From a candidate division NC10 bacterium CSP1-5 (GTDB lineage: Bacteria; Methylomirabilota; Methylomirabilia; Methylomirabilales; CSP1-5), in assembly GCA_001443495.1 (NCBI GenBank), contig LDXR01000006.1:11059-75058 (forward strand): DNA of 64,000 bases, given 5' to 3'. The notes below the pieces were generated by a model, which saw only the letters and a list, made by a program, of their open reading frames with translations, was not told the origin of the DNA and did not search any database. Of this stretch, positions 1 through 64,000 are shown piece by piece; positions within the stretch are counted from its first letter, which is position 1, and each line of letters begins with the position of its first letter. A program made the position numbers and the translations under genes.

Positions 1-1
1 C

Positions 2-850
2 GGCGGGCTGTTTGAAGACATCCTGGAGGGGATCTTCGGAGGGTTTGGCGGGCGGAGCGCCGCCCACCGGGGGGTCGACCTCCGCTATACGATGACCATC
101 ACGTTGGAGGAAGCCGCCAAGGGGTTGAAGAGGGAGATCACCGTTCCCCGGCTGGAGGCGTGTGAGAGCTGTCGGGGAACCGGCGCCCGGCCGGGGACGC
201 AACCGCAAGCCTGTCCGGCCTGTCGAGGTAGAGGCCAGATTCGATTTTCGCGAGGCTTTCTCACCGTCGACCAGACCTGTCATCGGTGCGGGGGGGAGGG
301 AAGCACCATCGGTTCCCCTTGTCCCGCATGTCAGGGCGAGGGGCGGAGCACCCAGGAACGGATGGTGGCGGTGAGGGTCCCCCCAGGAGTCGAGACGGGG
401 ATGCGGCTCCGGATCAGTGGCGAGGGAGAGGCCGGGCTCAAAGGTGGGCAGCCGGGCGATCTCTATGTGGTGATCCAGGTTGCGGAGCATCCGATCTTCC
501 GACGGGAGGGGGATGATTTGAGCTGCGAAGTCCCCATCAGCTTCACGCACGCGGCCCTGGGGGGCGAGGCCCAGGTCCCTACCCTCAACGGGATGATCCC
601 CCTTCACATTCCCCCCGGGACCCAACCGGGCGCCGAGTTTCGACTCGAGGGACGCGGTCTCCCGAATCTCAGAGGCTACGGTCGAGGGGACCTGAGGGTG
701 AAGGTCCTGGTCGAGATTCCTTCCCATCTCACCCACAAACAGCGGGAGCTCCTGGAAGAGCTGCATCGTCTGGAGAACGGCGAGGGGACCCCGCTGAGCA
801 GGAGCTTCTTCGAGAAGGTCCGCGAGCTCTTCGGTGGGGGAGTCGGTTGA
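2..850 (+). CDS. dnaJ: Chaperone DnaJ, C-terminal ~280 aa (5' end upstream of window)
   Basis: Frame open to window edge; four CxxCxGxG zinc-finger repeats (CESCRGTG, CPACRGRG, CHRCGGEG, CPACQGEG) followed by DnaJ C-terminal domains. Confidence 0.95.
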   Translation, partial: GGLFEDILEGIFGGFGGRSAAHRGVDLRYTMTITLEEAAKGLKREITVPRLEACESCRGTGARPGTQPQACPACRGRGQIRFSRGFLTVDQTCHRCGGEGSTIGSPCPACQGEGRSTQERMVAVRVPPGVETGMRLRISGEGEAGLKGGQPGDLYVVIQVAEHPIFRREGDDLSCEVPISFTHAALGGEAQVPTLNGMIPLHIPPGTQPGAEFRLEGRGLPNLRGYGRGDLRVKVLVEIPSHLTHKQRELLEELHRLENGEGTPLSRSFFEKVRELFGGGVG

Positions 851-1586
851 CGGACTACGCGTCGTGGATCGTTTCTACGTGACCGGGAAGCACGCCTTGG
901 GCGGTGACGTTCGGTTCAGCGCGGCTCAGGCTCGCCAGATCACCCGGGTCCTGCGGATGGGGGTGGGCAGCCGGGTGCTCACCTTCAACGGCATCGGGCA
1001 GGAGTGGGAGGTAGAGATTGTCGCGGCCTCTCCCCGACAGGTCCTTGGTCGGGTCGTGGCGGAGCGATCTGCGGCGCGAGAGTCCCCCCTTCGGGTTGTG
1101 TTGCTCCAGGGGCTTTTGAAGGGGCCCAAGATGGATTTTCTCATTCAGAAGGTGACGGAAATGGGGGTGGCCGAGGTCGTCCTTCTCACGACGAGGCGGA
1201 CGGTGGCCGAGGGGTCAGGAAAGGTGCCCCGGTGGGAGCGGATTGCCATCGAGGCGGCAGAGCAATCGGGTCGCCTCACGCTCCCGAGACTCACCGGCCC
1301 ACACCCCCTAGAGGAATACGTGACCGGACCCGGCCCCGGGGCGGCCCTGGTCCTCTGGGAGGGGGCGCGAGTGGGGACGCTCGGGGCACTGCTCGATCAG
1401 ATGCCCGCTCCGGATGAGGTCAAGATCGTGGTGGGTCCAGAGGGGGGGCTGGAGATGGACGAGGTCGCCCTCCTCACGCGGGCCGGTTTTGTGCCTGTCT
1501 CCCTGGGGCCCAGGACCTTGCGGGCGGAGACCGCCGCGGTGGCCGCCCTCGCTATTCTCCAGCACCGCTGGGGCGACCTCCGCTGA
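834..1586 (+). CDS. rsmE: 16S rRNA (uracil1498-N3)-methyltransferase RsmE
   Basis: RFYV N-terminus and SPOUT-type C-terminal half with GPEGGL motif (VVGPEGGLEMDEV). GTG 834 overlaps the dnaJ stop; alternative GTG 864 (VDRFYV). Confidence 0.85.
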   Translation: MGESVDGLRVVDRFYVTGKHALGGDVRFSAAQARQITRVLRMGVGSRVLTFNGIGQEWEVEIVAASPRQVLGRVVAERSAARESPLRVVLLQGLLKGPKMDFLIQKVTEMGVAEVVLLTTRRTVAEGSGKVPRWERIAIEAAEQSGRLTLPRLTGPHPLEEYVTGPGPGAALVLWEGARVGTLGALLDQMPAPDEVKIVVGPEGGLEMDEVALLTRAGFVPVSLGPRTLRAETAAVAALAILQHRWGDLR

Positions 1587-1610
1587 GCGACCTTGGTCGT
1601 CGGTCACACG

Positions 1611-2474
1611 ATGCAGCTCTACCTCATCGACGGTACCTCTTACATCTACCGAGCCTTCCACGCCCTGCCACCCTTGAGCAACTCTCGGGGGCTCCCGACC
1701 GGTGCGATCTACGGCGTTACCACGATGTTCCTCAAGATACTGCGTGAACGAGCACCGGAACATGTGGCCGTGGTTTTTGATGCCGGCGGCGAGACGGAGC
1801 GCCACCGGGAGTTCCAGGCCTACAAGGCCCAGCGTCCACCCATGCCTGAGACGCTGGCTCCCCAGATCCCCTATGTCTATCAGGTCGTGGGGGCCCTCAA
1901 TGTGCCGACCCTGATGGCGGAGGGCACCGAGGCGGACGACATTATCGGGACGGTCGCGACCAAGGCGGCTGCCGATGGGTTTCAGGTGACGATTGTCTCC
2001 GGCGACAAGGATCTCTTCCAGCTCGTGGGTCCTGCCATCCAGGTGTACGACCCGATGCGCGACAAGACCTATCGGGTCCGGGATGTCGAGGAGCGATACG
2101 GGGTGCCGCCGGAGGCGATGGCCGACCTGATGAGTCTCACCGGGGACGCCGTGGATAACATCCCCGGGGTCCCCGGAGTGGGAGAGAAGACCGCCAGCGC
2201 GCTGATTCAGGAATTCGGAACGGTGGAGAATCTCCTCCGGTCCTTGGATCGCGTGAAGCGGCCAAGGCTCCGCGAGGCGCTGAAGATGCACGCCGAGCAG
2301 ATCAGGAAAAACCGGACCCTCGTCGCCATCCGGACCGACGTTCCCCTGTCCGTCTCGGTGGAGGCCCTGCGACGCCCGCCTCCCGACTGGGAGCGACTGC
2401 GGGACCTCTTTCGGGAATTGGAGTTTACCCGTTTGCTCGCGGCCCTTGAAGGGGCGCAGCAGGAAATGCGATGA
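1611..2474 (+). CDS. Standalone 5'-3' exonuclease / flap endonuclease (Pol I N-terminal domain homolog, no polymerase domain)
   Basis: MQLYLIDGTSYIYRAFHALPPL, acidic metal-binding clusters (GTEADD, SGDKDL), H3TH segment LTGDAVDNIPGVPGVGEKTA. Stop at 2474 and the next gene is coaE. Confidence 0.88.
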   Translation: MQLYLIDGTSYIYRAFHALPPLSNSRGLPTGAIYGVTTMFLKILRERAPEHVAVVFDAGGETERHREFQAYKAQRPPMPETLAPQIPYVYQVVGALNVPTLMAEGTEADDIIGTVATKAAADGFQVTIVSGDKDLFQLVGPAIQVYDPMRDKTYRVRDVEERYGVPPEAMADLMSLTGDAVDNIPGVPGVGEKTASALIQEFGTVENLLRSLDRVKRPRLREALKMHAEQIRKNRTLVAIRTDVPLSVSVEALRRPPPDWERLRDLFRELEFTRLLAALEGAQQEMR

Positions 2475-2480
2475 TCATAC

Positions 2481-3092
2481 ATGATCCGGGTGGGGCTCAC
2501 GGGGGGGATCGCCACGGGCAAGAGTACCGTCGCCCGCATGTTCGCTCGGCGGGGGGCTGCTGTCATCGATGCGGATGAAATGGTCCGAGAATTGCAAAAG
2601 CGGGGATCGACTGTTTATGAAGCCATCGTCAACGCATTCGGGCCCCACATCCTCCGTGGCGACGGCACCATCGATCGCAGATCATTAGGAGAACTCGTCT
2701 TTCGCGATGAGCAGTTACGCAGGCGCCTCGAGACCATTGTGCATCCTGCCCTCATCAGTGCGGTGGAGCGACGGGTGGCTGAACTTCGGACACAGGGTGT
2801 TGCGGTATGCGTGGTGGAACTCCCCCTCCTCATGGAGGCTGAAGCCGAGCGTCGCTTCGATTGCGTGGTGGTCGTCACCGCCCCGGAAGAGGTGCAGATC
2901 GCTCGCCTCATGGCCGATCGAGGCCTAAGTCGGGAAGAGGCCTTAGCCCGCATCGGCAGTCAGATGCCCCTGGGGGAGAAAGAGCGACGGGGCGATTTCG
3001 TCATTGCAAATGGGGGAGCGCTGCCGGAGACCGAGCGGCGCGTGCAGGAGATCTACGAGTGGCTGCTCCGGAATGCCTCAAAAAAAGCTTGA
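2481..3092 (+). CDS. coaE: Dephospho-CoA kinase
   Basis: N-terminal P-loop GLTGGIATGKST; ~200 aa with CoaE layout. Confidence 0.9.
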   Translation: MIRVGLTGGIATGKSTVARMFARRGAAVIDADEMVRELQKRGSTVYEAIVNAFGPHILRGDGTIDRRSLGELVFRDEQLRRRLETIVHPALISAVERRVAELRTQGVAVCVVELPLLMEAEAERRFDCVVVVTAPEEVQIARLMADRGLSREEALARIGSQMPLGEKERRGDFVIANGGALPETERRVQEIYEWLLRNASKKA

Positions 3093-3117
3093 CAAGGTCT
3101 GGGTGGGTTCGTAGTAT
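3089..3117 (+). promoter_or_regulatory. Sigma70-type promoter for rho (TTGACA-17-TAGTAT)
   Basis: Perfect -35, 17-nt spacer and a good -10; it overlaps the coaE stop and gives a ~280-nt leader. Confidence 0.6.
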
Positions 3118-3403
3118 TTATTGTGGACATACCCATTTGAGGCATCTCCTCAGCACTTTCAAGGTTATTCCACCACAGTACTCCAGCCCTGAATCAGCCT
3201 CGGGAGATCCCCTGTATCGGGTAGTGCACATAGACGGAGAACGAGAATCCGCTCGACACGCTGGGTCCTGGGCAATCGCGCCCGATCATGCATCGCCGCG
3301 TGGTCACGAGGGGCGGTCCGGGGCTAGCGCGAGAGGGTAAGTAAGAGGACCGGGAGATCACGGGTTCCGCGACCGGAGCCACGCAGAGAGGGGAGAAAGC
3401 GCG

Positions 3404-4771
3404 ATGCCGTCCGAACGCCATGGGAGTGATGCCGTGAAGGAAGCGACCAAAGAGCAGAAAGAGACTAAAGAGGCCAAGGCGGTGCCCCGGGAGACGGCCA
3501 AGGACGCCCCCCGCGAGGGCCTCATGAACCTGGCCGAGTTGACCGATAGGACCATCCCCGAACTGACCACCATTGCGCGCTCCGTGGGCCTGGTGGGCGC
3601 CAGCGCGCTCAGGAAGCAGGATCTCATCTTCAAGATCCTGGAGGCCCAGGCGGAAAAGAATGGGCTCATTTTCGCCGAGGGGGTCCTGGAGGTCCTCCCG
3701 GATGGTTTCGGCTTCCTCCGGGCGCCCAACTATAACTACCTTCCCGGGCCTGACGATATCTACGTCTCCCCGTCCCAGATCCGGCGCTTCGATCTCCGCA
3801 CCGGCGATACGGTGTCGGGGCAGGTCCGACCGCCCAAGGAGGGGGAGCGGTATTTCGCCCTCCTCAAGGTGGAGGCGGTCAACTTTGAGAACCCCGAGGC
3901 GATCAAGGATAAGACCCTCTTCGATAACCTCACGCCCCTCTTCCCCAACGAGCGGTTCCGCCTGGAGACGACCGGGGATGAGATCAACATGCGGGTCATG
4001 GATCTGATCACGCCGATCGGGAAGGGGCAGCGGGGATTGATCGTGGCGCCGCCCCGGACCGGGAAGACGATCCTCCTGCAAAAGATTGCGAACAGTATCA
4101 CCAAGAATCATCCGGAGGCATTCCTCATCGTCCTCCTCATCGATGAACGCCCGGAGGAGGTGACCGACTTCCAGCGGTCGGTGAAGGCCGAGGTGATCAG
4201 CTCCACCTTCGACGAGCCGGCCAGCCGCCACGTGCAGGTGGCCGAGATGGTCCTGGAAAAGGCGAAGCGGCTCGTGGAGCACCGACGCGATGTGGTCATC
4301 CTCCTCGACTCGATCACCCGACTCGCCCGCGCGTATAACGCGGTCTGTCCGCCGAGCGGCAAGGTCCTCTCAGGCGGGGTCGATGCCAACGCGCTGCAGC
4401 GTCCCAAGCGTTTCTTTGGGGCGGCCCGGAACATCGAGGAGGGGGGGTCCCTCACCATCATCGCCACGGCCTTGGTCGATACCGGCAGCCGGATGGACGA
4501 TGTGATCTTTGAGGAGTTCAAGGGGACCGGGAATATGGAGCTACTTCTGGACCGCCGCTTGGTGGATAAGCGCATGTTCCCCGCCATCGACATCTTCCGG
4601 TCCGGGACCCGCAAGGAGGAGCTGCTCTTGACGCAGGAGGAGCTCAACCGGATGTGGGTGCTCCGGAAGGTCCTGGCCACCATGGGGGTGGTGGAGGCGA
4701 TGGAGCTTCTGCAGGGGAAGCTCTCCGAGGCCAAGTCCAACGCGGACTTTCTCCGGTCCATGAATACCTAG
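3404..4771 (+). CDS. rho: Transcription termination factor Rho
   Basis: Lys/Glu-rich N-terminal extension, RNA-binding domain, Walker A PPRTGKT, full-length RecA-type ATPase core, 455 aa. Confidence 0.97.
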
Positions 4772-4793
4772 GTGGGCGGAGAAGTCCAGGCAC

Positions 4794-4819
4794 AAAAGCA
4801 GCCGCGAGGCTGCTTTTTT
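4794..4819 (+). terminator. Intrinsic terminator after rho
   Basis: AAAA-GCAGCC-gcga-GGCTGC-TTTTTT. Confidence 0.8.
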
Positions 4820-4820
4820 G

Positions 4821-4848
4821 TTGCCCGGAGGACGGGGCGTGCTACAAT
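4821..4848 (+). promoter_or_regulatory. Sigma70-type promoter for rpmE (TTGCCC-16-TACAAT)
   Basis: Directly downstream of the rho terminator. Confidence 0.45.
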
Positions 4849-4902
4849 GCCTGACGTGTGGTGAGGCGGCAGTGCCTTGCATCGACGATGGGAGAGGTGG
4901 AG

Positions 4903-5118
4903 ATGAAGAAGGGTATCCACCCTGAGTATGTGGATTGTATGATTAGCTGCGCCTGCGGCGAGGTCATCCATACACGCTCGGTTGTGCCGACGCTCCGGGT
5001 CGAGATCTGCTCCAAATGTCATCCATTTTTTACCGGCCGTCAGAAGCTGGTGGATACCGAGGGGCGCGTGGAGCGATTCCAGCGGAGATATGGCCGCAAG
5101 ACAGCCCCGGGTTCATAA
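4903..5118 (+). CDS. rpmE: 50S ribosomal protein L31 (zinc-binding type)
   Basis: MKKGIHPEY..., CACG...[19 protein letters not shown] just upstream of ATG 4903; the ORF-table start 4858 adds non-homologous residues. Confidence 0.95.
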
Positions 5119-5181
5119 TTCACCGGTTGCCGGGCGGGCATGCGGTTCCACCAGTGACTGGTGAAGTGTGAACGAGCTCTC

Positions 5182-6261
5182 ATGTTGCCCTGGGTCGACA
5201 AGCTGCGGGAAATCGAGGAGCGGTACGAGGAGTTGAGCCGGAAGCTGGCCGATCCCTCCGTTCTCCAGGATCCCACTACCTTTCAGCGCCACGCGAAGGC
5301 CCACGCCAGTCTCCATCCTCTCGTCGAGAAATACCGGGCCCACCAGCGGCTGATGCGCGAGCAGGATGAGGCCGCCGCCCTCCTCGGGGAGGCGACCGAC
5401 CCAGAGATGCGGGCGTTGGCCGACGGGGAACTCAAGGCCCTCAAGGGGCGACGGGAGGCCTTGGAGCGCGAGCTGCAGGAGCTGCTGCTTCCCAAGGACC
5501 CGACCGACGAGAAGGGCGTGATCATGGAGATCCGAGCCGGGGCCGGAGGGAATGAGGCAGCGCTGTTCGCCGCCGATCTCCTCCGAATGTATACTCGGTA
5601 CGCGGAGGCGGCCCGCTTCAAGGTGGAGATGCTCTCGGCTCATCCTACGGGGATCGGCGGGATGAAAGAGGCCATCCTGGCGATTGAAGGCAAAGGGGCC
5701 TTCCGGAAGTTGCGTCACGAGAGTGGCGTCCATCGCGTCCAGCGGGTGCCCGCCACCGAGGCGAGCGGTCGGATCCACACGTCGACGGTGACGATCGCGG
5801 TCCTGCCTGAGGCGGAGGAGGTCGATGTGCAGATCGACCCGAAGGACCTCCAGATCGACGTCTTCCGGGCCAGCGGTGCCGGGGGACAGCACGTGAATGT
5901 CACCGACTCGGCGGTCCGGATCACCCACATCCCGACAGGTCTGGTGGTCTCTTGTCAGGACGAACGGTCCCAGCACAAGAACAAGGCCAAGGCCCTCAAG
6001 GTCCTCCGGGCGCGTCTCTTGGAGCGGGCCCGGGCCGAGCAGGACCGGGAGATCGCCGATGCCAGGCGCCAGCAGGTCGGGACGGGGGACCGGAGTGAGC
6101 GGATCCGGACATACAACTTTCCCCAAGGCCGGGTGACCGATCACCGTATCGGGCTGACGCTGCATAATCTCCCGGGGCTCCTCGACGGCAACCTGGACGA
6201 GTTGACGCAGGCCCTGATGGCTCATCATGAGGCGGAGCGGCTGAAGGCCCCCTCGGCATGA
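5182..6261 (+). CDS. prfA: Peptide chain release factor 1
   Basis: PAT codon-recognition tripeptide (RVPATE) and GGQ motif (SGAGGQHVN). ATG 5182 chosen over GTG 5161. Confidence 0.95.
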
Positions 6262-6312
6262 TGAGGCCCGGGGTGGAGAGGGGAGGGAATCCGCATTCCG
6301 AAGGATCCGTCT

Positions 6313-7233
6313 GTGGGCGAGATGGTCGTCTGGGCGACGGCGCTCCTGGAATCGAGCGGCGTGGAGTCCCCTCGGTTGGACGCCGAGTGTCTCTTGGCGT
6401 CCCTCCTCGGCAGGGATCGCCTCCATCTGTATGCGGCCGCTGAGGAACGGATGCCTCTTCCGGTGTTCGAGGTCTATCGGGCCCTCCTCGGCCGGCGGCA
6501 GGCCCGTGAGCCGCTCGCATATCTCACCCGGACGAGGGAGTTCTGGTCCCTCTCTTTCGCGGTGACCCCTGCTGTCCTGATCCCGCGTCCCGAGACCGAG
6601 ACGCTGGTCGAGACGGCGCTGGCGCGGCTCAGCGAGCTGCAGGCGCCGATCATTGCGGACATCGGCACCGGCTCCGGAGCCATCGCCGTGGCGGTGGCGA
6701 AGACCCTTCCCCACAGCCGGCTCTATGCGACGGACATTTCGAGCCGGGCCTTGGACGTCGCCCGAGAAAATGCCGCGAGACACGGGGTCCTCGAAAGAAT
6801 TACGTTCCTCCAGGGAGATCTGGTGGAGCCGCTCCTTTGCCTGGGTCTCGCCCATCACTGTGACCTCATGGTGAGCAACCCTCCCTACGTTGCCACCAAG
6901 GAATTGGGGGGGCTGCCGCCCGAGGTACGCTATGAGCCCCTGGAGGCTCTGCATGGGGGGCCGGACGGCCTTGACGTTCACCCGCGGCTCATCCGTGGGG
7001 CCTCGACGTTGCTCCGGCCCGGGGGATGGTTGGCCGTAGAGATGGCACCGGGACAGGGGCCTTCGCTCAGCAGACTTCTGCGGGAGCAGGGTGTCTTCGG
7101 CGACATCGAGGTGACCCCGGATTTGAGCGGACGCGAGCGGGTGATCGTCGCTCGGTGCACGGATCCTGGGTCGGCGCGGTCAGGGGTGGGGTTCGGTCTG
7201 CGTGAGACGGCCGGCCGCACGCATGGGGGATAA
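6313..7233 (+). CDS. prmC: Release factor glutamine N5-methyltransferase PrmC/HemK
   Basis: SAM-binding [10 protein letters not shown] and catalytic NPPY; located directly after prfA. Confidence 0.9.
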
Positions 7234-8491
7234 GGTGGACCGGTTGGTGATCCACGGGGGAAGGCCTCTCTGCGGCACCGTGACAGTGAGCGGGGCGAAG
7301 AATGCCGCGCTCCCCGCCATGGTGGCCGTTCTCCTTACCCCGCAGGAGCTCATCCTGGAAAATGTCCCCTCCCTTGGGGATGTGGCGACAATCAGGAGGC
7401 TTCTTGGGTTCATGGGGGTGGAGTCGCGCGATGTGGGTCCCGGGACGGTGCATCTCACCTCGCGGGCCGTTGAGCGGTGCGAGGCGCCCTACGATCTGGT
7501 GCGGACGATGCGGGCCGCGGTCTTAGTGCTCGGCCCCCTGCTCGCCAGGTTCGGCGAGGCGAGGGTCTCGCTTCCGGGGGGCTGTGCCATCGGCCCGCGG
7601 CCTATCAATATGCATCTCGCCGGGCTCCAGCGGATGGGAGCAGAGATCGATCTGGTGGAGGGATACGTGGTGGCCAAGGCGCGTCGTCTCAGCGGAGCGC
7701 GCCTTGCCTTCGAGACGGTGACGGTCACCGGGACCGAGAATCTCATGATGGCGGCGACGTTGGCGAAGGGGACGACGGTCCTCGAAAACGCCGCCTCTGA
7801 GCCGGAGGTGGTTGACCTGGCCCGCCTCCTCCAAGCGATGGGGGCGCGGATCGAGGGGGCAGGCACGTCCACCATCACGATCGGGGGGGGCGAGGCGCTC
7901 ACCGGTGCCCGGCACCGGGTCGTCCCGGATCGGATCGAGGCGGGAACCTTGGCGGTGGCGGCGGCCATTACGCTGGGAGATGTGTTGATCCTGGGCTGCG
8001 TCCCACACCACGTGGAGGCGGTGACGGCAAAGCTCCGCGAGGCAGGGGCATCCGTGACTGTCGAGGCGGGGGGAATTCGGGTCCGGATGGCTGCCCGACC
8101 CCGGGCGGTGGATATCAGCACCGCTCCCTTCCCCGGCTTCGCCACCGATATGCAGGCGCAGATCACAGCGCTCATGGCGATCGCCGACGGCAGATCCGTC
8201 ATCACCGAGACGGTCTTCGAGAATCGCTTTATGCACATCCCCGAGCTCGTACGGATGGGAGCAGACATTACGGTCGGAGGCCGGGAGGCCGTGGTCCAGG
8301 GTGTCCCCTTCCTCCGGGGGGCCCCCGTGATGGCGACCGATCTCCGCGCCAGCGCCTCCTTGGTGTTGGCGGGACTTCAGGCCCGGGGTGAAACGGTGGT
8401 CGATCAGATCTATCACCTGGATCGCGGCTACGAGCGATTAGAGGCGAAGCTGCAGTCCCTGGGGGGGGAGATCCGGCGGGTCGAGGGCTGA
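7223..8491 (+). CDS. murA: UDP-N-acetylglucosamine 1-carboxyvinyltransferase
   Basis: GAKNAALP N-terminal motif, active-site Cys loop [12 protein letters not shown], ~420 aa. ATG 7223 overlaps the prmC stop. Confidence 0.95.
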
Positions 8492-9148
8492 ATGCTGCGG
8501 GGACAGATCGCCATTGCTCTGCCGAAGGGGCGGCTTCTCCCCGAGGCCATCAAGCTCTTCGAGGCGACGGGGATCGAAGGGCTCGAGGGGCTCATGGAGT
8601 CGCGGCGCCTCCTGTGCGAGGACGTGACGGGGGCGTACCGCTTCATGGTGCTCCGCCCGGCCGATATTCCCACCTATGTGGAGCACGGGGCCACCGATAT
8701 CGGTGTGGTGGGCAAGGATATCCTCCTCGAGCAGGAGCGGGATGTCTACGAACCGCTGGACCTCAAGTTTGGGGCCTGTCGTCTGGTGGTGGCCCAGCCG
8801 AAGAATCTGCAGCAACGCTGGAGCCCGGGCGGCTTCTCGTCGGTGCGGGTGGCCACCAAGTATCCCAAACTGGCCGAACGGTACTTCGCCCAGCAGGGGG
8901 TGCAGGTCGAGATCATCCGTCTCTCGGGCTCCATCGAGCTGGCGCCGCTCGTGGGGCTGTCCGAGCGGATCGTGGATCTGGTCGACACGGGCCGGACCTT
9001 GCAGGAGAACGATCTGGAAGAAGTGGAAGAGATCGCCACCGCCACCGCGCGGCTCATTGTCAATCGGGCTGCCTTGAAGACCAAGCACCAGAAGGTCCGG
9101 GGCCTGATTGACCGCCTGGCGGCCGTCGTTCAGGGGGGGCGCGCATGA
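8492..9148 (+). CDS. hisG: ATP phosphoribosyltransferase, short form
   Basis: 218 aa HisG-like sequence (IALPKGRL..., VDLVDTGRTL) with no C-terminal regulatory domain; ATG abuts the murA stop. Confidence 0.9.
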   Translation: MLRGQIAIALPKGRLLPEAIKLFEATGIEGLEGLMESRRLLCEDVTGAYRFMVLRPADIPTYVEHGATDIGVVGKDILLEQERDVYEPLDLKFGACRLVVAQPKNLQQRWSPGGFSSVRVATKYPKLAERYFAQQGVQVEIIRLSGSIELAPLVGLSERIVDLVDTGRTLQENDLEEVEEIATATARLIVNRAALKTKHQKVRGLIDRLAAVVQGGRA

Positions 9149-10434
9149 TTCGAATCCTCCGCGCCGATGGAGACGAAGGGACTGCCTTTCTGAAAGAGCT
9201 CGCCGTGCGGCGGGCCGCGGTGTCCGCCGAGGCGGAGGAGGTGGTTCGCCCCATCCTCACTGAGGTGCGCGAGAAGGGCGATGCCGCGCTCTTGGAGTAT
9301 GCGAGGCGTTTCGATGGGGCCTCGCTCACGCCGGGCACCCTCCGGGTGACGCCGGACGAGGTGAAGCAGGCCGTTGACCATCTGCAGCCCGAGGCTATCG
9401 AGGCGCTCAGGCTTGCGGCGGCGCGGATCGAACACTTCCACCGCCGACAGCTCCCGCACTCGTGGTTCGTGACCGAGGAGGGGGCGGTCCTCGGCCAGCT
9501 CTGCCGGCCGCTGGATGCGGTCGGGATCTACATCCCGGGTGGGAAGGCCGTCTACCCTTCGACGGTGCTGATGAACGGCGTTCCCGCGGCGGTCGCAGGG
9601 GTGGAGAGGCGCGTCATCTGTACCCCGGTCAGTGCGGGTCTCGCGGTGCATCCCGCGGTCCTGGTGGCCGCCTCCCTCGCGGGGATCGCGGAGATCTACA
9701 AGGTGGGCGGGGCGCAGGCGATCGCCGCGTTGGCCTACGGGACCGATTCCATTCCGCGAGTGGACAAGATCGTCGGCCCGGGGAACATGTACGTGGCGAC
9801 CGCCAAGCGCCTGGTGGCCGGCGTGGTAGGGATCGATGGGATTGCCGGGCCGACCGAGGTGGTGGTGGTGGCGGACGAGACCGGCGATCCCGCATACATC
9901 GGGGCGGATCTGCTCGCCCAGGCTGAGCATGACGAAATGGCCATGACGGTGTGCATCACAGTCAGCGAGGCCCTGGCTGCCGCTGTGGTGATCGAGCTGA
10001 AACGACAACTCACCGATCTTCCGCGGCGCCGGATCGCCGAGGCGAGCCTCGCGCACAACGGGGCGGTCCTCGTGGTCCCGACGCTCGACGCTGCGTTCGC
10101 CCTCGTCAACCGCATCGCGCCCGAACATGTGGAGCTCCACTGTCAGAACCCGTGGTCCCATCTGGAGCGCATCCGGCATGCGGGGGCGGTCTGCATAGGT
10201 GCCTTCTCACCCGAGGCCCTGGGGGACTATCTGGCCGGCCCGAATCACGTGCTTCCCACCGGCGGGACGGCGCGTTTTGCCTCTCCCCTCTCGGTGGAAG
10301 ACTTCCTGCACCGCACCAGCCTCCTCCACTTCACCGAGGAGGGACTGAAGCGGCTGGGGGGCCCTGCCATGACGCTGGCCTCTCTCGAGGGGCTCGATGG
10401 TCATGCCCGAGCCGTACGGATTCGACAGCGGTGA
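9145..10434 (+). CDS. hisD: Histidinol dehydrogenase
   Basis: 429 aa; conserved QAEHD and GDYLAGPNHVLPT segments; ATGA overlap with hisG. Confidence 0.95.
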   Translation: MIRILRADGDEGTAFLKELAVRRAAVSAEAEEVVRPILTEVREKGDAALLEYARRFDGASLTPGTLRVTPDEVKQAVDHLQPEAIEALRLAAARIEHFHRRQLPHSWFVTEEGAVLGQLCRPLDAVGIYIPGGKAVYPSTVLMNGVPAAVAGVERRVICTPVSAGLAVHPAVLVAASLAGIAEIYKVGGAQAIAALAYGTDSIPRVDKIVGPGNMYVATAKRLVAGVVGIDGIAGPTEVVVVADETGDPAYIGADLLAQAEHDEMAMTVCITVSEALAAAVVIELKRQLTDLPRRRIAEASLAHNGAVLVVPTLDAAFALVNRIAPEHVELHCQNPWSHLERIRHAGAVCIGAFSPEALGDYLAGPNHVLPTGGTARFASPLSVEDFLHRTSLLHFTEEGLKRLGGPAMTLASLEGLDGHARAVRIRQR

Positions 10435-10446
10435 CGAGGAGGAGCC

Positions 10447-11055
10447 ATGGGGGCGAAGTCGAGACGCATGCCTCGCAAGGCAAAGGTCCGTCGCCGGACC
10501 ACCGAGACCGATGTGGCCGTTGAGCTCGAACTCGACGGGCAGGGGAGGTTCCGGGTCGAGACCGGTCTGCCGTTCTTCGATCACATGCTTGCACAACTGG
10601 CGAAACACGGCCTCTTCAACCTGACCCTTCGGGCCAAGGGAGATCTCGAGGTCGATCCCCACCACACCATGGAGGATGTGGGGTTGGCCCTGGGGGAGGC
10701 CTTTGCCCAGGCGCTGGGGAACCGGGCGAACATCCGGCGCTACGGTCAGGCGACGGTGCCGATGGACGACGCGCTCGGCTGGGTTGCGGTGGACGTGAGC
10801 GGTCGGCCCTTCCTCGCCTACCGGGCAGACGGGCTTGCAGGGAAGATCGGAGAGTTCGATGCGGCGCTCCTGAAGGAGTTCTTTCGGGCCTTCGCCACCG
10901 CGCTGAAGGCGAATGTCCATATCGGGGTCGCCTACGGCGAGAACACGCACCATATGGCTGAGTCGGTCTTCAAGGCCGCCGGTCGGGCCCTGGATGTCGC
11001 GACCACGCTCGATCCCCGCGTCAAGGGGATTCCCTCAACCAAGGGAAAGCTCTAG
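10447..11055 (+). CDS. hisB: Imidazoleglycerol-phosphate dehydratase
   Basis: RRTTETDV..., DPHHTMEDVGLALG, HHMAESVFKA motifs; ~200 aa. Confidence 0.95.
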   Translation: MGAKSRRMPRKAKVRRRTTETDVAVELELDGQGRFRVETGLPFFDHMLAQLAKHGLFNLTLRAKGDLEVDPHHTMEDVGLALGEAFAQALGNRANIRRYGQATVPMDDALGWVAVDVSGRPFLAYRADGLAGKIGEFDAALLKEFFRAFATALKANVHIGVAYGENTHHMAESVFKAAGRALDVATTLDPRVKGIPSTKGKL

Positions 11056-11072
11056 GACCGCTTCGCGGTCCT

Positions 11073-11189
11073 GGTTCAGAGTTTATGGTTCATGGTTCAT
11101 GAAAGTGCGTGGATCCAAAAAAACTTCCTTTCGTTTTGTGTCTTGGCTCTCACCTTCAACCCTGAACCCTGAACTATGAACCATGAACT
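11073..11189. repeat. Heptad-periodic inverted repeat element (4 heptads, 54-nt spacer, 5 complementary heptads)
   Basis: Left arm GGTTCAG AGTTTAT GGTTCAT GGTTCAT (11073-11100); right arm TTCAACC CTGAACC CTGAACT ATGAACC ATGAACT (11155-11189). A 7-bp hairpin GGACCGC-ttc-GCGGTCC (11055-11071) precedes it, and it ends 3 nt before the hisH ATG. Confidence 0.9.
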
Positions 11190-11192
11190 AAC

Positions 11193-11837
11193 ATGATTGC
11201 CATCATCGACAGCGGGATCGCCAATCTGCGGAGCGTCGAGAAGGGATTCGAGAAGGTAGGGGTCCCTGCCCGCGTGGTCAGGGAGCCTCACCTGCTCCGG
11301 GACGCGGCAGGAATCGTGCTGCCGGGGGTGGGGGCGTTTGCCGACGGGGTCGCGACACTGGAGAAGACAGGATTCATCGATCCGCTGCTCCGGGAGATCG
11401 AATCCCGGAAGCCGATCCTCGGGATCTGTCTCGGTCTACACTTTCTCTTTTCGGAGAGTGAGGAGTTCGGCCTCCACAAGGGCCTTGATCTTGTCCGAGG
11501 CCGGGTGCGTCGCTTCCCCCATGTTGCTCAGTCCTCAGAGCTGAGTCCTCAGTCCTGGGTTTTGAAGGTGCCTCATATGGGGTGGAACCGGGTGCATCTG
11601 ACCAGAGAGGCGCCGATCATGCAAGGGATCCCGGACGGCTCCTACTTTTACTTCGTGCACTCGTACTACGTGGAACCCGAAGATACAGGCGTCATCGCCG
11701 GCGTCACCGAATACGGGATCCCTTTCACCTCCATGATCTGGCGAGACAACCTCTTTGCCACCCAGTTTCATCCGGAAAAGAGCCAGGCCTTGGGCCTTCA
11801 GGTCCTTGCTAATTTTGGCCGACTGGTCGCCGGCTAG
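11193..11837 (+). CDS. hisH: Imidazole glycerol phosphate synthase, glutaminase subunit HisH
   Basis: MIAIIDSGIANLRSV N-terminus, nucleophile Cys in ILGICLGLH, PHMGWN, FHPEKS. No SD upstream because a repeat arm ends 3 nt before the ATG. Confidence 0.93.
   Translation: MIAIIDSGIANLRSVEKGFEKVGVPARVVREPHLLRDAAGIVLPGVGAFADGVATLEKTGFIDPLLREIESRKPILGICLGLHFLFSESEEFGLHKGLDLVRGRVRRFPHVAQSSELSPQSWVLKVPHMGWNRVHLTREAPIMQGIPDGSYFYFVHSYYVEPEDTGVIAGVTEYGIPFTSMIWRDNLFATQFHPEKSQALGLQVLANFGRLVAG
11526..11560 (+). repeat. Tandem heptads inside hisH (GCTCAGT CCTCAGA GCTGAGT CCTCAGT CCTGGGT)
   Basis: Five in-phase 7-nt units read directly from the sequence; they encode the AQSSELSPQS segment. Confidence 0.6.
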
Positions 11838-11840
11838 AGC

Positions 11841-11908
11841 TGTCGGCAGTCGGCTATCGGCGGTCAGCTTTTTTGGAGGAGTCCCGTGCTGACGGCTGAC
11901 AGCTGTGG
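11841..11908. repeat. Variant heptad hairpin: (NGTCGGC)x4 - T6 - SD - (GCTGACN)x3
   Basis: TGTCGGC AGTCGGC TATCGGC GGTCAGC (11841-11868), TTTTTT, GGAGGAG, then GCTGACG GCTGACA GCTGTGG (11888-11908), the complement of the GGTCAGC unit. Confidence 0.8.
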
Positions 11909-12656
11909 AGCCATCGCCATGTTGATCATTCCCGCGATCGATGTGAAGAACGGGCGCGCGGTCCGCCTCACCCAGGGGGATCCGGCTCGCGAGACGGTGT
12001 ACGGGGAGGACCCTGTGGCGGTCGCCAGGGCGTGGGAGGACCGAGGGGCGCCACGCCTGCACGTGGTCGACCTGGACGGGGCCTTCGCCGGGACCCCCAA
12101 GCAGGGCGCGCTGATCGGGGCAGTGGCGCGGTCGGTCACGATTCCGGTCCAGGCGGGGGGTGGCCTCAGAACCGTGGAATCGGTTGGGGCGGCCTTTGAG
12201 GCCGGTGTCGCCCTGGCGGTGGTCGGCACCTCCGCGATTCGGGACCCGCATTTTCTGGAGCAGATCTCTGCAGCCTATCCGAGGCGAATCATCCTCGCCC
12301 TGGATGCCAAGGAGGGAAGGGTGGCCATCGAGGGGTGGCGGGAACTTTCGGACCATTCGGTGACGGACGTGCTAGAAAGAGTCGCTTCGCTGGAGTTGGC
12401 GGCGATCCTCTATACCGATATCCTGAAGGATGGGACATTGGAGGGACCCAATTTCGAGGGACTGGAAACGATGGCGAGGCAAAGCCGGCACCCGGTTCTC
12501 GCCTCAGGGGGCATCGCCCGCCTGGACGACATTCGCCGGCTCCGCACCATCGCAGGCGTGGCGGGGGCCATCCTGGGCAAGGCCCTGTACAGCGGCGCGG
12601 TCACGCTCGAGACGGCGCTCGCCGTGGCGGCAGGGGAGACGGTTCGTCGATGCTAG
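11886..12656 (+). CDS. hisA: ProFAR isomerase HisA
   Basis: [17 protein letters not shown] core begins at ATG 11919. GTG 11886 lies 4 nt after a strong SD (GGAGGAG) and would add 11 aa encoded by repeat heptads, so the start is ambiguous. Confidence 0.9.
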
Positions 12657-13471
12657 CGAAGCGGATCATCCCCTGCCTTGATGTCAAGGATGGCCGGGTG
12701 GTGAAGGGGACCAGGTTCGTGGACCTGAGAGACGCGGGCGATCCAGCCGAGGTGGCTGAGCGGTACGATCGCGAGGGAGCCGACGAGCTGGTCTTCCTCG
12801 ACATCACCGCATCGGCGGAGCGCCGCAAGATCCTGATCGGGGTCGTCGAGCAGACAGCCGAACGGGCCTTCACCCCTCTCACGGTCGGGGGCGGCATCCG
12901 GGATCTGAAGGACATCCGCGCCCTCCTCCTGGCCGGGGCGGACAAGGTCTCTCTCAATACGGCGGCGGTAGAGAATCCGAGCCTCATCCGAGGGGCAGCG
13001 GAGCGATTCGGCAGTCAGTGCATCGTACTCGCCATCGACGCCAAACGCCGTCCGTTCAGGGTTCAGGGTTCAGGGTTCAGAGAAGGACCGAACCATGAAC
13101 CATCCACCATGAACTCTGAACTGACCTGGGAGGTGTACATCCACGGCGGTCGCACACCCACAGGTTTGGATGTGGTGGCCTGGGCAGAGCGGGGAGTGGC
13201 GTCGGGATCGGGGGAGATTCTCCTGACCAGCATGGACCGAGATGGAACCCGCGACGGGTACGATCTAGAACTGACGCGCGCGGTCGCTAGGCGCGTCGGT
13301 GTACCCGTGATCGCCTCGGGGGGGGCCGGGACGATGGAGCATCTGTACGAGGCCCTTGTCGAGGGGGGGGCCGATGCGGCCCTTGCCGCCTCTATCTTCC
13401 ATTTCCGGGAGATTTCTATCGGTGAGGCCAAGGCGTACCTGAAGGGGCGTGGGATCCCCGTCCGCTTGTGA
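12650..13471 (+). CDS. hisF: Imidazole glycerol phosphate synthase, cyclase subunit HisF (carries a ~23-aa repeat-encoded insertion)
   Basis: [20 protein letters not shown] start and near-full-length match to canonical HisF. ATG 12650 overlaps the hisA stop; the ORF-table start 12335 is an out-of-context extension. Confidence 0.95.
13053..13122. repeat. Heptad-periodic inverted repeat element inside the hisF coding sequence
   Basis: CGTTCAG plus 3x GGTTCAG (13053-13080), 7-nt loop, CCGAACC ATGAACC ATCCACC ATGAACT CTGAACT (13088-13122). Translated in frame as [23 protein letters not shown]. Confidence 0.9.
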
Positions 13472-13694
13472 GAATGTGTTGGAGCAACGCCTTCGGCCTC
13501 TCGCTCCGGGCCTCTCGCGGCGACCCTGTTCGGCGGCTTACGGCCTGGGTCTCTCCGTGTTCACGATCCATGCAATGAACAGCGGCACGGATCGCGCCTC
13601 GGTTTCCCAGGCCGTCGCCAGCCGAGGGGCCCCGCCGCTTTCGTCCATGTCGCTCGGGGCCTGCAGGCGCTCTTCTTTTTGTTAGTTCGCGTCA

Positions 13695-13715
13695 TCGAAC
13701 CGTGAACTGTGAACC
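13695..13715. repeat. Right-arm-type heptad array (TCGAACC GTGAACT GTGAACC) abutting the hisIE start
   Basis: Three in-phase units ending 2 nt before ATG 13718. A single TTCG/CGAA partner lies at 13686, and an isolated TGTTCA-N12-TGAACA pair at 13558-13581. Confidence 0.75.
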
Positions 13716-13717
13716 AC

Positions 13718-14449
13718 ATGGGGGCTATCGTGGCGAAAGGACCTGGCAAGCTGAAGTTTAGCAAGGACGGCTTGATACCGGCCATCGCCCAGGATGCCAG
13801 AAGCGGCCAGGTGTTGATGATGGCCTACATGAACCGGGAGGCCCTCCGACAGACCGTCGAGACCGGCTTCGCACACTACTACAGCCGGTCGCGGGGTCGG
13901 CTCTGGAAGAAGGGCGAAGAGTCGGGCCATGTGCAGCGGGTCGGAGAGGTCCGCGTTGACTGCGACGGCGATGCCCTCCTCCTCCAGGTGAACCAGCAGA
14001 CGGCCGCGTGTCATCTCGGCTATCGGTCGTGTTTCTTCCGGCGCGTGAAGAGGGACCTCAGCTCCTCCGCCCCGGTCATGGAGCAGGTCTTTCGGCCCGA
14101 GGCGGTCTACGGGCCCTCGTCTCATATCCTCGACACGGTCTATCGGACCATTCTGGAGCGCAAGAAGCGGCGGCCGCCGGGTTCGTACGTGGCCTCCCTC
14201 TTCCAGCAGGGGGAGGAGCAGATCCTCAGGAAGATCGCCGAGGAGGCCTCCGAGGTCCTCTTGAGTGTCAAGGGGGGCCGGCGCCAGGCGATCGTCCATG
14301 AGGTGGTAGACCTCTGGTTTCACACGATGGTCCTTCTCGGGGCATACGGCATCACGTTGGATCAGCTGTGGGGGGAGTTCCAGGCACGGGTGGGGAAAAG
14401 GAAGAAGGAATACACGAAGAGGCGTGCGAGGCGCCGAAAAAGGAATTGA
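13718..14449 (+). CDS. hisIE: Bifunctional phosphoribosyl-AMP cyclohydrolase / phosphoribosyl-ATP pyrophosphatase
   Basis: HisI half (GLIPAIAQD..., [20 protein letters not shown]) and HisE half (EEASEVL..., EVVDLWFH). Unusual Lys/Arg-rich C-terminal tail. Confidence 0.9.
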
Positions 14450-14474
14450 CAGGAAAACACGTATGATTTAGATT
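14446..14474 (+). promoter_or_regulatory. Sigma70-type promoter for rpsU operon (TTGACA-17-TAGATT)
   Basis: Perfect -35 overlapping the hisIE stop, within an AT-rich spacer. Confidence 0.6.
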
Positions 14475-14542
14475 GAAGTTTTAGATGATTTTACTTTCGA
14501 AGAAATGGTCTCATGAAATAGGCGGGTGAGGGGGTGTAGGCG

Positions 14543-14740
14543 GTGACGACGGTACTCGTCCGGGAGGACGAGAGCTTCGAAAGCGCGCTCCGGCGTTTCA
14601 AGAAGCAGGTGGAGAAGGCGGGGGTGCTTTCCGAGATGCGGAAGCGGCAGCATTATGAAAAGCCCAGCGTCCGTCGGAAGAAGAAGGCTCTCGCCGCTCG
14701 GAAAAAGCTGCTCAAGAAGATGCGCATGATGCAGGGGTAG
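14543..14740 (+). CDS. rpsU: 30S ribosomal protein S21
   Basis: 65 aa, [33 protein letters not shown]; GTG start. Confidence 0.93.
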
Positions 14741-14741
14741 G

Positions 14742-15194
14742 ATGGACTTCACGGACCGCCTCCACCGGGAACTTCAGGCAGCCTTGAAGGCCGGTCGGAA
14801 GGTGGAGGCCTCGACCCTTCGCTTGCTGCTCACCGCCGTCAAGAACCGCGAGGTGGAAAGACGGGGGCAGCTCGGCGAGCCCGAAATCCTGCAGGTCATC
14901 GTCAAGGAATGTAACCAGCGGCGCGAAGCGATCCAGCAGTTCCGTCAAGGACGGCGGGAGGATCTCGCCAGCAAGGAAGAGGCGGAGCTGCAGATCCTCG
15001 AGAAATTCCTGCCCCAGGCGATCTCCCCCGAAGAGCTGTCGACCAAGGTGCGGGAGGCGATTGCCGCGACGGGGGCCAGGTCTGTCAAGGACATGGGAAA
15101 GGTGATGAGCCACCTGATGGCTCAGCTGGCCGGGCGGGCTGACGGAAAGGTGGTTAGCCAGCTGGTGCGGCAGGAGCTTTCGGGGGAAGGATGA
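14742..15194 (+). CDS. yqeY: GatB/YqeY domain protein
   Basis: 150 aa, LKAGRKVEASTLRLLLTAVKNREVE pattern typical of YqeY; starts 1 nt after the rpsU stop. Confidence 0.85.
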   Translation: MDFTDRLHRELQAALKAGRKVEASTLRLLLTAVKNREVERRGQLGEPEILQVIVKECNQRREAIQQFRQGRREDLASKEEAELQILEKFLPQAISPEELSTKVREAIAATGARSVKDMGKVMSHLMAQLAGRADGKVVSQLVRQELSGEG

Positions 15195-15227
15195 GACGTT
15201 CAGGACGGGGCGGCAGGCATCACGGAA

Positions 15228-15264
15228 ATCGAGGGACCCAGCACGGGGTCCCTCGATGTTTTCT
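15228..15264 (+). terminator. Intrinsic terminator after yqeY
   Basis: 12-bp stem ATCGAGGGACCC / GGGTCCCTCGAT, 6-nt loop, then GTTTTCT. Clamped by the outer pair ACGTTCAG (15196) / CTGAACGT (15263). Confidence 0.65.
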
Positions 15265-15278
15265 GAACGTGTGGTGGG

Positions 15279-17669
15279 ATGGATGAGCGCTCCCGCAGCG
15301 GGCTAGAGTTTGTCGGCATCCTCGATGTTCTTCAGGAGGGGGCGGTCACCCCCCTCGGCAAGGAACGCGCGGGTTGCCTTGGGCCGCTTCAGGATGTGAA
15401 GCATGTGCAGGAGGCGCTGGCCGAAGCGGCGGAGGCACAGGCACTCCTGGAGCGGGGCGAGGAGCCTCCTTTCGCCCGGGTGGCCGATATCCGCCCTCAT
15501 CTGATCCAGGCAAGGGTCGAGGGGGCCTCGCTCGATCCGCGCTCCCTCTGGCAGATCTACGAGACACTCCAGGCAGCCCGTCTTCTCAGAGCTTTTTTCC
15601 ACCGAGAGAGGGAGGCGGCGCCGCTCCTCTGGAAGCGGGCGAGCGGTCTCGTTTCCCCCGAGGCCCTCTGCACCGCGATCGCAGAGGCGATTACGCCGGA
15701 GGGGGAGGTTTCGGACGCGGCCAGTCCGGGGCTTGGCCGGGTGCGGCGTGAGCTTCGCGCCCTGCGGGAGGCCATTGTGACGAGGCTCGAGCGCATGCTT
15801 GCCTCCCCGACCTACCAGCCGGCCCTGGCCGAACCCATCATCACGGTGCGCAACGATCGATACGTGATCCCGGTGAAGGCCTCTGCGAAGGGCCGGATCC
15901 GGGGGATCGTTCAGGATCAGTCGGGGAGCGGGCTTACGATTTTTCTGGAGCCGACCCCCGTGGTGGAGATGAACAACCGTCTGCGGATGCTTCTCCGCCG
16001 GGAAGAAGAGGAGGTGACCAATGTCCTCCGGTCCCTGACGGGTGAGGTCGGGCGAAACGCGGAGCGTATCGGGGCAGTGCTGGAGCGTGTGGGCGATCTG
16101 GATCTTCTGATCGCCAAGGGGCGTCTGGCGGTACGCCTGCGGGCGGGAATCCCCCGCGTGACCGAAGAACCTCGCCTGATCCTGCGTCAGGCCCGCCATC
16201 CCTTCCTGGTGCTCAGTCCTGCCCCCGAACAGGTGCCCGATGAGGACGGCACTGAGGCAGCGGGGGGTGCGGTCCCCATTGACCTCGAAGTGGGCGGTGC
16301 CTTCGCCGTGGTCGTCATTTCCGGACCGAATACGGGCGGAAAGACGGTTGCACTCAAGACCGCTGGGCTGCTCACCCTCATGACCTTGTCGGGTCTCCCG
16401 ATCCCGGCCTCTCCAGACAGCCAGGTGCCGTGTTACCGCGCGGTCTTCGCCGACATCGGGGATGAGCAGAGTATTGCAGAAAGCCTGAGCACCTTCTCCT
16501 CCCACATGAGCCAGATCGTCAAGATCCTGGCACGGGCCGGCCCCGAGACCCTGATCCTCCTCGATGAGGTCGGGGCCGGGACCGATCCCTCGGAGGGGGC
16601 CGCTCTCGGCATCGCCATTCTCGAGGCCCTCCGACAGCGAGGGGCTTCGGTGATCGCCACGACCCACCTGGAGGCGGTGAAGGCCTATGCCGCCCTCACG
16701 CCCGGCGTGGAGATTGCCAGTGTCGAGTTCGATCAAGAGCGTCTGACGCCACGGTACTCCATCCGGCTGGGTCTTCCGGGTCAGAGCTACGGGCTGGAGA
16801 TCGCCGGACGCCTTGGTCTGCCGGGGCCGATCTTGGAACAGGCACGTGAGGCCCTCCCCGAGGGGCACCACAAGGCGCACTCCCTCATCGAGGCGCTCGA
16901 GGTGGACCGACGGCACGTGGACGAACTCAGGGCGCGGCTTCAGGAAGAGGTCCAGCGGACCTCGATCCTCACGCGAGAAGCGGAGGAACTTGTGGTGCGG
17001 CTTCGCGAGGCAATGAGCACCCTGAGGCACCGGGCACGGGAGGAAGCGCTGCAGCTCCTCGCCGAAATCCGGCAGCAGGGGGAGGGGCTGATGCGAGCAC
17101 TCCGCGAGCAGGGGGCTCGGCCCGCGGAGGTCCGGGCCTTTCATCAGGGACTTGAGGCCTTGAGGGGGAAGGTCGAGGCGACCGAAGCACCGTCGTGGAG
17201 CGGACCTCGGGTGGCCGCCGAGCTTCGGCCCGGACAATGGGTGAGCGTGGCCGGCCACGAGCAGCATGGGCGGGTCCTGACCGAAGTCTCTGGCCAGGGG
17301 ACCGTAGAGGTTGAGCTGAAAATCGGCAGGGTACCCCTGCCGGTCTCGGCCCTCAGCGTGCTCAGCTCTCCTCCACCGCCTCGGGGAGAGGTGCCGCTCT
17401 TCGTAGAGAAAACCCAGTCCGTCTCCCCGGAGATCAACCTGGTCGGTTGTACCGTGGAGGAGGCCACCCGACGCCTGGACAAGTATCTGGATGGGGCCTT
17501 TGTCGAGGGGGTACGGCAGGTTCGGGTGATTCATGGCAAGGGGACGGGGATTCTCCGGAAAGCGGTGCATACGTATCTGGCGAGCCATCCCCTGGTGGAG
17601 GATTTTCACCTCGCCGAAGTGAATCAAGGGGGGAGCGGCGCGACCATCGCGGTGCTTCAGGATCGATAA
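15279..17669 (+). CDS. mutS2: Endonuclease MutS2 (MutS core plus C-terminal Smr domain)
   Basis: Walker A GPNTGGKT, DEVGAGTDP, long coiled coil, C-terminal Smr (VRVIHGKGTGILR). Confidence 0.93.
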   Translation: MDERSRSGLEFVGILDVLQEGAVTPLGKERAGCLGPLQDVKHVQEALAEAAEAQALLERGEEPPFARVADIRPHLIQARVEGASLDPRSLWQIYETLQAARLLRAFFHREREAAPLLWKRASGLVSPEALCTAIAEAITPEGEVSDAASPGLGRVRRELRALREAIVTRLERMLASPTYQPALAEPIITVRNDRYVIPVKASAKGRIRGIVQDQSGSGLTIFLEPTPVVEMNNRLRMLLRREEEEVTNVLRSLTGEVGRNAERIGAVLERVGDLDLLIAKGRLAVRLRAGIPRVTEEPRLILRQARHPFLVLSPAPEQVPDEDGTEAAGGAVPIDLEVGGAFAVVVISGPNTGGKTVALKTAGLLTLMTLSGLPIPASPDSQVPCYRAVFADIGDEQSIAESLSTFSSHMSQIVKILARAGPETLILLDEVGAGTDPSEGAALGIAILEALRQRGASVIATTHLEAVKAYAALTPGVEIASVEFDQERLTPRYSIRLGLPGQSYGLEIAGRLGLPGPILEQAREALPEGHHKAHSLIEALEVDRRHVDELRARLQEEVQRTSILTREAEELVVRLREAMSTLRHRAREEALQLLAEIRQQGEGLMRALREQGARPAEVRAFHQGLEALRGKVEATEAPSWSGPRVAAELRPGQWVSVAGHEQHGRVLTEVSGQGTVEVELKIGRVPLPVSALSVLSSPPPPRGEVPLFVEKTQSVSPEINLVGCTVEEATRRLDKYLDGAFVEGVRQVRVIHGKGTGILRKAVHTYLASHPLVEDFHLAEVNQGGSGATIAVLQDR

Positions 17670-17718
17670 GGAGAAGTCTCTTCCCGGCTCGGTGCGGGAG
17701 AGGCCGTCGAGGTCCCCT

Positions 17719-19455
17719 ATGGCGTTTATCCCCGAGGAAGTGATTGACCAGGTGCTCAGGACCTCGAACATCGTGGAGGTGATCGAGGGGTACGTTCCAT
17801 TGAAGCAGACCGGAAAATATTACCGAGCCCTCTGCCCCTTCCACACCGAAAAGACCCCGTCCTTCACCGTCAATCCGGAGCGACAGATCTTTTACTGTTT
17901 TGGGTGCGGGGAGGGAGGCGATGTCTTTCGATTCCTGATGCGACGGGAGGGGTTCAGCTTCCCCGACGCGGTTCGCCATCTCGCGGAGCGCGCAGGGATC
18001 CCGGTCCCGGAGCGGGGGCGCCCCCGCGAGGAGGGTCTCCTGAAGCTCTTCGAGCTTCAGCGGCTCGCCTGCGACCACTTCCGAAAGATCCTCAAGGGCC
18101 CGGAGGGAACGGCCGCGCGGGAATATCTGAGCCAGCGGGGAGTGGGGTCCGAGGCCGTGGAGCGCTTCCAGCTCGGCTACGCACCCGCGGAGTGGGATGG
18201 GCTTCTCCGGGAAATCACCAGATTGGGTTTGCCGCCCCGCCAGGTCGAGGCGGCCGGGCTGGCTCTTCCGAGGCAGGGGGGACGGGGATACTACGACCGG
18301 TTTCGGGATCGCCTCATGATCCCCATCTGCGATTCCACGGGAAAGATCGTCGGATTCGGGGGCCGCGCCCTCGGAGAGCAACAGCCCAAGTATATCAATT
18401 CGCCCGAGACGCCCGTCTACAAGAAGGGGGGCCACCTCTACGGGCTACACCTGGCCTCCCGGGCGATCCGGGAGACAAGGGTGGCGTTGGTAGTCGAGGG
18501 ATACTTCGATGCCATCTCCCTGCACAGCGCGGGCTTTCCGCAGACAGTCGCTTCCTTGGGGACGGCCCTGACGACCGACCAGGTGGCCCTGTTGCGCCGC
18601 TATGCCGACAAGGTGACGCTCATCTTTGATCCCGACCCCGCGGGGATCCAGGCCGCCTGGAGAGGACTGGAACTGTTGGTGGCTGAGGAGTTGGGGGTGG
18701 GCGTGGTGATCCTCCCCCACGGGAAAGATCCCGATACCTTCGCCCGGGAGTCCGGCAAGGATGCGCTCCTCACGCAGATTGCGGCGGCTCAGGATGTTGT
18801 CGATTTTCTCCTCAGTCGCGCGGAGGAGCGGACGGGACTGCAGGGGGTGGATGACCAGGCGGCCGCGGCTCGACAGGTCTTGCGCCTTATCGCCCTCATG
18901 CCGGAGGGGGTCCGGAGGGCAAAGTATATCCAGAAGCTCGCAGAGAGGTTGGGGGTCTCCGAGGGATCGGTCCTGGCGGAGCTTCGCCGTCTCGGTTCCC
19001 CCGACTCAACTGTGCCATCAGCCCCGCCGCCGTCGGCGCCGCTGCCGCCGGCGGAAAAGATCTTAATCCAGATCTGCCTCCTCTTTCCGGAGACTCGGCC
19101 CCTGGTGTGGGGAGCCATCCGGGAGGAGGAGCTTTCGGCATCCTCTCTGCGGTCGATCTATGGGGTCCTTCGAGAGTTCCGGGGCACTGAGGAGAGTTTG
19201 GCCCGGAGCCTCAACCATCATCCGGATCCACTGGTTCGCCAGGTGACGGCAGAGCTGTTCGTCCGGGGCATGGAAGAGTGCGCCGATCCGCATCGGATGG
19301 TGCAGGATTGCCTTCTCCGACTGAAGCTTCGGGAGGTTCAGGCCGAGCTCAAGAGCGCGCGGGAGCAGGGGGATCTTGTTCGGGTGCAGGCGCTTCTCGA
19401 TCAGAAACGGACGCTGACCAGTGGCCGAATTTCGGAAACGGACTATATTAGCTAA
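17719..19455 (+). CDS. dnaG: DNA primase
   Basis: Zinc finger CPFHTEKTPSFTV...CFGCGEGGD and TOPRIM region (LVVEGYFD, DPDPAG). ATG 17719. Confidence 0.95.
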   Translation: MAFIPEEVIDQVLRTSNIVEVIEGYVPLKQTGKYYRALCPFHTEKTPSFTVNPERQIFYCFGCGEGGDVFRFLMRREGFSFPDAVRHLAERAGIPVPERGRPREEGLLKLFELQRLACDHFRKILKGPEGTAAREYLSQRGVGSEAVERFQLGYAPAEWDGLLREITRLGLPPRQVEAAGLALPRQGGRGYYDRFRDRLMIPICDSTGKIVGFGGRALGEQQPKYINSPETPVYKKGGHLYGLHLASRAIRETRVALVVEGYFDAISLHSAGFPQTVASLGTALTTDQVALLRRYADKVTLIFDPDPAGIQAAWRGLELLVAEELGVGVVILPHGKDPDTFARESGKDALLTQIAAAQDVVDFLLSRAEERTGLQGVDDQAAAARQVLRLIALMPEGVRRAKYIQKLAERLGVSEGSVLAELRRLGSPDSTVPSAPPPSAPLPPAEKILIQICLLFPETRPLVWGAIREEELSASSLRSIYGVLREFRGTEESLARSLNHHPDPLVRQVTAELFVRGMEECADPHRMVQDCLLRLKLREVQAELKSAREQGDLVRVQALLDQKRTLTSGRISETDYIS

Positions 19456-19518
19456 ATGGGGTCTTAGGGCGTGCCAGAGGGAAGCATGAAGGATAGATAA
19501 AGGAGGGGAAAGGACGGT

Positions 19519-21285
19519 ATGACAAAGGAGGGGAGAGTGGAGGAGCTCCAGGCCCTGATCAGCTTGGGGAAGAAGAAGGGATATCTGACCTACGAGGAGA
19601 TCAATAACCGTCTCCCGGAGGACATCACCTCTCCCGAGCAAATTGATCGGATCCTGATCAAGCTGGACGAGATGGAGATCGAGGTCATCGACTCACCCCG
19701 CGAGGCGGGGCGGCCGCAGGCGAAGAAGGTGGCGGGGCCCCCGTCGGGCGGGGCCGAGCCAGAGGTGGACCTGTCCCCCGCGCCGGTGGGTCGGACCGAT
19801 GATCCGGTCCGGATGTACCTCCGAGAGATGGGAAAGACGCCGCTTCTCTCCCGCGAGGGGGAGATCGGGATCGCCAAGCGGATCGAGGAGGGGCGGCGCG
19901 AGGTCACCGAGGCGGTCTGCCGGGCCGGGATTGCCGTTCGGGAGGTGATCTTCTTGGGGGAGCGTCTGCTCCAGGGCCGGCTCCGGGTCAGCGATCTCAT
20001 CGCTTTGAACGATTTCGACGAGATCTCGGAGCAGAAGGAGAAGGAGCTGATTGCGGAACTGATGCCGGTCCTGAAGGGGCTCAGGCAGGAGCAGGAAAAG
20101 GTTGAGGAGCTGGCCAGGCGGCTGGAGCGGGCCGAGCAACACGGCAATACCAAGAGGGCGGAGCGGCTGGAGCACGAGATGCAGGAGCGAAAGGGCCGGC
20201 AGGCCGAGCTCCTGCGACGACTCAATCTCAACCAGCGGGTCATCGAGCGGGTCGTCGCCCGCATGCGGGGTACCCTGGAGCGGGTCGAGAAGGCGGAACA
20301 GGAGGTCAGGGAGCTCAGACGCTCCACGCGCTTGAGCGCCGCCAATTTCAAGGTGCTCCGCGATACCGCCATGGGCAACGGGGTCTCCATGCGGACCCTG
20401 ATGCGGCGGACCAGGTTCCCGCGGGAGAGGCTGGAGGAACTGGAGCGGCAGATTCAGGTCATTGCCAAGAAGATCCAGCGGGCCGAGCAAGAAGGCGGCG
20501 CCACCTCCGCCGAGCTGCACGACCTACTTCAGTCCAGCAGCCGGGGTGAGCGGAAGGCATTGAATGCCAAGCGGGAGATGGTGGAGGCGAACCTGCGCCT
20601 CGTCATCTCCATTGCGAAGAAGTACACGAACCGCGGGCTCCAGTTTCTGGATCTGATTCAGGAGGGGAACATCGGTCTCATGCGGGCCGTGGAGAAGTTC
20701 GAGTACCAGCGGGGCTATAAGTTCTCCACGTATGCCACGTGGTGGATCCGTCAGGCCATTACCCGGGCCATTGCGGATCAGGCTCGGACCATCCGGATCC
20801 CGGTCCATATGATCGAGACCATCAACAAATTGATTCGAGCCTCTCGTCAACTGGTGCAGGAGTACGGTCGGGAACCGAGCCCAGAAGAGATCGCGCAGAA
20901 GATCGATCTCCCCGTGGACAAGGTCCGGAAGGTCCTCAAGATCGCCCAGGAGCCGATCTCCCTGGAGACACCCATCGGGGAAGAAGAGGATTCGCACCTT
21001 GGGGATTTCATCGAAGACAAGGGGGCGACCTCCCCTCTCGATGCGGTCATCGGGATCAATCTGGGGCTCCAAACCGACGAGGTGCTGCATACCCTGACCG
21101 ACCGAGAGCGAAAGGTACTGCGCCTCCGTTTCGGGATCGGCGATGGCGTGGACCACACCCTGGAAGAGGTGGGCCAGCAATTCGACGTGACCCGAGAGCG
21201 GATCCGGCAGATCGAGGCCAAGGCGTTGCGCAAGCTTCGGCATCCCACTCGAGGCCGGAAGCTCCGGAGCTTCGTGGAATCCTAA
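19519..21285 (+). CDS. rpoD: RNA polymerase sigma-70 factor RpoD
   Basis: Regions 1.1-4.2 are recognisable ([38 protein letters not shown]...TLEEVG). Confidence 0.97.
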
Positions 21286-21293
21286 CGTGGAGG

Positions 21294-21356
21294 GGTTCAC
21301 AGTTCACGGCTCAGAGTTCACGCTGATCGACAGGTTTTCCCTGTGAACCGTGAACT
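21294..21356. repeat. Heptad-periodic inverted repeat element between rpoD and tRNA
   Basis: GGTTCAC AGTTCAC GGCTCAG AGTTCAC (21294-21321), 21-nt spacer, GTGAACC GTGAACT (21343-21356). It starts 8 nt after the rpoD stop and ends 6 nt before the tRNA. Confidence 0.9.
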
Positions 21357-21362
21357 CTCCGG

Positions 21363-21438
21363 GGGCCCATAGCTCAGCGGTCAGAGCCACCGGCTCATAA
21401 CCGGACGGTCCCTGGTTCGAATCCAGGTGGGCCCACCA
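21363..21438 (+). tRNA. tRNA with CAU anticodon, elongator type (Met or lysidine-modified Ile2), CCA encoded
   Basis: Hand-folded cloverleaf: acceptor GGGCCCA/TGGGCCC, D arm GCTC-AGCGGTCA-GAGC, anticodon loop CTCATAA, T arm CCTGG-TTCGAAT-CCAGG, discriminator A, CCA. The G1:C72 pair excludes an initiator. Confidence 0.9.
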
Positions 21439-21444
21439 TATCCA

Positions 21445-21475
21445 GTGCAGAGTGCAGAATGCAGAAAGGTGCAGA
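21445..21475 (+). repeat. Tandem heptads GTGCAGA GTGCAGA ATGCAGA (aag) GTGCAGA directly 3' of the tRNA
   Basis: Read directly from the sequence; begins 7 nt after the tRNA CCA end. Confidence 0.8.
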
Positions 21476-21522
21476 GTTGTGCGAAGGAGGGTGGTGGGCA
21501 CTGCGCTGGATGGCCCCGAAGC

Positions 21523-21550
21523 GTGAACTGTGAACGGTGAACCGTGAACC
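21523..21550. repeat. Right-arm-type heptad array GTGAACT GTGAACG GTGAACC GTGAACC
   Basis: Four in-phase units complementary to the left arm at 21294-21321; immediately followed by the SD and GTG of the zinc-ribbon gene. Confidence 0.85.
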
Positions 21551-21560
21551 GAGGGGGGAT

Positions 21561-22265
21561 GTGCGGGAGGACCTGGCTCAGGTAGTCGATTTGCAGGATC
21601 TCGATCTGGAGATCGCCGGGCTCCAGAGAGAGGTTCACAGAATCCCGCGGGAGGTCGCCGACGGGGAACAACTCCTGAACAGCTCCCGGGGGGCGTGGGA
21701 TCAGGCCCGCGAGCGCCTCGCCGCACTCGAACAGCTCCGCCGCCGCAAGGAGCGCGAGTTGGAAGATGTCACGGCGGAGCAACGAAAGCGGCAGGGACGT
21801 CTCTTTGAGATCAAGACGAATCAAGAGTATGCCGCCGTTCTGAAAGAGATCGAGGGGCTGAAGGAGCGCCGCTCGACACTCGAGGACGAGATCCTCGGAA
21901 CCTTCGATGACATTGAGGCAGCCCAATCCGCGGGCCGGGACGAGTCGGCCCGCTTTCAGGAGCGGGAGAAGATCTTTCAGCAGGAGCGGACGACCAAGGA
22001 GGGTGAGCTCAGACGGCTCCAGGGAGAGCTGGAGCGCCTTCAGGAGGAGCGGCGACGTCAGGCGAACCGGGTGGAGACCAGCCTGCTCCAGACCTATCAA
22101 CGCCTGCTGCGCAGCCGGGGTGGCCTTGCGGTCGTCCCAGTGAAGGACGGCTCCTGCCTCGGCTGTCACGTTGCCCTCACTCCCCAGACCTATAATGAGC
22201 TCCGTAAAGGGGAGGTGTTCCTCAGCTGTGCGAACTGCCAGCGGATCCTCTACTGGAAAGGGTGA
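21561..22265 (+). CDS. Coiled-coil protein with C-terminal C4 zinc ribbon (COG1579/DUF164-like)
   Basis: Long heptad-rich coiled coil, then CLGCHVALTPQ...CANCQRILY. GTG 21561 follows SD GAGGGGGG; the ORF-table GTG 21537 lies inside a repeat array. Confidence 0.75.
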   Translation: MREDLAQVVDLQDLDLEIAGLQREVHRIPREVADGEQLLNSSRGAWDQARERLAALEQLRRRKERELEDVTAEQRKRQGRLFEIKTNQEYAAVLKEIEGLKERRSTLEDEILGTFDDIEAAQSAGRDESARFQEREKIFQQERTTKEGELRRLQGELERLQEERRRQANRVETSLLQTYQRLLRSRGGLAVVPVKDGSCLGCHVALTPQTYNELRKGEVFLSCANCQRILYWKG

Positions 22266-22302
22266 GACGGATCTGCGACGACTCGCCGATATCCTCGGGG
22301 CG

Positions 22303-22893
22303 ATGGCCCACACCGAGGCCCTCGCCACCCTGAGCGAGGAGTTGCCCGATCTCAGTCCCGCCGCGCTGAGGATGGTTCTGGAGCAGGCCTCTCACCTCCT
22401 CCAGGAGGTGGCTGCTTCCCGCCGGTCTCGTCAGCCGGCGCCGCGGTCCCTCGTGCTTCACATCGACGGGGCGGCTCGAGGGAATCCGGGCCCGGCGGGG
22501 ATCGGTGTGGTCATGTGGGATGAGGCGGGCGATTTTCGGGAGGAGCACGAAGCGTACATCGGGGAGGCCACGAATAACGTGGCCGAGTACGAGGCGCTCC
22601 TTTTCGGGCTCCGAAAGGCGAGGGAATTGGGCTATACGGCCATCAAGGTCTTCTCCGACTCAGAGCTGATCGTGCGGCAGATCCGCGGCGAATACCGGGT
22701 CAAGCATCCGCGCTTACGGAAGTTCTACGATCAGGTGCAGGACCTCCTGCGGTCTTTCGATGCCGTCGAGATCGCCCATGTCCCTCGGGGGATGAACACC
22801 CGGGCCGATCTGTTAGCCAACCGGGCGATTGAGGCGGCGCTCCGCGACCGGCAGAAAGGGGCTGCCCCTCGTCGCGGGAGGGGAGCAGGGTGA
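22303..22893 (+). CDS. rnhA: Ribonuclease H (type 1, RNase HI-like) with ~45-aa N-terminal extension
   Basis: LHIDGAARGNPGPAGIG, ATNNVAEYEALLFGL, VFSDSELIVRQ, NTRADLLAN (DEDD-type catalytic residues). Confidence 0.85.
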   Translation: MAHTEALATLSEELPDLSPAALRMVLEQASHLLQEVAASRRSRQPAPRSLVLHIDGAARGNPGPAGIGVVMWDEAGDFREEHEAYIGEATNNVAEYEALLFGLRKARELGYTAIKVFSDSELIVRQIRGEYRVKHPRLRKFYDQVQDLLRSFDAVEIAHVPRGMNTRADLLANRAIEAALRDRQKGAAPRRGRGAG

Positions 22894-23354
22894 GTCATTC
22901 GGGCTTCACCCCTCTGCAGAAGGCCCTGGAGATGACGCTCCAGCGGCTGGGACTCGAGGTCGGCATGGCGAACGTCGTTGTGCACCGCGTCTGGCCTCAC
23001 GTGGTGGGTGAAGAGGTGGCGCGCCGGAGCCACCCGGGTCTTCTCAGGAATGGCCGTCTCCAGGTGACTGTTGCCGACGCGGTGTGGCTCCAGCAGCTCA
23101 CGATGTTGAAACCTGCGATCCTGGCGAGCCTGGAGTCCCACCTGGGCTCGCGGGCTGTCCGGGACATCTTCTTTACTCTCGGCACATGCCCGAATGCCGC
23201 CCCTCGGCCTGAACCCGCCTCTCGGGGGCAGGGCGATCCCCCACCATCTCCTGAGCTGGAGGAGCGTCTCACGCAAGTGCTCCAGCCTGTTCTGGACTCG
23301 GACTGCCGCGAGGTTCTCGCACGGATTCTGCGGAAGGCGTGGTTGGACGGCTGA
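22890..23354 (+). CDS. dciA: DUF721 / DciA-family protein (putative replicative helicase operator)
   Basis: VWPHVVGEEVARRSHPGLLRNGRLQVTVADAVWLQQL pattern typical of DUF721; GTGA overlap with the RNase H gene. Confidence 0.7.
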   Translation: MSHSGFTPLQKALEMTLQRLGLEVGMANVVVHRVWPHVVGEEVARRSHPGLLRNGRLQVTVADAVWLQQLTMLKPAILASLESHLGSRAVRDIFFTLGTCPNAAPRPEPASRGQGDPPPSPELEERLTQVLQPVLDSDCREVLARILRKAWLDG

Positions 23355-23527
23355 TCGTTTCGTGTGGTTTTCTTTCAACAGATGTGATATCTATCGTTGC
23401 ACGAATGCCACAAGCTTATAACGGTGTTTCTCGAGAGGATTCTTAAGCGTTTAAATCTAAAGGATTCTTGTCTACGAAAAAGAATGTTCGGCCCTGGTAT
23501 GGGCCTTGCAAGTGACTTCCGGCTTCA

Positions 23528-24493
23528 ATGGGGAATAGCTTCGTCTCTGAAGGCGATGCAAAGGGGGTAGGGGTGGGTCGGCAGAAGACGATTGGAAGCA
23601 CGATCCGCTGCTCTGGCGTCGGACTGCATACCGGCCAGGAGGTGACGATGACCATGCGCCCCTCGGGCCCCAACACCGGAATCGTCTTCCGGCGGGTGGA
23701 CCTCCCCCATACACCTGTGGTCGAGGCGCGGCCCGAAAACATCATGGATGTCCACTACGCCACGACCCTGGGGAAGGCCGGTGTCGAGGTCAAGACCGTG
23801 GAGCACCTTTTGGCCGCCCTGGCGGGCCTCGGGATTGATAACCTCATCGTAGAGGTTTCTGGACCCGAAATTCCCGTAATGGACGGGAGCGCAGCCCCCT
23901 TCGTGGACCTGCTCCTTCAGGCGGGAATCTGGAGGCATTACGTCCCTAAGACGTACATCCGGGTGACTCGACCCCTCGAGATCGAGATGGGGAGTCGAAG
24001 CATCCAGATCCTCCCCTCCAAGCGATTCCGGATTCAGTACTCCATGTGCTTTGACCATCCCTGTTTTCGCGAGCAATCGATCGAGTTCCAGGTCTCTCGA
24101 CGGAACTTCATCAGGGAGATTGCCCCCTCGCGGACCTACGGCTTTCTTCGGGATGTCGAATCGCTGTGGCGCCGAGGCCTGGCCCTGGGCGGTTCCCTCG
24201 AGAATGCCGTCGTCATTGGTGAGCAGGGTGCCCTCAATGACCTCCGCTTCAAGGACGAGCTGATTCGGCACAAGGTATTGGATCTGATCGGGGATCTCTA
24301 CCTCTTGGGGCGGCCGCTGCAAGGGACCGTGGTGGCGAAGGGGGCCGGTCATCTCCTCCATACGGCCCTCGTCAAGGAGATTCAGCGTCACCTCGAGTCG
24401 GACCAGGCTTCCCGATGCGTCGTCACGGCTCCCGCATCTGTCCGGTTTCCCGTCCCCGCCTCCCCGAAGCCCCTCGGCTCTCCTGCCCTGTAA
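23528..24493 (+). CDS. lpxC: UDP-3-O-acyl-N-acetylglucosamine deacetylase
   Basis: QKTIGSTIRCSGVGLHTG, TVEHLLAAL, HKVLDLIGDL motifs. Confidence 0.95.
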   Translation: MGNSFVSEGDAKGVGVGRQKTIGSTIRCSGVGLHTGQEVTMTMRPSGPNTGIVFRRVDLPHTPVVEARPENIMDVHYATTLGKAGVEVKTVEHLLAALAGLGIDNLIVEVSGPEIPVMDGSAAPFVDLLLQAGIWRHYVPKTYIRVTRPLEIEMGSRSIQILPSKRFRIQYSMCFDHPCFREQSIEFQVSRRNFIREIAPSRTYGFLRDVESLWRRGLALGGSLENAVVIGEQGALNDLRFKDELIRHKVLDLIGDLYLLGRPLQGTVVAKGAGHLLHTALVKEIQRHLESDQASRCVVTAPASVRFPVPASPKPLGSPAL

Positions 24494-24505
24494 GGCCGTT
24501 TCTCC

Positions 24506-24535
24506 TTGTCAGAATCTTCTCGTTTTGGCTATAGT
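24506..24535 (+). promoter_or_regulatory. Sigma70-type promoter for ntrY-like operon (TTGTCA-18-TATAGT)
   Basis: Motif match in the lpxC-ntrY spacer. Confidence 0.5.
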
Positions 24536-24626
24536 GAGACGATCGGGCGGGAGGATCCCCCGATCGCTGCGGGGTTTCCCCGGCTCGTCCCCTCGGAGAG
24601 ATCGGAGCGACGGAGGCTCGACGCGG

Positions 24627-26864
24627 ATGGTTGAGCATCGCCAGAGCGACATGGAGGAGCGGCGTCGGCGGACGCGACTGATCATCGCTGCGGTGGGAGG
24701 ACTCGTCGCGATCCTCACCGCAGTGCAGGTCCTGATCCAGGAGCTCCGGTTTCCCTCCCCGATTCCGAGTAACATCCTGATCTTCGCCCTGGTAAATGTG
24801 AACCTCATCCTCCTCATCCTCCTCATCGTCCTGCTGTTTCGGAGCCTGTTCAAGATCTATCTGGAGCGTCGCAACAACCTCTTGGGGTCCAAGTTCCGGG
24901 TCAAGTTGGTGGTGACCTTCTTGAGTCTCGCGCTGCTTCCTGCGGCCCTGCTCTTCCTCGTCGCCTCCAACCTGATCACCACCAGCGTGGACAGTTGGTT
25001 CAACGTCCGGGTGGAGGAGTCCCTCGAGCACTCCCTGGATGTGGCGCAGACCTATTATCGGGCTGCCGAAGACCGGGCCCTCCTTTCGGCGAGGCGGATC
25101 GCTCGGCGGGTCGCGGCTGAGGGGCTCTTGGACGCGAGTGAGCCCTACCTCAATCGGGTCGCCAAGGAGAGCCTTCAGGAACTGGAGCTGGCCACGGTGC
25201 AGATCTTTGACCGGAGGGGATCGGAGCGGGTGCGGGTCAGAGGAGGGGAGCCTCTGGAGGACGACGACGCGTTTCCGGCAGGCTCTCTCGCCGTTCAGGC
25301 CGCCCTGGGGGGACAGGAGCAGTCGCTCATCACCCAGACCTGGATGGGAGGGCTCGTTCGGGGGATCGTGCCGATCATTGTCGCTTCTGAGAAGGGCGAG
25401 GTCGTCGGGGCAGCAGCGGTGGGGTATCCCATCCCCGGCGGAATGGCGCAGAAGGCCTCGGACATCGCCACGGGGATCGCCGAATACAAACAGATGAAGA
25501 TGCTGAAGAACCCCATCAAGGGGATCTACGTTATGCTCTTCCTCATGGTCACGCTGGTGATCATTTTCGCCGCCGTATGGGTCGGCGTGAATATGGCTCG
25601 CCGGATCACCGTCCCCATCCAGGAGCTCGCCCAGGGAACGCGGGCGGTGGCGTCTGGACACCTCGACTATCGCGTGCAGGTGGAGGCCGATGATGAGATC
25701 GGGATGCTGGTGGAATCCTTCAACCGGATGACGGAGGACCTGCGCCGGGGCGAGGTGGAGCTCACGGAGACGAACCGGCATCTGCAGCAGACCAATGTCG
25801 AGCTAAATCAGCGGCGGGCGTACATGGAGACGGTCCTGGAGAGCATCGGGGCCGGCGTCCTCTCGGTGGACGCCGAGGGACGGATCAATACCGTGAATCG
25901 CGCCGCATCTCGGATGCTGGACTTTGACCCCGCGGAGGCCCTCCACCGTCACTATCGCGCGGTCTTCGCCGCTCAACCGCTGGCCCCTCTCTGCCATCTG
26001 ATGGACCGGATGGTGCAGGAGGGGCGGGGCACGGTGAATGAACAGGTGACCCTCTCGCTCCTCGGCCGGGGGGCGACCCTGGTCGTGAATGTCTCGAGCT
26101 TGCGAGATCGTGGTGGACAATATCTCGGGATGGTGGTGGTCTTCGACGACATCACCAAGCTCATTCGGGCCCAGCAGGCCATGGCGTGGGGGGAGGCCGC
26201 CCGGCGGATCGCGCACGAAATCAAGAATCCGTTGACCCCCATCAAGCTCTCCACCCAACGCCTCCGGAAGAAGTTTGCCGAAGGGTCCACCGAATTCTCG
26301 GACATCTTTGACCAGTGCACCCAGACCATCATTCATGAGGTGGATGCCCTGAAGGCGCTGGTGGATGAATTTTCGCGGTATGCGCGCATGCCGACCTCCT
26401 ATCCTCGACCGGGAGACCTTCATGCGCTCATTGAGAAGGTCCTCAATCTCTACTCCGGAGTCTCCCGACACATCCTCCTGACCACGGATCTCGACCCCCA
26501 GGTGCCTCCGGTAAACCTGGACCCGGACCATATGAAGCGGGCGCTGGTCAATCTGGTTGACAATGCGGTCGCGGCGGTCGGCGAGGCGGGGGTGATCTGC
26601 CTGAAGACGCAGTACATGGCGGAAGAGGGCAAGGTCCGTCTGGAAGTGAACGATACCGGTCCAGGCATTCCTCGGGAGGACCGGGAGCGTCTCTTTCTCC
26701 CGTATTTTTCCACCAAGAAGTCCGGGACTGGCCTGGGGCTAGCCATCGTCTACCGGATCGTCACGGAGCATAGTGGGACCGTTCGAGCGGAGGAGGGTCA
26801 CCCGAGGGGGACCCGCATGATCATGGAATTTCCCGCCCTGCCGGTGGCGGCACAGGTGGTGTGA
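24627..26864 (+). CDS. ntrY: Membrane sensor histidine kinase, NtrY-like (TM-HAMP-PAS-HisKA-HATPase)
   Basis: N-terminal TM helices, HAMP, PAS, H-box IAHEIKNPLTPI, G-boxes DTGPGI and GTGLGL. ATG 24627 lies downstream of the predicted promoter. Confidence 0.85.
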   Translation: MVEHRQSDMEERRRRTRLIIAAVGGLVAILTAVQVLIQELRFPSPIPSNILIFALVNVNLILLILLIVLLFRSLFKIYLERRNNLLGSKFRVKLVVTFLSLALLPAALLFLVASNLITTSVDSWFNVRVEESLEHSLDVAQTYYRAAEDRALLSARRIARRVAAEGLLDASEPYLNRVAKESLQELELATVQIFDRRGSERVRVRGGEPLEDDDAFPAGSLAVQAALGGQEQSLITQTWMGGLVRGIVPIIVASEKGEVVGAAAVGYPIPGGMAQKASDIATGIAEYKQMKMLKNPIKGIYVMLFLMVTLVIIFAAVWVGVNMARRITVPIQELAQGTRAVASGHLDYRVQVEADDEIGMLVESFNRMTEDLRRGEVELTETNRHLQQTNVELNQRRAYMETVLESIGAGVLSVDAEGRINTVNRAASRMLDFDPAEALHRHYRAVFAAQPLAPLCHLMDRMVQEGRGTVNEQVTLSLLGRGATLVVNVSSLRDRGGQYLGMVVVFDDITKLIRAQQAMAWGEAARRIAHEIKNPLTPIKLSTQRLRKKFAEGSTEFSDIFDQCTQTIIHEVDALKALVDEFSRYARMPTSYPRPGDLHALIEKVLNLYSGVSRHILLTTDLDPQVPPVNLDPDHMKRALVNLVDNAVAAVGEAGVICLKTQYMAEEGKVRLEVNDTGPGIPREDRERLFLPYFSTKKSGTGLGLAIVYRIVTEHSGTVRAEEGHPRGTRMIMEFPALPVAAQVV

Positions 26865-28267
26865 GGCAGGCCGTGCCACGGGAAGAGATCCTGGTCGTCG
26901 ACGACGAACCCAACATCCTTAAGGTGATCGAGGATATCCTCACCGATGAGGGGTATCGGGTGCGGACCGCGCACAGTGGGGAAGAGGCCGTCGCCGAGGT
27001 GAAGCGTTCGTCTCCCGACCTTGTGATCCTGGATATCTGGCTCCCAGGGATGGACGGAATGCAGGCCCTTGACGTTCTGAAGGGGATGGTTCCGGAGACC
27101 CCGGTGCTCATGATCTCCGGCCACGGGAACATCGAGACGGCGGTCCGGGCCATCAAGATGGGCGCCTACGACTTTATCGAGAAGCCTCCGACGATCGAGC
27201 GGACCCTGTTGGCGGTCCGGCACGCCCTGGAGCAAGAGCGCCTTCTGCGCGAGAACCGGGCGTTACGACAGCGCCTCGAGCAGCAGTACGAAATCGTCGG
27301 TGAGAGCCCGGCCATCCGGGGGATTCTGAGGCAGGTCCAGTCCGTCGCCCCAAGCCACGGGCGGATCTTGATCCGGGGGGAGAGCGGCACCGGCAAGGAG
27401 CTCATCGCCAGGGCCATCCATCAGGCGAGTCTCAGGCGGGAGGAGCCCTTTGTGGAGGTCAACTGTGCCGCCATCCCCGACGAATTGATCGAGAGTGAGC
27501 TGTTCGGCCACGAGAAGGGGGCCTTCACCGGAGCCCTGACCACGCGGCGAGGGAAATTTGAGCTCGCCGACGGGGGGACCATCTTTCTTGACGAGGTGGG
27601 CGACATGAGTCTCAGGACGCAGGCCAAAGTGCTGCGCGTGCTCCAGGAGCAGGCCTTTGAGCGGGTTGGGGGAACTGAGGCGATCCGGGTGGACGTGCGA
27701 GTCATCGCGGCCTCCAACAAGGATCTGGAAGAGGAGACCCACGGCGGCCGGTTCCGGGAGGATCTCTACTACCGGCTCAACGTGATTCCCATCGAGGTCC
27801 CGCCGCTCAGGGAGCGCCGGGAGGACATTCCGCTCCTGGCCAGGCACTTCCTGAAGGGGTTCTGCGCGGAGTACGGGAAGCGGGAAAGGAGCCTGGCGGC
27901 GGACACGATGGAACTATTCTTGCAACACCCCTGGCCTGGGAACGTTCGGGAGTTGAAAAACGTCGTCGAGCGGTTGGTGATCATGGTGCCTGAAGAGGTT
28001 ATTTGTCGGTCGGATGCGGAGCCGGCCTTGCAGGCCCGCCCGGGCCGGGAAGAGGAGATCCCCTGCGCCCCGGCGGACTGGCGGAGCGCCTCGCTCCGGG
28101 AGGCACGAAACCGGTTCGAGCGGGACTATATCCTGATGCACCTTCAGGAGAACCGGTGGAACGTCACACGGACGGCGGAGCGGCTGAAGATCGAGCGGTC
28201 GAACCTCCATCGGAAGCTGAAGGCCTATGGCATCAGGGCTCTTCCCGAAGGGGAGGGGCATTCATGA
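26861..28267 (+). CDS. ntrX: Sigma54-dependent response regulator (REC-AAA+-HTH), NtrX/NtrC-like
   Basis: Receiver domain, GESGTGKE Walker A, GAFTGA sigma54-contact loop, C-terminal Fis-type HTH; GTGA overlap with the kinase gene. Confidence 0.9.
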   Translation: MRQAVPREEILVVDDEPNILKVIEDILTDEGYRVRTAHSGEEAVAEVKRSSPDLVILDIWLPGMDGMQALDVLKGMVPETPVLMISGHGNIETAVRAIKMGAYDFIEKPPTIERTLLAVRHALEQERLLRENRALRQRLEQQYEIVGESPAIRGILRQVQSVAPSHGRILIRGESGTGKELIARAIHQASLRREEPFVEVNCAAIPDELIESELFGHEKGAFTGALTTRRGKFELADGGTIFLDEVGDMSLRTQAKVLRVLQEQAFERVGGTEAIRVDVRVIAASNKDLEEETHGGRFREDLYYRLNVIPIEVPPLRERREDIPLLARHFLKGFCAEYGKRERSLAADTMELFLQHPWPGNVRELKNVVERLVIMVPEEVICRSDAEPALQARPGREEEIPCAPADWRSASLREARNRFERDYILMHLQENRWNVTRTAERLKIERSNLHRKLKAYGIRALPEGEGHS

Positions 28268-28279
28268 GGTGGCAGGCCC

Positions 28280-28951
28280 GTGCGGTTTCTCGACCGAGGT
28301 GACGCCGGTCAGCGGCTGGCGGAGACGGTAGCCCAGGAGGACCTCCCGGATCCGGTCGTCTTGGCCATCCCGCGGGGTGGGGTTCCCATTGCAGCCTGCA
28401 TCGCGGGGGAGCTCGGTTGCGTGTGGGATGTGGTCGTCGTGCGGAAATTGGCCTTTCCATGGAATCCGGAGTTGGGGTTTGGGGCGGTGGCGCTGGACGG
28501 GACCACGGTCCACGATGGGAAACTCCTTGATCGGGCTCGGCTGGGTCTGGAGGAGGTTGTGCAGATCAAGCGGGAGGCGCTTCGGGAGGTCCAGCGTCGG
28601 GACCGGACCTATCGGGGGGGACGGCCGCTTCTCCCCACGGGGGGCTGTTCGGTCATCCTGACCGATGACGGGCTGGCGTCAGGCTATACCATGTTGGCGG
28701 CTGTGGAGTTTGTCAGGAAGTGGAAGCCCGGGTGCGTGGTCGTCGCCTCACCCGTCGCCTCCGGTTCTGCTGTAGGGCTGTTACGGCCGGCGGTGGACCG
28801 GTTGGTGACGCTTCACGTGAGCGACGCCTGCAGATTTGCGGTCGCGGGGTTTTATCACACATTCCCCCAGCTGACGGATGAGGAGGTCTTGACGTCCCTT
28901 GAGGCCGGTCAGGCCCATGCCTCCGCCGCCCACCAGGGACTCGTGGCGTGA
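28280..28951 (+). CDS. Phosphoribosyltransferase-family protein
   Basis: VVLAIPRGGVPIA and PRPP-binding loop VILTDDGLASGYTM. Confidence 0.75.
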   Translation: MRFLDRGDAGQRLAETVAQEDLPDPVVLAIPRGGVPIAACIAGELGCVWDVVVVRKLAFPWNPELGFGAVALDGTTVHDGKLLDRARLGLEEVVQIKREALREVQRRDRTYRGGRPLLPTGGCSVILTDDGLASGYTMLAAVEFVRKWKPGCVVVASPVASGSAVGLLRPAVDRLVTLHVSDACRFAVAGFYHTFPQLTDEEVLTSLEAGQAHASAAHQGLVA

Positions 28952-29013
28952 GGCGGCGGGCCAGACGGTAGACAGGTTGGCGGTTGGGGGAGATTGCTCA
29001 CAGGAGAGGTGAT

Positions 29014-29595
29014 ATGGATCGTCCATCGTTGCGGCGGCGCCGTTTTTACGTCCACGGGATCCAGCGGAAGTACATCTTCCTCTCTCTGGTTCCCTTGATC
29101 ATGTCCTCCTTCCTGATCATCGTCTTCCTCTTCGTCCCTCTCGATGTCCTCCTCTATTCGTCGGCCTCGCCCGCCGCCAAGGAGGCCATCGTGCAGGACC
29201 TCCGGGCCCTGGGGTTTCGGATCTGGCCGGCCATCTTTCTCGCCATGCTCGTTTCGGCTTTCCTGAGCGTCTTCGTCACCCACCGCTTTGCCGGTCCCCT
29301 CTACCGGTTCCACCAAGTGGTGGACCAGATTGCGGCAGGCGATCTCTCGACCGGGTTCAAGCTGCGGAAGGGAGATGATCTCGTTGAGCTGGAGACGGCG
29401 CTGAACCGGGCCATCGAAAGCCTGGCCGTGACCATCCAGGAGGCCCAGCGCCCTCTAGACGACCTCACCGTCCGGCTCGAGACACTCTCAAAGCAGGGGC
29501 GGGGAAGCCCTCTCGAGCAGGACCTCACCGCGCTCCTGGAGCGAGCACGGGAGGTGCACAAGGCCCTGGGGCGTCTCAAGATCGCGCAGCAATAG
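29014..29595 (+). CDS. Two-TM membrane protein with HAMP domain and coiled-coil tail
   Basis: Two hydrophobic helices, then a HAMP-like HRFAGPLYRFHQVVDQIAAGDLS. ATG 29014 follows SD AGGAGAGG. Confidence 0.6.
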   Translation: MDRPSLRRRRFYVHGIQRKYIFLSLVPLIMSSFLIIVFLFVPLDVLLYSSASPAAKEAIVQDLRALGFRIWPAIFLAMLVSAFLSVFVTHRFAGPLYRFHQVVDQIAAGDLSTGFKLRKGDDLVELETALNRAIESLAVTIQEAQRPLDDLTVRLETLSKQGRGSPLEQDLTALLERAREVHKALGRLKIAQQ

Positions 29596-29614
29596 GGAAA
29601 GTGACCTCCCTCCC

Positions 29615-29643
29615 TTGATCGGGATCCCACAATCCTGTACAAT
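29615..29643 (+). promoter_or_regulatory. Sigma70-type promoter for M48 protease gene (TTGATC-17-TACAAT)
   Basis: Motif match ~45 nt upstream of the TTG start. Confidence 0.5.
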
Positions 29644-29686
29644 TTTATCGTAAAGCCTGCCTGCGGGAAGAGGAGGGGAGATCCTT

Positions 29687-30832
29687 TTGCCGTTGCCAGT
29701 CATCGGGAGGGGCGCGAACGTGACATCCTGCCTCTGTGGTGGTGCCTTGAGCCGCCGGAGCTTCCTGCGAGGGGTGCTCCTGCTGGGCGGGACGATTGTC
29801 GGCGGGCTCTTGCGCGGCCTCGGGCCGGCCTGGGCCTTCTCGGTGATCTCCGAGGCCCAAGAGGAGGAAATCGGGAAGCGAGCCCACCCGCAGATCCTAG
29901 AGAAGTTCGGCTATTACAAGGATGCGAGCCTTCAGGCCTACGTGAGCCAGGTGGGTCAGCGGGTCTTGCGGCAGGCGGAATCGAGCCCCTTCACGTTTCA
30001 GTTCACCATCGTTGACCATCCGATGATCAACGCCTTTGCGGTCCCGGGGGGGTACGTCTATATCACCCGTGGGATGATGGCCGAGCTCAATAACGAGGCA
30101 GAGCTGGCGTCGATCCTCGGACACGAGATCGCCCACGTCACTTCCCATCATTCAGCCGAGCAGTTGACCCGCGCCATCGGAGCCCAGGTCTTGACGTTGG
30201 GCCTGGCCGTCCTGAGTCCGGGCGGCCGGGAGAACACCCCCGGTTGGCTGGCGCTCTCCAATGAGCTTTTTACCCAGATCCTGCTCGGGTACGGCCGAGA
30301 GGCAGAGTTGGAGTCGGACGAGAAGGGTCTCCGGTGGGCCGTCAAGGCGGGCTACGATCCTCAGGGGATGGTGAGCTTCATGCGGACCCTTGAGGTCCGG
30401 TATCGCCTGAGCGGCATCGGATACCACGCCCTCCGGGCAACCCATCCGCACACGTTAGAGCGGATGGATCGGGCTCGGGTCATGATCGGGATCCTGACCC
30501 CCCAACCGGGCAGAGCCCTTGAGGTGAACGCCGATGACTACAAGGCTCGCCTGGAGGGAATGGCCTACGGTGAGCCCGGCGAGGGGAAGCGCATCCGGAT
30601 CCTTGCCGCCCAGGAAGGAGAGAACGTAAAGGGGGTGGCTCGGAAACTCTGGGGAACAGAGAACCGGGCCTGGGATCTGGCACTCCTGAACGGGATCCGT
30701 GATGAGGACCGCCCCCTGCGCTCCGGTGAAAAGCTCAAGGTGATCTACGATCCCTTCGACGAATCCCCACTACGACCGGAACTGGATATCCATCTTCGTC
30801 TCCCGAAGGATCCCTCCCGGACGACCCCGTAG
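29687..30832 (+). CDS. M48-family zinc metalloprotease with Tat-type signal and C-terminal LysM-like domain
   Basis: SRRSFLRG twin-arginine signal, HEIAHVTSHH (HExxH), C-terminal segment GENVKGVARKLWG...LNGI...LRSGEKLKV. Confidence 0.85.
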   Translation: MPLPVIGRGANVTSCLCGGALSRRSFLRGVLLLGGTIVGGLLRGLGPAWAFSVISEAQEEEIGKRAHPQILEKFGYYKDASLQAYVSQVGQRVLRQAESSPFTFQFTIVDHPMINAFAVPGGYVYITRGMMAELNNEAELASILGHEIAHVTSHHSAEQLTRAIGAQVLTLGLAVLSPGGRENTPGWLALSNELFTQILLGYGREAELESDEKGLRWAVKAGYDPQGMVSFMRTLEVRYRLSGIGYHALRATHPHTLERMDRARVMIGILTPQPGRALEVNADDYKARLEGMAYGEPGEGKRIRILAAQEGENVKGVARKLWGTENRAWDLALLNGIRDEDRPLRSGEKLKVIYDPFDESPLRPELDIHLRLPKDPSRTTP

Positions 30833-30868
30833 ATACGGCCCAGAGATCTGGTGGGACACTCCCCGCCG

Positions 30869-31177
30869 TCACTCGAGGCCTTTGAGCGTTTCCTGATATT
30901 CCTCCGCCATACCCGGATGGTCGAATCGCCGCGCGGCCCGTATCCCCGCCTCGTAGGCCTGGCGTGCCTCTGCCATCCGGCCGAGCGTGGTCAGGGCCTG
31001 GGCTAACGTCCGGTAGGCTGCCCCCTCGTCTTCCGCCAAGCTCAGATACGTCTCCATGGCCTGGACACATTCCCGATACTGTCCGGCGTTGAAATACTCA
31101 TTCCCGAGCATGTAGTAGAGCAAGGCATCTCCGGGATCCTCTTGAATCATCGCTTGCAAGGCCTTCAGGCGACTCAT
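30869..31177 (-). CDS. Small TPR-repeat protein
   Basis: 102 aa of TPR-like helices (ALLYYMLGNEYFNAGQYRECVQAMETYL...). ATG 31177 follows SD AGGGGAG. Confidence 0.7.
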   Translation of the reverse strand: MSRLKALQAMIQEDPGDALLYYMLGNEYFNAGQYRECVQAMETYLSLAEDEGAAYRTLAQALTTLGRMAEARQAYEAGIRAARRFDHPGMAEEYQETLKGLE

Positions 31178-31376
31178 AGATGCTCCCCTTTCCGCGAATA
31201 TCCTCCATGCGCCCGCCGCCTGCTCCACCCCGGACCGGACCGCCTGGGCTATGGTAGACCGGATCGCCCCCCGAAGGAAGAGGCGGCTCCTCCTGCATGG
31301 GCACGGTCACCAGAAAGCCCTCGCCGCTGTATGGCTCGACAATTGCAAAGTGGAGAGACTGGAGACGAATGAGGCG

Positions 31377-31511
31377 ATGGCGAAGCAGGATATCCGGTTC
31401 TGTCCGTTCTGTTCCGTGATGCAGTTCGACATGGCAGAGGTGGGGGCCAGCGTCCACTGCGAGGTGTGCGGTATCGAGGTGGCAGCGGAGGAGCTGGTCG
31501 AGACCGTCTAA
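31377..31511 (+). CDS. Small zinc-ribbon protein (44 aa)
   Basis: CPFC...CEVC pair, GC-rich third codon positions, acidic tail. The TAA stop lies inside the 140-nt repeat. The longer ORF from 31251 has no support. Confidence 0.45.
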   Translation: MAKQDIRFCPFCSVMQFDMAEVGASVHCEVCGIEVAAEELVETV

Positions 31512-31647
31512 AGCAAACGCACAAAGTGCGTTTACTTTGGAGCAATGGAGCAGTGGAACAATAGAGTGATGTTGGAGGCGCAATGCCCCATTGCGGTCTA
31601 ATGTTCTATTGCTCGATTGTCACAAGATGAAATGCGTTTGTATTAGT
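31508..31647 (+). repeat. 140-nt AT-rich structured element, copy 1
   Basis: Gap-free alignment with 35702-35841 gives 126/140 identical by hand count. It begins CTAAAG on the TAA stop of the small zinc-ribbon ORF. Confidence 0.9.
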
Positions 31648-31685
31648 TGGAACGGGGGATCGGGTGTCCTCCGCCGTGCATTCGC

Positions 31686-31720
31686 AAGAAAAAGAATGGC
31701 CCCGCCGGAGCGGGGCCATT
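31686..31720 (-). terminator. Intrinsic terminator of cspA
   Basis: 11-bp stem AATGGCCCCGC / GCGGGGCCATT with 4-nt loop, followed on the minus strand by CTTTTTCTT. Confidence 0.8.
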
Positions 31721-31738
31721 CCAAGGAAAACGAGGCAA

Positions 31739-31948
31739 CTACACCTTGGTCACATTGGCGGCCTGCTTGCCCTTGGGGCCGTCGACGATGTCGAATTCCA
31801 CAGTCTGGCCTTCTGTGAGTGATCGGAACCCGCTCCCGGCAATGGCACTGTAGTGGACGAAGACGTCATCGCCGTCGGAACGCTCAATGAAGCCGTACCC
31901 CTTGGCGTCATTGAACCACTTCACCTTGCCCGTTACGCGCACCTCCAT
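31739..31948 (-). CDS. cspA: Cold-shock protein (CspA family)
   Basis: [15 protein letters not shown] (RNP1) and DVFVHYSAI (RNP2), 69 aa; SD GGAGGGAAAGGAGGG. Confidence 0.95.
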
Positions 31949-32010
31949 CCCTCCTTTCCCTCCGAGATTCCAGGCGTGGCAGCCCTGCGTCGCGCAAGGG
32001 CGCCAGGGCA

Positions 32011-32047
32011 GAAAAAAACCGCGAGGGTCCTGGATCTTCCCCCGCGG
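32011..32047 (-). terminator. Terminator-like hairpin plus U7 inside the cspA 5' leader (attenuator candidate)
   Basis: Minus strand reads CCGCGGGGG-aagatccagga-CCCTCGCGG-TTTTTTT, ending ~64 nt upstream of the cspA ATG. Confidence 0.55.
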
Positions 32048-32107
32048 TCAGGCGAATCGAGGTGACAAGCCAGACCGAGACGAATGGTGCTGCAGTCAAT
32101 AGACCAC

Positions 32108-32127
32108 CGATGTCGAGCGATGTCGAG
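32108..32127. repeat. Perfect tandem duplication CGATGTCGAG x2 in the cspA leader
   Basis: Read directly from the sequence. Confidence 0.85.
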
Positions 32128-32165
32128 CAACGTTCCAGGTCCCTGTCCTGCGAAAAACAGGCGGA

Positions 32166-32194
32166 AATCTACGGAATTTCCCGCATGCTGTCAA
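32166..32194 (-). promoter_or_regulatory. Sigma70-type promoter for cspA (TTGACA-17-TAGATT on minus strand)
   Basis: Reverse complement of 32166-32194 reads TTGACAgcatgcgggaaattccgTAGATT; implies a ~210-nt 5' UTR. Confidence 0.55.
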
Positions 32195-32216
32195 GTCTTT
32201 TTTCATGCGACTCGTA

Positions 32217-32245
32217 TTGACTTTCGTAGATCGGTCCGTTAGTCT
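32217..32245 (+). promoter_or_regulatory. Sigma70-type promoter for galU-lon (TTGACT-17-TAGTCT)
   Basis: Back-to-back with the cspA promoter. Confidence 0.55.
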
Positions 32246-32297
32246 TTGATTTTGTATCGGTGACGAAGGCACGATCGTCGAGAAGAAAGGGGAAGTC

Positions 32298-33221
32298 ATG
32301 AAGGTCCGCAAGGCGGTGTTTCCGGTCGCGGGCCTCGGGACCCGATTCCTGCCGGCCACGAAGGCGCAGCCCAAAGAGATGCTCCCTATCGTCGATAAGC
32401 CGGCGATCCAATACGCGGTCGAGGAGGCGCTGGCGGCCGGCATCGAGACCATCATCATGGTCACCGGCCGGGGGAAGGATGCTATTGAGAATCACTTTGA
32501 CCGCTCGGTGGAGCTTGAGCAGGTCCTGGGGGCCCAGGGAAAGGCGGACCTCCTCCGCGAGGTGCAACGGATCCCGGAGCTCGCCGCGTTCTGTTACATC
32601 CGCCAGAAGGCACCGCTCGGTCTCGGCCACGCCGTGCTGGTGACGAAGGACCTGGTCGGCGAGGAGCCCTTTGCCGTCCTGCTCGCGGATGACCTGATCG
32701 ATGCTCGGGTCCCGGGCATTCAGCAGATCCTCGAGGTCTTCGACCGGTATCGCGCCTCCGTGCTGGCCGTGTCTCCCGTCTCTCGCGAGGAGCTGAACAG
32801 CTACGGGATCATTGCCGGGCGGGAGGTCGCAGCCGGGGTCTACCAGGTGACCGATCTCGTGGAGAAGCCCGCTCCCCAGGACGCCCCCTCCAACTTGGGC
32901 ATCGTGGGGCGCTATGTGCTTACCCCGCAGATCTTTGAAGCGCTCGAGCAGACGCCGTCCGATGCGCGGGGAGAAGTCCAACTGACCCACGCCCTCAAGG
33001 GGCTCTTGCGGCGCCAGAAGGTGTATGCGGTCGAGCTCAAGGGTCGGCGGTACGATACAGGGAGCAAGTTGGGGTTTCTGCAGGCCACGGTGGAGTTGGC
33101 ACTCAAGCGGTCGGACATCGGAGAGGCCTTTCGGGCGTATCTCAGAGGGTTGAAATTGGCCCCAGGGGCTCGGAGGCCAGTGGTCGACAGGGCGAGGCGG
33201 ACCGCACAGAAAAAGCGGTAG
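32298..33221 (+). CDS. galU: UTP--glucose-1-phosphate uridylyltransferase
   Basis: KAVFPVAGLGTRFLPATKAQPKEMLPIVDKP signature. Confidence 0.95.
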   Translation: MKVRKAVFPVAGLGTRFLPATKAQPKEMLPIVDKPAIQYAVEEALAAGIETIIMVTGRGKDAIENHFDRSVELEQVLGAQGKADLLREVQRIPELAAFCYIRQKAPLGLGHAVLVTKDLVGEEPFAVLLADDLIDARVPGIQQILEVFDRYRASVLAVSPVSREELNSYGIIAGREVAAGVYQVTDLVEKPAPQDAPSNLGIVGRYVLTPQIFEALEQTPSDARGEVQLTHALKGLLRRQKVYAVELKGRRYDTGSKLGFLQATVELALKRSDIGEAFRAYLRGLKLAPGARRPVVDRARRTAQKKR

Positions 33222-33242
33222 ACGCCGAAGCGGGAGGTCGCG

Positions 33243-35705
33243 TTGGTGAAACGCATCAAAGAGAGCAAGGGCGTGGCGGACATAGCAGCCGAGGGGCAGG
33301 GGTTGGTGGGGTCGGAGCGGAAGATACCCGAGACGGTCCCCGTGCTTCCGGTGCGGGACATGGTGGTGTATCCATTTATGATCCTCCCCCTCTACGTGGG
33401 GCGGGAGAAGTCCATTCGGGCGGTCGAGGGGGCCCTGAGTCGGGATCGTCTCATCCTCCTGGTGGCCCAGAAGGATGCCGAGGTGGAGGATCCCAATTCC
33501 CAGGAGATCTATCCGGTCGGCACGGTCACCATGATCATGCGGGTCCTTAAGATGCCCGATGGTCGGGTGAAGATCCTCGTCCAGGGGCTTGCCCGGACCA
33601 GGATCCTGGAGTTCCTTCGGAAGGAACCGTACTTTGAGGCCCGGATTGCGGAAATCCTCGATGATGAGGTGCCGACGATGGGGGTGGAACTGGAGGCGCT
33701 GATCCGCACCGTCAAGGAGCAGGTCTCGCGCAGCGCCTCTGTGGGCAAGCAGATATCTCCCGACATCCTGGTGATTATCAATAACCTGGACCACCCCGGA
33801 CGGCTCGCTGATCTGGTCGCCTCGCATCTGGACCTCAAGGTGGAACAGGCGGTGGAGATTCTCGAGATCACCAGTCCGGAGGAGCGCCTGCGGCGGATCA
33901 GCGACTTCCTCCGGAAGGAGATCGAACTCCTGGAGGTGCAACAGCGCATCCAGAGCCAGGCCAAGGAGGAGATAGATAAGACGCAGCGGGAGTACTATCT
34001 CCGGGAGCAGCTCCGGGCCATTCAGAAGGAGTTGGGGGAAACCGACGAGCGGCAGCAAGAGATCGACGAGTTCTCGGCGAAGATCGAGAAGGCCAAAATG
34101 CCCTCCCCGGTCGCCGCAGAGGCCAAGACGCAACTGAATCGCCTCGCGCGGATGCATCCGGATGCCGCAGAGGCGTCTGTGGTTCGGACGTACCTCGAGT
34201 GGCTCATCGAGCTGCCCTGGAGCAAGCAGACGCGGGATAAGATCGATATCGAGCGGGCGCGGAAGATCCTGGACGAGGACCACTACAACCTGGAGAAGGT
34301 CAAGGAGCGGATCCTGGAGTACCTGGCGGTCCGCAAGCTTAAGAAAAATAAGATGAAGGGTCCCATCCTCTGCTTTGTGGGGCCGCCGGGGGTCGGCAAG
34401 ACCTCTCTGGGGCGCTCCATCGCCCGGGCGCTCGGCCGGAAGTTCGTGCGGATTTCGCTCGGCGGGGTCCGGGATGAGGCGGAGATCCGGGGCCACCGGC
34501 GGACATACATTGGGGCCCTCCCCGGCAAGATCGTTCAGGGGATCAAGACCGCCGGGACCAACAACCCCGTCTTCATGATGGATGAGGTCGATAAGGTCGG
34601 GGCGGACTTCCGGGGCGATCCTTCGGCGGCTCTGCTCGAGGTGCTGGATCCGGAACAGAATGTGGCCTTCACCGACCATTACCTGGGGGTGGCCTTCGAC
34701 CTCTCGAAGGTCATGTTCATTACGACGGCCAACATGGCTGACCCGATCCTTCCCGCCCTGAAGGATCGCATGGAGACCATCGAGATCTCCGGATACACGG
34801 AGGAGGAGAAGCTCCACATTGCCCGACGGTATCTCATTCCGCGGCAGCTCAAGGAGCACGGGATCACCGAGGGGCAACTGCAGCTCACGGACGAAGGCGT
34901 GCTCAAGATCATCCGGGGCTACACGCGGGAGGCGGGACTCAGGAATCTGGAGCGGGAGATTGCCACCGTCTGTCGGAAGGTGGCCAAAGAGGTGGCTGCG
35001 GGGAGGACGGAACCCTTCCGGGTGACCGCCCAGAATCTCCATCGATTCTTGAAGGCCCCCCGGTATCTCCCCGAGCCCGAGCAGGAACAGGATGAGGTGG
35101 GTGTCGGGACGGGCCTCGCCTGGACCCAGGCTGGCGGGGACATCATGTACGTCGAGGCGACGGTGATGAAGGGAAAGGGCCAACTCTTGCTGACGGGGCA
35201 TCTGGGTGAGGTGATGAAGGAATCGGCCCAGGCGGCCTTGAGCTACGCCAGGGCTCGCGCCCCGGAGCTCAGGGTCAAGGAGGACCTGTTCTCCAAGGTG
35301 GATATCCATATCCACGTGCCTGCGGGGGCCATCCCGAAGGACGGACCCTCGGCCGGGATCACCATGGCGACCGCACTGATCTCCGCCCTGACCCGGGTTG
35401 CGGTCAAGAGGAGCGTGGCCATGACGGGCGAGGTGACATTGCGGGGGAAGGTCTTGCCGGTCGGCGGGGTCAAGGAGAAGGTTCTGGCTGCCCGCCGGGG
35501 CGGCATCACCACCGTGCTCCTCCCGCAGAAGAACGACAAGGATGTCAAGGAGCTGCCCAAGACGATCCGCCGCGGGATGCACTTTGTCTTTGTGGAGCAC
35601 ATGGATCAGGTCCTCGCGGCGGCCCTGGTCAGGCCGGTCAAGGAGAAAGGCCAGGTCGGGATCGCCGCGGCGAAACGGCCGACCCCGGCCATGACGGTCC
35701 ACTAA
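33243..35705 (+). CDS. lon: ATP-dependent Lon protease
   Basis: LON N-domain, Walker A GPPGVGKTS, protease Ser in PKDGPSAGI, 820 aa; TAA stop lies inside the 140-nt repeat. Confidence 0.97.
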   Translation: MVKRIKESKGVADIAAEGQGLVGSERKIPETVPVLPVRDMVVYPFMILPLYVGREKSIRAVEGALSRDRLILLVAQKDAEVEDPNSQEIYPVGTVTMIMRVLKMPDGRVKILVQGLARTRILEFLRKEPYFEARIAEILDDEVPTMGVELEALIRTVKEQVSRSASVGKQISPDILVIINNLDHPGRLADLVASHLDLKVEQAVEILEITSPEERLRRISDFLRKEIELLEVQQRIQSQAKEEIDKTQREYYLREQLRAIQKELGETDERQQEIDEFSAKIEKAKMPSPVAAEAKTQLNRLARMHPDAAEASVVRTYLEWLIELPWSKQTRDKIDIERARKILDEDHYNLEKVKERILEYLAVRKLKKNKMKGPILCFVGPPGVGKTSLGRSIARALGRKFVRISLGGVRDEAEIRGHRRTYIGALPGKIVQGIKTAGTNNPVFMMDEVDKVGADFRGDPSAALLEVLDPEQNVAFTDHYLGVAFDLSKVMFITTANMADPILPALKDRMETIEISGYTEEEKLHIARRYLIPRQLKEHGITEGQLQLTDEGVLKIIRGYTREAGLRNLEREIATVCRKVAKEVAAGRTEPFRVTAQNLHRFLKAPRYLPEPEQEQDEVGVGTGLAWTQAGGDIMYVEATVMKGKGQLLLTGHLGEVMKESAQAALSYARARAPELRVKEDLFSKVDIHIHVPAGAIPKDGPSAGITMATALISALTRVAVKRSVAMTGEVTLRGKVLPVGGVKEKVLAARRGGITTVLLPQKNDKDVKELPKTIRRGMHFVFVEHMDQVLAAALVRPVKEKGQVGIAAAKRPTPAMTVH

Positions 35706-35841
35706 AGTAAACGCACTACGTGCGTTTACTTTAGAGCAATGGAGCAGTGGAACAATAGAGCAATTGTGTAGGCGAAATGCCCCATTGCGGTCTAATGGTC
35801 TAATGCTCCATTGTCACAAGATGAAATGCGTTTGTAATAGT
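35702..35841 (+). repeat. 140-nt AT-rich structured element, copy 2
   Basis: Same orientation and length as copy 1. It begins CTAAAG on the TAA stop of lon and ends 44 nt before the rnj start. Confidence 0.9.
35811..35840 (+). promoter_or_regulatory. Candidate promoter for rnj carried by the 140-nt element (TTGTCA-18-TAATAG)
   Basis: Motif match inside repeat copy 2. The equivalent TTGTCA-18-TATTAG is at 31617-31646 in copy 1. Confidence 0.4.
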
Positions 35842-35885
35842 GCCGTTCCAGACCCACAGACAGAATAGATTGGAGGGTGCCCGGT

Positions 35886-37562
35886 TTGCCGGAAAACGAA
35901 TGGGTGCGGATCATCCCCCTCGGTGGCCTCGGGGAGATCGGGATGAACATGTTTGTGGTCGAGACGACGGACGATATAGTCGTCATCGACGCCGGGCTGA
36001 TGTTCCCCGAGGAGGAGATGCTGGGGATTGATCTGGTGATCCCGGACTTCAGCTACCTGCTGGAGCACCGCGAAAAGGTTCGCGGACTCATCCTCACCCA
36101 CGGCCACGAGGACCACACCGGATCGCTCCCCTTCCTCCTCAAGGAGCTCCCCATCCCCGTCTACGGGACCCGCCTTTCCCTCGCCCTGGCGGCCGAGAAG
36201 ATTCACGAGCAGGGTCTCGACGCCGACCTGCGGCAGGTCGCGCCGCGGGAGTCCTTCCGCTTGGGAGGCCTGCAGGCGGAGTGCATGCGGGTCTGCCACA
36301 GCATCCCCGACGGGGTGGGGGTGGCCCTGGAGACGCCAGCAGGCCTCATCATCCACGCCGGGGATTTCAAGTTTGATCCCACCCCGGTGGATGGGAAGCT
36401 CACCGACTATCACAAATTCGCCGAACTAGGAGACCGTGGGGTGTTGGTTCTCCTCTCCGATTCGACGAATGCCCTTCGGCCTGGCTTCACGCCCTCGGAG
36501 CGGACGGTGGGGCAGGCCCTGGAGGAGATCTTTCGAGCGGCGAGACGGCGGATCGTCGTCGCCTGCTTTGCCAGCCACATCCATCGCATCCAGCAGGTCC
36601 TGGACGTTGCCGCCGGGATGGGGAGAAAGGTGGCCGTCCACGGTAAGAGCATGATCGCCAACACCCGGATTGGGGCCGATATGGGGTATCTGAAGATCCC
36701 GCCCGGCGTCTTGGTGCGGCTCGACGAGCTGAGACACGTGTCCCCGGCCGAGACGGTGATCATCGCGACCGGGTCCCAGGGCGAGCCCCTCTCCGCCATT
36801 GCACGGATCGCGGCGGGGGAGCACAAACAAATTGAAATCACCCCCGGAGACACGGTGGTCTTCTCCGCCAGGGTGATCCCGGGAAACGAGCGATCGATTG
36901 CGCGGACTATCAACCAGCTCCTCAGGCGGGGGGCAGAGGTGGTCACGGAGGAGCTGGCCCCCGTGCACGTGTCGGGTCACCCGTGTCAAGAGGAGCTCAA
37001 GTTGATGCTGAACCTCACCCGCCCGAAGTTCTTCCTCCCGATCCACGGCGAGTACCGGCATCGCCACCACCATGCGCGTCTCGCCGCGGCAGTAGGGATT
37101 GATCCGGAGCACATCTATCTGGCCGAGAACGGCGATATCCTCGAATTTACTCCCGACAAGGGGGGGATCGTTGGCAAGGTCGCCGGGGGTCGAGTCTTTG
37201 TGGATGGGAAGGGCGTCGGGGATGTGGGAGATGCCGTTCTCCGGGAGCGACAGCATCTGGCGAGGGATGGGATGGTGGTGGTGGTGGTGGGGCTGCATCG
37301 GGAAACGCGGGCCGTGGTCGCCGGTCCAGAGATCATCTCTCGAGGCTTCGTGCATCTCCAGGATCAGGACGCCCTCTGTGACGCGGCCAGACGGGTGGTG
37401 ACGGAGGTGCTGACAGGGGGTCCGGGGGAGGAACGGGGGGATGTGGCCCTGCTGAAGGAGGACGTCAAGGTGGCGCTTAGAAAGTTCATTCAGAAGACCT
37501 TTGATCGCCGACCCATGATCCTGCCGGTCATCGTCGAGATGGAGGGGGATGCCGGTGCCTAA
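35886..37562 (+). CDS. rnj: Ribonuclease J
   Basis: IIPLGGLGEIGMN, metallo-beta-lactamase HGHEDH, beta-CASP and C-terminal domain. TTG 35886 lies 9 nt after GGAGGG; GTG 35877 abuts the SD. Confidence 0.93.
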   Translation: MPENEWVRIIPLGGLGEIGMNMFVVETTDDIVVIDAGLMFPEEEMLGIDLVIPDFSYLLEHREKVRGLILTHGHEDHTGSLPFLLKELPIPVYGTRLSLALAAEKIHEQGLDADLRQVAPRESFRLGGLQAECMRVCHSIPDGVGVALETPAGLIIHAGDFKFDPTPVDGKLTDYHKFAELGDRGVLVLLSDSTNALRPGFTPSERTVGQALEEIFRAARRRIVVACFASHIHRIQQVLDVAAGMGRKVAVHGKSMIANTRIGADMGYLKIPPGVLVRLDELRHVSPAETVIIATGSQGEPLSAIARIAAGEHKQIEITPGDTVVFSARVIPGNERSIARTINQLLRRGAEVVTEELAPVHVSGHPCQEELKLMLNLTRPKFFLPIHGEYRHRHHHARLAAAVGIDPEHIYLAENGDILEFTPDKGGIVGKVAGGRVFVDGKGVGDVGDAVLRERQHLARDGMVVVVVGLHRETRAVVAGPEIISRGFVHLQDQDALCDAARRVVTEVLTGGPGEERGDVALLKEDVKVALRKFIQKTFDRRPMILPVIVEMEGDAGA

Positions 37563-37635
37563 TGGGCCGTTCTTGGAGGGGCCTGCGCAGTTGTGCTAGG
37601 CTTATGGCCATGACTGTGTCGGGAGACGGTCACCG

Positions 37636-39873
37636 GTGAAGGGTGCACGAGGGAGTATGAGGCTCGCCGCGGTGTTGTCCACGATCTTTCGCCATCCGAA
37701 GGCGAGAGAGGTCATCGGCCTTCTCGTGACGGCCTCTGCCCTCCTGTTGCTGGTCAGCCTGGTCTCCTTCAGTCCGCACGATCCCTCCTTTTTCCACTAT
37801 GTCTCCCGCGAGGAGGCCCCGCGCAACTTCGGGGGTTTGGTGGGGGCCCACGTGGCCGGAGATCTCCTGGGGATCGTGGGGATTGCCGCGTTCCTGTTCC
37901 CACCGGCCCTCTTCTGGCTTGGCTTTACCCTCATTGTTGGAGGGAACCGGGAGCCCCGGGCCGTCGAGGTCGTCGGCTTCTTCTGTCTCTTCATCTCCAC
38001 CTGCCTCCTGTTCAGCCTGCTCCAGCACCAGGGAATTGTCACTTCGTTTCGGGGGGGGCAGCCCGGGGGGTTCCTGGGCGCGCTCCTCTTCCACGTGCTC
38101 CGTCCCGCCCTGGGTCCCTTCGGTCTGTACCTGGCGACCCTGACCGGGATGCTTCTTTGTGTGATCCTGATCTCGCAGGGTTCCTTTGTCGGGCTCATCC
38201 GTTCTCTCCGGGAAATCGTGGCGTGGCTGGGTTCGGGCCTCGCCGGGGTTTTCCAGTCTGCCCGGAGAGCGATCCCGACAGCACCCTTGCCGGAGGGCCA
38301 GGTCGGTCGGCGTGAAAGACCACGCCGCGAGCGCCCGTCCCGGATCGCCCCGCCGGAGACGCCCCAGGATAGTGCCGGCGAGGCACCGGGGACGACTCGG
38401 CGGGTCGCTCGGGAGATGGGAGAACATGAGCTGCCCCCCCTCTCCCTGCTCGACGCTGCAGGCCCGCCCTCTTCCAGACCCTTGGATCACGAGCGGGACG
38501 AGAACAAGAAAATCCTCGAGAAGACCCTGCGCGATTTTGGGGTTGAAGGGCGGGTGAGCGAGACCCAATCGGGACCGGTGATCACCCGCTACGAGATTGA
38601 ACCCGCGCCCGGGATCAAGGTCAACCGGATCGTGAGTTTGGCGGATGACCTGGCCCTCAGCCTGAAGGCCTTGAGCGTTCGCATCGTCGCTCCGATACCC
38701 GGAAAGGCTGCGGTCGGGGTGGAGATTCCCAACAAGAATCGCGCGGTCGTCCCCCTCAGGGATGTCCTCGCCTCTGAGGCGTTTGAAAAATGTCGGTCCC
38801 CGCTGCCAATCGCGCTGGGCAAAGACACCGCCGGCGATCCGTATGTGGCGGACCTCCAGCAGATGCCGCACCTGCTGATTGCGGGAGCCACCGGCAGCGG
38901 CAAGAGTGTCTGTATCCACAGCATCATTCTCGGTTTCCTCTACCGTTCCGCGCCGGAGGCGTTGCGGCTGCTCTTGATCGATCCCAAACGGGTCGAACTC
39001 TCCGTCTACAACCATATTCCCCATCTGGTCGACGATCCGTTGGTGGCCGGGACGAACGGAGGGGACCAGGCGTGGCAGGTCATCACGGACGCCCGGCAGG
39101 CCGCCAAGTGTCTGCAGATGGTCGTGAAGCATATGGAGGGGCGGTACAAGCTTTTCGCGGAGGTCGGCGCGCGCTCGCTCGAGGCCTACAACACGGCGCG
39201 GTCTATGGAGAAGCCCCGCCTCGCGCATCTGGTGGTGGTCATCGATGAGCTCGCGGATCTGATCTTCTCGGAATCGTCGTTGGTGGAAAATAGTATCGCC
39301 CGGTTGGCCCAGATGGCGCGGGCGGTGGGGATCCATCTCGTGGTGGCGACCCAGCGGCCGTCCGTGGACGTGATCACGGGCGTCATCAAGGCCAATTTCC
39401 CCGCCAGGATTTCCTTTCAGGTCTCCTCGAAGGTCGATTCGCGCACGATCCTGGACACGAACGGCGCGGAGCAGTTGCTGGGCGGCGGTGACATGCTCTT
39501 CCTGCCTCCGGTGAGCTCGAAGCCGACCCGGATTCACGGGTGCTACGTGTCGGATCAGGAGATCGCCCGCGTGGTCGAATCCTTGAAGGCGAAGAATGTC
39601 TTCGAACCCTTTCCATGGGCGCTCCAGGTCGCTGAGGACACGCAGAGCGACGGCGGAGAGATCGCTGATGAAGACGAAACCCTCTATCGCGAGGCCGAAC
39701 GGATTGTGCGCCAGACAGGACAGCCGTCGATCTCGCTGCTTCAGAGGCGACTCCGAATTGGTTTTAACAGGGCGGGCCGTATGATTGACCGCATGGAACG
39801 CGAAGGGATCGTCAGTCATCCCGATGCGAGAGGACACCGGGTGGTCCTCAAGCCGTGGTCGGCCGGGGTGTGA
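37636..39873 (+). CDS. ftsK: DNA translocase FtsK
   Basis: N-terminal TM helices, Pro/Arg-rich linker, motor domain with GATGSGKS, C-terminal gamma winged helix. Alternative ATG 37657. Confidence 0.93.
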   Translation: MKGARGSMRLAAVLSTIFRHPKAREVIGLLVTASALLLLVSLVSFSPHDPSFFHYVSREEAPRNFGGLVGAHVAGDLLGIVGIAAFLFPPALFWLGFTLIVGGNREPRAVEVVGFFCLFISTCLLFSLLQHQGIVTSFRGGQPGGFLGALLFHVLRPALGPFGLYLATLTGMLLCVILISQGSFVGLIRSLREIVAWLGSGLAGVFQSARRAIPTAPLPEGQVGRRERPRRERPSRIAPPETPQDSAGEAPGTTRRVAREMGEHELPPLSLLDAAGPPSSRPLDHERDENKKILEKTLRDFGVEGRVSETQSGPVITRYEIEPAPGIKVNRIVSLADDLALSLKALSVRIVAPIPGKAAVGVEIPNKNRAVVPLRDVLASEAFEKCRSPLPIALGKDTAGDPYVADLQQMPHLLIAGATGSGKSVCIHSIILGFLYRSAPEALRLLLIDPKRVELSVYNHIPHLVDDPLVAGTNGGDQAWQVITDARQAAKCLQMVVKHMEGRYKLFAEVGARSLEAYNTARSMEKPRLAHLVVVIDELADLIFSESSLVENSIARLAQMARAVGIHLVVATQRPSVDVITGVIKANFPARISFQVSSKVDSRTILDTNGAEQLLGGGDMLFLPPVSSKPTRIHGCYVSDQEIARVVESLKAKNVFEPFPWALQVAEDTQSDGGEIADEDETLYREAERIVRQTGQPSISLLQRRLRIGFNRAGRMIDRMEREGIVSHPDARGHRVVLKPWSAGV

Positions 39874-39903
39874 AGACGGTGATCCCCGTGGGTGGCGAGC
39901 GCC

Positions 39904-40545
39904 ATGAAGAGTGGTCGATGGTTTCTGGCCTTGAGTCTCCTGGCCGTCGGATTGACCCCTCCGGGACAGGGGGTGGTTGAGCGGATTCAGGGCTTTTATG
40001 AGGGGACCCGGGCGCTGAAGGGCCAGTTTTCGCAACGGGTCGAGTTGGCGATGGGACAGGTAGAGGAGGCCCGGGGGGCCTTCTACCTCAAACGCCCCGG
40101 GATGATGCGTTGGGAATATGAACAGCCCGAGCGGCGCTTGCTGGTGACCAACGGGAACACCCTGTGGGCGTACACCCCCACGGATCGGCAGGTCATTGTC
40201 CAGGATCTGAAAACAGCGGTGAGCTCCATCCCCTTTGACTTCCTGGTGGGGGCGGGGCGATTGACCGACCAGTTCGTGCTGCGCCAGGTCAATCTTCAGG
40301 GAGATTCCTACCGCCTGGTTCTGATCCCGCGCCGGGCTGATCCGCACCTCAGTCAGATGGAGATGGAGGTCGATGAGGCCACCCTGTACATCCGGTCCCT
40401 GACGATTCAGGATCCCTATGAGAATCGGACGGTCATGCGCTTCTCTCATGTCGAGGTGACCAAAGATCTCCCGGCCGATCTCTTCTCTTTTGTCCCGCCA
40501 CCCGGGGTCAAGGTTCTCCGGGCAGAGGAGCTTTTCCCCCGCTAA
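39904..40545 (+). CDS. lolA: Outer-membrane lipoprotein carrier LolA
   Basis: Signal peptide, then FSQRV...RGAFYLKRPGMMRWEY pattern typical of LolA. Confidence 0.85.
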   Translation: MKSGRWFLALSLLAVGLTPPGQGVVERIQGFYEGTRALKGQFSQRVELAMGQVEEARGAFYLKRPGMMRWEYEQPERRLLVTNGNTLWAYTPTDRQVIVQDLKTAVSSIPFDFLVGAGRLTDQFVLRQVNLQGDSYRLVLIPRRADPHLSQMEMEVDEATLYIRSLTIQDPYENRTVMRFSHVEVTKDLPADLFSFVPPPGVKVLRAEELFPR

Positions 40546-40771
40546 GGCGTTGCCAGAGAGGTGATACGCAGAACGAGGGAAACAACTCCCCGTCGGTATC
40601 TGGGCATGGTCTTTGCAAACCGCCAAACAAGGCCTGCCTCGCCTCCCCCCTAGAGCTCGATGACGTGGGGATGAGGGATATGCCGAGGGAGTCCGATCGA
40701 CAGATAGGGCAGGCTCTCGACGAGGCGGACCAGAAACTCCAATTGATCTATTGAGTGAGTCCCTGAAGGGT

Positions 40772-43327
40772 ATGGAGCAGCACGGGAAATCCAGAAGACC
40801 CCTGGATGTCTCGCAAGAGAAGCGGAAACCTGCGGACGGCCCCGGTATCCGGGAGCTGAGCCTCTTGAACGCCGTTGCCGAGGCCGTCGGCCGGTCGTTG
40901 AACCAGGAGGAGGTGCTCCGGGCGGCCCTGGAGAAGATCGTAGAGTTGGAGGAGGTGCGCTCCGCCTATGTCCTCCTGAAAGATCTGGAGGAAGGGGGGA
41001 TGAAGATCGTCGGAGATGAGGCAGCTGCCGGCCGGGGTGCGACGCCGACTGCTGTCGAGGCGGAGATCCTCCAGGAGGGTGTCCCCCGCTGCTACCCCGA
41101 TGTCTCGCACGCCCCCGAGCTCACGCCGATACCCATCCCTGCGGGGGCCGGCTCCTTTCTGATCATTCCTCTGCCGGGCACCGTGGGGATCGCGGGGGTC
41201 TTGGGGGTCTTTAGTCGCCTTCCCACCCGGTTCGACGAGGCGGCGGTGCGACTCTTCACCGCGGTGGGCCACCATCTCACCAGGGCATTGACCAACGCCG
41301 CGCTCTATACCAGCCTGAGGCGGCAGCTGAGCCAGACCCAAACCCTTTCGCCGATAAGGGCCCCGGCGGTCGCTGCCCCGGTCAGAGATCAGGGCATGTG
41401 GGGCATCATCAAGCGGTTCCTCGAGACGATGCAGGTGGACCGGTGCGCCATCACCCTCGCGGCACCGGGAGAGACGACAGCCCATCTAATCGCCGGATAT
41501 GACCAGTCGAAAGAGAATCCCTGGGTTCAAGGAATCTACTTGTCCTTGGACCGGTACCCGGAGATCCGGCGGGTCCTCGAGACGCGGCAGCCTCTCGTCG
41601 TCCCCGATGTGGCGGCGGAACCGGTGCTTTCCGATATCCGTGATCTCCTCCTCTCTCTCCCGATCCGTTCAATGCTGGTCGTCCCACTCATCAAGCAGAA
41701 TCAGGGCATCGGGGTGGTGAGCTTGAGTAGTCGGGGGCCGGCGCGGGCCTTTACGCGCGACGAGATCGAGTTCTGCCAAACCTTGGCGAACCAGGCGGCC
41801 CTCGCCATTGAGAAGAGCACCCTCTTTCAAGAGATCCAGGAGCGGGCCAATAAACTGCAGGCCCTCATTCATCTGACGAAGCTGATGACCGCCTCCCTAA
41901 ACCTCCACGAGGTCTATGACTTCGCGGTGAAGGCGGCGGCGGAGTTTCTCGAGGTTCCCGGGGTCTGGCTGTTGGTGGCAGACGACGAGGCACGCGAGGT
42001 CAAGGTGGAGGCGAGTCACGGCCTGCAGGAGTTTGCCGGATTGATAGGGGACCGGATCCCGTACACGAGTGGGGTCGTTGGAAGGATCATGGAGCGGGGA
42101 GAGCCCCAGTACATCGCCGATGTGAGGCAGGAATCGCGTTGGCCGAGCAAGCGCTTCTTGGACCAGGCGGGCATCATCTCCTTCGCGGGCATTCCCCTGT
42201 TGAGCGAGGGTCGTGTCCTCGGGGTCCTCGCCATCTTCACGAGACAGCGACGACTCTTCAGCCCGGATGAACGGGCGTTGATGAGTGCCCTTGCCAGCCA
42301 GGCGGCCATCGCCGTTGCCAACGCCAGGGCGTACCAACAGATCCAGCGGTACGCGTCGACGGTGGCGGAGTTGTACGAGGCCGCCACTCAGGTCAGCGGG
42401 TCCCTGGACCTGGACGAGACGCTTCAGAAGATTGCTCGGGGCGCGGCGGCTTCGACCGACGCCGCCTCCAGCACGATCATCCTGTTCGACGAGTGGGGCG
42501 AAATCACTCACGTGGTCGACTGGGAGGTGGGAGAGATCGAGGTGCGGAAGTCGGGCGTCTCGCGCCAAGTCTGGGAGACCTGTCGGCCCGTCGTCCTTCC
42601 CGATTTCGGGGCGGTCCCGGCTGGCACGGTGAATCCCCGACTGCTGGCGTTGGGGCGGAGGGCGGCGGTCTGTCTCCCCCTGCAGGTGCGGGAGCGGGTT
42701 CGCGGGGTCATGTGGGTGCACTACAATGAACCCCGCCGGGTCGCCGAAGAGGATCTCCACCTCCTCGCCTCTTTCGCGAACCAGGCGGCCATCGCTATCG
42801 AGAACGCTCGCCTGTTTGCGGAGACGCGGCGGCTCGCCAACACCGATGCCTTGACGGGACTCTACAATCACCGCTACTTCTACCACCTCCTCGATGCGGA
42901 AATGAAGCGGGCTCGTCGGTACGGCCGCGCCCTTTCCCTGATCATGATCGATATCGATCACTTCAAGCAGTACAATGATCGCTACGGGCATCTGGCGGGC
43001 GATGAGGCCTTGCGCTGCTTGGCCCAGGTCCTCCGGAAGAATTCCCGTCGGGTGGATTCGGCTGCTCGGTATGGCGGAGAGGAGTTCGCCATCATCCTGC
43101 CGGAGACCGAACTCAGCCAGGCCGCGGTGCAAGCCGAGCGCATGCGCACGGCGGCCGTGGAACAGCCGTGGCCTGAAGGTCATCTCACGATCAGTGCCGG
43201 GGCGGCTGCCCTCACATCGACTATGTCCAAGGTAGAAGATTTGGTCCGGGAGGCGGATCGAGCCCTCTATCAAGCCAAGGCGGCCGGGCGGAACCAAGTG
43301 TGCCTGAGCCCGCCCCATTCCCCGTGA
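40772..43327 (+). CDS. Multi-GAF diguanylate cyclase (GGDEF)
   Basis: Tandem GAF-like domains, then DALTGLYNHRYF and active-site GGEEF, with an RxxD I-site (RRVD) five residues upstream. Confidence 0.9.
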   Translation: MEQHGKSRRPLDVSQEKRKPADGPGIRELSLLNAVAEAVGRSLNQEEVLRAALEKIVELEEVRSAYVLLKDLEEGGMKIVGDEAAAGRGATPTAVEAEILQEGVPRCYPDVSHAPELTPIPIPAGAGSFLIIPLPGTVGIAGVLGVFSRLPTRFDEAAVRLFTAVGHHLTRALTNAALYTSLRRQLSQTQTLSPIRAPAVAAPVRDQGMWGIIKRFLETMQVDRCAITLAAPGETTAHLIAGYDQSKENPWVQGIYLSLDRYPEIRRVLETRQPLVVPDVAAEPVLSDIRDLLLSLPIRSMLVVPLIKQNQGIGVVSLSSRGPARAFTRDEIEFCQTLANQAALAIEKSTLFQEIQERANKLQALIHLTKLMTASLNLHEVYDFAVKAAAEFLEVPGVWLLVADDEAREVKVEASHGLQEFAGLIGDRIPYTSGVVGRIMERGEPQYIADVRQESRWPSKRFLDQAGIISFAGIPLLSEGRVLGVLAIFTRQRRLFSPDERALMSALASQAAIAVANARAYQQIQRYASTVAELYEAATQVSGSLDLDETLQKIARGAAASTDAASSTIILFDEWGEITHVVDWEVGEIEVRKSGVSRQVWETCRPVVLPDFGAVPAGTVNPRLLALGRRAAVCLPLQVRERVRGVMWVHYNEPRRVAEEDLHLLASFANQAAIAIENARLFAETRRLANTDALTGLYNHRYFYHLLDAEMKRARRYGRALSLIMIDIDHFKQYNDRYGHLAGDEALRCLAQVLRKNSRRVDSAARYGGEEFAIILPETELSQAAVQAERMRTAAVEQPWPEGHLTISAGAAALTSTMSKVEDLVREADRALYQAKAAGRNQVCLSPPHSP

Positions 43328-43332
43328 CACCG

Positions 43333-43361
43333 TTGACAGACTAGGCCCCTGGGTCTACTCT
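43333..43361 (+). promoter_or_regulatory. Candidate promoter for pgpA (TTGACA-17-TACTCT)
   Basis: Perfect -35. The -10 lies only ~7 nt before GTG 43368, so the transcript would be leaderless or the true start lies downstream. Confidence 0.35.
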
Positions 43362-43367
43362 CACACC

Positions 43368-43826
43368 GTGAGCACCCATCCCCTTTCCCACACGCTCGTG
43401 GTGGCGATCGCGACCGGGGGCTACGTGGGCACCGTGTCTCGGGCCCCGGGAACGCTCGGGAGCCTCCTCGGGCTGGTGCTTCTCTGGCCCTTGGGCGCCG
43501 GAATGGCCCAGGCCCTGGCGACCGCTTTCCTCATCGGGGCCGGGATCGTGATTGCCGGTCGGGCGGCGCGGATCATGGGGGTCCGGGATCCCCCAGCTGT
43601 CATTATCGATGAGGTCGCCGGCATCGCGGTGGCGACCGCCCTCCTTCCCTCTCGGCTGCTGGAGCGCACCGTGGCCTTTGTGCTCTTTCGCCTCTTCGAC
43701 GTCACCAAGCCCTTCCCCGCCCGGCAGGCGGAGCGTCTTGCGGGAGGGCTGGGGATCGTCGGCGATGATCTGGTGGCCGGACTCTATGCCAACCTCGTTG
43801 TCCAGGTGTGGCTGCTCTTCTCATGA
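43368..43826 (+). CDS. pgpA: Phosphatidylglycerophosphatase A
   Basis: GGYVGTVSRAPGTLGSL, VIIDEVAG, FRLFDVTKPFP motifs. Confidence 0.85.
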   Translation: MSTHPLSHTLVVAIATGGYVGTVSRAPGTLGSLLGLVLLWPLGAGMAQALATAFLIGAGIVIAGRAARIMGVRDPPAVIIDEVAGIAVATALLPSRLLERTVAFVLFRLFDVTKPFPARQAERLAGGLGIVGDDLVAGLYANLVVQVWLLFS

Positions 43827-45079
43827 AGGCCAAGAATGCAGAGATCGTCGGCATCGGGACCGAGCTCCTCCAGGGGGGGCTTGAGGACACCAACGGTCGC
43901 TTTCTCGCGGAGGCGCTCCACGGGATCAGTATCGAGGTCGTATACCGGACGACGGTTGGGGACGACCGGCAACGGATCCGTGAAGTGCTGCGACAAGCCC
44001 TCGATCGCGCTGCCGTCGTCGTGGCAACTGGCGGGCTGGGCCCGACCGAGGATGATCGCACCCTGGGTGCGCTGGCGGATGTCACCGGCAGGCCCCTGAT
44101 CCTCCACGGGGAGACCCTGAAACGGATTGAGGAGCGATTCGCCCGCCGGCGGGTCGTGATGCCGGAATCCGTCAGGCGGCAGGCCATGGTCCCGGAGGGC
44201 GTCCTCGTCTTGCCGAACCGGCATGGGACGGCCCCGGGTCTGGTGTGGCAGGAGGACAGGCGCCTCCTCGTCGTCCTGCCCGGCCCGCCGCGCGAGATGC
44301 GGCCACTCTTCAACGAGCAGGTCTTGCCGATCCTTCTCAGGAGGACCGGGCGCGGCCGCCGGATCCGCACCCGGACCATCAAGGTCTGCGGACTCCTCGA
44401 ATCGCAAGTGGAAGAGCGGATCATCGATCTGCTCCGTGCCGACCCTGGGACCGTCGGCCTTCTCGCGCGTCTGGGGGAGATCCACGCGCGGGTCACGGTA
44501 TCCGGACCGGCCGGGCGGGTGGTGTCTCAGCTTGACGCATGGGAGCGAAAACTTCGGGACCGGTTGGGCGATGCGGTCTTTGGGGTCGATGACGAGCGTC
44601 TGGAGGAGGTGGTGGGACGCCTTCTCCGCCTCCAGGGGAAAACCGTGGCGGTGGCCGAGTCGTGCACCGGCGGTCTCATTGTCCATCGGATCACCAACGT
44701 TCCCGGCAGCTCCGAGTATTTCGAGCGAGGGATCGTTGCATATAGCAACCGGGCCAAGGAGGAATTGCTCCAGGTGCCCTCCTCTCTCATCGAGCAACAC
44801 GGGGCGGTGAGTCCAGAGGCGGCGTGTGCCATGGCGGCCGGGGTTCGGCGCCTCGCCAGGGCCGATCTGGGCCTGGGGGTTACCGGGATTGCGGGTCCAG
44901 GGGGCGGTACCAAAGCCAAGCCGGTGGGGCTCACATACATTGCCCTCGCCGACCCGCAGGGGGAGGAGTGGTGTGAGCACCGGTTTCGGTTCGCCCGGGA
45001 GGAGAACAAGCTCTGGGGTTCGCAGATGGCCCTGGAGATGCTGCGAAGATCCCTGCTCAAGGCGACCGTAAAGATGTGA
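43823..45079 (+). CDS. cinA: CinA-family protein (MoCF-binding domain plus NMN deamidase PncC domain)
   Basis: AEIVGIGTELLQG N-terminus, ATGGLGPTEDD, C-terminal AVAESCTGGL...GVTGIAGPGGG; ATGA overlap with pgpA. Confidence 0.9.
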   Translation: MKAKNAEIVGIGTELLQGGLEDTNGRFLAEALHGISIEVVYRTTVGDDRQRIREVLRQALDRAAVVVATGGLGPTEDDRTLGALADVTGRPLILHGETLKRIEERFARRRVVMPESVRRQAMVPEGVLVLPNRHGTAPGLVWQEDRRLLVVLPGPPREMRPLFNEQVLPILLRRTGRGRRIRTRTIKVCGLLESQVEERIIDLLRADPGTVGLLARLGEIHARVTVSGPAGRVVSQLDAWERKLRDRLGDAVFGVDDERLEEVVGRLLRLQGKTVAVAESCTGGLIVHRITNVPGSSEYFERGIVAYSNRAKEELLQVPSSLIEQHGAVSPEAACAMAAGVRRLARADLGLGVTGIAGPGGGTKAKPVGLTYIALADPQGEEWCEHRFRFAREENKLWGSQMALEMLRRSLLKATVKM

Positions 45080-45110
45080 AACGGTCGGCGCCGCTTCGCA
45101 TGCCACGCTC

Positions 45111-45677
45111 ATGAGACTGTTTGTCGCCGTCAACGTCGATCCCGCCCTGCAAGCTCCCCTGGCAGCGGTCCAGGCGAACCTCAAGACAACGGCGGCGCCG
45201 GTGAGCTGGGTCAAGCCGGAGAACCTTCATTTCACCCTCAAGTTCCTGGGAGAAGTGCCTGAGCTGCGCCTTCCGGCCCTCCAGGAGACCTTTCGCTCCT
45301 CCGTGGCGGGTATAGACCGCTTCACCCTGTCGCTCGCCGGTCTCGGGACCTTTCCGCCGAGGGGAAGGCCTCGCGTGGTCTGGGTCGGGGTGGCGCAGGG
45401 GGTCGAGGAGATGAGGCGGTTGCAAGGGCGAATCGACGACACCCTCCTTCCCCTCGGCTTCGGTCGGGAGGCGCGGCCCTTTCAGCCCCATCTCACCCTG
45501 GGTCGCGTCAGGGATGTTGGGCGGCTCGATGCACTGCTCACATATCTCCGCGGTGCGGAGATCGGGCAGGTGGGACAGATGCAGGTCCGGTGTGTGGACC
45601 TCATGCGGAGTAAGCTGCACCCGGCTGGGGCCGTCTACACGCGGGTCGAGTCGGTTCCATTGTCGGAGGAGATATGA
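45111..45677 (+). CDS. thpR: RNA 2',3'-cyclic phosphodiesterase (2H family, ThpR/LigT)
   Basis: Two HxT motifs (HFTLKFLG and HLTLGR). Confidence 0.85.
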   Translation: MRLFVAVNVDPALQAPLAAVQANLKTTAAPVSWVKPENLHFTLKFLGEVPELRLPALQETFRSSVAGIDRFTLSLAGLGTFPPRGRPRVVWVGVAQGVEEMRRLQGRIDDTLLPLGFGREARPFQPHLTLGRVRDVGRLDALLTYLRGAEIGQVGQMQVRCVDLMRSKLHPAGAVYTRVESVPLSEEI

Positions 45678-47014
45678 TGTCCGGCCCGAGGGGGACGGAA
45701 GACCTCAGGAAGGCGGCCGGGGAGATCTTCCAGGCAGCGCTTGATGCGGCCAATCCGCGGATTGCGATTCATCGCCATGTCCGTCGGGAGGGGGAGAGGC
45801 TGCTGGCGAATGGAGCGGTGTACGATCTCAGCCGGGGAAGGGTGTATGTCGTCGGCGCGGGGAAGGCCTGTGCCGCGATGGCGGCCGCCGTGGAGGAGGT
45901 CCTCGGGGATCGGATTCGCGACGGGGTGGTGGTGGTGAAGGATGGGTACGCCATTCCCCTGCGGCGTATCCGGGTCACCCAGGCGGGCCATCCCGTCCCC
46001 GATGCGCGCGGGGCGGAGGGGACCTCGGCCATCCTCGCGCTGCTCACCGAGACCGGACCGGAGGACCTGGTGATCGTCCTCATCTCGGGCGGTGGCTCGG
46101 CCCTGCTTCCTGCCCCCGTCGCGGGGATCGACCTTATCGATAAGCAGACGATGACCCGCGTGCTGCTCGCCTGCGGTGCGACTATTGAAGAGATCAACGC
46201 CGTCAGGAAACATTGCTCGCGGATCAAGGGTGGGCAGATGGCGAGGGCGCTCTTCCCGGCCCGCTCCCTCACCCTGATCCTCTCCGATGTGATCGGCGAT
46301 CCGGTCGATGCGATCGCCTCCGGCCCGACCGTGCCGGACACGACGACCTATGGGGAGGCGCTGGAGGTCCTTCGCCGGTACCGCATCGAGGACCGCATCC
46401 CGGTGAGCATTCTGCGGCATCTCGAGCGGGGCGCGAGAGGCGAGATTCCGGAGACGCCCAAGGCCGGCGACCCATGCTTCGCGACGGCGCATCATCGCAT
46501 CGTCGGGAACAACCTCCAGTCGCTCTTGGCGGCCCGCGATCGGGCAGCGCGACTGGGATTTCAGGCCCTCATTCTGACGACGGAGCTCAAAGGGGAGAGT
46601 CGGGAGGTGGCCAAGGTGTTGACCGCCCTGCTGCTGGAGATGCGCCGATCCGGTCACCCCGTGTCGCCGCCCGCCTGTCTCCTCCTCGGCGGAGAGACCA
46701 CGGTGACGGTCCGCGGGAAAGGAAAGGGGGGCCGTAGTCAAGAGCTCGTGCTGGCGGGTGCCATCGCCATCGCCGGTGGGCGGGACCTGGTCATCTGGAG
46801 CGCCGGGACCGATGGGACCGACGGACCGACCGACGCAGCGGGGGCAGTCGCGGATGGTGACACCTGGGCTCGGGCGAAAGAGGTCGGGCTCGATCCCCTG
46901 CGCGCCCTCGAGGAGAATGACGCCTATCACTTTTTCGAAGGACTCGGCGATCTGATCAAGACCGGCCCAACCCTGACCAACGTCATGGACATCCTCCTCC
47001 TCCTGGCCGGCTGA
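45674..47014 (+). CDS. Glycerate 2-kinase / hydroxypyruvate reductase-like protein (MOFRL family)
   Basis: VVGAGKA, SGGGSALL, CSRIKGG, SAGTDGTDGPTDAAGA motifs of the DUF4147-MOFRL family. Confidence 0.8.
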   Translation: MMSGPRGTEDLRKAAGEIFQAALDAANPRIAIHRHVRREGERLLANGAVYDLSRGRVYVVGAGKACAAMAAAVEEVLGDRIRDGVVVVKDGYAIPLRRIRVTQAGHPVPDARGAEGTSAILALLTETGPEDLVIVLISGGGSALLPAPVAGIDLIDKQTMTRVLLACGATIEEINAVRKHCSRIKGGQMARALFPARSLTLILSDVIGDPVDAIASGPTVPDTTTYGEALEVLRRYRIEDRIPVSILRHLERGARGEIPETPKAGDPCFATAHHRIVGNNLQSLLAARDRAARLGFQALILTTELKGESREVAKVLTALLLEMRRSGHPVSPPACLLLGGETTVTVRGKGKGGRSQELVLAGAIAIAGGRDLVIWSAGTDGTDGPTDAAGAVADGDTWARAKEVGLDPLRALEENDAYHFFEGLGDLIKTGPTLTNVMDILLLLAG

Positions 47015-47039
47015 GCGAAACTCTCGAGGAAATTGCTTG

Positions 47040-47068
47040 TTGACGCAGGAAATACCATCATATAGTTT
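47040..47068 (+). promoter_or_regulatory. Candidate promoter for ffh (TTGACG, then TATAGT at 15 nt or TAGTTT at 17 nt)
   Basis: Motif match in the AT-rich spacer upstream of ffh. Confidence 0.35.
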
Positions 47069-47105
47069 AGAGCTTTATGCGAGGCCTCTCCCATAGGGCG
47101 CACCG

Positions 47106-48431
47106 ATGTTTCAGCGCTTGACCGACCGGCTTCAGGCAATATTCAAGAGGCTTCGCGGCCACGGGAAGCTCACCGAAGATGAGATTAACACTGCGCTGCG
47201 GGAGATCCGTCTCGCCCTGCTCGAGGCGGATGTCCACTACGGCGTGGCGAAGGACTTTCTGAATCGGGTCCGGGAGCGGGCCATTGGCCGCGAGGTCCTT
47301 CAGTCGCTCACCCCGGGGCAGCAGGTCGTCAAGATCGTCTTTGAGGAGCTGACCCTGCTCTTGGGCGGGCAGGGGACCGGCTTGGCCTCCGCGCCCCACC
47401 CGCCGTCGGTGGTGCTGCTGGTCGGGCTTCAGGGGTCCGGGAAGACCACCACGGCGGGGAAGCTGGCCACGCTCCTCAAGGGCCAGGGGCGGACGCCTCT
47501 TCTCGTCGCGGCGGATACGCGTCGGCCCGCAGCAGCATCGCAACTTCAAGTGGTCGCGGGAAAGATCGGGGTCGAGGTCTTTACCGATCCTCACGCCTCA
47601 CCCCCGGACATGTGTCAGGAAGCGGTCCGATACGCCCGAGGGAGGGGCCTCGACCCGGTTCTCGTGGACACCCAAGGGAGGCTACACATTGATGATGGCC
47701 TCATGGCAGAACTCCGGGCCGTCACGGAGGCGGTCCGTCCGGGTGAGACCCTCCTGGTGTTGGATGCCATGACCGGTCAGGACGCCCTGGGCGTCGCCAC
47801 CACATTTCATCGGCGTGTGACCCTCAGCGGTGTGATCCTCACCAAGCTGGATGGGGATGCCCGAGGAGGGGCGGCCCTCTCTGTTCGGGCCGTGACGGGA
47901 TGTCCCATCAAGTTCATCGGCGTCGGAGAGAAGCTGGACGCGCTCGAGCCGTTTCATCCAGAACGAATGGCCTCGCGGATCCTCGGGATGGGCGATGTCC
48001 TGTCCCTGGTGGAGCGGGCAGAGGCCGCGGTGGATCGGGTGCGGGCTGAGGAGCTGGCGCGAAAGATCCAGCGGGATGCGTATACGCTCGAGGACTTTCG
48101 CGAACAGCTCGTCCAGATGCGAGGGATGGGGTCGATCGAGGAGATCCTGGGGATGCTCCCGGGCTTCCCCGCGGGGATGGGCGGCCTGCAGACGGACGGC
48201 AGGGCGTTCACCCGGATGGAGGCCATTCTGAATTCCATGACCCGGGAGGAACAGCGCAACCCGGCGATCCTGAATGGGAGCCGGCGTCAGCGCATTGCCA
48301 AGGGGTCCGGGACATCGGTGGCGGAGGTGAACCAGCTTTTGCGGCAGTTTCAACAGACCCAGCGACTGATGCGACAGGTGCTCCAGGCGGGGAAAAAGAG
48401 GAAGGGACCGGGCATATTCCCTCTGGGGTAG
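47106..48431 (+). CDS. ffh: Signal recognition particle protein Ffh
   Basis: NG domain with GLQGSGKTTT, DTRRPAA, LTKLDGDARGG; Met-rich M domain. Confidence 0.97.
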   Translation: MFQRLTDRLQAIFKRLRGHGKLTEDEINTALREIRLALLEADVHYGVAKDFLNRVRERAIGREVLQSLTPGQQVVKIVFEELTLLLGGQGTGLASAPHPPSVVLLVGLQGSGKTTTAGKLATLLKGQGRTPLLVAADTRRPAAASQLQVVAGKIGVEVFTDPHASPPDMCQEAVRYARGRGLDPVLVDTQGRLHIDDGLMAELRAVTEAVRPGETLLVLDAMTGQDALGVATTFHRRVTLSGVILTKLDGDARGGAALSVRAVTGCPIKFIGVGEKLDALEPFHPERMASRILGMGDVLSLVERAEAAVDRVRAEELARKIQRDAYTLEDFREQLVQMRGMGSIEEILGMLPGFPAGMGGLQTDGRAFTRMEAILNSMTREEQRNPAILNGSRRQRIAKGSGTSVAEVNQLLRQFQQTQRLMRQVLQAGKKRKGPGIFPLG

Positions 48432-48467
48432 GGTCGGATCCATAGGCTGGGAAAGGGAGGTGGTCGG

Positions 48468-48749
48468 ATGGCCGTACGGCTCAGGTTGAAGCGGATCGGA
48501 ACCAACAAGCGGCCCATCTTTCGGATTGTGGTGGCGGATGTTCGAACCCCACGGGATGGCCGCGTCATCGAGAGCATCGGGGTCTACAATCCTCTCCAGA
48601 AGTCCGCAGCACTGACCCTTGATGAGGAGAAGGCCCTCTCCTGGCTGCAGAGGGGTGCGCGGCCGACGGCGACGGTGCGTGAGCTCCTTTCGACCGCCGG
48701 GGTTTTGGAGCGGTTTGCCGGCCTCAGGAAGGCTCGGAAAAGCGCTTGA
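48468..48749 (+). CDS. rpsP: 30S ribosomal protein S16
   Basis: MAVRLRLKRIGTNKRPIFRIVVAD. Confidence 0.95.
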   Translation: MAVRLRLKRIGTNKRPIFRIVVADVRTPRDGRVIESIGVYNPLQKSAALTLDEEKALSWLQRGARPTATVRELLSTAGVLERFAGLRKARKSA

Positions 48750-48842
48750 CGTCGAGCGGCTCATTGATCGGAGCCTGGGGGTCGAGGGCCACCTCCCTCA
48801 GGGTTTCCCGGGACGGGCCGCGACGGCACTGAGGAGACGGAC

Positions 48843-49076
48843 GTGTTGAAGGAACTGGTGGAGTATGTCGCGAAGGCCTTGGTGGACAACCCCGATGCGG
48901 TGGTCGTGGAGGCGGTCGAGGACGAGAAAACGACGATGCTCAGGCTCAAGGTGGCCCAGGCGGATTTGGGGCGGGTGATCGGAAAGCAGGGACGGACCGC
49001 GAGGGCGATGCGGACGCTTCTTCACGCGACAGCGGCCAAGTCTCGGCGACGGGCGGTGCTTGAGATCGTCGAGTAG
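48843..49076 (+). CDS. KH-domain RNA-binding protein (YlqC/UPF0109 family)
   Basis: 77 aa, VIGKQGRTARAMRTLL (GxxG KH loop); conserved position between rpsP and rimM. Confidence 0.8.
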   Translation: MLKELVEYVAKALVDNPDAVVVEAVEDEKTTMLRLKVAQADLGRVIGKQGRTARAMRTLLHATAAKSRRRAVLEIVE

Positions 49077-49079
49077 GTC

Positions 49080-49604
49080 GTGACGTCTCAAGAGTTATTG
49101 GTCCTGGGCCGGGTGCTCGGGCCCTGGGGGCTCCGTGGGGCGGTGAAGGTCCAGTCCCACGCCGAGTCTCGCTCGGTCTTATCTCCGGGGAATGTGGTCA
49201 TCCTCCGCGGGCCGCGGGGCAGTTCGGAGGCGCTTCTCACAGCGATCCGGCCTCTCAGGCATCTGCTGGTGGCCACCTTCCAGGGTATCGACAGCCGGAA
49301 GGCGGCGGAGGCGGTGCGGGGCTTCGAGATCTGCATTTCGCGGACGGCAGCCCCGGCGCTGCCGGAGGCGACGTATTATCATCACGACATCCTCGGCCTG
49401 ACGGTCCAGACGGAGGCGGGGGAGGGGCTCGGCGAGATCGTGGACATCTGGCCATCGGCTGCTCACGACCTGTACGTGGTTCGGCGGGATGCCGGGGAGT
49501 GGCTCCTGCCCGCCGTCCGGGCTTTCATCCTGCGGGTTGATTTGGCGAGGCGCGTGATGGTCGTTCGGCCGATAGAAGGGTTGGTGGACGCTGAGACGGT
49601 ATGA
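49080..49604 (+). CDS. rimM: 16S rRNA processing protein RimM
   Basis: [19 protein letters not shown]-terminus and PRC-barrel C-terminal half. Confidence 0.9.
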
Positions 49605-50364
49605 TATCGTAACGATCTTCCCCGGGATGTTTTCCGGGCCCCTCGACCAGAGCATCCTGAGGCGGGCCCAGGAAAAGAATCTGGTAGAGATTCGGGTTCA
49701 TGACCTGAGAGATTGGACCCATGACCGGCATCGGGTGGTGGATGACGTCCCGTACGGCGGCGGGGCGGGGATGGTACTGAAGCCGGAACCTTTCTTTGAA
49801 GCCGCGGATGCCCTGCGGCAGGATGAGAGTCAGGTACTCCTCCTGACCCCTCAAGGGGAGCGATTCAATCACGCGACGGCCTGCCGGCTGGCGGAGGCGA
49901 GGCATCTCATCTTCCTCTGTGGGCGATACGAGGGCTTTGATGAACGGGTCCGGACCTTGGCAGACCGTGAGATCTCCATTGGCGACTACGTGGTGAGCGG
50001 CGGCGAGCTGCCGGCCCTGGTGTTGATCGATGCGACCGTCCGACTGATCCCCGGGGTGCTCGGGGATCAGGACTCGGCGGGGCAGGATTCCTTTGCCGGT
50101 GCCGGGGGCCTGCTCGACTATCCCCAATATACCCGGCCTCCCCTGTATCGGGGGCTCCGGGTTCCCGAGGTGCTGCTCTCGGGGGATCACGAACAAATTC
50201 GGCGTTGGCGGCGGAAAGAGGCGTTACACCGAACACTGCAGCGTCGACCGGATCTCTTGGACCGGGCGGCCCTTTCCGTCGAGGATCAAGGACTCCTGTC
50301 TGAGATACGGGCCAAGGAGGACGGCGAGATGTCCAACACACGGAGAGGTCATGAACATCGATAA
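49591..50364 (+). CDS. trmD: tRNA (guanine37-N1)-methyltransferase TrmD (start codon unresolved, CTG 49591 proposed)
   Basis: [11 protein letters not shown]..., [24 protein letters not shown] motifs. The conserved N-terminal strand lies upstream of the first in-frame ATG (49627). Confidence 0.9.
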
Positions 50365-50722
50365 ACACATGAAGTCGGTTGAGGCCCCGTCCTTGCGGGT
50401 CGATCTCCCCCCGTTCAGGCCCGGCGATACTGTTCGGGTCCATGTCAAGGTGAGGGAGGCAGAGAAGGAGCGGCTTCAGGTGTTCGAGGGGATCGTGCTC
50501 CGGCGGCGGGCGGCGGGCCTCGGGTCTACCTTTACGGTCCGGAAGGTGAGCTACGGCGTCGGGGTGGAACGCACCTTTCCCCTCCATTCCCCCGTGATCG
50601 AGCGGATCGAGCGCGTGCGGACTGGCCGTGTGCGCCGGGCGAAGCTTTACTATTTGCGGGGGCGGCGAGGGAAGGCGGCGCGCATTCGCGAGACGAGGAC
50701 AGGCGCCGACACCAAGAGGTGA
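50351..50722 (+). CDS. rplS: 50S ribosomal protein L19
   Basis: [29 protein letters not shown]...; ATG 50351 after SD GGAGAGG. Confidence 0.95.
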
Positions 50723-50786
50723 GGTGCCTCCGCAAGGGCGGCTCGGAGCAGACCTTGAGCGGCTCGACTGAACTCGCCGAAGTCCT

Positions 50787-51434
50787 GTGGAAGGGCGGGG
50801 AGGGATGAGGGGAATCGAGGGGGCGATCCGCCGGAGGGGATTTCGCCGGCTCGCAGGGGTAGATGAGGCGGGGCGAGGAGCGCTGGCCGGGCCGGTGGTG
50901 GCGGCGGCGGTGATTCTGAGGGATGGCCGACCGATTCCCGGGGTGACCGATTCCAAGCTGCTGAGTGAAGAGCGGCGCGAAGGGCTCTACCAGCAGATCG
51001 TGGACGAGGCCCTGGCGGTGGCCATAGGGATCGTGGAGGTCCCCATCATTGAGCTGCGGAATATTCTCCAGGCGACGCTCCTGGCCATGGAGCGGGCCGT
51101 GGCGGAACTCAGGGTAGCCCCCGACGGGATCGTCGTCGACGGGCTGGCCGTTCCCCAGGTTGAACCGACCGTCTTTCCCGTGCCCCGAGGCGATCTCCAG
51201 TGTCCGTCTGTCGGTGCCGCCTCCATCGTGGCCAAGGTGACCCGAGACCGGATGATGAGAGAGTATCACCAGACGTATCCAGTCTACGGCTTCGATCGGC
51301 ACAAGGGATACGGCACGGAGGCGCATCTTCGCGCGATCGCAGAGCACGGGCTGAGCCCTATCCATCGGCGGACCTTCGCGCGGGTCCGGCAGATCCCGCT
51401 TCCCCTGGTGGCGGCGGGGAGGCAGCGGTGCTAG
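50787..51434 (+). CDS. rnhB: Ribonuclease HII
   Basis: AGVDEAGRGALAGPVVAAAV, DSKLLS, IVAKVTRD motifs. Alternative ATG 50805. Confidence 0.9.
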   Translation: MEGRGGMRGIEGAIRRRGFRRLAGVDEAGRGALAGPVVAAAVILRDGRPIPGVTDSKLLSEERREGLYQQIVDEALAVAIGIVEVPIIELRNILQATLLAMERAVAELRVAPDGIVVDGLAVPQVEPTVFPVPRGDLQCPSVGAASIVAKVTRDRMMREYHQTYPVYGFDRHKGYGTEAHLRAIAEHGLSPIHRRTFARVRQIPLPLVAAGRQRC

Positions 51435-51814
51435 ATCGGCGGGCGGTCGGGATCGAGGGGGAGGCGGTGGCTCGCCGGTTCCTGGAGGACCTCGGGTTCC
51501 GCATCGTGGAGGAGAACTTCAGCTGTGCGCTAGGGGAGATTGATCTCATCGCCGAGGAGGGGGACGTCCTCGTCTTCGTGGAGGTGAAGACAAGACGCTC
51601 CGCCCGTTTTGGGACGCCGGCGGAGGCCGTGCATGCGAGGAAGCAGCGGCAGATCCTGCGGGTCGCCGAGGCGTATATGAGAGAGCGCCGCCTCCGGGGT
51701 CCCTGTCGCGTGGATGTGGTGGGCGTCGAGTTTCCGGGGCAGGGGACCGAGGCGCGGGTCGAGCTGATCCGGAATGCGGTCCAGGGGACCGGGCGGCAGT
51801 GGGGGGGAACATGA
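51428..51814 (+). CDS. yraN: YraN-family endonuclease (UPF0102)
   Basis: GEAVARRFLEDLGFRIVEENF...GEIDLIA...LVFVEVKTR pattern. GTG 51428 overlaps the rnhB stop. Confidence 0.85.
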   Translation: MLDRRAVGIEGEAVARRFLEDLGFRIVEENFSCALGEIDLIAEEGDVLVFVEVKTRRSARFGTPAEAVHARKQRQILRVAEAYMRERRLRGPCRVDVVGVEFPGQGTEARVELIRNAVQGTGRQWGGT

Positions 51815-51996
51815 AACCGACGGGTGCCGGAGAGGCTGCGGAGGAGAAAGACCGGATCATTGCGTACACGTGTCACGCCTGTAGGAGCCGAGGGATGGAC
51901 CCCCCGAAGAGCAAAAAAGGGAACTACACCTGCCCCGAATGCGGCGACCAGGTCGAGATCAGTGAGAAGCGGGTGGTGAAAAAGAAGGGGCGGTAG
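51811..51996 (+). CDS. Small zinc-ribbon protein (61 aa)
   Basis: CHAC...CPEC pair and Lys-rich tail; ATGA overlap with the yraN stop suggests translational coupling. Confidence 0.5.
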   Translation: MKPTGAGEAAEEKDRIIAYTCHACRSRGMDPPKSKKGNYTCPECGDQVEISEKRVVKKKGR

Positions 51997-52039
51997 GCGA
52001 AGTTGACGGCGGCCTCCCCCTCTGGTATCCTGAACAGAC

Positions 52040-52061
52040 CCTCGAAGGCGAGGTTTTTTTT
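52040..52061 (+). terminator. Short hairpin plus T8 downstream of the yraN/zinc-ribbon operon
   Basis: CCTCG-aagg-CGAGG followed by TTTTTTTT. The stem is only 5 bp. Confidence 0.45.
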
Positions 52062-52090
52062 GGGGCCGAAGCTTACCGAACGGTAGGTAA

Positions 52091-52669
52091 ATGACGACCA
52101 AAGCCCGGATCGCGCAGGTGGCCAGGCGGGAGTTCGCCCGGCGGGGGTTCGACGCGACGTCGATCCGCCAGATCGTGGCCGAGGCCCGCGTCACCAAGCC
52201 GGTCCTCTACTACTACTTCAAGAACAAGAGGGATCTCTTCCTGAGTCTTCTCGAGGAGGCCGTCGCCCCCCTGTGCGATGAGGTGGAACGGATCGCCAGC
52301 GGGGACGGCACGCCGCGCGATCGGATGGCCGAAATTATCGCGGCCGTCCTCCGGTTTGCGGAGAAGAGGTCTGACGAGTTCAGGCTCCTGCATCGCGCGG
52401 TAGAGCGCCGTGAGCGGGAAGTGCAGGTCCTCGCCCAAAAGTACTTCCGTCGGAACTTCCAGGCAATTTCGGGCGTCCTCCAGGAGGGCGTGGACCGGGG
52501 AGACTTCCGCTCCCTCAACGTCCCCCAGGCCACCTTCAGCGTCATTGCCATCCTGATCTATTTCCTGACCCGTGAGCATGTCATCGATGAGGTTCTGGGG
52601 GAGCGGGGGGCGTGGAAGGCCCTGATGGAGACCCTGCATGGCCACATTCTCGCCCTCGTGGCGGTCTGA
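52091..52669 (+). CDS. TetR-family transcriptional regulator
   Basis: N-terminal HTH (ARREFARRGFDATSIRQIVAEARVTKPVLYYYF). Confidence 0.85.
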   Translation: MTTKARIAQVARREFARRGFDATSIRQIVAEARVTKPVLYYYFKNKRDLFLSLLEEAVAPLCDEVERIASGDGTPRDRMAEIIAAVLRFAEKRSDEFRLLHRAVERREREVQVLAQKYFRRNFQAISGVLQEGVDRGDFRSLNVPQATFSVIAILIYFLTREHVIDEVLGERGAWKALMETLHGHILALVAV

Positions 52670-52678
52670 GGTGCGGAC

Positions 52679-53761
52679 GTGACCGGCTGGCGCGAGGTGG
52701 CTGGAGCGGTGCTGGGGCTGATGGTGGTGGGGAGCCGGGCGCCGGTCCATGCCCAGGGGCCGCCGGCCGTTGCCGTCGAGGTGGCACCGGTCGTCGAACG
52801 GGCGGTGGAGCGCGAGATCCAGGCGGTGGGGACCGTGGAGGCAAACCTCACCACGACGGTCAGCGCCGAGGTGGCCGGTGCCGTCGCCCGGTTCGATCTC
52901 CGGGAAGGGGAGCATCTGACAAAGGGTCAGGTCCTCGCCCGCCTGCGCCGCAGTGACCTTGAGATCGGGCTCAAGGAGGCGGAGGCGAACCTGGACGAGA
53001 AGCGAGCGCTCTTCGTACGGGCGGAGCAGGACCATCAACGCTTCCAGGCCCTCTTTACCGAGGGCGCCATCAGCGCGGCCGAACTCGATCGCGTCGGTGC
53101 GGGCGCGCGGGCGGCCAAGGCGCAGAAGGAATCGGCGGAGGAGGCCTTGCGCAGGGTCGCGGACCAGCTCCGTCGGACGACCGTGGTAGCCCCCTTCAGC
53201 GGCTACCTGGTGAAGAAGCACGCCGAGGTCGGTCAGTGGATCGAGGAGGGGGGGAAGGTCGCGGACCTGGTGGACATCGACATCGTCTACGTCATGATCC
53301 CCGTCAACGAGCGGGACATCGGCAGGGTCCGGCAGGGAAATGAGGCGACCCTCACGGTAGATACGTATCCCGGTCGGGTCTTCCGGGGTCGGGTCACCCA
53401 CATCGTCCCCCAGGCCGACGTGGCGAGCCGGAACTTTCCCGTGCGGATCAAGGTCGATAACCTCCCCGATCGCCTCTTGAAGGCGGGGATGTTCGCGCGC
53501 GTGGCGGTCCGATACGGGGAGCCGCGGCAGGGTCTCTTTATCCCGAAAGACGCCGTGGTCGTCCGGGGGCGGGACCAGGTGGTCTTCGTGGTGCAGGATG
53601 GGAAGGCCCGCATGCTCCCCGTCAAGGCGGGGCGGCCGCACGAAGGATTCACTGAGGTGGTCGAAGGCAGCCTGAAGTCGGGTGACACCGTCGTCGTCAC
53701 GGGCAACGAGGCGCTGCTGGATCAGGCGGCCGTCGTGGTGAAGGAGCGTCTGCGCAACTGA
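52679..53761 (+). CDS. RND efflux periplasmic adaptor (membrane fusion protein)
   Basis: Signal/anchor, lipoyl and coiled-coil hairpin, beta-barrel segments (VVAPFSGYL, RVFRGRVTHIVPQAD). Confidence 0.88.
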   Translation: MTGWREVAGAVLGLMVVGSRAPVHAQGPPAVAVEVAPVVERAVEREIQAVGTVEANLTTTVSAEVAGAVARFDLREGEHLTKGQVLARLRRSDLEIGLKEAEANLDEKRALFVRAEQDHQRFQALFTEGAISAAELDRVGAGARAAKAQKESAEEALRRVADQLRRTTVVAPFSGYLVKKHAEVGQWIEEGGKVADLVDIDIVYVMIPVNERDIGRVRQGNEATLTVDTYPGRVFRGRVTHIVPQADVASRNFPVRIKVDNLPDRLLKAGMFARVAVRYGEPRQGLFIPKDAVVVRGRDQVVFVVQDGKARMLPVKAGRPHEGFTEVVEGSLKSGDTVVVTGNEALLDQAAVVVKERLRN

Positions 53762-53771
53762 GGAGCCCGCC

Positions 53772-56700
53772 GTGAAGCTGGTCGATTTCTGCATCCGATA
53801 TCCCGTCACGGTCATCGTCGGCGTGTTGCTCGCCCTCCTCTTCGGGGTGATCTCGCTCTTCCGCCTTCCTCTGCAGATGACCCCGACCGTGGAGCGTCCC
53901 GAGATCTCGGTGGAAACGGTCTACCGGGGAGCCGCCCCCCAAGAGGTCGAGCACGAGATCGTGGACCGACAGGAGGAGAAGCTCACCTCCGTGCAAAACC
54001 TCCGGGAAATGGTCTCGACCTCGTCCGAAGGCCGCGGCGTGATCACCCTCCGCTTCGACTGGGGCGTGAACAAGGACGTGGCGCGTCTCGACGTGGCGGA
54101 GAAGCTGGACCTGGTGCAGGAGGTCCCCCTGGACGCGGAGCGGCCCGTCATCCGGGCGGTCAGCTCGGACGAGGAGACCCCGATCGCCTGGATCATCGTG
54201 CAGACCATGCGGGATATCAACGAGGTGCGGCTCGAGGCCGAGGACGTCATCAAGCCGCGCCTGGAACGAATCGAAGGGGTGGGATCGGTCTTGATGTTCG
54301 GCGGGGAAGAGCGCGAGGTGCACGTCGTCCTGGATTATCAGGCGATGACCGCTCGGGGGATCACCATCACCCAGGTCCGCGAGGCCTTGCTGCGGGAAAA
54401 CCGGAACACCAAAGGGGGGAACATCGACGAGGGAAAAAAACGCTACCTCGTGCGCACGGTCGGCCAGTTCACGGACCTCCGACAGATCGAGGAGGTGGTC
54501 GTCGCCACCCAGAACGGGAGGCCGGTATATGTCCGCGACATCGCCGCCGCGCGGTTCGGCCTCAAGGAGCGAGACCGGGACATCCGCGCCTCGGGCGTCC
54601 CGACCCTGGGCTTCGGCGTGCTCCGGCGGACCGGGGCCAACACCGTCGAGGTGATGAAGGGGATCAAGGGGGAAGTGGCCCACCTGAACAGCGTCTATGC
54701 CGACAAGGGAATCCAGTTCCGGCAGGTCTATGATGAGACCGACTACATCTACGATGCGCTCAGCCTCGTGACCGATAACGTCTATGAGGCCTCGCTCATC
54801 ACGGTGGGGGTGTTGCTCTTCTTCCTGCGCAGCGTGAGCAGCATCCTCGTCATCGCCCTGTCGATCCCGGTCTCGGTCATCGCGACCTTCGTCGTCCTGG
54901 ATGCCCTGGGCCGATCCCTGAACATCGTGATGCTCGCCGGGCTCGCCTTCGCCGTCGGCAATGTGGTGGACAATTCGATCGTGGTGTTAGAGAACATCTT
55001 CCGGCATCGAGAGATGGGCAAGTCGCGCGTCCAGGCGTCCCTGGACGGGGCGACCGAGGTCTGGGGGGCCATCCTGGCCTCCACGCTGACCAACCTGGCG
55101 GTCTTTCTCCCCATCATCTTTGTGAGGGAGGAGGCGGGGCAACTCTTCCGCGACATCGCCATCGCCACGTCGATTTCGACCGCCCTCTCTCTGGTCGTGG
55201 CCCTCACCATCGTCCCGATGATGGCCTCCCGGGTCCTGAAGGTGGGCACCGAGGTCTCGCGGTATCCTCGCCTCAATCGGATCCTGGACGTCTTGCAGTT
55301 GAGCTGGCTGGGGGAGGCGTTCAGCGCTGGCCTCGTTCGCTGGCTCTTCTGGCTGCGCCAGGGGGTGAGGCGCCGCCTTCTCGTCGCCGCCGGGATGACG
55401 CTCGGTTCCCTCGGCCTCAGCTTCCTCTTGATGCCCCCCATCGACTACCTGCCGAAGGGGAACCGGAACCTGATCCTCTCCATCGTGAAGGTCCCGCCGG
55501 GGTTCAACATGGACCAGATCGATCGCATCCTCGCCGAGCTCGAGCAGCGGTACATGCGGAGGCCGGAGATCGAGCGCCTCTTCGCGGTGGTCCGCACCGA
55601 GAGCCCTCTGCTCGGGGTCATAGTAAAGAGGGAGTACGCGGATATCCAAGGGATGCAGCGCATGGTCCGCGAATTATGGCAACTGTCCGGCGGGATCCCC
55701 GGGGTGCGCGCCGTTTTCGTGACCCAATCGCCCCTGTTCCGGCGATTCCGGCAACTGGTGGGCGGGACCAATATCGAGATCGATGTGAAGGGACGCGGCC
55801 TCGACGAAGTGCGGGAGGTCGCGGCCGCCATCGAGCAGCAGGTCCGCCCCCTGCCGGGGGTGAATTTTGTGGACACGAGCTTCGAGTGGGGCAGCCCGGA
55901 ATTGCAGGTCACCGTGGATCGGAAGAAGGCCGCGGATCTGGGCCTCGCGGCAGGTGAGGTGGGCTATGCGGTGGAAACGCTCATCGCGGGGACCTTGGCA
56001 GGGAGATTCCGCGAGGGGGGGCGGGAGCGGGACCTGACCCTTATCGGGACGGCCCGCGGGGACATGCGGACCCAGGGGCTCGACAATGTCATTTTCTACC
56101 CCCCGAAGGGGGGGCCGCTTCGACTGACGGACATCGCTGCCGTCCAGGAGGCGGAGGGGCCGACCAGGATTGAACATATCGACCGTGATCGCGCCATCAA
56201 GCTGACGGTGAACATCAAGGATGAGGTGCCCCTGCAAACCGCCATCGAGACCATCAACAGCCAGGTGCTGTCCCAGGTCCGCCGGCAGCTCCCCCCGGGC
56301 TACAGCATCAACGTCACCGGCCAGGCCCGCGACCTGGATCAGACCTGGGACTCGCTCAAATGGTCCTTCCTGCTGGCGCTCGTCATCACCTACTTGGTCA
56401 TGAGCTCCCTGTACGAGTCCTTCACCTATCCCTTCATTATCATCTTCAGCATCCCGCCGGCGATGATCGGCGGGGTGTTGGGTCTCCGGATCATGCACAC
56501 CATCGAGCCGACGGTGAAGATGGACATCCTCGCGATGCTGGGGTTCATCATCATGGCCGGCGTCGTGGTGAACGCCGCGATCCTGCTGGTCGAGCAGGCC
56601 CTGAACCACATGCGGGAGGGGATGGCGCCCCAGGATGCCGTTATCGAGAGTGCCCGAAATCGGCTGCGCCCCATCTTCATGACCGCGAGCAGTCTCTTCG

Positions 56701-56990
56701 GCTTTCTTCCTCTGATCATGTCGACCGGCCCGGGCTCAGAGCTGTACCGGGGGATGGGTGCCGTTCAGCTGGGGGGCATGGTGGTCTCAACCCTGTTCAC
56801 CCTTATCCTGGTCCCCACGGTCTTCTCCCTCTGGATCGATGCCGAGTCAGCCCTCCTCGCCCTCCGCGGGCGAAAGCGCAAGCGGAAGGAAGCGCCAGGC
56901 GAGCTGGCCCCCGGCGTGCCGAGTCATCAGCCTCCGGAGGCCGTCGCGGCCGCCGTGAGCGATGGCCCGGTGCACCGGGATCGGGACTAA
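53772..56990 (+). CDS. RND efflux permease (AcrB/HAE1-like)
   Basis: 1072 aa with two 6-TM bundles and two large periplasmic loops; FAVGNVVDNSIVVLENI motif. Confidence 0.93.
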   Translation: MKLVDFCIRYPVTVIVGVLLALLFGVISLFRLPLQMTPTVERPEISVETVYRGAAPQEVEHEIVDRQEEKLTSVQNLREMVSTSSEGRGVITLRFDWGVNKDVARLDVAEKLDLVQEVPLDAERPVIRAVSSDEETPIAWIIVQTMRDINEVRLEAEDVIKPRLERIEGVGSVLMFGGEEREVHVVLDYQAMTARGITITQVREALLRENRNTKGGNIDEGKKRYLVRTVGQFTDLRQIEEVVVATQNGRPVYVRDIAAARFGLKERDRDIRASGVPTLGFGVLRRTGANTVEVMKGIKGEVAHLNSVYADKGIQFRQVYDETDYIYDALSLVTDNVYEASLITVGVLLFFLRSVSSILVIALSIPVSVIATFVVLDALGRSLNIVMLAGLAFAVGNVVDNSIVVLENIFRHREMGKSRVQASLDGATEVWGAILASTLTNLAVFLPIIFVREEAGQLFRDIAIATSISTALSLVVALTIVPMMASRVLKVGTEVSRYPRLNRILDVLQLSWLGEAFSAGLVRWLFWLRQGVRRRLLVAAGMTLGSLGLSFLLMPPIDYLPKGNRNLILSIVKVPPGFNMDQIDRILAELEQRYMRRPEIERLFAVVRTESPLLGVIVKREYADIQGMQRMVRELWQLSGGIPGVRAVFVTQSPLFRRFRQLVGGTNIEIDVKGRGLDEVREVAAAIEQQVRPLPGVNFVDTSFEWGSPELQVTVDRKKAADLGLAAGEVGYAVETLIAGTLAGRFREGGRERDLTLIGTARGDMRTQGLDNVIFYPPKGGPLRLTDIAAVQEAEGPTRIEHIDRDRAIKLTVNIKDEVPLQTAIETINSQVLSQVRRQLPPGYSINVTGQARDLDQTWDSLKWSFLLALVITYLVMSSLYESFTYPFIIIFSIPPAMIGGVLGLRIMHTIEPTVKMDILAMLGFIIMAGVVVNAAILLVEQALNHMREGMAPQDAVIESARNRLRPIFMTASSLFGFLPLIMSTGPGSELYRGMGAVQLGGMVVSTLFTLILVPTVFSLWIDAESALLALRGRKRKRKEAPGELAPGVPSHQPPEAVAAAVSDGPVHRDRD

Positions 56991-56997
56991 GTTTTGC

Positions 56998-57027
56998 TTG
57001 ATCGACAGCCATTGCATCCACTAAGAT
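56998..57027 (+). promoter_or_regulatory. Candidate promoter for metF (TTGATC-18-TAAGAT)
   Basis: Motif match in the RND-metF spacer. Confidence 0.4.
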
Positions 57028-57082
57028 GAGCCGCACTTCGCCGCCGCCGGGGCCTCGATAACGGGAGTGCGTATCACTCTCT

Positions 57083-57952
57083 ATGAAAAGGATTAGAGAT
57101 CTATTTCACCATCAAGAAAAGACGTATTCGTTTGAACTCTTTCCGCCGAAAACCGACAAAGGGTTTGAAAATCTGCTGAAGACGATCGCACAGCTCTGTG
57201 AGCTGAAACCCGATTACATCTCGTGTACGTATGGTGCCGGTGGAGGGAATCGGGAGAAAACCTTTGATGTCGTCCAACACATCGAAGCGCGACATCAGGT
57301 CATTGGCATGGCGCATCTCACCTGTGTTCTGAATACGAAAGATGACATCGGGGCGATCGTGGAAAACATTAAGTCCCGGGGAATCAGGAATATTCTGGCC
57401 CTACGGGGTGATCCACCCAAGGATCAGCCGGACTGGCAGCCGACCGAGGACAATTTCAAATACAGCAGTGAACTCGCTGCGTTTATCCGTGCACAGTACG
57501 GTGACTATTTCGGGATTACGGTGGCTGGATTCCCCGAAGGACATCTCCTGTGTCCGGACAGAGACAAAGATGCAGAATTTCTCAAACTGAAGATTGACGC
57601 CGGAGCTGATTTTGTCATTACGCAGTTGTTCTTTGATAACAGGGATTATTTCGCGTACATCGAGAGGCTACGCAAGATTGGCGTTGAAGTGCGGGTGATC
57701 CCCGGCATTCTGCCTATTACGGACTATAAGGCTTTGCAACGATTCTGCGCGGTATGCGGCGCAACCGTCACCGACGAAGTGAAAAGGATGTTTGAGCCGT
57801 TACAGGATGACCAGGATGCTACGGTACAGGCTGGTACTGAGTTTGCCATCCGCCAATGCCAGGAACTCTTGCGTGGCGGTGCTCCTGGGATTCATTTCTA
57901 TTGCCTCAATAAAGTGCATCCCACTGCCGATATTCTAGAGGCGGTGAGATGA
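57083..57952 (+). CDS. metF: 5,10-methylenetetrahydrofolate reductase
   Basis: YSFELFPPKT, TCTYGAGG, LALRGDPP, ITQLFFD motifs; markedly AT-richer than its neighbours. Confidence 0.93.
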   Translation: MKRIRDLFHHQEKTYSFELFPPKTDKGFENLLKTIAQLCELKPDYISCTYGAGGGNREKTFDVVQHIEARHQVIGMAHLTCVLNTKDDIGAIVENIKSRGIRNILALRGDPPKDQPDWQPTEDNFKYSSELAAFIRAQYGDYFGITVAGFPEGHLLCPDRDKDAEFLKLKIDAGADFVITQLFFDNRDYFAYIERLRKIGVEVRVIPGILPITDYKALQRFCAVCGATVTDEVKRMFEPLQDDQDATVQAGTEFAIRQCQELLRGGAPGIHFYCLNKVHPTADILEAVR

Positions 57953-57982
57953 ATTGCCCGCAAAGAAGGTGCGTGGTCCCAC

Positions 57983-58013
57983 GAAAGGGGTCACCGTTCC
58001 GGTGACCCCTTTC
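57983..58013 (+). terminator. Strong hairpin after metF (weak U-tract)
   Basis: 13-bp stem GAAAGGGGTCACC / GGTGACCCCTTTC with loop GTTCC, followed by CTCTTGG. Confidence 0.5.
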
Positions 58014-58039
58014 CTCTTGGAAGGGAGAGGCTGACGCTG

Positions 58040-58080
58040 GTGTGACAACTTTGCAGGGTCGACCCGACCGTCTGTCACAC
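58040..58080. promoter_or_regulatory. Nested inverted repeat GTGTGACA-N25-TGTCACAC with central palindrome GGGTCGACCC (UAS candidate)
   Basis: 8-bp perfect arms and a 10-bp perfect central palindrome, ~150-190 nt upstream of the sigma54-like element. Confidence 0.3.
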
Positions 58081-58187
58081 TGCCCTCACCTTCAGGGTTC
58101 GCACCTTCTATGGATCGGTTTCCCACAGGACATTCGGCCCGATTCGTAGAAGGAATAGTACAGGGTCATTGGCCTGTTTATCCTGAT

Positions 58188-58200
58188 AAATCAATAGGTT
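58188..58200 (+). promoter_or_regulatory. IHF-consensus site AATCAATAGGTTG (WATCAANNNNTTR)
   Basis: Exact match to the consensus ~25 nt upstream of the -24 element. Confidence 0.3.
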
Positions 58201-58219
58201 GCGATCATTTCCTCAACAA

Positions 58220-58236
58220 TTGGTCTGCAGATTGCA
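58220..58236 (+). promoter_or_regulatory. Candidate sigma54 (-24/-12) promoter TTGGTCTGCAGATTGCA upstream of the PilZ gene
   Basis: GG and GC dinucleotides are at the canonical spacing of YTGGCACGrNNNTTGCW; the TTGCA -12 element is exact. Confidence 0.4.
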
Positions 58237-58293
58237 GGACAACTTGTCATGGCCCTGTGGAAGGGTCGATTTCGAGGGCAGTCGGAAAGGGCA

Positions 58294-58728
58294 ATGATGG
58301 ACGACCGTGACGAATTGACGCAACTCGAAACAGTGGCACTCACCGATGTTGGCGAAGATGCTGGGCTGCTACACGAAACGAACGGAGGTAGACGGCGTTA
58401 TCGCCGGTGGGTCATCCGGGGCGGCCTGAGCGGGTGCATCGACGCGGCGCATGGGGCCTCGTTCGTCAATATCAGCCTGGGCGGGGCCCTGATCGAGCAC
58501 TCGAGCATGATCCGGCCAGGGAGCATCGCGTTCCTGACCGTTGCCTTCCAAGGGCAAGAGGCGGGGCTGAAGTGCCGGGTGGTCCGCTCAGAGGTCCATC
58601 GCTACGGCGTCAGGCCTACCGAGGACAGACACCTCGTCTATCGGTCTGGTCTTGAGTTCGTGGACACCTCCGAGGCGTCCCTGCGAGTCATCGACAAAAC
58701 CATCGAATCCTTGAAAGTCGCGGCCTAG
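58294..58728 (+). CDS. PilZ-domain protein (c-di-GMP receptor candidate)
   Basis: RxxxR (RRRYRR) and N-x-S-x-x-G (NISLGG) PilZ motifs. ATG 58294/58297 follow SD GGAAAGGG; ORF-table ATG 58249 would be almost leaderless. Confidence 0.72.
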   Translation: MMDDRDELTQLETVALTDVGEDAGLLHETNGGRRRYRRWVIRGGLSGCIDAAHGASFVNISLGGALIEHSSMIRPGSIAFLTVAFQGQEAGLKCRVVRSEVHRYGVRPTEDRHLVYRSGLEFVDTSEASLRVIDKTIESLKVAA

Positions 58729-58730
58729 TC

Positions 58731-59273
58731 TTAGGCGACCGGTTTACATAAGCCGATTGTGCGAAGAGCGGGCCTCTCTCTCACCGAGTCGGACCAATGC
58801 GTCCAACTGAGCCACAGCCCGAGGACCGCCAGGATCAGGAAACCCTCCCACATGACAGAGTGGGCGAAGTTGAAGGCGGCCGGATTATGCGCGCCGAGGT
58901 AGAACAGGTGCGCGAGGCGCGTCAGGTTGAGCGCAATCAAGAGGGGCACGCCGACGACCAGTCCGACGAGCTTTCGTCGCCAGCGTCCGGGATAGGCCAG
59001 GATGGCCGTCGTGAGGAAGGCAACCGGCAAGAATCCGGTGCAGCGGTAGTAGATCTCGTAGGCAAAGCCGCTCGGGTGGCTGACCACGGTCGCCACCCGG
59101 GTCGCCTCCATTCCTAACCAGTGAAGCAATGCGAGCGTCGCCCGTGCCGTCCACATCGTCACAGGGGCAAGGGGCGCCCCGAGAACGTCCTCACGATACG
59201 TGAGCAGGGCGACGCCCGCAAATCCCACCATCACCGCGACGAAACGGAGATTCAGTTGCCTGGTCACGTGCAT
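58731..59273 (-). CDS. Minimal exosortase/archaeosortase-family transpeptidase (180 aa)
   Basis: Polytopic membrane protein with candidate Cys (YYRCTG), Arg (LNLTRLAH) and His (FAHSVMWEG) in the order seen in exosortases. SD AGGAG sits in the 15-nt gap after the S8 gene. Confidence 0.75.
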   Translation of the reverse strand: MHVTRQLNLRFVAVMVGFAGVALLTYREDVLGAPLAPVTMWTARATLALLHWLGMEATRVATVVSHPSGFAYEIYYRCTGFLPVAFLTTAILAYPGRWRRKLVGLVVGVPLLIALNLTRLAHLFYLGAHNPAAFNFAHSVMWEGFLILAVLGLWLSWTHWSDSVRERPALRTIGLCKPVA

Positions 59274-59288
59274 GGGATACTCCTGAGC

Positions 59289-61112
59289 CTACTCCTCCGC
59301 CAGCCGCGACCGCCTGCGAAGTACCCCGAACAGCAGAACAGAGACCACGAGAACAGCAACCCCGATCAGCGACAGGTCAGGCACTCGCACAGGTGCGGAG
59401 GCGCTGCTCCCGTCGGCCCCCGCCGTTACCGTCGTGTTCCCTTGCGATTCGCCCCGCACCGTGACCTGTGCCCTCCCGCTCGAATCGGTCACAGCAGAGG
59501 CCGGCGAGACCGAGGCCACGCTGGGATTCGCGGTGCTGAATGTGACCGCCTTACCCGCCTGCGGCGCCGCGCCCAACGTGACCGTCGCCCTGGCGGTCGT
59601 CGTTTCGCCCTGGTCGAGCTCCCTGTCGGGGTCCAGCACCAGACTCACGGCTAACTGGGGCCCTCCTCGGACCGCGCTCAGCAGACCTGCGCCACAGGGC
59701 TGGGGACACTGGCTCGATGTCCTGGGAAGGGCGTTGTTTCGGAGCTCGGCGGTGAGCTGCGCCGGGGTCAGCGTGGGGTTCTGGGCGAGATAGAGGGCGG
59801 CCACGCCCGCCACGTGGGGGGTCGCCATCGACGTGCCGTTATAGCGAGCGTAGGTTCCAGCGTTGGGGTGAACCATGCTGAGCACCCCGTCGTTGTTGCC
59901 GTCCCCATCGTCGTCCCGCTGCACGTCCCCGCCGGGTGCCATGATCTCGACTGTCGCGCCGAAATTCGAGTACCGGGTCACCAGGTGGCCGCGAGCGTCG
60001 CTCGCTGCCACGGTGATCACATTGTCGCAGCTCGCTGGGAAGACCTGGGATGCATCCACCGCATCATTCCCGGCGGCCACCACGACTGCGGCGCCCGCCC
60101 CTACCGCATCATTGATCGCCGCCTGGGTGGACGGGGAGGCCGAGCAAGGATTGCCGGGCGGGGTACCGAGGCTCATGTTGATCACCCTGGCCGGCGTCGC
60201 ATTTGCCGGCACGCCGGGGACGGCGAGGCCTGCGGCCCACCGGATGCCGTCGTTGATGTCGGCGATGGTGCCCCCGCATTTCCCCAGGACGCGCACGGCC
60301 TGAACCCGCACGGTCCAATTGGCGCCTGCGACCCCGACGCCGTTGTCGGTTCTTCCGACGCCGATGGTCCCGGCCACATGGGTCCCATGCCAGCTAGCGG
60401 GTTGGGCAGGATCGCCCGGGAAGCACTCGTCCGCGGCGACGGCATCGCCGGGGTCCGTGGGATCGTTGTCGCGACCGCTTCCGTCGTTGGCGATCGCCGG
60501 GTCGCTGATCATGTCAAAGCCGGCGATCAGGTTCGGGGATCCCGCGATGTCGGGATGGTTCGGGAGGACCCCGGTATCGATGACCGCCACAACGATGCTA
60601 CTGCTTCCCGTGGTCGTGTCCCAGGCTCTCGGGAGGCTGATCCCGCCCGGAGACTGGCCGGTGCCGGTGCCGTTGTCGCGGTAGTGCCACTGCTCAGGAA
60701 AACGGGGATCGTTCGGGGTTCTCACGATGCGCAATATATAGTTCGGTTGCGCATACTGGACATTGGGGTCTGCGCGTAGTTGCCGGAGGACCTCCAGTGT
60801 GCGATCCCGCGCCTGGGTGGGCGAGAGGGTCTTTAGGGCGGTCGGCGGGATGCGGTAGAGCAGCTCGCCGCCGGATGTCACGCGCTTGCCGTCCTCGACT
60901 CCGAACCGCTTGAGGTCTGCGGGACCAAGGGTCCGGGCCGGCTTCATCTTCACGATGACCTCTCCAGGGACGAACTGGGCCTGAGGGGGGATGGTCCTGC
61001 GCTCAAGAAGCCTGCGGACCTCCTCCGGCGTGCGTTCCTGGGCCTCTCCAGGGAGAGTGCCGTAGGCCAAGCTTGCCAGGGCAACCATGACTGCCAGTAG
61101 AGAGGTGCTCAT
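59289..61112 (-). CDS. Secreted subtilisin-like S8 serine protease with prodomain, Ig-like domain and PEP-CTERM-like sorting tail
   Basis: Signal peptide; prodomain ending AQPNYILRI; triad VAVIDTGV / HGTHVAGTIG / GTSMATPHVAG; Ig-like repeat; tail VPDLS plus hydrophobic helix plus RRRSR. Confidence 0.92.
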   Translation of the reverse strand: MSTSLLAVMVALASLAYGTLPGEAQERTPEEVRRLLERRTIPPQAQFVPGEVIVKMKPARTLGPADLKRFGVEDGKRVTSGGELLYRIPPTALKTLSPTQARDRTLEVLRQLRADPNVQYAQPNYILRIVRTPNDPRFPEQWHYRDNGTGTGQSPGGISLPRAWDTTTGSSSIVVAVIDTGVLPNHPDIAGSPNLIAGFDMISDPAIANDGSGRDNDPTDPGDAVAADECFPGDPAQPASWHGTHVAGTIGVGRTDNGVGVAGANWTVRVQAVRVLGKCGGTIADINDGIRWAAGLAVPGVPANATPARVINMSLGTPPGNPCSASPSTQAAINDAVGAGAAVVVAAGNDAVDASQVFPASCDNVITVAASDARGHLVTRYSNFGATVEIMAPGGDVQRDDDGDGNNDGVLSMVHPNAGTYARYNGTSMATPHVAGVAALYLAQNPTLTPAQLTAELRNNALPRTSSQCPQPCGAGLLSAVRGGPQLAVSLVLDPDRELDQGETTTARATVTLGAAPQAGKAVTFSTANPSVASVSPASAVTDSSGRAQVTVRGESQGNTTVTAGADGSSASAPVRVPDLSLIGVAVLVVSVLLFGVLRRRSRLAEE

Positions 61113-61190
61113 TGCTTCCTCCTTCCGCTCTTGATAAGCTATTCGATGCCGAGGCCGCTTTTGATTGCGGTAGATATTGAGGGCAAGGTA

Positions 61191-61835
61191 ATGACTATTT
61201 TGCTCGGTCTCGTGCTTCCAGGCATCCTCCTCGGGACCTCACCGGTGTCATCGCCTCGGTTTGTCCCCGGCGAGGTCCTCGTCAAGTTCGTTCCTGGATC
61301 GGACGGAGGCGCCGCCGTCATGCAAGCCAGTCGCGTCAGCCCTCCGGACCTAGGCGCGTTGGCGCAGGTGATCGACCGCTTACAGGCCAAGGTCAATATC
61401 CCTCTCAGGGCAAAGCAGGTGACGGGCGGCCAATGGGTCCTGTTGTCTGTCGATGGGGAAAAGCTGACAGATCAACTTCTCGAGAAACTCCGCGGGCGGG
61501 AAAGCGTCGCGGAGGTCCAACCCAGCGCCGGGAAACCCGAAGCCCATGTGAGCGTCTCGTTGCCGAAAAAGCTCGTCATCAGGTTCTCACCGGGCAGCGC
61601 AGAATCCCAGGCGGTCGCACGAAAGCTGGCAGATCCCAACGACATGGGCTTTTCTCGCCTCCTCCGCGATCTGGAAAAGGCGGTTGGCCTACCCTTACAG
61701 GGTGAGGTCGATGAAGACGCCACGGCTGTTGTGCAGATCGATCTTGCGGCCCTCACCCTGAAGCTCTCCGAGCAACTCAAGGCCCTGGCCGATGTCGAGT
61801 CGGCCCAGCCGAACTACATCTTGAGGATTCAGTAA
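61191..61835 (+). CDS. Secreted standalone protein made of two subtilisin-prodomain-like modules
   Basis: Signal peptide, then FVPGEVLVKF... and a second module ending LADVESAQPNYILRIQ-stop. This mirrors the start (FVPGEVIVKM) and end (AQPNYILRI) of the neighbouring protease's prodomain. Confidence 0.6.
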   Translation: MTILLGLVLPGILLGTSPVSSPRFVPGEVLVKFVPGSDGGAAVMQASRVSPPDLGALAQVIDRLQAKVNIPLRAKQVTGGQWVLLSVDGEKLTDQLLEKLRGRESVAEVQPSAGKPEAHVSVSLPKKLVIRFSPGSAESQAVARKLADPNDMGFSRLLRDLEKAVGLPLQGEVDEDATAVVQIDLAALTLKLSEQLKALADVESAQPNYILRIQ

Positions 61836-61869
61836 CTCGACCTCGCCGGTGCGACCCCGCGATATCCTG

Positions 61870-62140
61870 TCAGGCTTCTTTCACGGCAGATATGGCGATG
61901 AGATTTTCCAGCGGCCTATGGCCGTGGTCAGGGAGACATCGGGTGTCCGGGATCACATCAACGCGCACGGTGTTTCGAAGGACGTGCCGAACGGGGAAGA
62001 CGGTACCCGAGGGCCATGCGAAAGTCAAATCCGTCGCCAGCCCACTCGGAACAAGATCGTCAAAAAGCAAGTTCGGTGCCAACACCCTCCCCTTCCGCCA
62101 TCCGCCGATTGAGCTTGCGGGGGGCGGGCGAATCGGGTAA
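61870..62140 (-). pseudogene. Possible 3' remnant of an alpha/beta-hydrolase gene
   Basis: Minus-strand frame open for ~90 codons with no upstream context. It ends ...LLFDDLVPSGLA...VDVIPDTRCLPDHGHRPLENLIAISAVKEA-stop, resembling a degraded hydrolase C-terminus (Asp, then His, then short tail). Confidence 0.25.
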
Positions 62141-62196
62141 GAGTAGGGCCACCCATTCCCGCCCGGTTGGGGCTGGATGCCTGCCGTGAGAGTCCC

Positions 62197-63732
62197 ATGT
62201 TAGCCAAGGTCCTCAGTGGCGCGGTCCTCGGGGTCGATGCCTACGTGGTCGAGGTCGAGGTGGACATCGCCCTGGGCCTCCCCTCCTTCAACACCGTGGG
62301 CCTCCCTGACGTGGCCGTCAAGGAGAGCCGCGACCGGGTCAAGGCCGCCATCAAGAACTGCGGCTTTGACTTCCCCCCGCGGCGGATCACCGTCAATCTT
62401 GCCCCCGCCGACATCAAGAAGGAGGGCGCCGCCTTTGATCTGCCGATGGCCATCGGGGTGTTGGCGGCACAGGGGGTGGTGAAGCCGGACCGGCTGTCGG
62501 AGGTCCTGGTCCTTGGCGAGCTGGCGCTGGACGGGCTCGTCCGCCCCATTCGGGGAGCCCTGCCGATGGCCGTGGCCGCAGCCGAGGTGGGTCTCCAGGG
62601 CATCGTGCTTCCGGTCGACAACGCCCCGGAGGCCGCCGTCGTCAAGGGGATCAAGGTTTACGGGGTGCAGAGCCTCGCCCAGACGGTCGAGATCTTGAAC
62701 GGCGAGGTCACCCTCGAGCCCACCAGCATCGATCTCGAGGCGGCGTTTGCTGAGTCCTCCCAGTATGCGGTCGACTTTACCGATGTCAGGGGACAAGAGC
62801 ATGCCAAACGGGGCCTCGAGGTGGCCGCGGCGGGAGGTCACAACATCCTGCTCATCGGTCCCCCGGGGTCGGGGAAGACGATGCTGGCCAAGCGCCTGCC
62901 GACCATTCTCCCACCCCTCGGCCTGGAGGAGGCGATCCAGACCACCAAAATCCACAGTGTCTCCGGACTCCTCCCACCCCGCGCTCCCCTCATTGCCATC
63001 CGACCCTTCCGGGCCCCTCACCACACCATCTCGGATGCCGGGCTGATCGGCGGTGGCAACATCCCCCGTCCGGGTGAGGTGAGCCTGGCCCATCACGGGG
63101 TCCTCTTTCTGGACGAACTCCCGGAGTTCAAGCGGCACGTCCTCGAGGTGCTTCGACAGCCGCTCGAGGACGGCCAGGTCACCATCGCTCGGGCCGCCAC
63201 GTCCCTCACCTATGCGGCGTCATTCATGCTGGCGGCGGCTATGAACCCATGTCCGTGCGGATACCTGACCGATCCCCAACGGGAGTGCGGTTGCACCCAC
63301 GGAGAGATCCAGCGCTATCTCAGCCGGATCTCCGGGCCCCTCCTCGACCGCATCGATATCCACATCGAGGTGCCACCGCTCAGGTATCGGGACATGACGG
63401 CAGAGACGGCGGGCGAGCCCTCACCCGTGATTCGGGAGCGGGTGCGACGGGCCCGGGCGATCCAGGCCGAGCGCTTCAAGAAGAGCAAGATCTTTTACAA
63501 TGCGGCGATGAGCCCCAAACAGATCCGCCGCTATTGTCAGACGGCCGGGGAGGGGCAGCGCCTCCTGGAGACCGCGATGGAGCGGCTGGGGCTCAGCGCC
63601 CGCGCGTACGATCGCATCTTGAAGGTCGCCCGCACGATCGCCGATCTCACCCCAGAGGAGACCATTCGCCCCGAGCACATTGCCGAGGCCATTCAGTACC
63701 GGAGTCTGGATCGCGGAATTCGGAGGGCTTGA
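62197..63732 (+). CDS. comM: Mg-chelatase-like AAA+ ATPase YifB/ComM
   Basis: Lon-like N-domain ([21 protein letters not shown]), Walker [19 protein letters not shown]-terminal [17 protein letters not shown]. Confidence 0.93.
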
Positions 63733-63735
63733 GGT

Positions 63736-63927
63736 ATGAGCGCCGTTCCACCCAAGTGTCTTCACTGCAAGCGGGATCTCCGTTACGATCTGGCCCACCT
63801 GCGATACCGCTGTCCCGCGTGCGACGCAAGCGACGCCCCGGCGGATATCTGGCGGACCGGGGGAAAGGCCTTGGGACGCCAAGTCGCCCGCCTCCTGCAC
63901 CAGGTCGAGCAGTGGCTTGGGAAATGA
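63736..63927 (+). CDS. Small zinc-ribbon protein (63 aa), hypothetical
   Basis: CLHC...CPAC pair; starts 3 nt after the comM stop. Confidence 0.4.
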   Translation: MSAVPPKCLHCKRDLRYDLAHLRYRCPACDASDAPADIWRTGGKALGRQVARLLHQVEQWLGK

Positions 63928-64000
63928 GGGTTCGGCTCGGCCTGCTCCCGCTCGGCATTGCCATCAGCCTCCTCGGCCTCGGGGCCTGTGGGACAGGCGA
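63924..64000 (+). CDS. Putative lipoprotein, N-terminal fragment (continues past window)
   Basis: MRVRLGLLPLGIAISLLGLGACGTG, a signal peptide with lipobox LGAC; ATGA overlap with the preceding ORF. Confidence 0.5.
   Translation, partial: MRVRLGLLPLGIAISLLGLGACGTG

Follow-up and report, generated by a model that had tools for sequence, protein, structure and literature searches.

A gene divergent from, and adjacent to, the gene of an S8 subtilase in candidate division NC10 bacterium CSP1-5 encodes a standalone protein in which a subtilase prodomain occurs twice, as two diverged copies (hereafter tandem-prodomain protein, TP). This architecture was proposed in the original prediction, and matches to Pfam family PF22148, BLASTP comparisons, and alignments of family profiles with hhalign agree on it. 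TP represents a sizeable, unannotated bacterial family, and what is new is a bacterial, tandem, partly sortase-associated form of standalone prodomain-like protease partners. We see about an even chance that TP acts in trans as a prodomain-mimicking, possibly temporary, inhibitor or a latency factor of the neighboring S8 protease.

The TP gene and its neighbors

The TP gene (61191..61835, plus strand; 214 amino acids and the stop codon, according to the list of open reading frames and the sequence) lies in the window, that is, the whole 64-kb stretch of DNA that was analyzed. An exact look-up in NCBI yielded the identical 214-aa product, KRT70171.1 from candidate division NC10 bacterium CSP1-5, named “hypothetical protein.” The start codon is the ATG at 61191, with GAGG 8 nt upstream. 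A longer variant beginning with TTG at 61131 was also considered and rejected: it would leave only 18 bp to the start codon of the S8 gene, acidic residues would fall within its supposed signal peptide, and a ribosome-binding site comparable to that of the ATG is lacking.

The hydrophobic N-terminus of TP (residues 1–22, 61191..61256, plus strand) is presumed to be a Sec signal peptide or an N-terminal anchor. The CSP1-5 ortholog begins with MTILLGLVLPGILLGTSPVSSP, where neither a charged n-region nor a clear AXA site is seen, and thus a signal peptide in this protein, while plausible, would be an atypical one. Distant relatives of TP have classical Sec signal peptides, and approximately nine members of the family have a lipobox-like Cys. 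The divergent intergenic region between the start codons of the S8 and TP genes (61113..61190, 78 bp) falls within a hyper-divergent island, as seen from the comparison of close strains; a scan of this region for promoters and terminators found nothing, including no sigma-70 consensus.

The neighboring S8 subtilase (59289..61112, minus strand; 607 aa) comprises a signal peptide, a fervidolysin-type prodomain, a catalytic domain, a Big_1 domain, and a putative C-terminal sorting signal. Its translation contains the motifs of the Asp/His/Ser triad (VAVIDTG, HGTHVAG, and GTSMATPHVAG) and matches the Pfam families Peptidase_S8 (PF00082, 4.5e-53), PF22148 (1.3e-6), and Big_1 (2.5e-8). The protease's own prodomain, approximately residues 46–131 (60720..60977, minus strand), reads QFVPGEVIVKM...AQPNYILRIVR, followed by TPNDPRFPEQW, and is nearly invariant across related strains. 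The putative sorting signal, approximately residues 575–607 (59292..59390, minus strand), consists of VPDLS (in the context VPDLSLIG), a transmembrane helix, and RRRSR, and was compared with the IPTLxxWG type of signal (motif, transmembrane helix, basic cluster); it is the sole such signal in the window, and the NCBIfam IPTL-CTERM model has no match in the C-terminal 38 aa of the protease.

Downstream of the subtilase gene lies the gene of exosortase H (XrtH; 58731..59273, minus strand; 180 aa), identified by TIGR04177 (101 bits vs. the cut-off of 86, E 6.3e-29) and the Pfam family Exosortase_EpsH (7.6e-10). The S-layer protein of Methylomirabilis lanthanidiphila carries an IPTL-CTERM signal (PMC8671808). 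In this group, it is probably the cell surface layer for which the XrtH pathway works, and thus the S8 protease is plausibly S-layer associated.

Two modules homologous to the protease prodomain

Four segments follow the hydrophobic N-terminus of TP, all on the plus strand: module 1 (residues 23–112, 61257..61526), an inter-module linker (residues 113–123, 61527..61559), module 2 (residues 124–209, 61560..61817), and the free C-terminal tail ILRIQ (residues 210–214, 61818..61832). Both modules are prodomain-like: module 1 retains the first strand, FVPGEVxVKF, and has lost the NY motif and the tail, while module 2 retains the last helix and the last strand, (V/I)ESAQPNY, and is followed by the tail, which parallels ILRI(V) ending the protease prodomain. 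The prodomain motifs are kept at the outer edges of TP, i.e., in the first strand of module 1 and in the last strand of module 2 together with the tail, and the inner junction between the modules is degenerate. The linker is variable, with poorly conserved alignment columns, and is modeled with low confidence. A natural 142-aa single-module variant (P0145, locus L063) resembles the first half of module 1 plus the second half of module 2.

The peptides on which the original prediction was built are indeed present in the sequence, namely, FVPGEVLVKF at residues 24–33 of TP and FVPGEVIVKM at residues 47–56 of the protease, and the C-terminal ...LADVESAQPNYILRIQ-stop of TP and its counterpart ...NVQYAQPNYILRI at residues 105–129 of the protease; identity between the latter segment and the terminal part of TP, ...TLKLSEQLKALADVESAQPNYILRI(Q-stop), reaches 60%. 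BLASTP aligns the two proteins in the same way (15 identities out of 25, E 3e-6, and nine out of 13, E 0.004). The second, more diverged module, also claimed from the start, is supported by the alignment of residues 21–115 of TP with residues 116–214 (26% identity over 88 aa, E 6e-9) and by the comparison of family profiles. The latter were constructed from 79 diverse TP relatives and 33 prodomains of neighboring proteases, and hhalign assigned a probability of 99.1% (E 1.8e-18) to the similarity between modules 1 and 2, 98.0% (E 1.9e-13, full length) to that between module 1 and the S8 prodomain, and 98.7% (E 2.3e-16, the C-terminal 51 columns) to that between module 2 and the S8 prodomain.

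Out of the two profiles suggested in advance, the fervidolysin-type N-terminal prodomain was recovered and Inhibitor_I9 was not. TP matches PF22148 (Fervidolysin_NPro-like) in two stretches, one of them at residues 19–41 in module 1, with 29.4 bits vs. the gathering cut-off of 21 (E 1.1e-6), and 55 out of 79 diverse family members match it as well (E<=0.01); Inhibitor_I9 (PF05922) has no match in TP at E<=1 and is matched by none of the same 79 members at E<=0.01. Neither TP nor its distant relatives are matched by any curated NCBIfam model. In a sequence-profile search of PDB, the best match of TP was only a sub-threshold one, the 97-aa “subtilisin-like serine protease” chain 9rk9_A (E 0.4), with the alignment covering FVPGE and NYI of TP. 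The stop codon immediately follows ...NYILRIQ, and no catalytic domain or its remnant is found downstream. TP is thus a homolog of the PF22148 domain and is not functionally a prodomain, as it is not cleaved from a subtilase catalytic domain.

At the nucleotide level the similarity between the TP and protease genes is low, and a recent duplication had rightly been dismissed, the relationship to the prodomain being old: the top match obtained with blastn-short spans 14 nt (E 0.2), and in the shared peptide AQPNYILRI the codons differ at six out of nine positions. Identity of this peptide, encoded by largely different codons, means that it is maintained by selection and does not reflect recency.

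The AF2 model of TP, calculated with 25 homologs as input, has pLDDT 85.9 and pTM 0.80, with low confidence for residues 1–18 (<50), the block 111–120 (60), residues 118–121 (<50), and the last four residues. The predicted elements are E28-33, H38-46, H54-68, E72-78, E82-87, H89-101, and E106-111 in module 1, and E128-132, H137-147, H153-165, E169-173, E179-183, H185-197, and E202-207 in module 2. Each module is thus modeled as beta-alpha-alpha-beta-beta-alpha-beta, which would fit the prodomain order beta-alpha-beta-beta-alpha-beta with one helix added, and the tail is disordered in the model. The gap pattern of the hhalign alignments agrees with the extra helix: compared to the S8 prodomain, the TP modules are modeled with an additional helix between strands 1 and 2 and are without an 11-residue insertion. 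A Foldseek search of PDB with the whole model produced no significant match (the top ones are tandem KH and ACT domains with rmsd of about 15 A), the best match to a prodomain, 8c4z_A (E 0.1, TM 0.36), being not significant either, and nothing significant was found with module 2 alone, whose model has pLDDT 79.8 and an unformed last strand. Hence, the case for homology between TP and the prodomain rests on sequence profiles.

The C-terminal tail deserves separate consideration. ILRI after AQPNY is common to TP and the prodomain of its own neighbor, and in the protease the chain continues as ILRIV-RTPNDPRF. In thermitase-type enzymes, the mature chain begins one residue before TPNDP. By analogy with these enzymes, autocleavage of the protease would be expected five to six residues after NY, that is, about where TP ends. 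Among 167 family sequences with a recognizable (A/V)Q(P/L)NY motif, the distance from this motif to the stop codon is mostly five to ten residues, with a sharp peak at five (86 sequences). We infer that the TP tail corresponds to a genetically “pre-cleaved” C-terminus of a prodomain, as expected of a product-like inhibitor, and propose ILRIQ as a candidate segment occupying the active site. Covariation between the tails of TP and of the S8 prodomain was not significant in a permutation analysis of 22 distinct pairs (30 matches vs. 26.4 in shuffled pairs, p of about 0.08).

Distribution, divergence, and genomic context of the TP family

A word-indexed search yielded 52 relatives of TP with 41–95% identity, all of the NC10/Methylomirabilales type. 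In the exhaustive profile search, 313 clusters at the 50% identity level passed E<=1e-3 and 235 passed E<=1e-10; nearly all of them are 190–245 aa long and match from end to end. The matches in genomes come from MAGs of Methylomirabilota (NC10), Nitrospirota, Acidobacteriota, and Gemmatimonadota (Gemmatimonadales), and wherever the homologs are named, they are called “hypothetical.” With dN/dS of about 0.25, TP is a conserved, real gene under purifying selection.

At the same time, divergence is much faster in TP than in the protease, and also faster than in the protease prodomain. Between close strains, the TP allele has been replaced, with sharp boundaries, the protease and the flanking genes being 91–95% identical. 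Such fast divergence combined with allele replacement is not predicted by simple tight co-evolution with the protease.

For the survey of the genomic context, 69 loci scored by tblastn were reduced to 42 TP clusters (at 90% identity), 38 of which had enough upstream sequence. In 36 of the 38 informative clusters, TP has an S8 gene immediately upstream, and thus the TP gene is not, as the original prediction had named for its possible refutation, frequently found without an S8 neighbor. Every neighboring S8 protease examined has a complete, highly conserved prodomain of its own.

Three gene orders are observed. The commonest one, arrangement A, is that of the window, with the S8 gene followed by XrtH on one strand and TP divergent from them (XrtH <- S8 <- | -> TP). 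Arrangement B is an operon S8 -> XrtH -> TP, found in L018, L054–L057, and L062, with XrtH and TP overlapping in L018. In arrangement C (L014, L020, L058, L059, L063), the S8 gene is adjacent and XrtH is not present. The sorting signal is found in the S8 neighbors only where XrtH is present: in such loci the protease C-terminus consists of (V/A/T)P(D/S/L)LS, a transmembrane helix, and RRR, whereas in the loci without XrtH the protease ends in a PPC-like domain or nothing, and TP is still present. As TP accompanies S8 proteases with all types of C-termini, it tracks the protease core and not the sortase. Consequently, TP is not an obligate component of the XrtH system, as S8 proteases without XrtH and the sorting signal also have it. 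With respect to the co-occurrence of the three genes, which had been suggested as a check, TP is linked to S8 rather than to the whole sortase cassette.

Two loci deviate from this pattern. In L013 (Acidobacteriota), an intact TP gene is situated between genes of a nucleoside transporter and a cupin, with no S8 gene within 5 kb; in L017, only a remnant of module 2 is left, overlapped by another gene. A predicted 401-aa XrtH::TP fusion (P0156) was seen once, on a 2.1-kb contig.

Possible role of TP, analogous systems, and implications

The proposed mechanism starts from TP as an exported, tandem-duplicated paralog of its neighbor's prodomain encoded by a separate gene. TP and the protease would be co-expressed, from the shared divergent region here and from the S8–XrtH–TP operon in other lineages, and both would be exported by Sec. 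The protease would be folded by its own prodomain and would then cleave it off, and TP would bind the catalytic domain in the manner of the cleaved prodomain, with module 2 occupying the prodomain-binding face and the NY-ILRIQ-COOH tail lying product-like in the substrate cleft. In this way, TP could keep the protease latent, in the periplasm or envelope, during the time in which XrtH takes off the C-terminal anchor and the enzyme is positioned on the surface. TP would cease to inhibit once it dissociates or is degraded, cf. temporary inhibitors. Module 1, with the first strand kept and no tail, may add affinity or bind a second partner.

The inhibitor interpretation draws on the homology, the end point of the tail, the linkage to S8 persisting through gene rearrangements and swaps of the sorting signal, the export signals, and the retained prodomain of the protease. 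As TP stays with S8 proteases that have a PPC-like C-terminus and no XrtH, the protease core is the likely partner, and as the neighboring proteases have themselves retained a complete prodomain, an inhibitor role is more economical than that of a foldase.

The latter role, in which TP would be a trans-acting foldase (steric chaperone) needed for the protease activity rather than restraining it, is unlikely. TP would then supply folding help in the periplasm, for example once the protease has parted with its own prodomain or when the C-terminal anchor tethers the enzyme. The homology of TP to an intramolecular-chaperone domain and its tight linkage to S8 fit a foldase equally well as an inhibitor, module 1 retains the most conserved strand of the prodomain, FVPGEVxVKF, and there are separately encoded steric chaperones, such as the lipase-specific foldase (PMC3352829). 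However, the full conserved prodomain in all examined S8 neighbors, which do not obviously need a second folding aid, weakens this explanation, and TP evolves faster than the protease prodomain. It is very unlikely that TP is instead an XrtH accessory, i.e., an adaptor holding the protease or presenting it to the exosortase or coupling removal of the sorting signal to activation. Such a role would be consistent with the S8–XrtH–TP operons, the overlap of the XrtH and TP genes in L018, and the predicted fusion P0156, but TP is also found beside S8 proteases lacking both XrtH and the sorting signal (the loci of arrangement C), and the fusion, a single one on a 2.1-kb contig, could be a frameshift or gene-calling artefact.

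The fast evolution of TP and replacement of its allele between close strains next to a conserved neighbor, as well as its tail showing no significant covariation with the neighbor's prodomain tail, might be explained by a secreted inhibitor of other subtilases, those of competitors or predators, with the linkage merely reflecting the origin by duplication. We give this only a slim chance: the adjacency to S8, kept across phyla and three gene orders, speaks in favor of a functional connection with the neighbor, and in the lineage of the window the TP tail ILRI is identical to that of the neighbor's prodomain. A decaying, functionless fragment of a duplicated protease gene might likewise be solely prodomain-like, and L017 is a clear remnant, but the probability of this explanation for the family is negligible, given 313 clusters, the conserved length and stop position, own export signals, dN/dS of about 0.25, and the lack of any catalytic-domain remnant after the TP stop codon; a pseudogene is ruled out by the conservation of the length-conserved clusters and by the same dN/dS.

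The inhibitor interpretation could also be extended to a two-headed TP, one module of which would clamp the protease, while the other would engage XrtH, another molecule of the protease, or a component of the S-layer, with TP itself under inter-strain conflict. The S8/TP pair would then behave like a surface weapon-and-immunity or self/non-self module. This extension, which we regard as quite unlikely, would explain why TP alone is a sharply bounded replaced allele amid flanks that are 91–95% identical.

TP may be compared with several known systems. PF22148 prodomains, including the neighbor's own, share with TP the first strand FVPGEVxVK, the last strand YAQPNY, and a short tail; TP differs in being a separate gene product, in the tandem architecture, and in the free C-terminus, which is encoded and not made by autocleavage. 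Standalone propeptide-like inhibitors of subtilases, namely, yeast PBI2, Pleurotus POIA1, Arabidopsis SPI-1, Toxoplasma MIC5, and Plasmodium SUB1-ProM, are all eukaryotic and all single-module (PMC6993865). Those of the I9 family (yeast proteinase B inhibitor 2, POIA1, SPI-1) resemble TP in being small separate gene products similar to a subtilase prodomain, and their inhibition of subtilases relies on mimicry of the cleaved propeptide (PMC6993865); in contrast, TP is bacterial, tandem, exported via the bacterial envelope, and matches PF22148 and not Inhibitor_I9. SUB1-ProM is similar to TP as a standalone propeptide-like protein whose locus is syntenic with subtilase genes, and it resides in the same compartment as its target SUB1, selective inhibition of which was shown experimentally (PMC6993865). 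It is eukaryotic and has a single module, whereas TP, characterized so far by its sequence, has two.

TP follows the pattern of SUB1-ProM and Spi, being a separate gene with homology to the prodomain, as seen with hhalign, and with S8 adjacent in 36 of 38 clusters. Spi, encoded beside speB in Streptococcus pyogenes, is an inhibitor homologous to the propeptide of the neighboring protease. AprI/Inh, encoded in serralysin operons together with a secreted protease, serves as a guard in the periplasm. Both Spi and AprI are single-domain proteins with no known link to sortases, and their proteases are of other types, cysteine C10 and metallo M10, respectively. A similar logic, a self-protecting or latency partner encoded beside a peptidase, is shared by TP and potempins of Tannerella forsythia, outer-membrane lipoprotein inhibitors encoded beside their secreted target peptidases, which include the subtilisin-type mirolase (PMC9890683). 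The abstract gives no sign of a prodomain origin of potempins, which belong to another phylum and to the context of type IX secretion and KLIKK peptidases (PMC9890683). Our literature search found no description of a bacterial standalone subtilase-prodomain protein or of an XrtH partner.

If TP indeed inhibits its neighbor, standalone mimics of prodomains would cease to be peculiar to eukaryotes and would extend to a bacterial family that is widespread and new in its tandem architecture, involving several environmentally important phyla (NC10/Methylomirabilota, Nitrospirota, Acidobacteriota, and Gemmatimonadota). It would also provide the first functional handle on companions of the poorly understood small exosortase XrtH, and a test case for silencing of a surface-anchored protease during its transit through the envelope. 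In practical terms, specific and genetically encoded inhibitors of subtilases of the fervidolysin/thermitase type could then be drawn from the TP family as from a natural library.

Divergence island around the tandem-prodomain gene

The gene for the tandem-prodomain protein (TP; 61191-61835 of the window, plus strand) lies in a hyper-divergent island with sharp edges, at approximately 61043-61921 of the window, as seen in the comparison with three related loci (L009, L027, and L031). The island contains the signal-peptide codons of the adjacent S8 protease, the intergenic region, the whole of TP, and approximately 85 bp downstream of it. Inside the island, the nucleotide identity between the window and these loci is only about 70%, or the sequences cannot be aligned at all, whereas the flanking genes (MTHFR, exosortase XrtH, S8, and a Mg-chelatase-like gene) retain 91-94% nucleotide identity to related strains. 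In the same contig pairs, dS is about 1.1 for TP versus 0.2-0.3 for the adjacent S8, and dN/dS of TP is about 0.25. Taken together, the low identity of the island compared to its flanks and the excess of dS in TP over S8 point to allele replacement by recombination, as judged from sequence comparison.

Another difference between the strains lies downstream of TP. At 62084-62109 of the window, related strains (L001, L003, L009, and L027) carry approximately 1.2 kb of additional sequence, absent from the window; this segment includes a gene for a 194-aa methyltransferase on the minus strand, just 3' of TP.

Orphan and rearranged TP homologs

Among the 38 informative clusters (TP clustered at 90% identity, with sufficient upstream sequence to judge the presence of an S8 neighbor), an intact orphan TP occurs in one, namely, in an Acidobacteriota MAG (L013:4932-5588), where no S8 gene was found within 5 kb and the TP homolog is flanked by genes for a nucleoside transporter and a cupin. 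A decayed TP remnant, in which module 2 alone is still readable, is present in L017 (4935-5216); its coordinates overlap with those of a response-regulator-like ORF encoded on the opposite strand, and no S8 gene was found near it.

P0156 (L019:251-1456, 401 aa) is a predicted fusion, with an XrtH-like exosortase forming the N-terminal ~190 aa, followed by a complete two-module TP. The single instance comes from a contig of 2.1 kb; it could represent either a genuine fusion or an artefact of a frameshift or gene calling. Single-module variants of about 120-140 aa (P0145, L063:5884-6339, and similar proteins in L059-L061) appear to combine the N-terminal half of module 1 with the C-terminal half of module 2; they are adjacent to S8 proteases whose C-terminal domain is PPC-like, in loci that lack XrtH.

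XrtH and the C-terminus of S8

The C-terminus of the TP-adjacent S8 differs between loci that lack XrtH (L014, L058, L059, L063) and those that encode it (L012, L034, L041, L054, L057, L062). If XrtH is present, S8 ends with a sorting signal composed of (V/A/T)P(D/S/L)LS, a transmembrane helix, and RRR, whereas in XrtH-less loci it ends with a PPC-like domain or, as in L020, has neither the domain nor the signal. Two of the loci without XrtH contain an additional S8-like gene, which is shorter (396-406 aa; L058:191-1408 and L059:1685-2872) and located on the same strand, 1-2 kb past the TP-adjacent S8.

In the window, a gene for a 159-aa PilZ-domain protein (58249-58728, plus strand; Pfam E-value 6.3e-7) is flanked by the MTHFR gene on one side and by the 3' end of XrtH on the other, convergently with the XrtH-S8 pair; in one relative (L003), this position is occupied by a CBS-domain gene.

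Apart from S8 (signal at 59292-59390, minus strand), no ORF of the 64-kb window carries an XrtH-type C-terminal signal, and an IPTL-CTERM signal is reported for the Methylomirabilis S-layer protein (PMC8671808). Thus, further XrtH clients are probably encoded elsewhere in the genome, outside the window.
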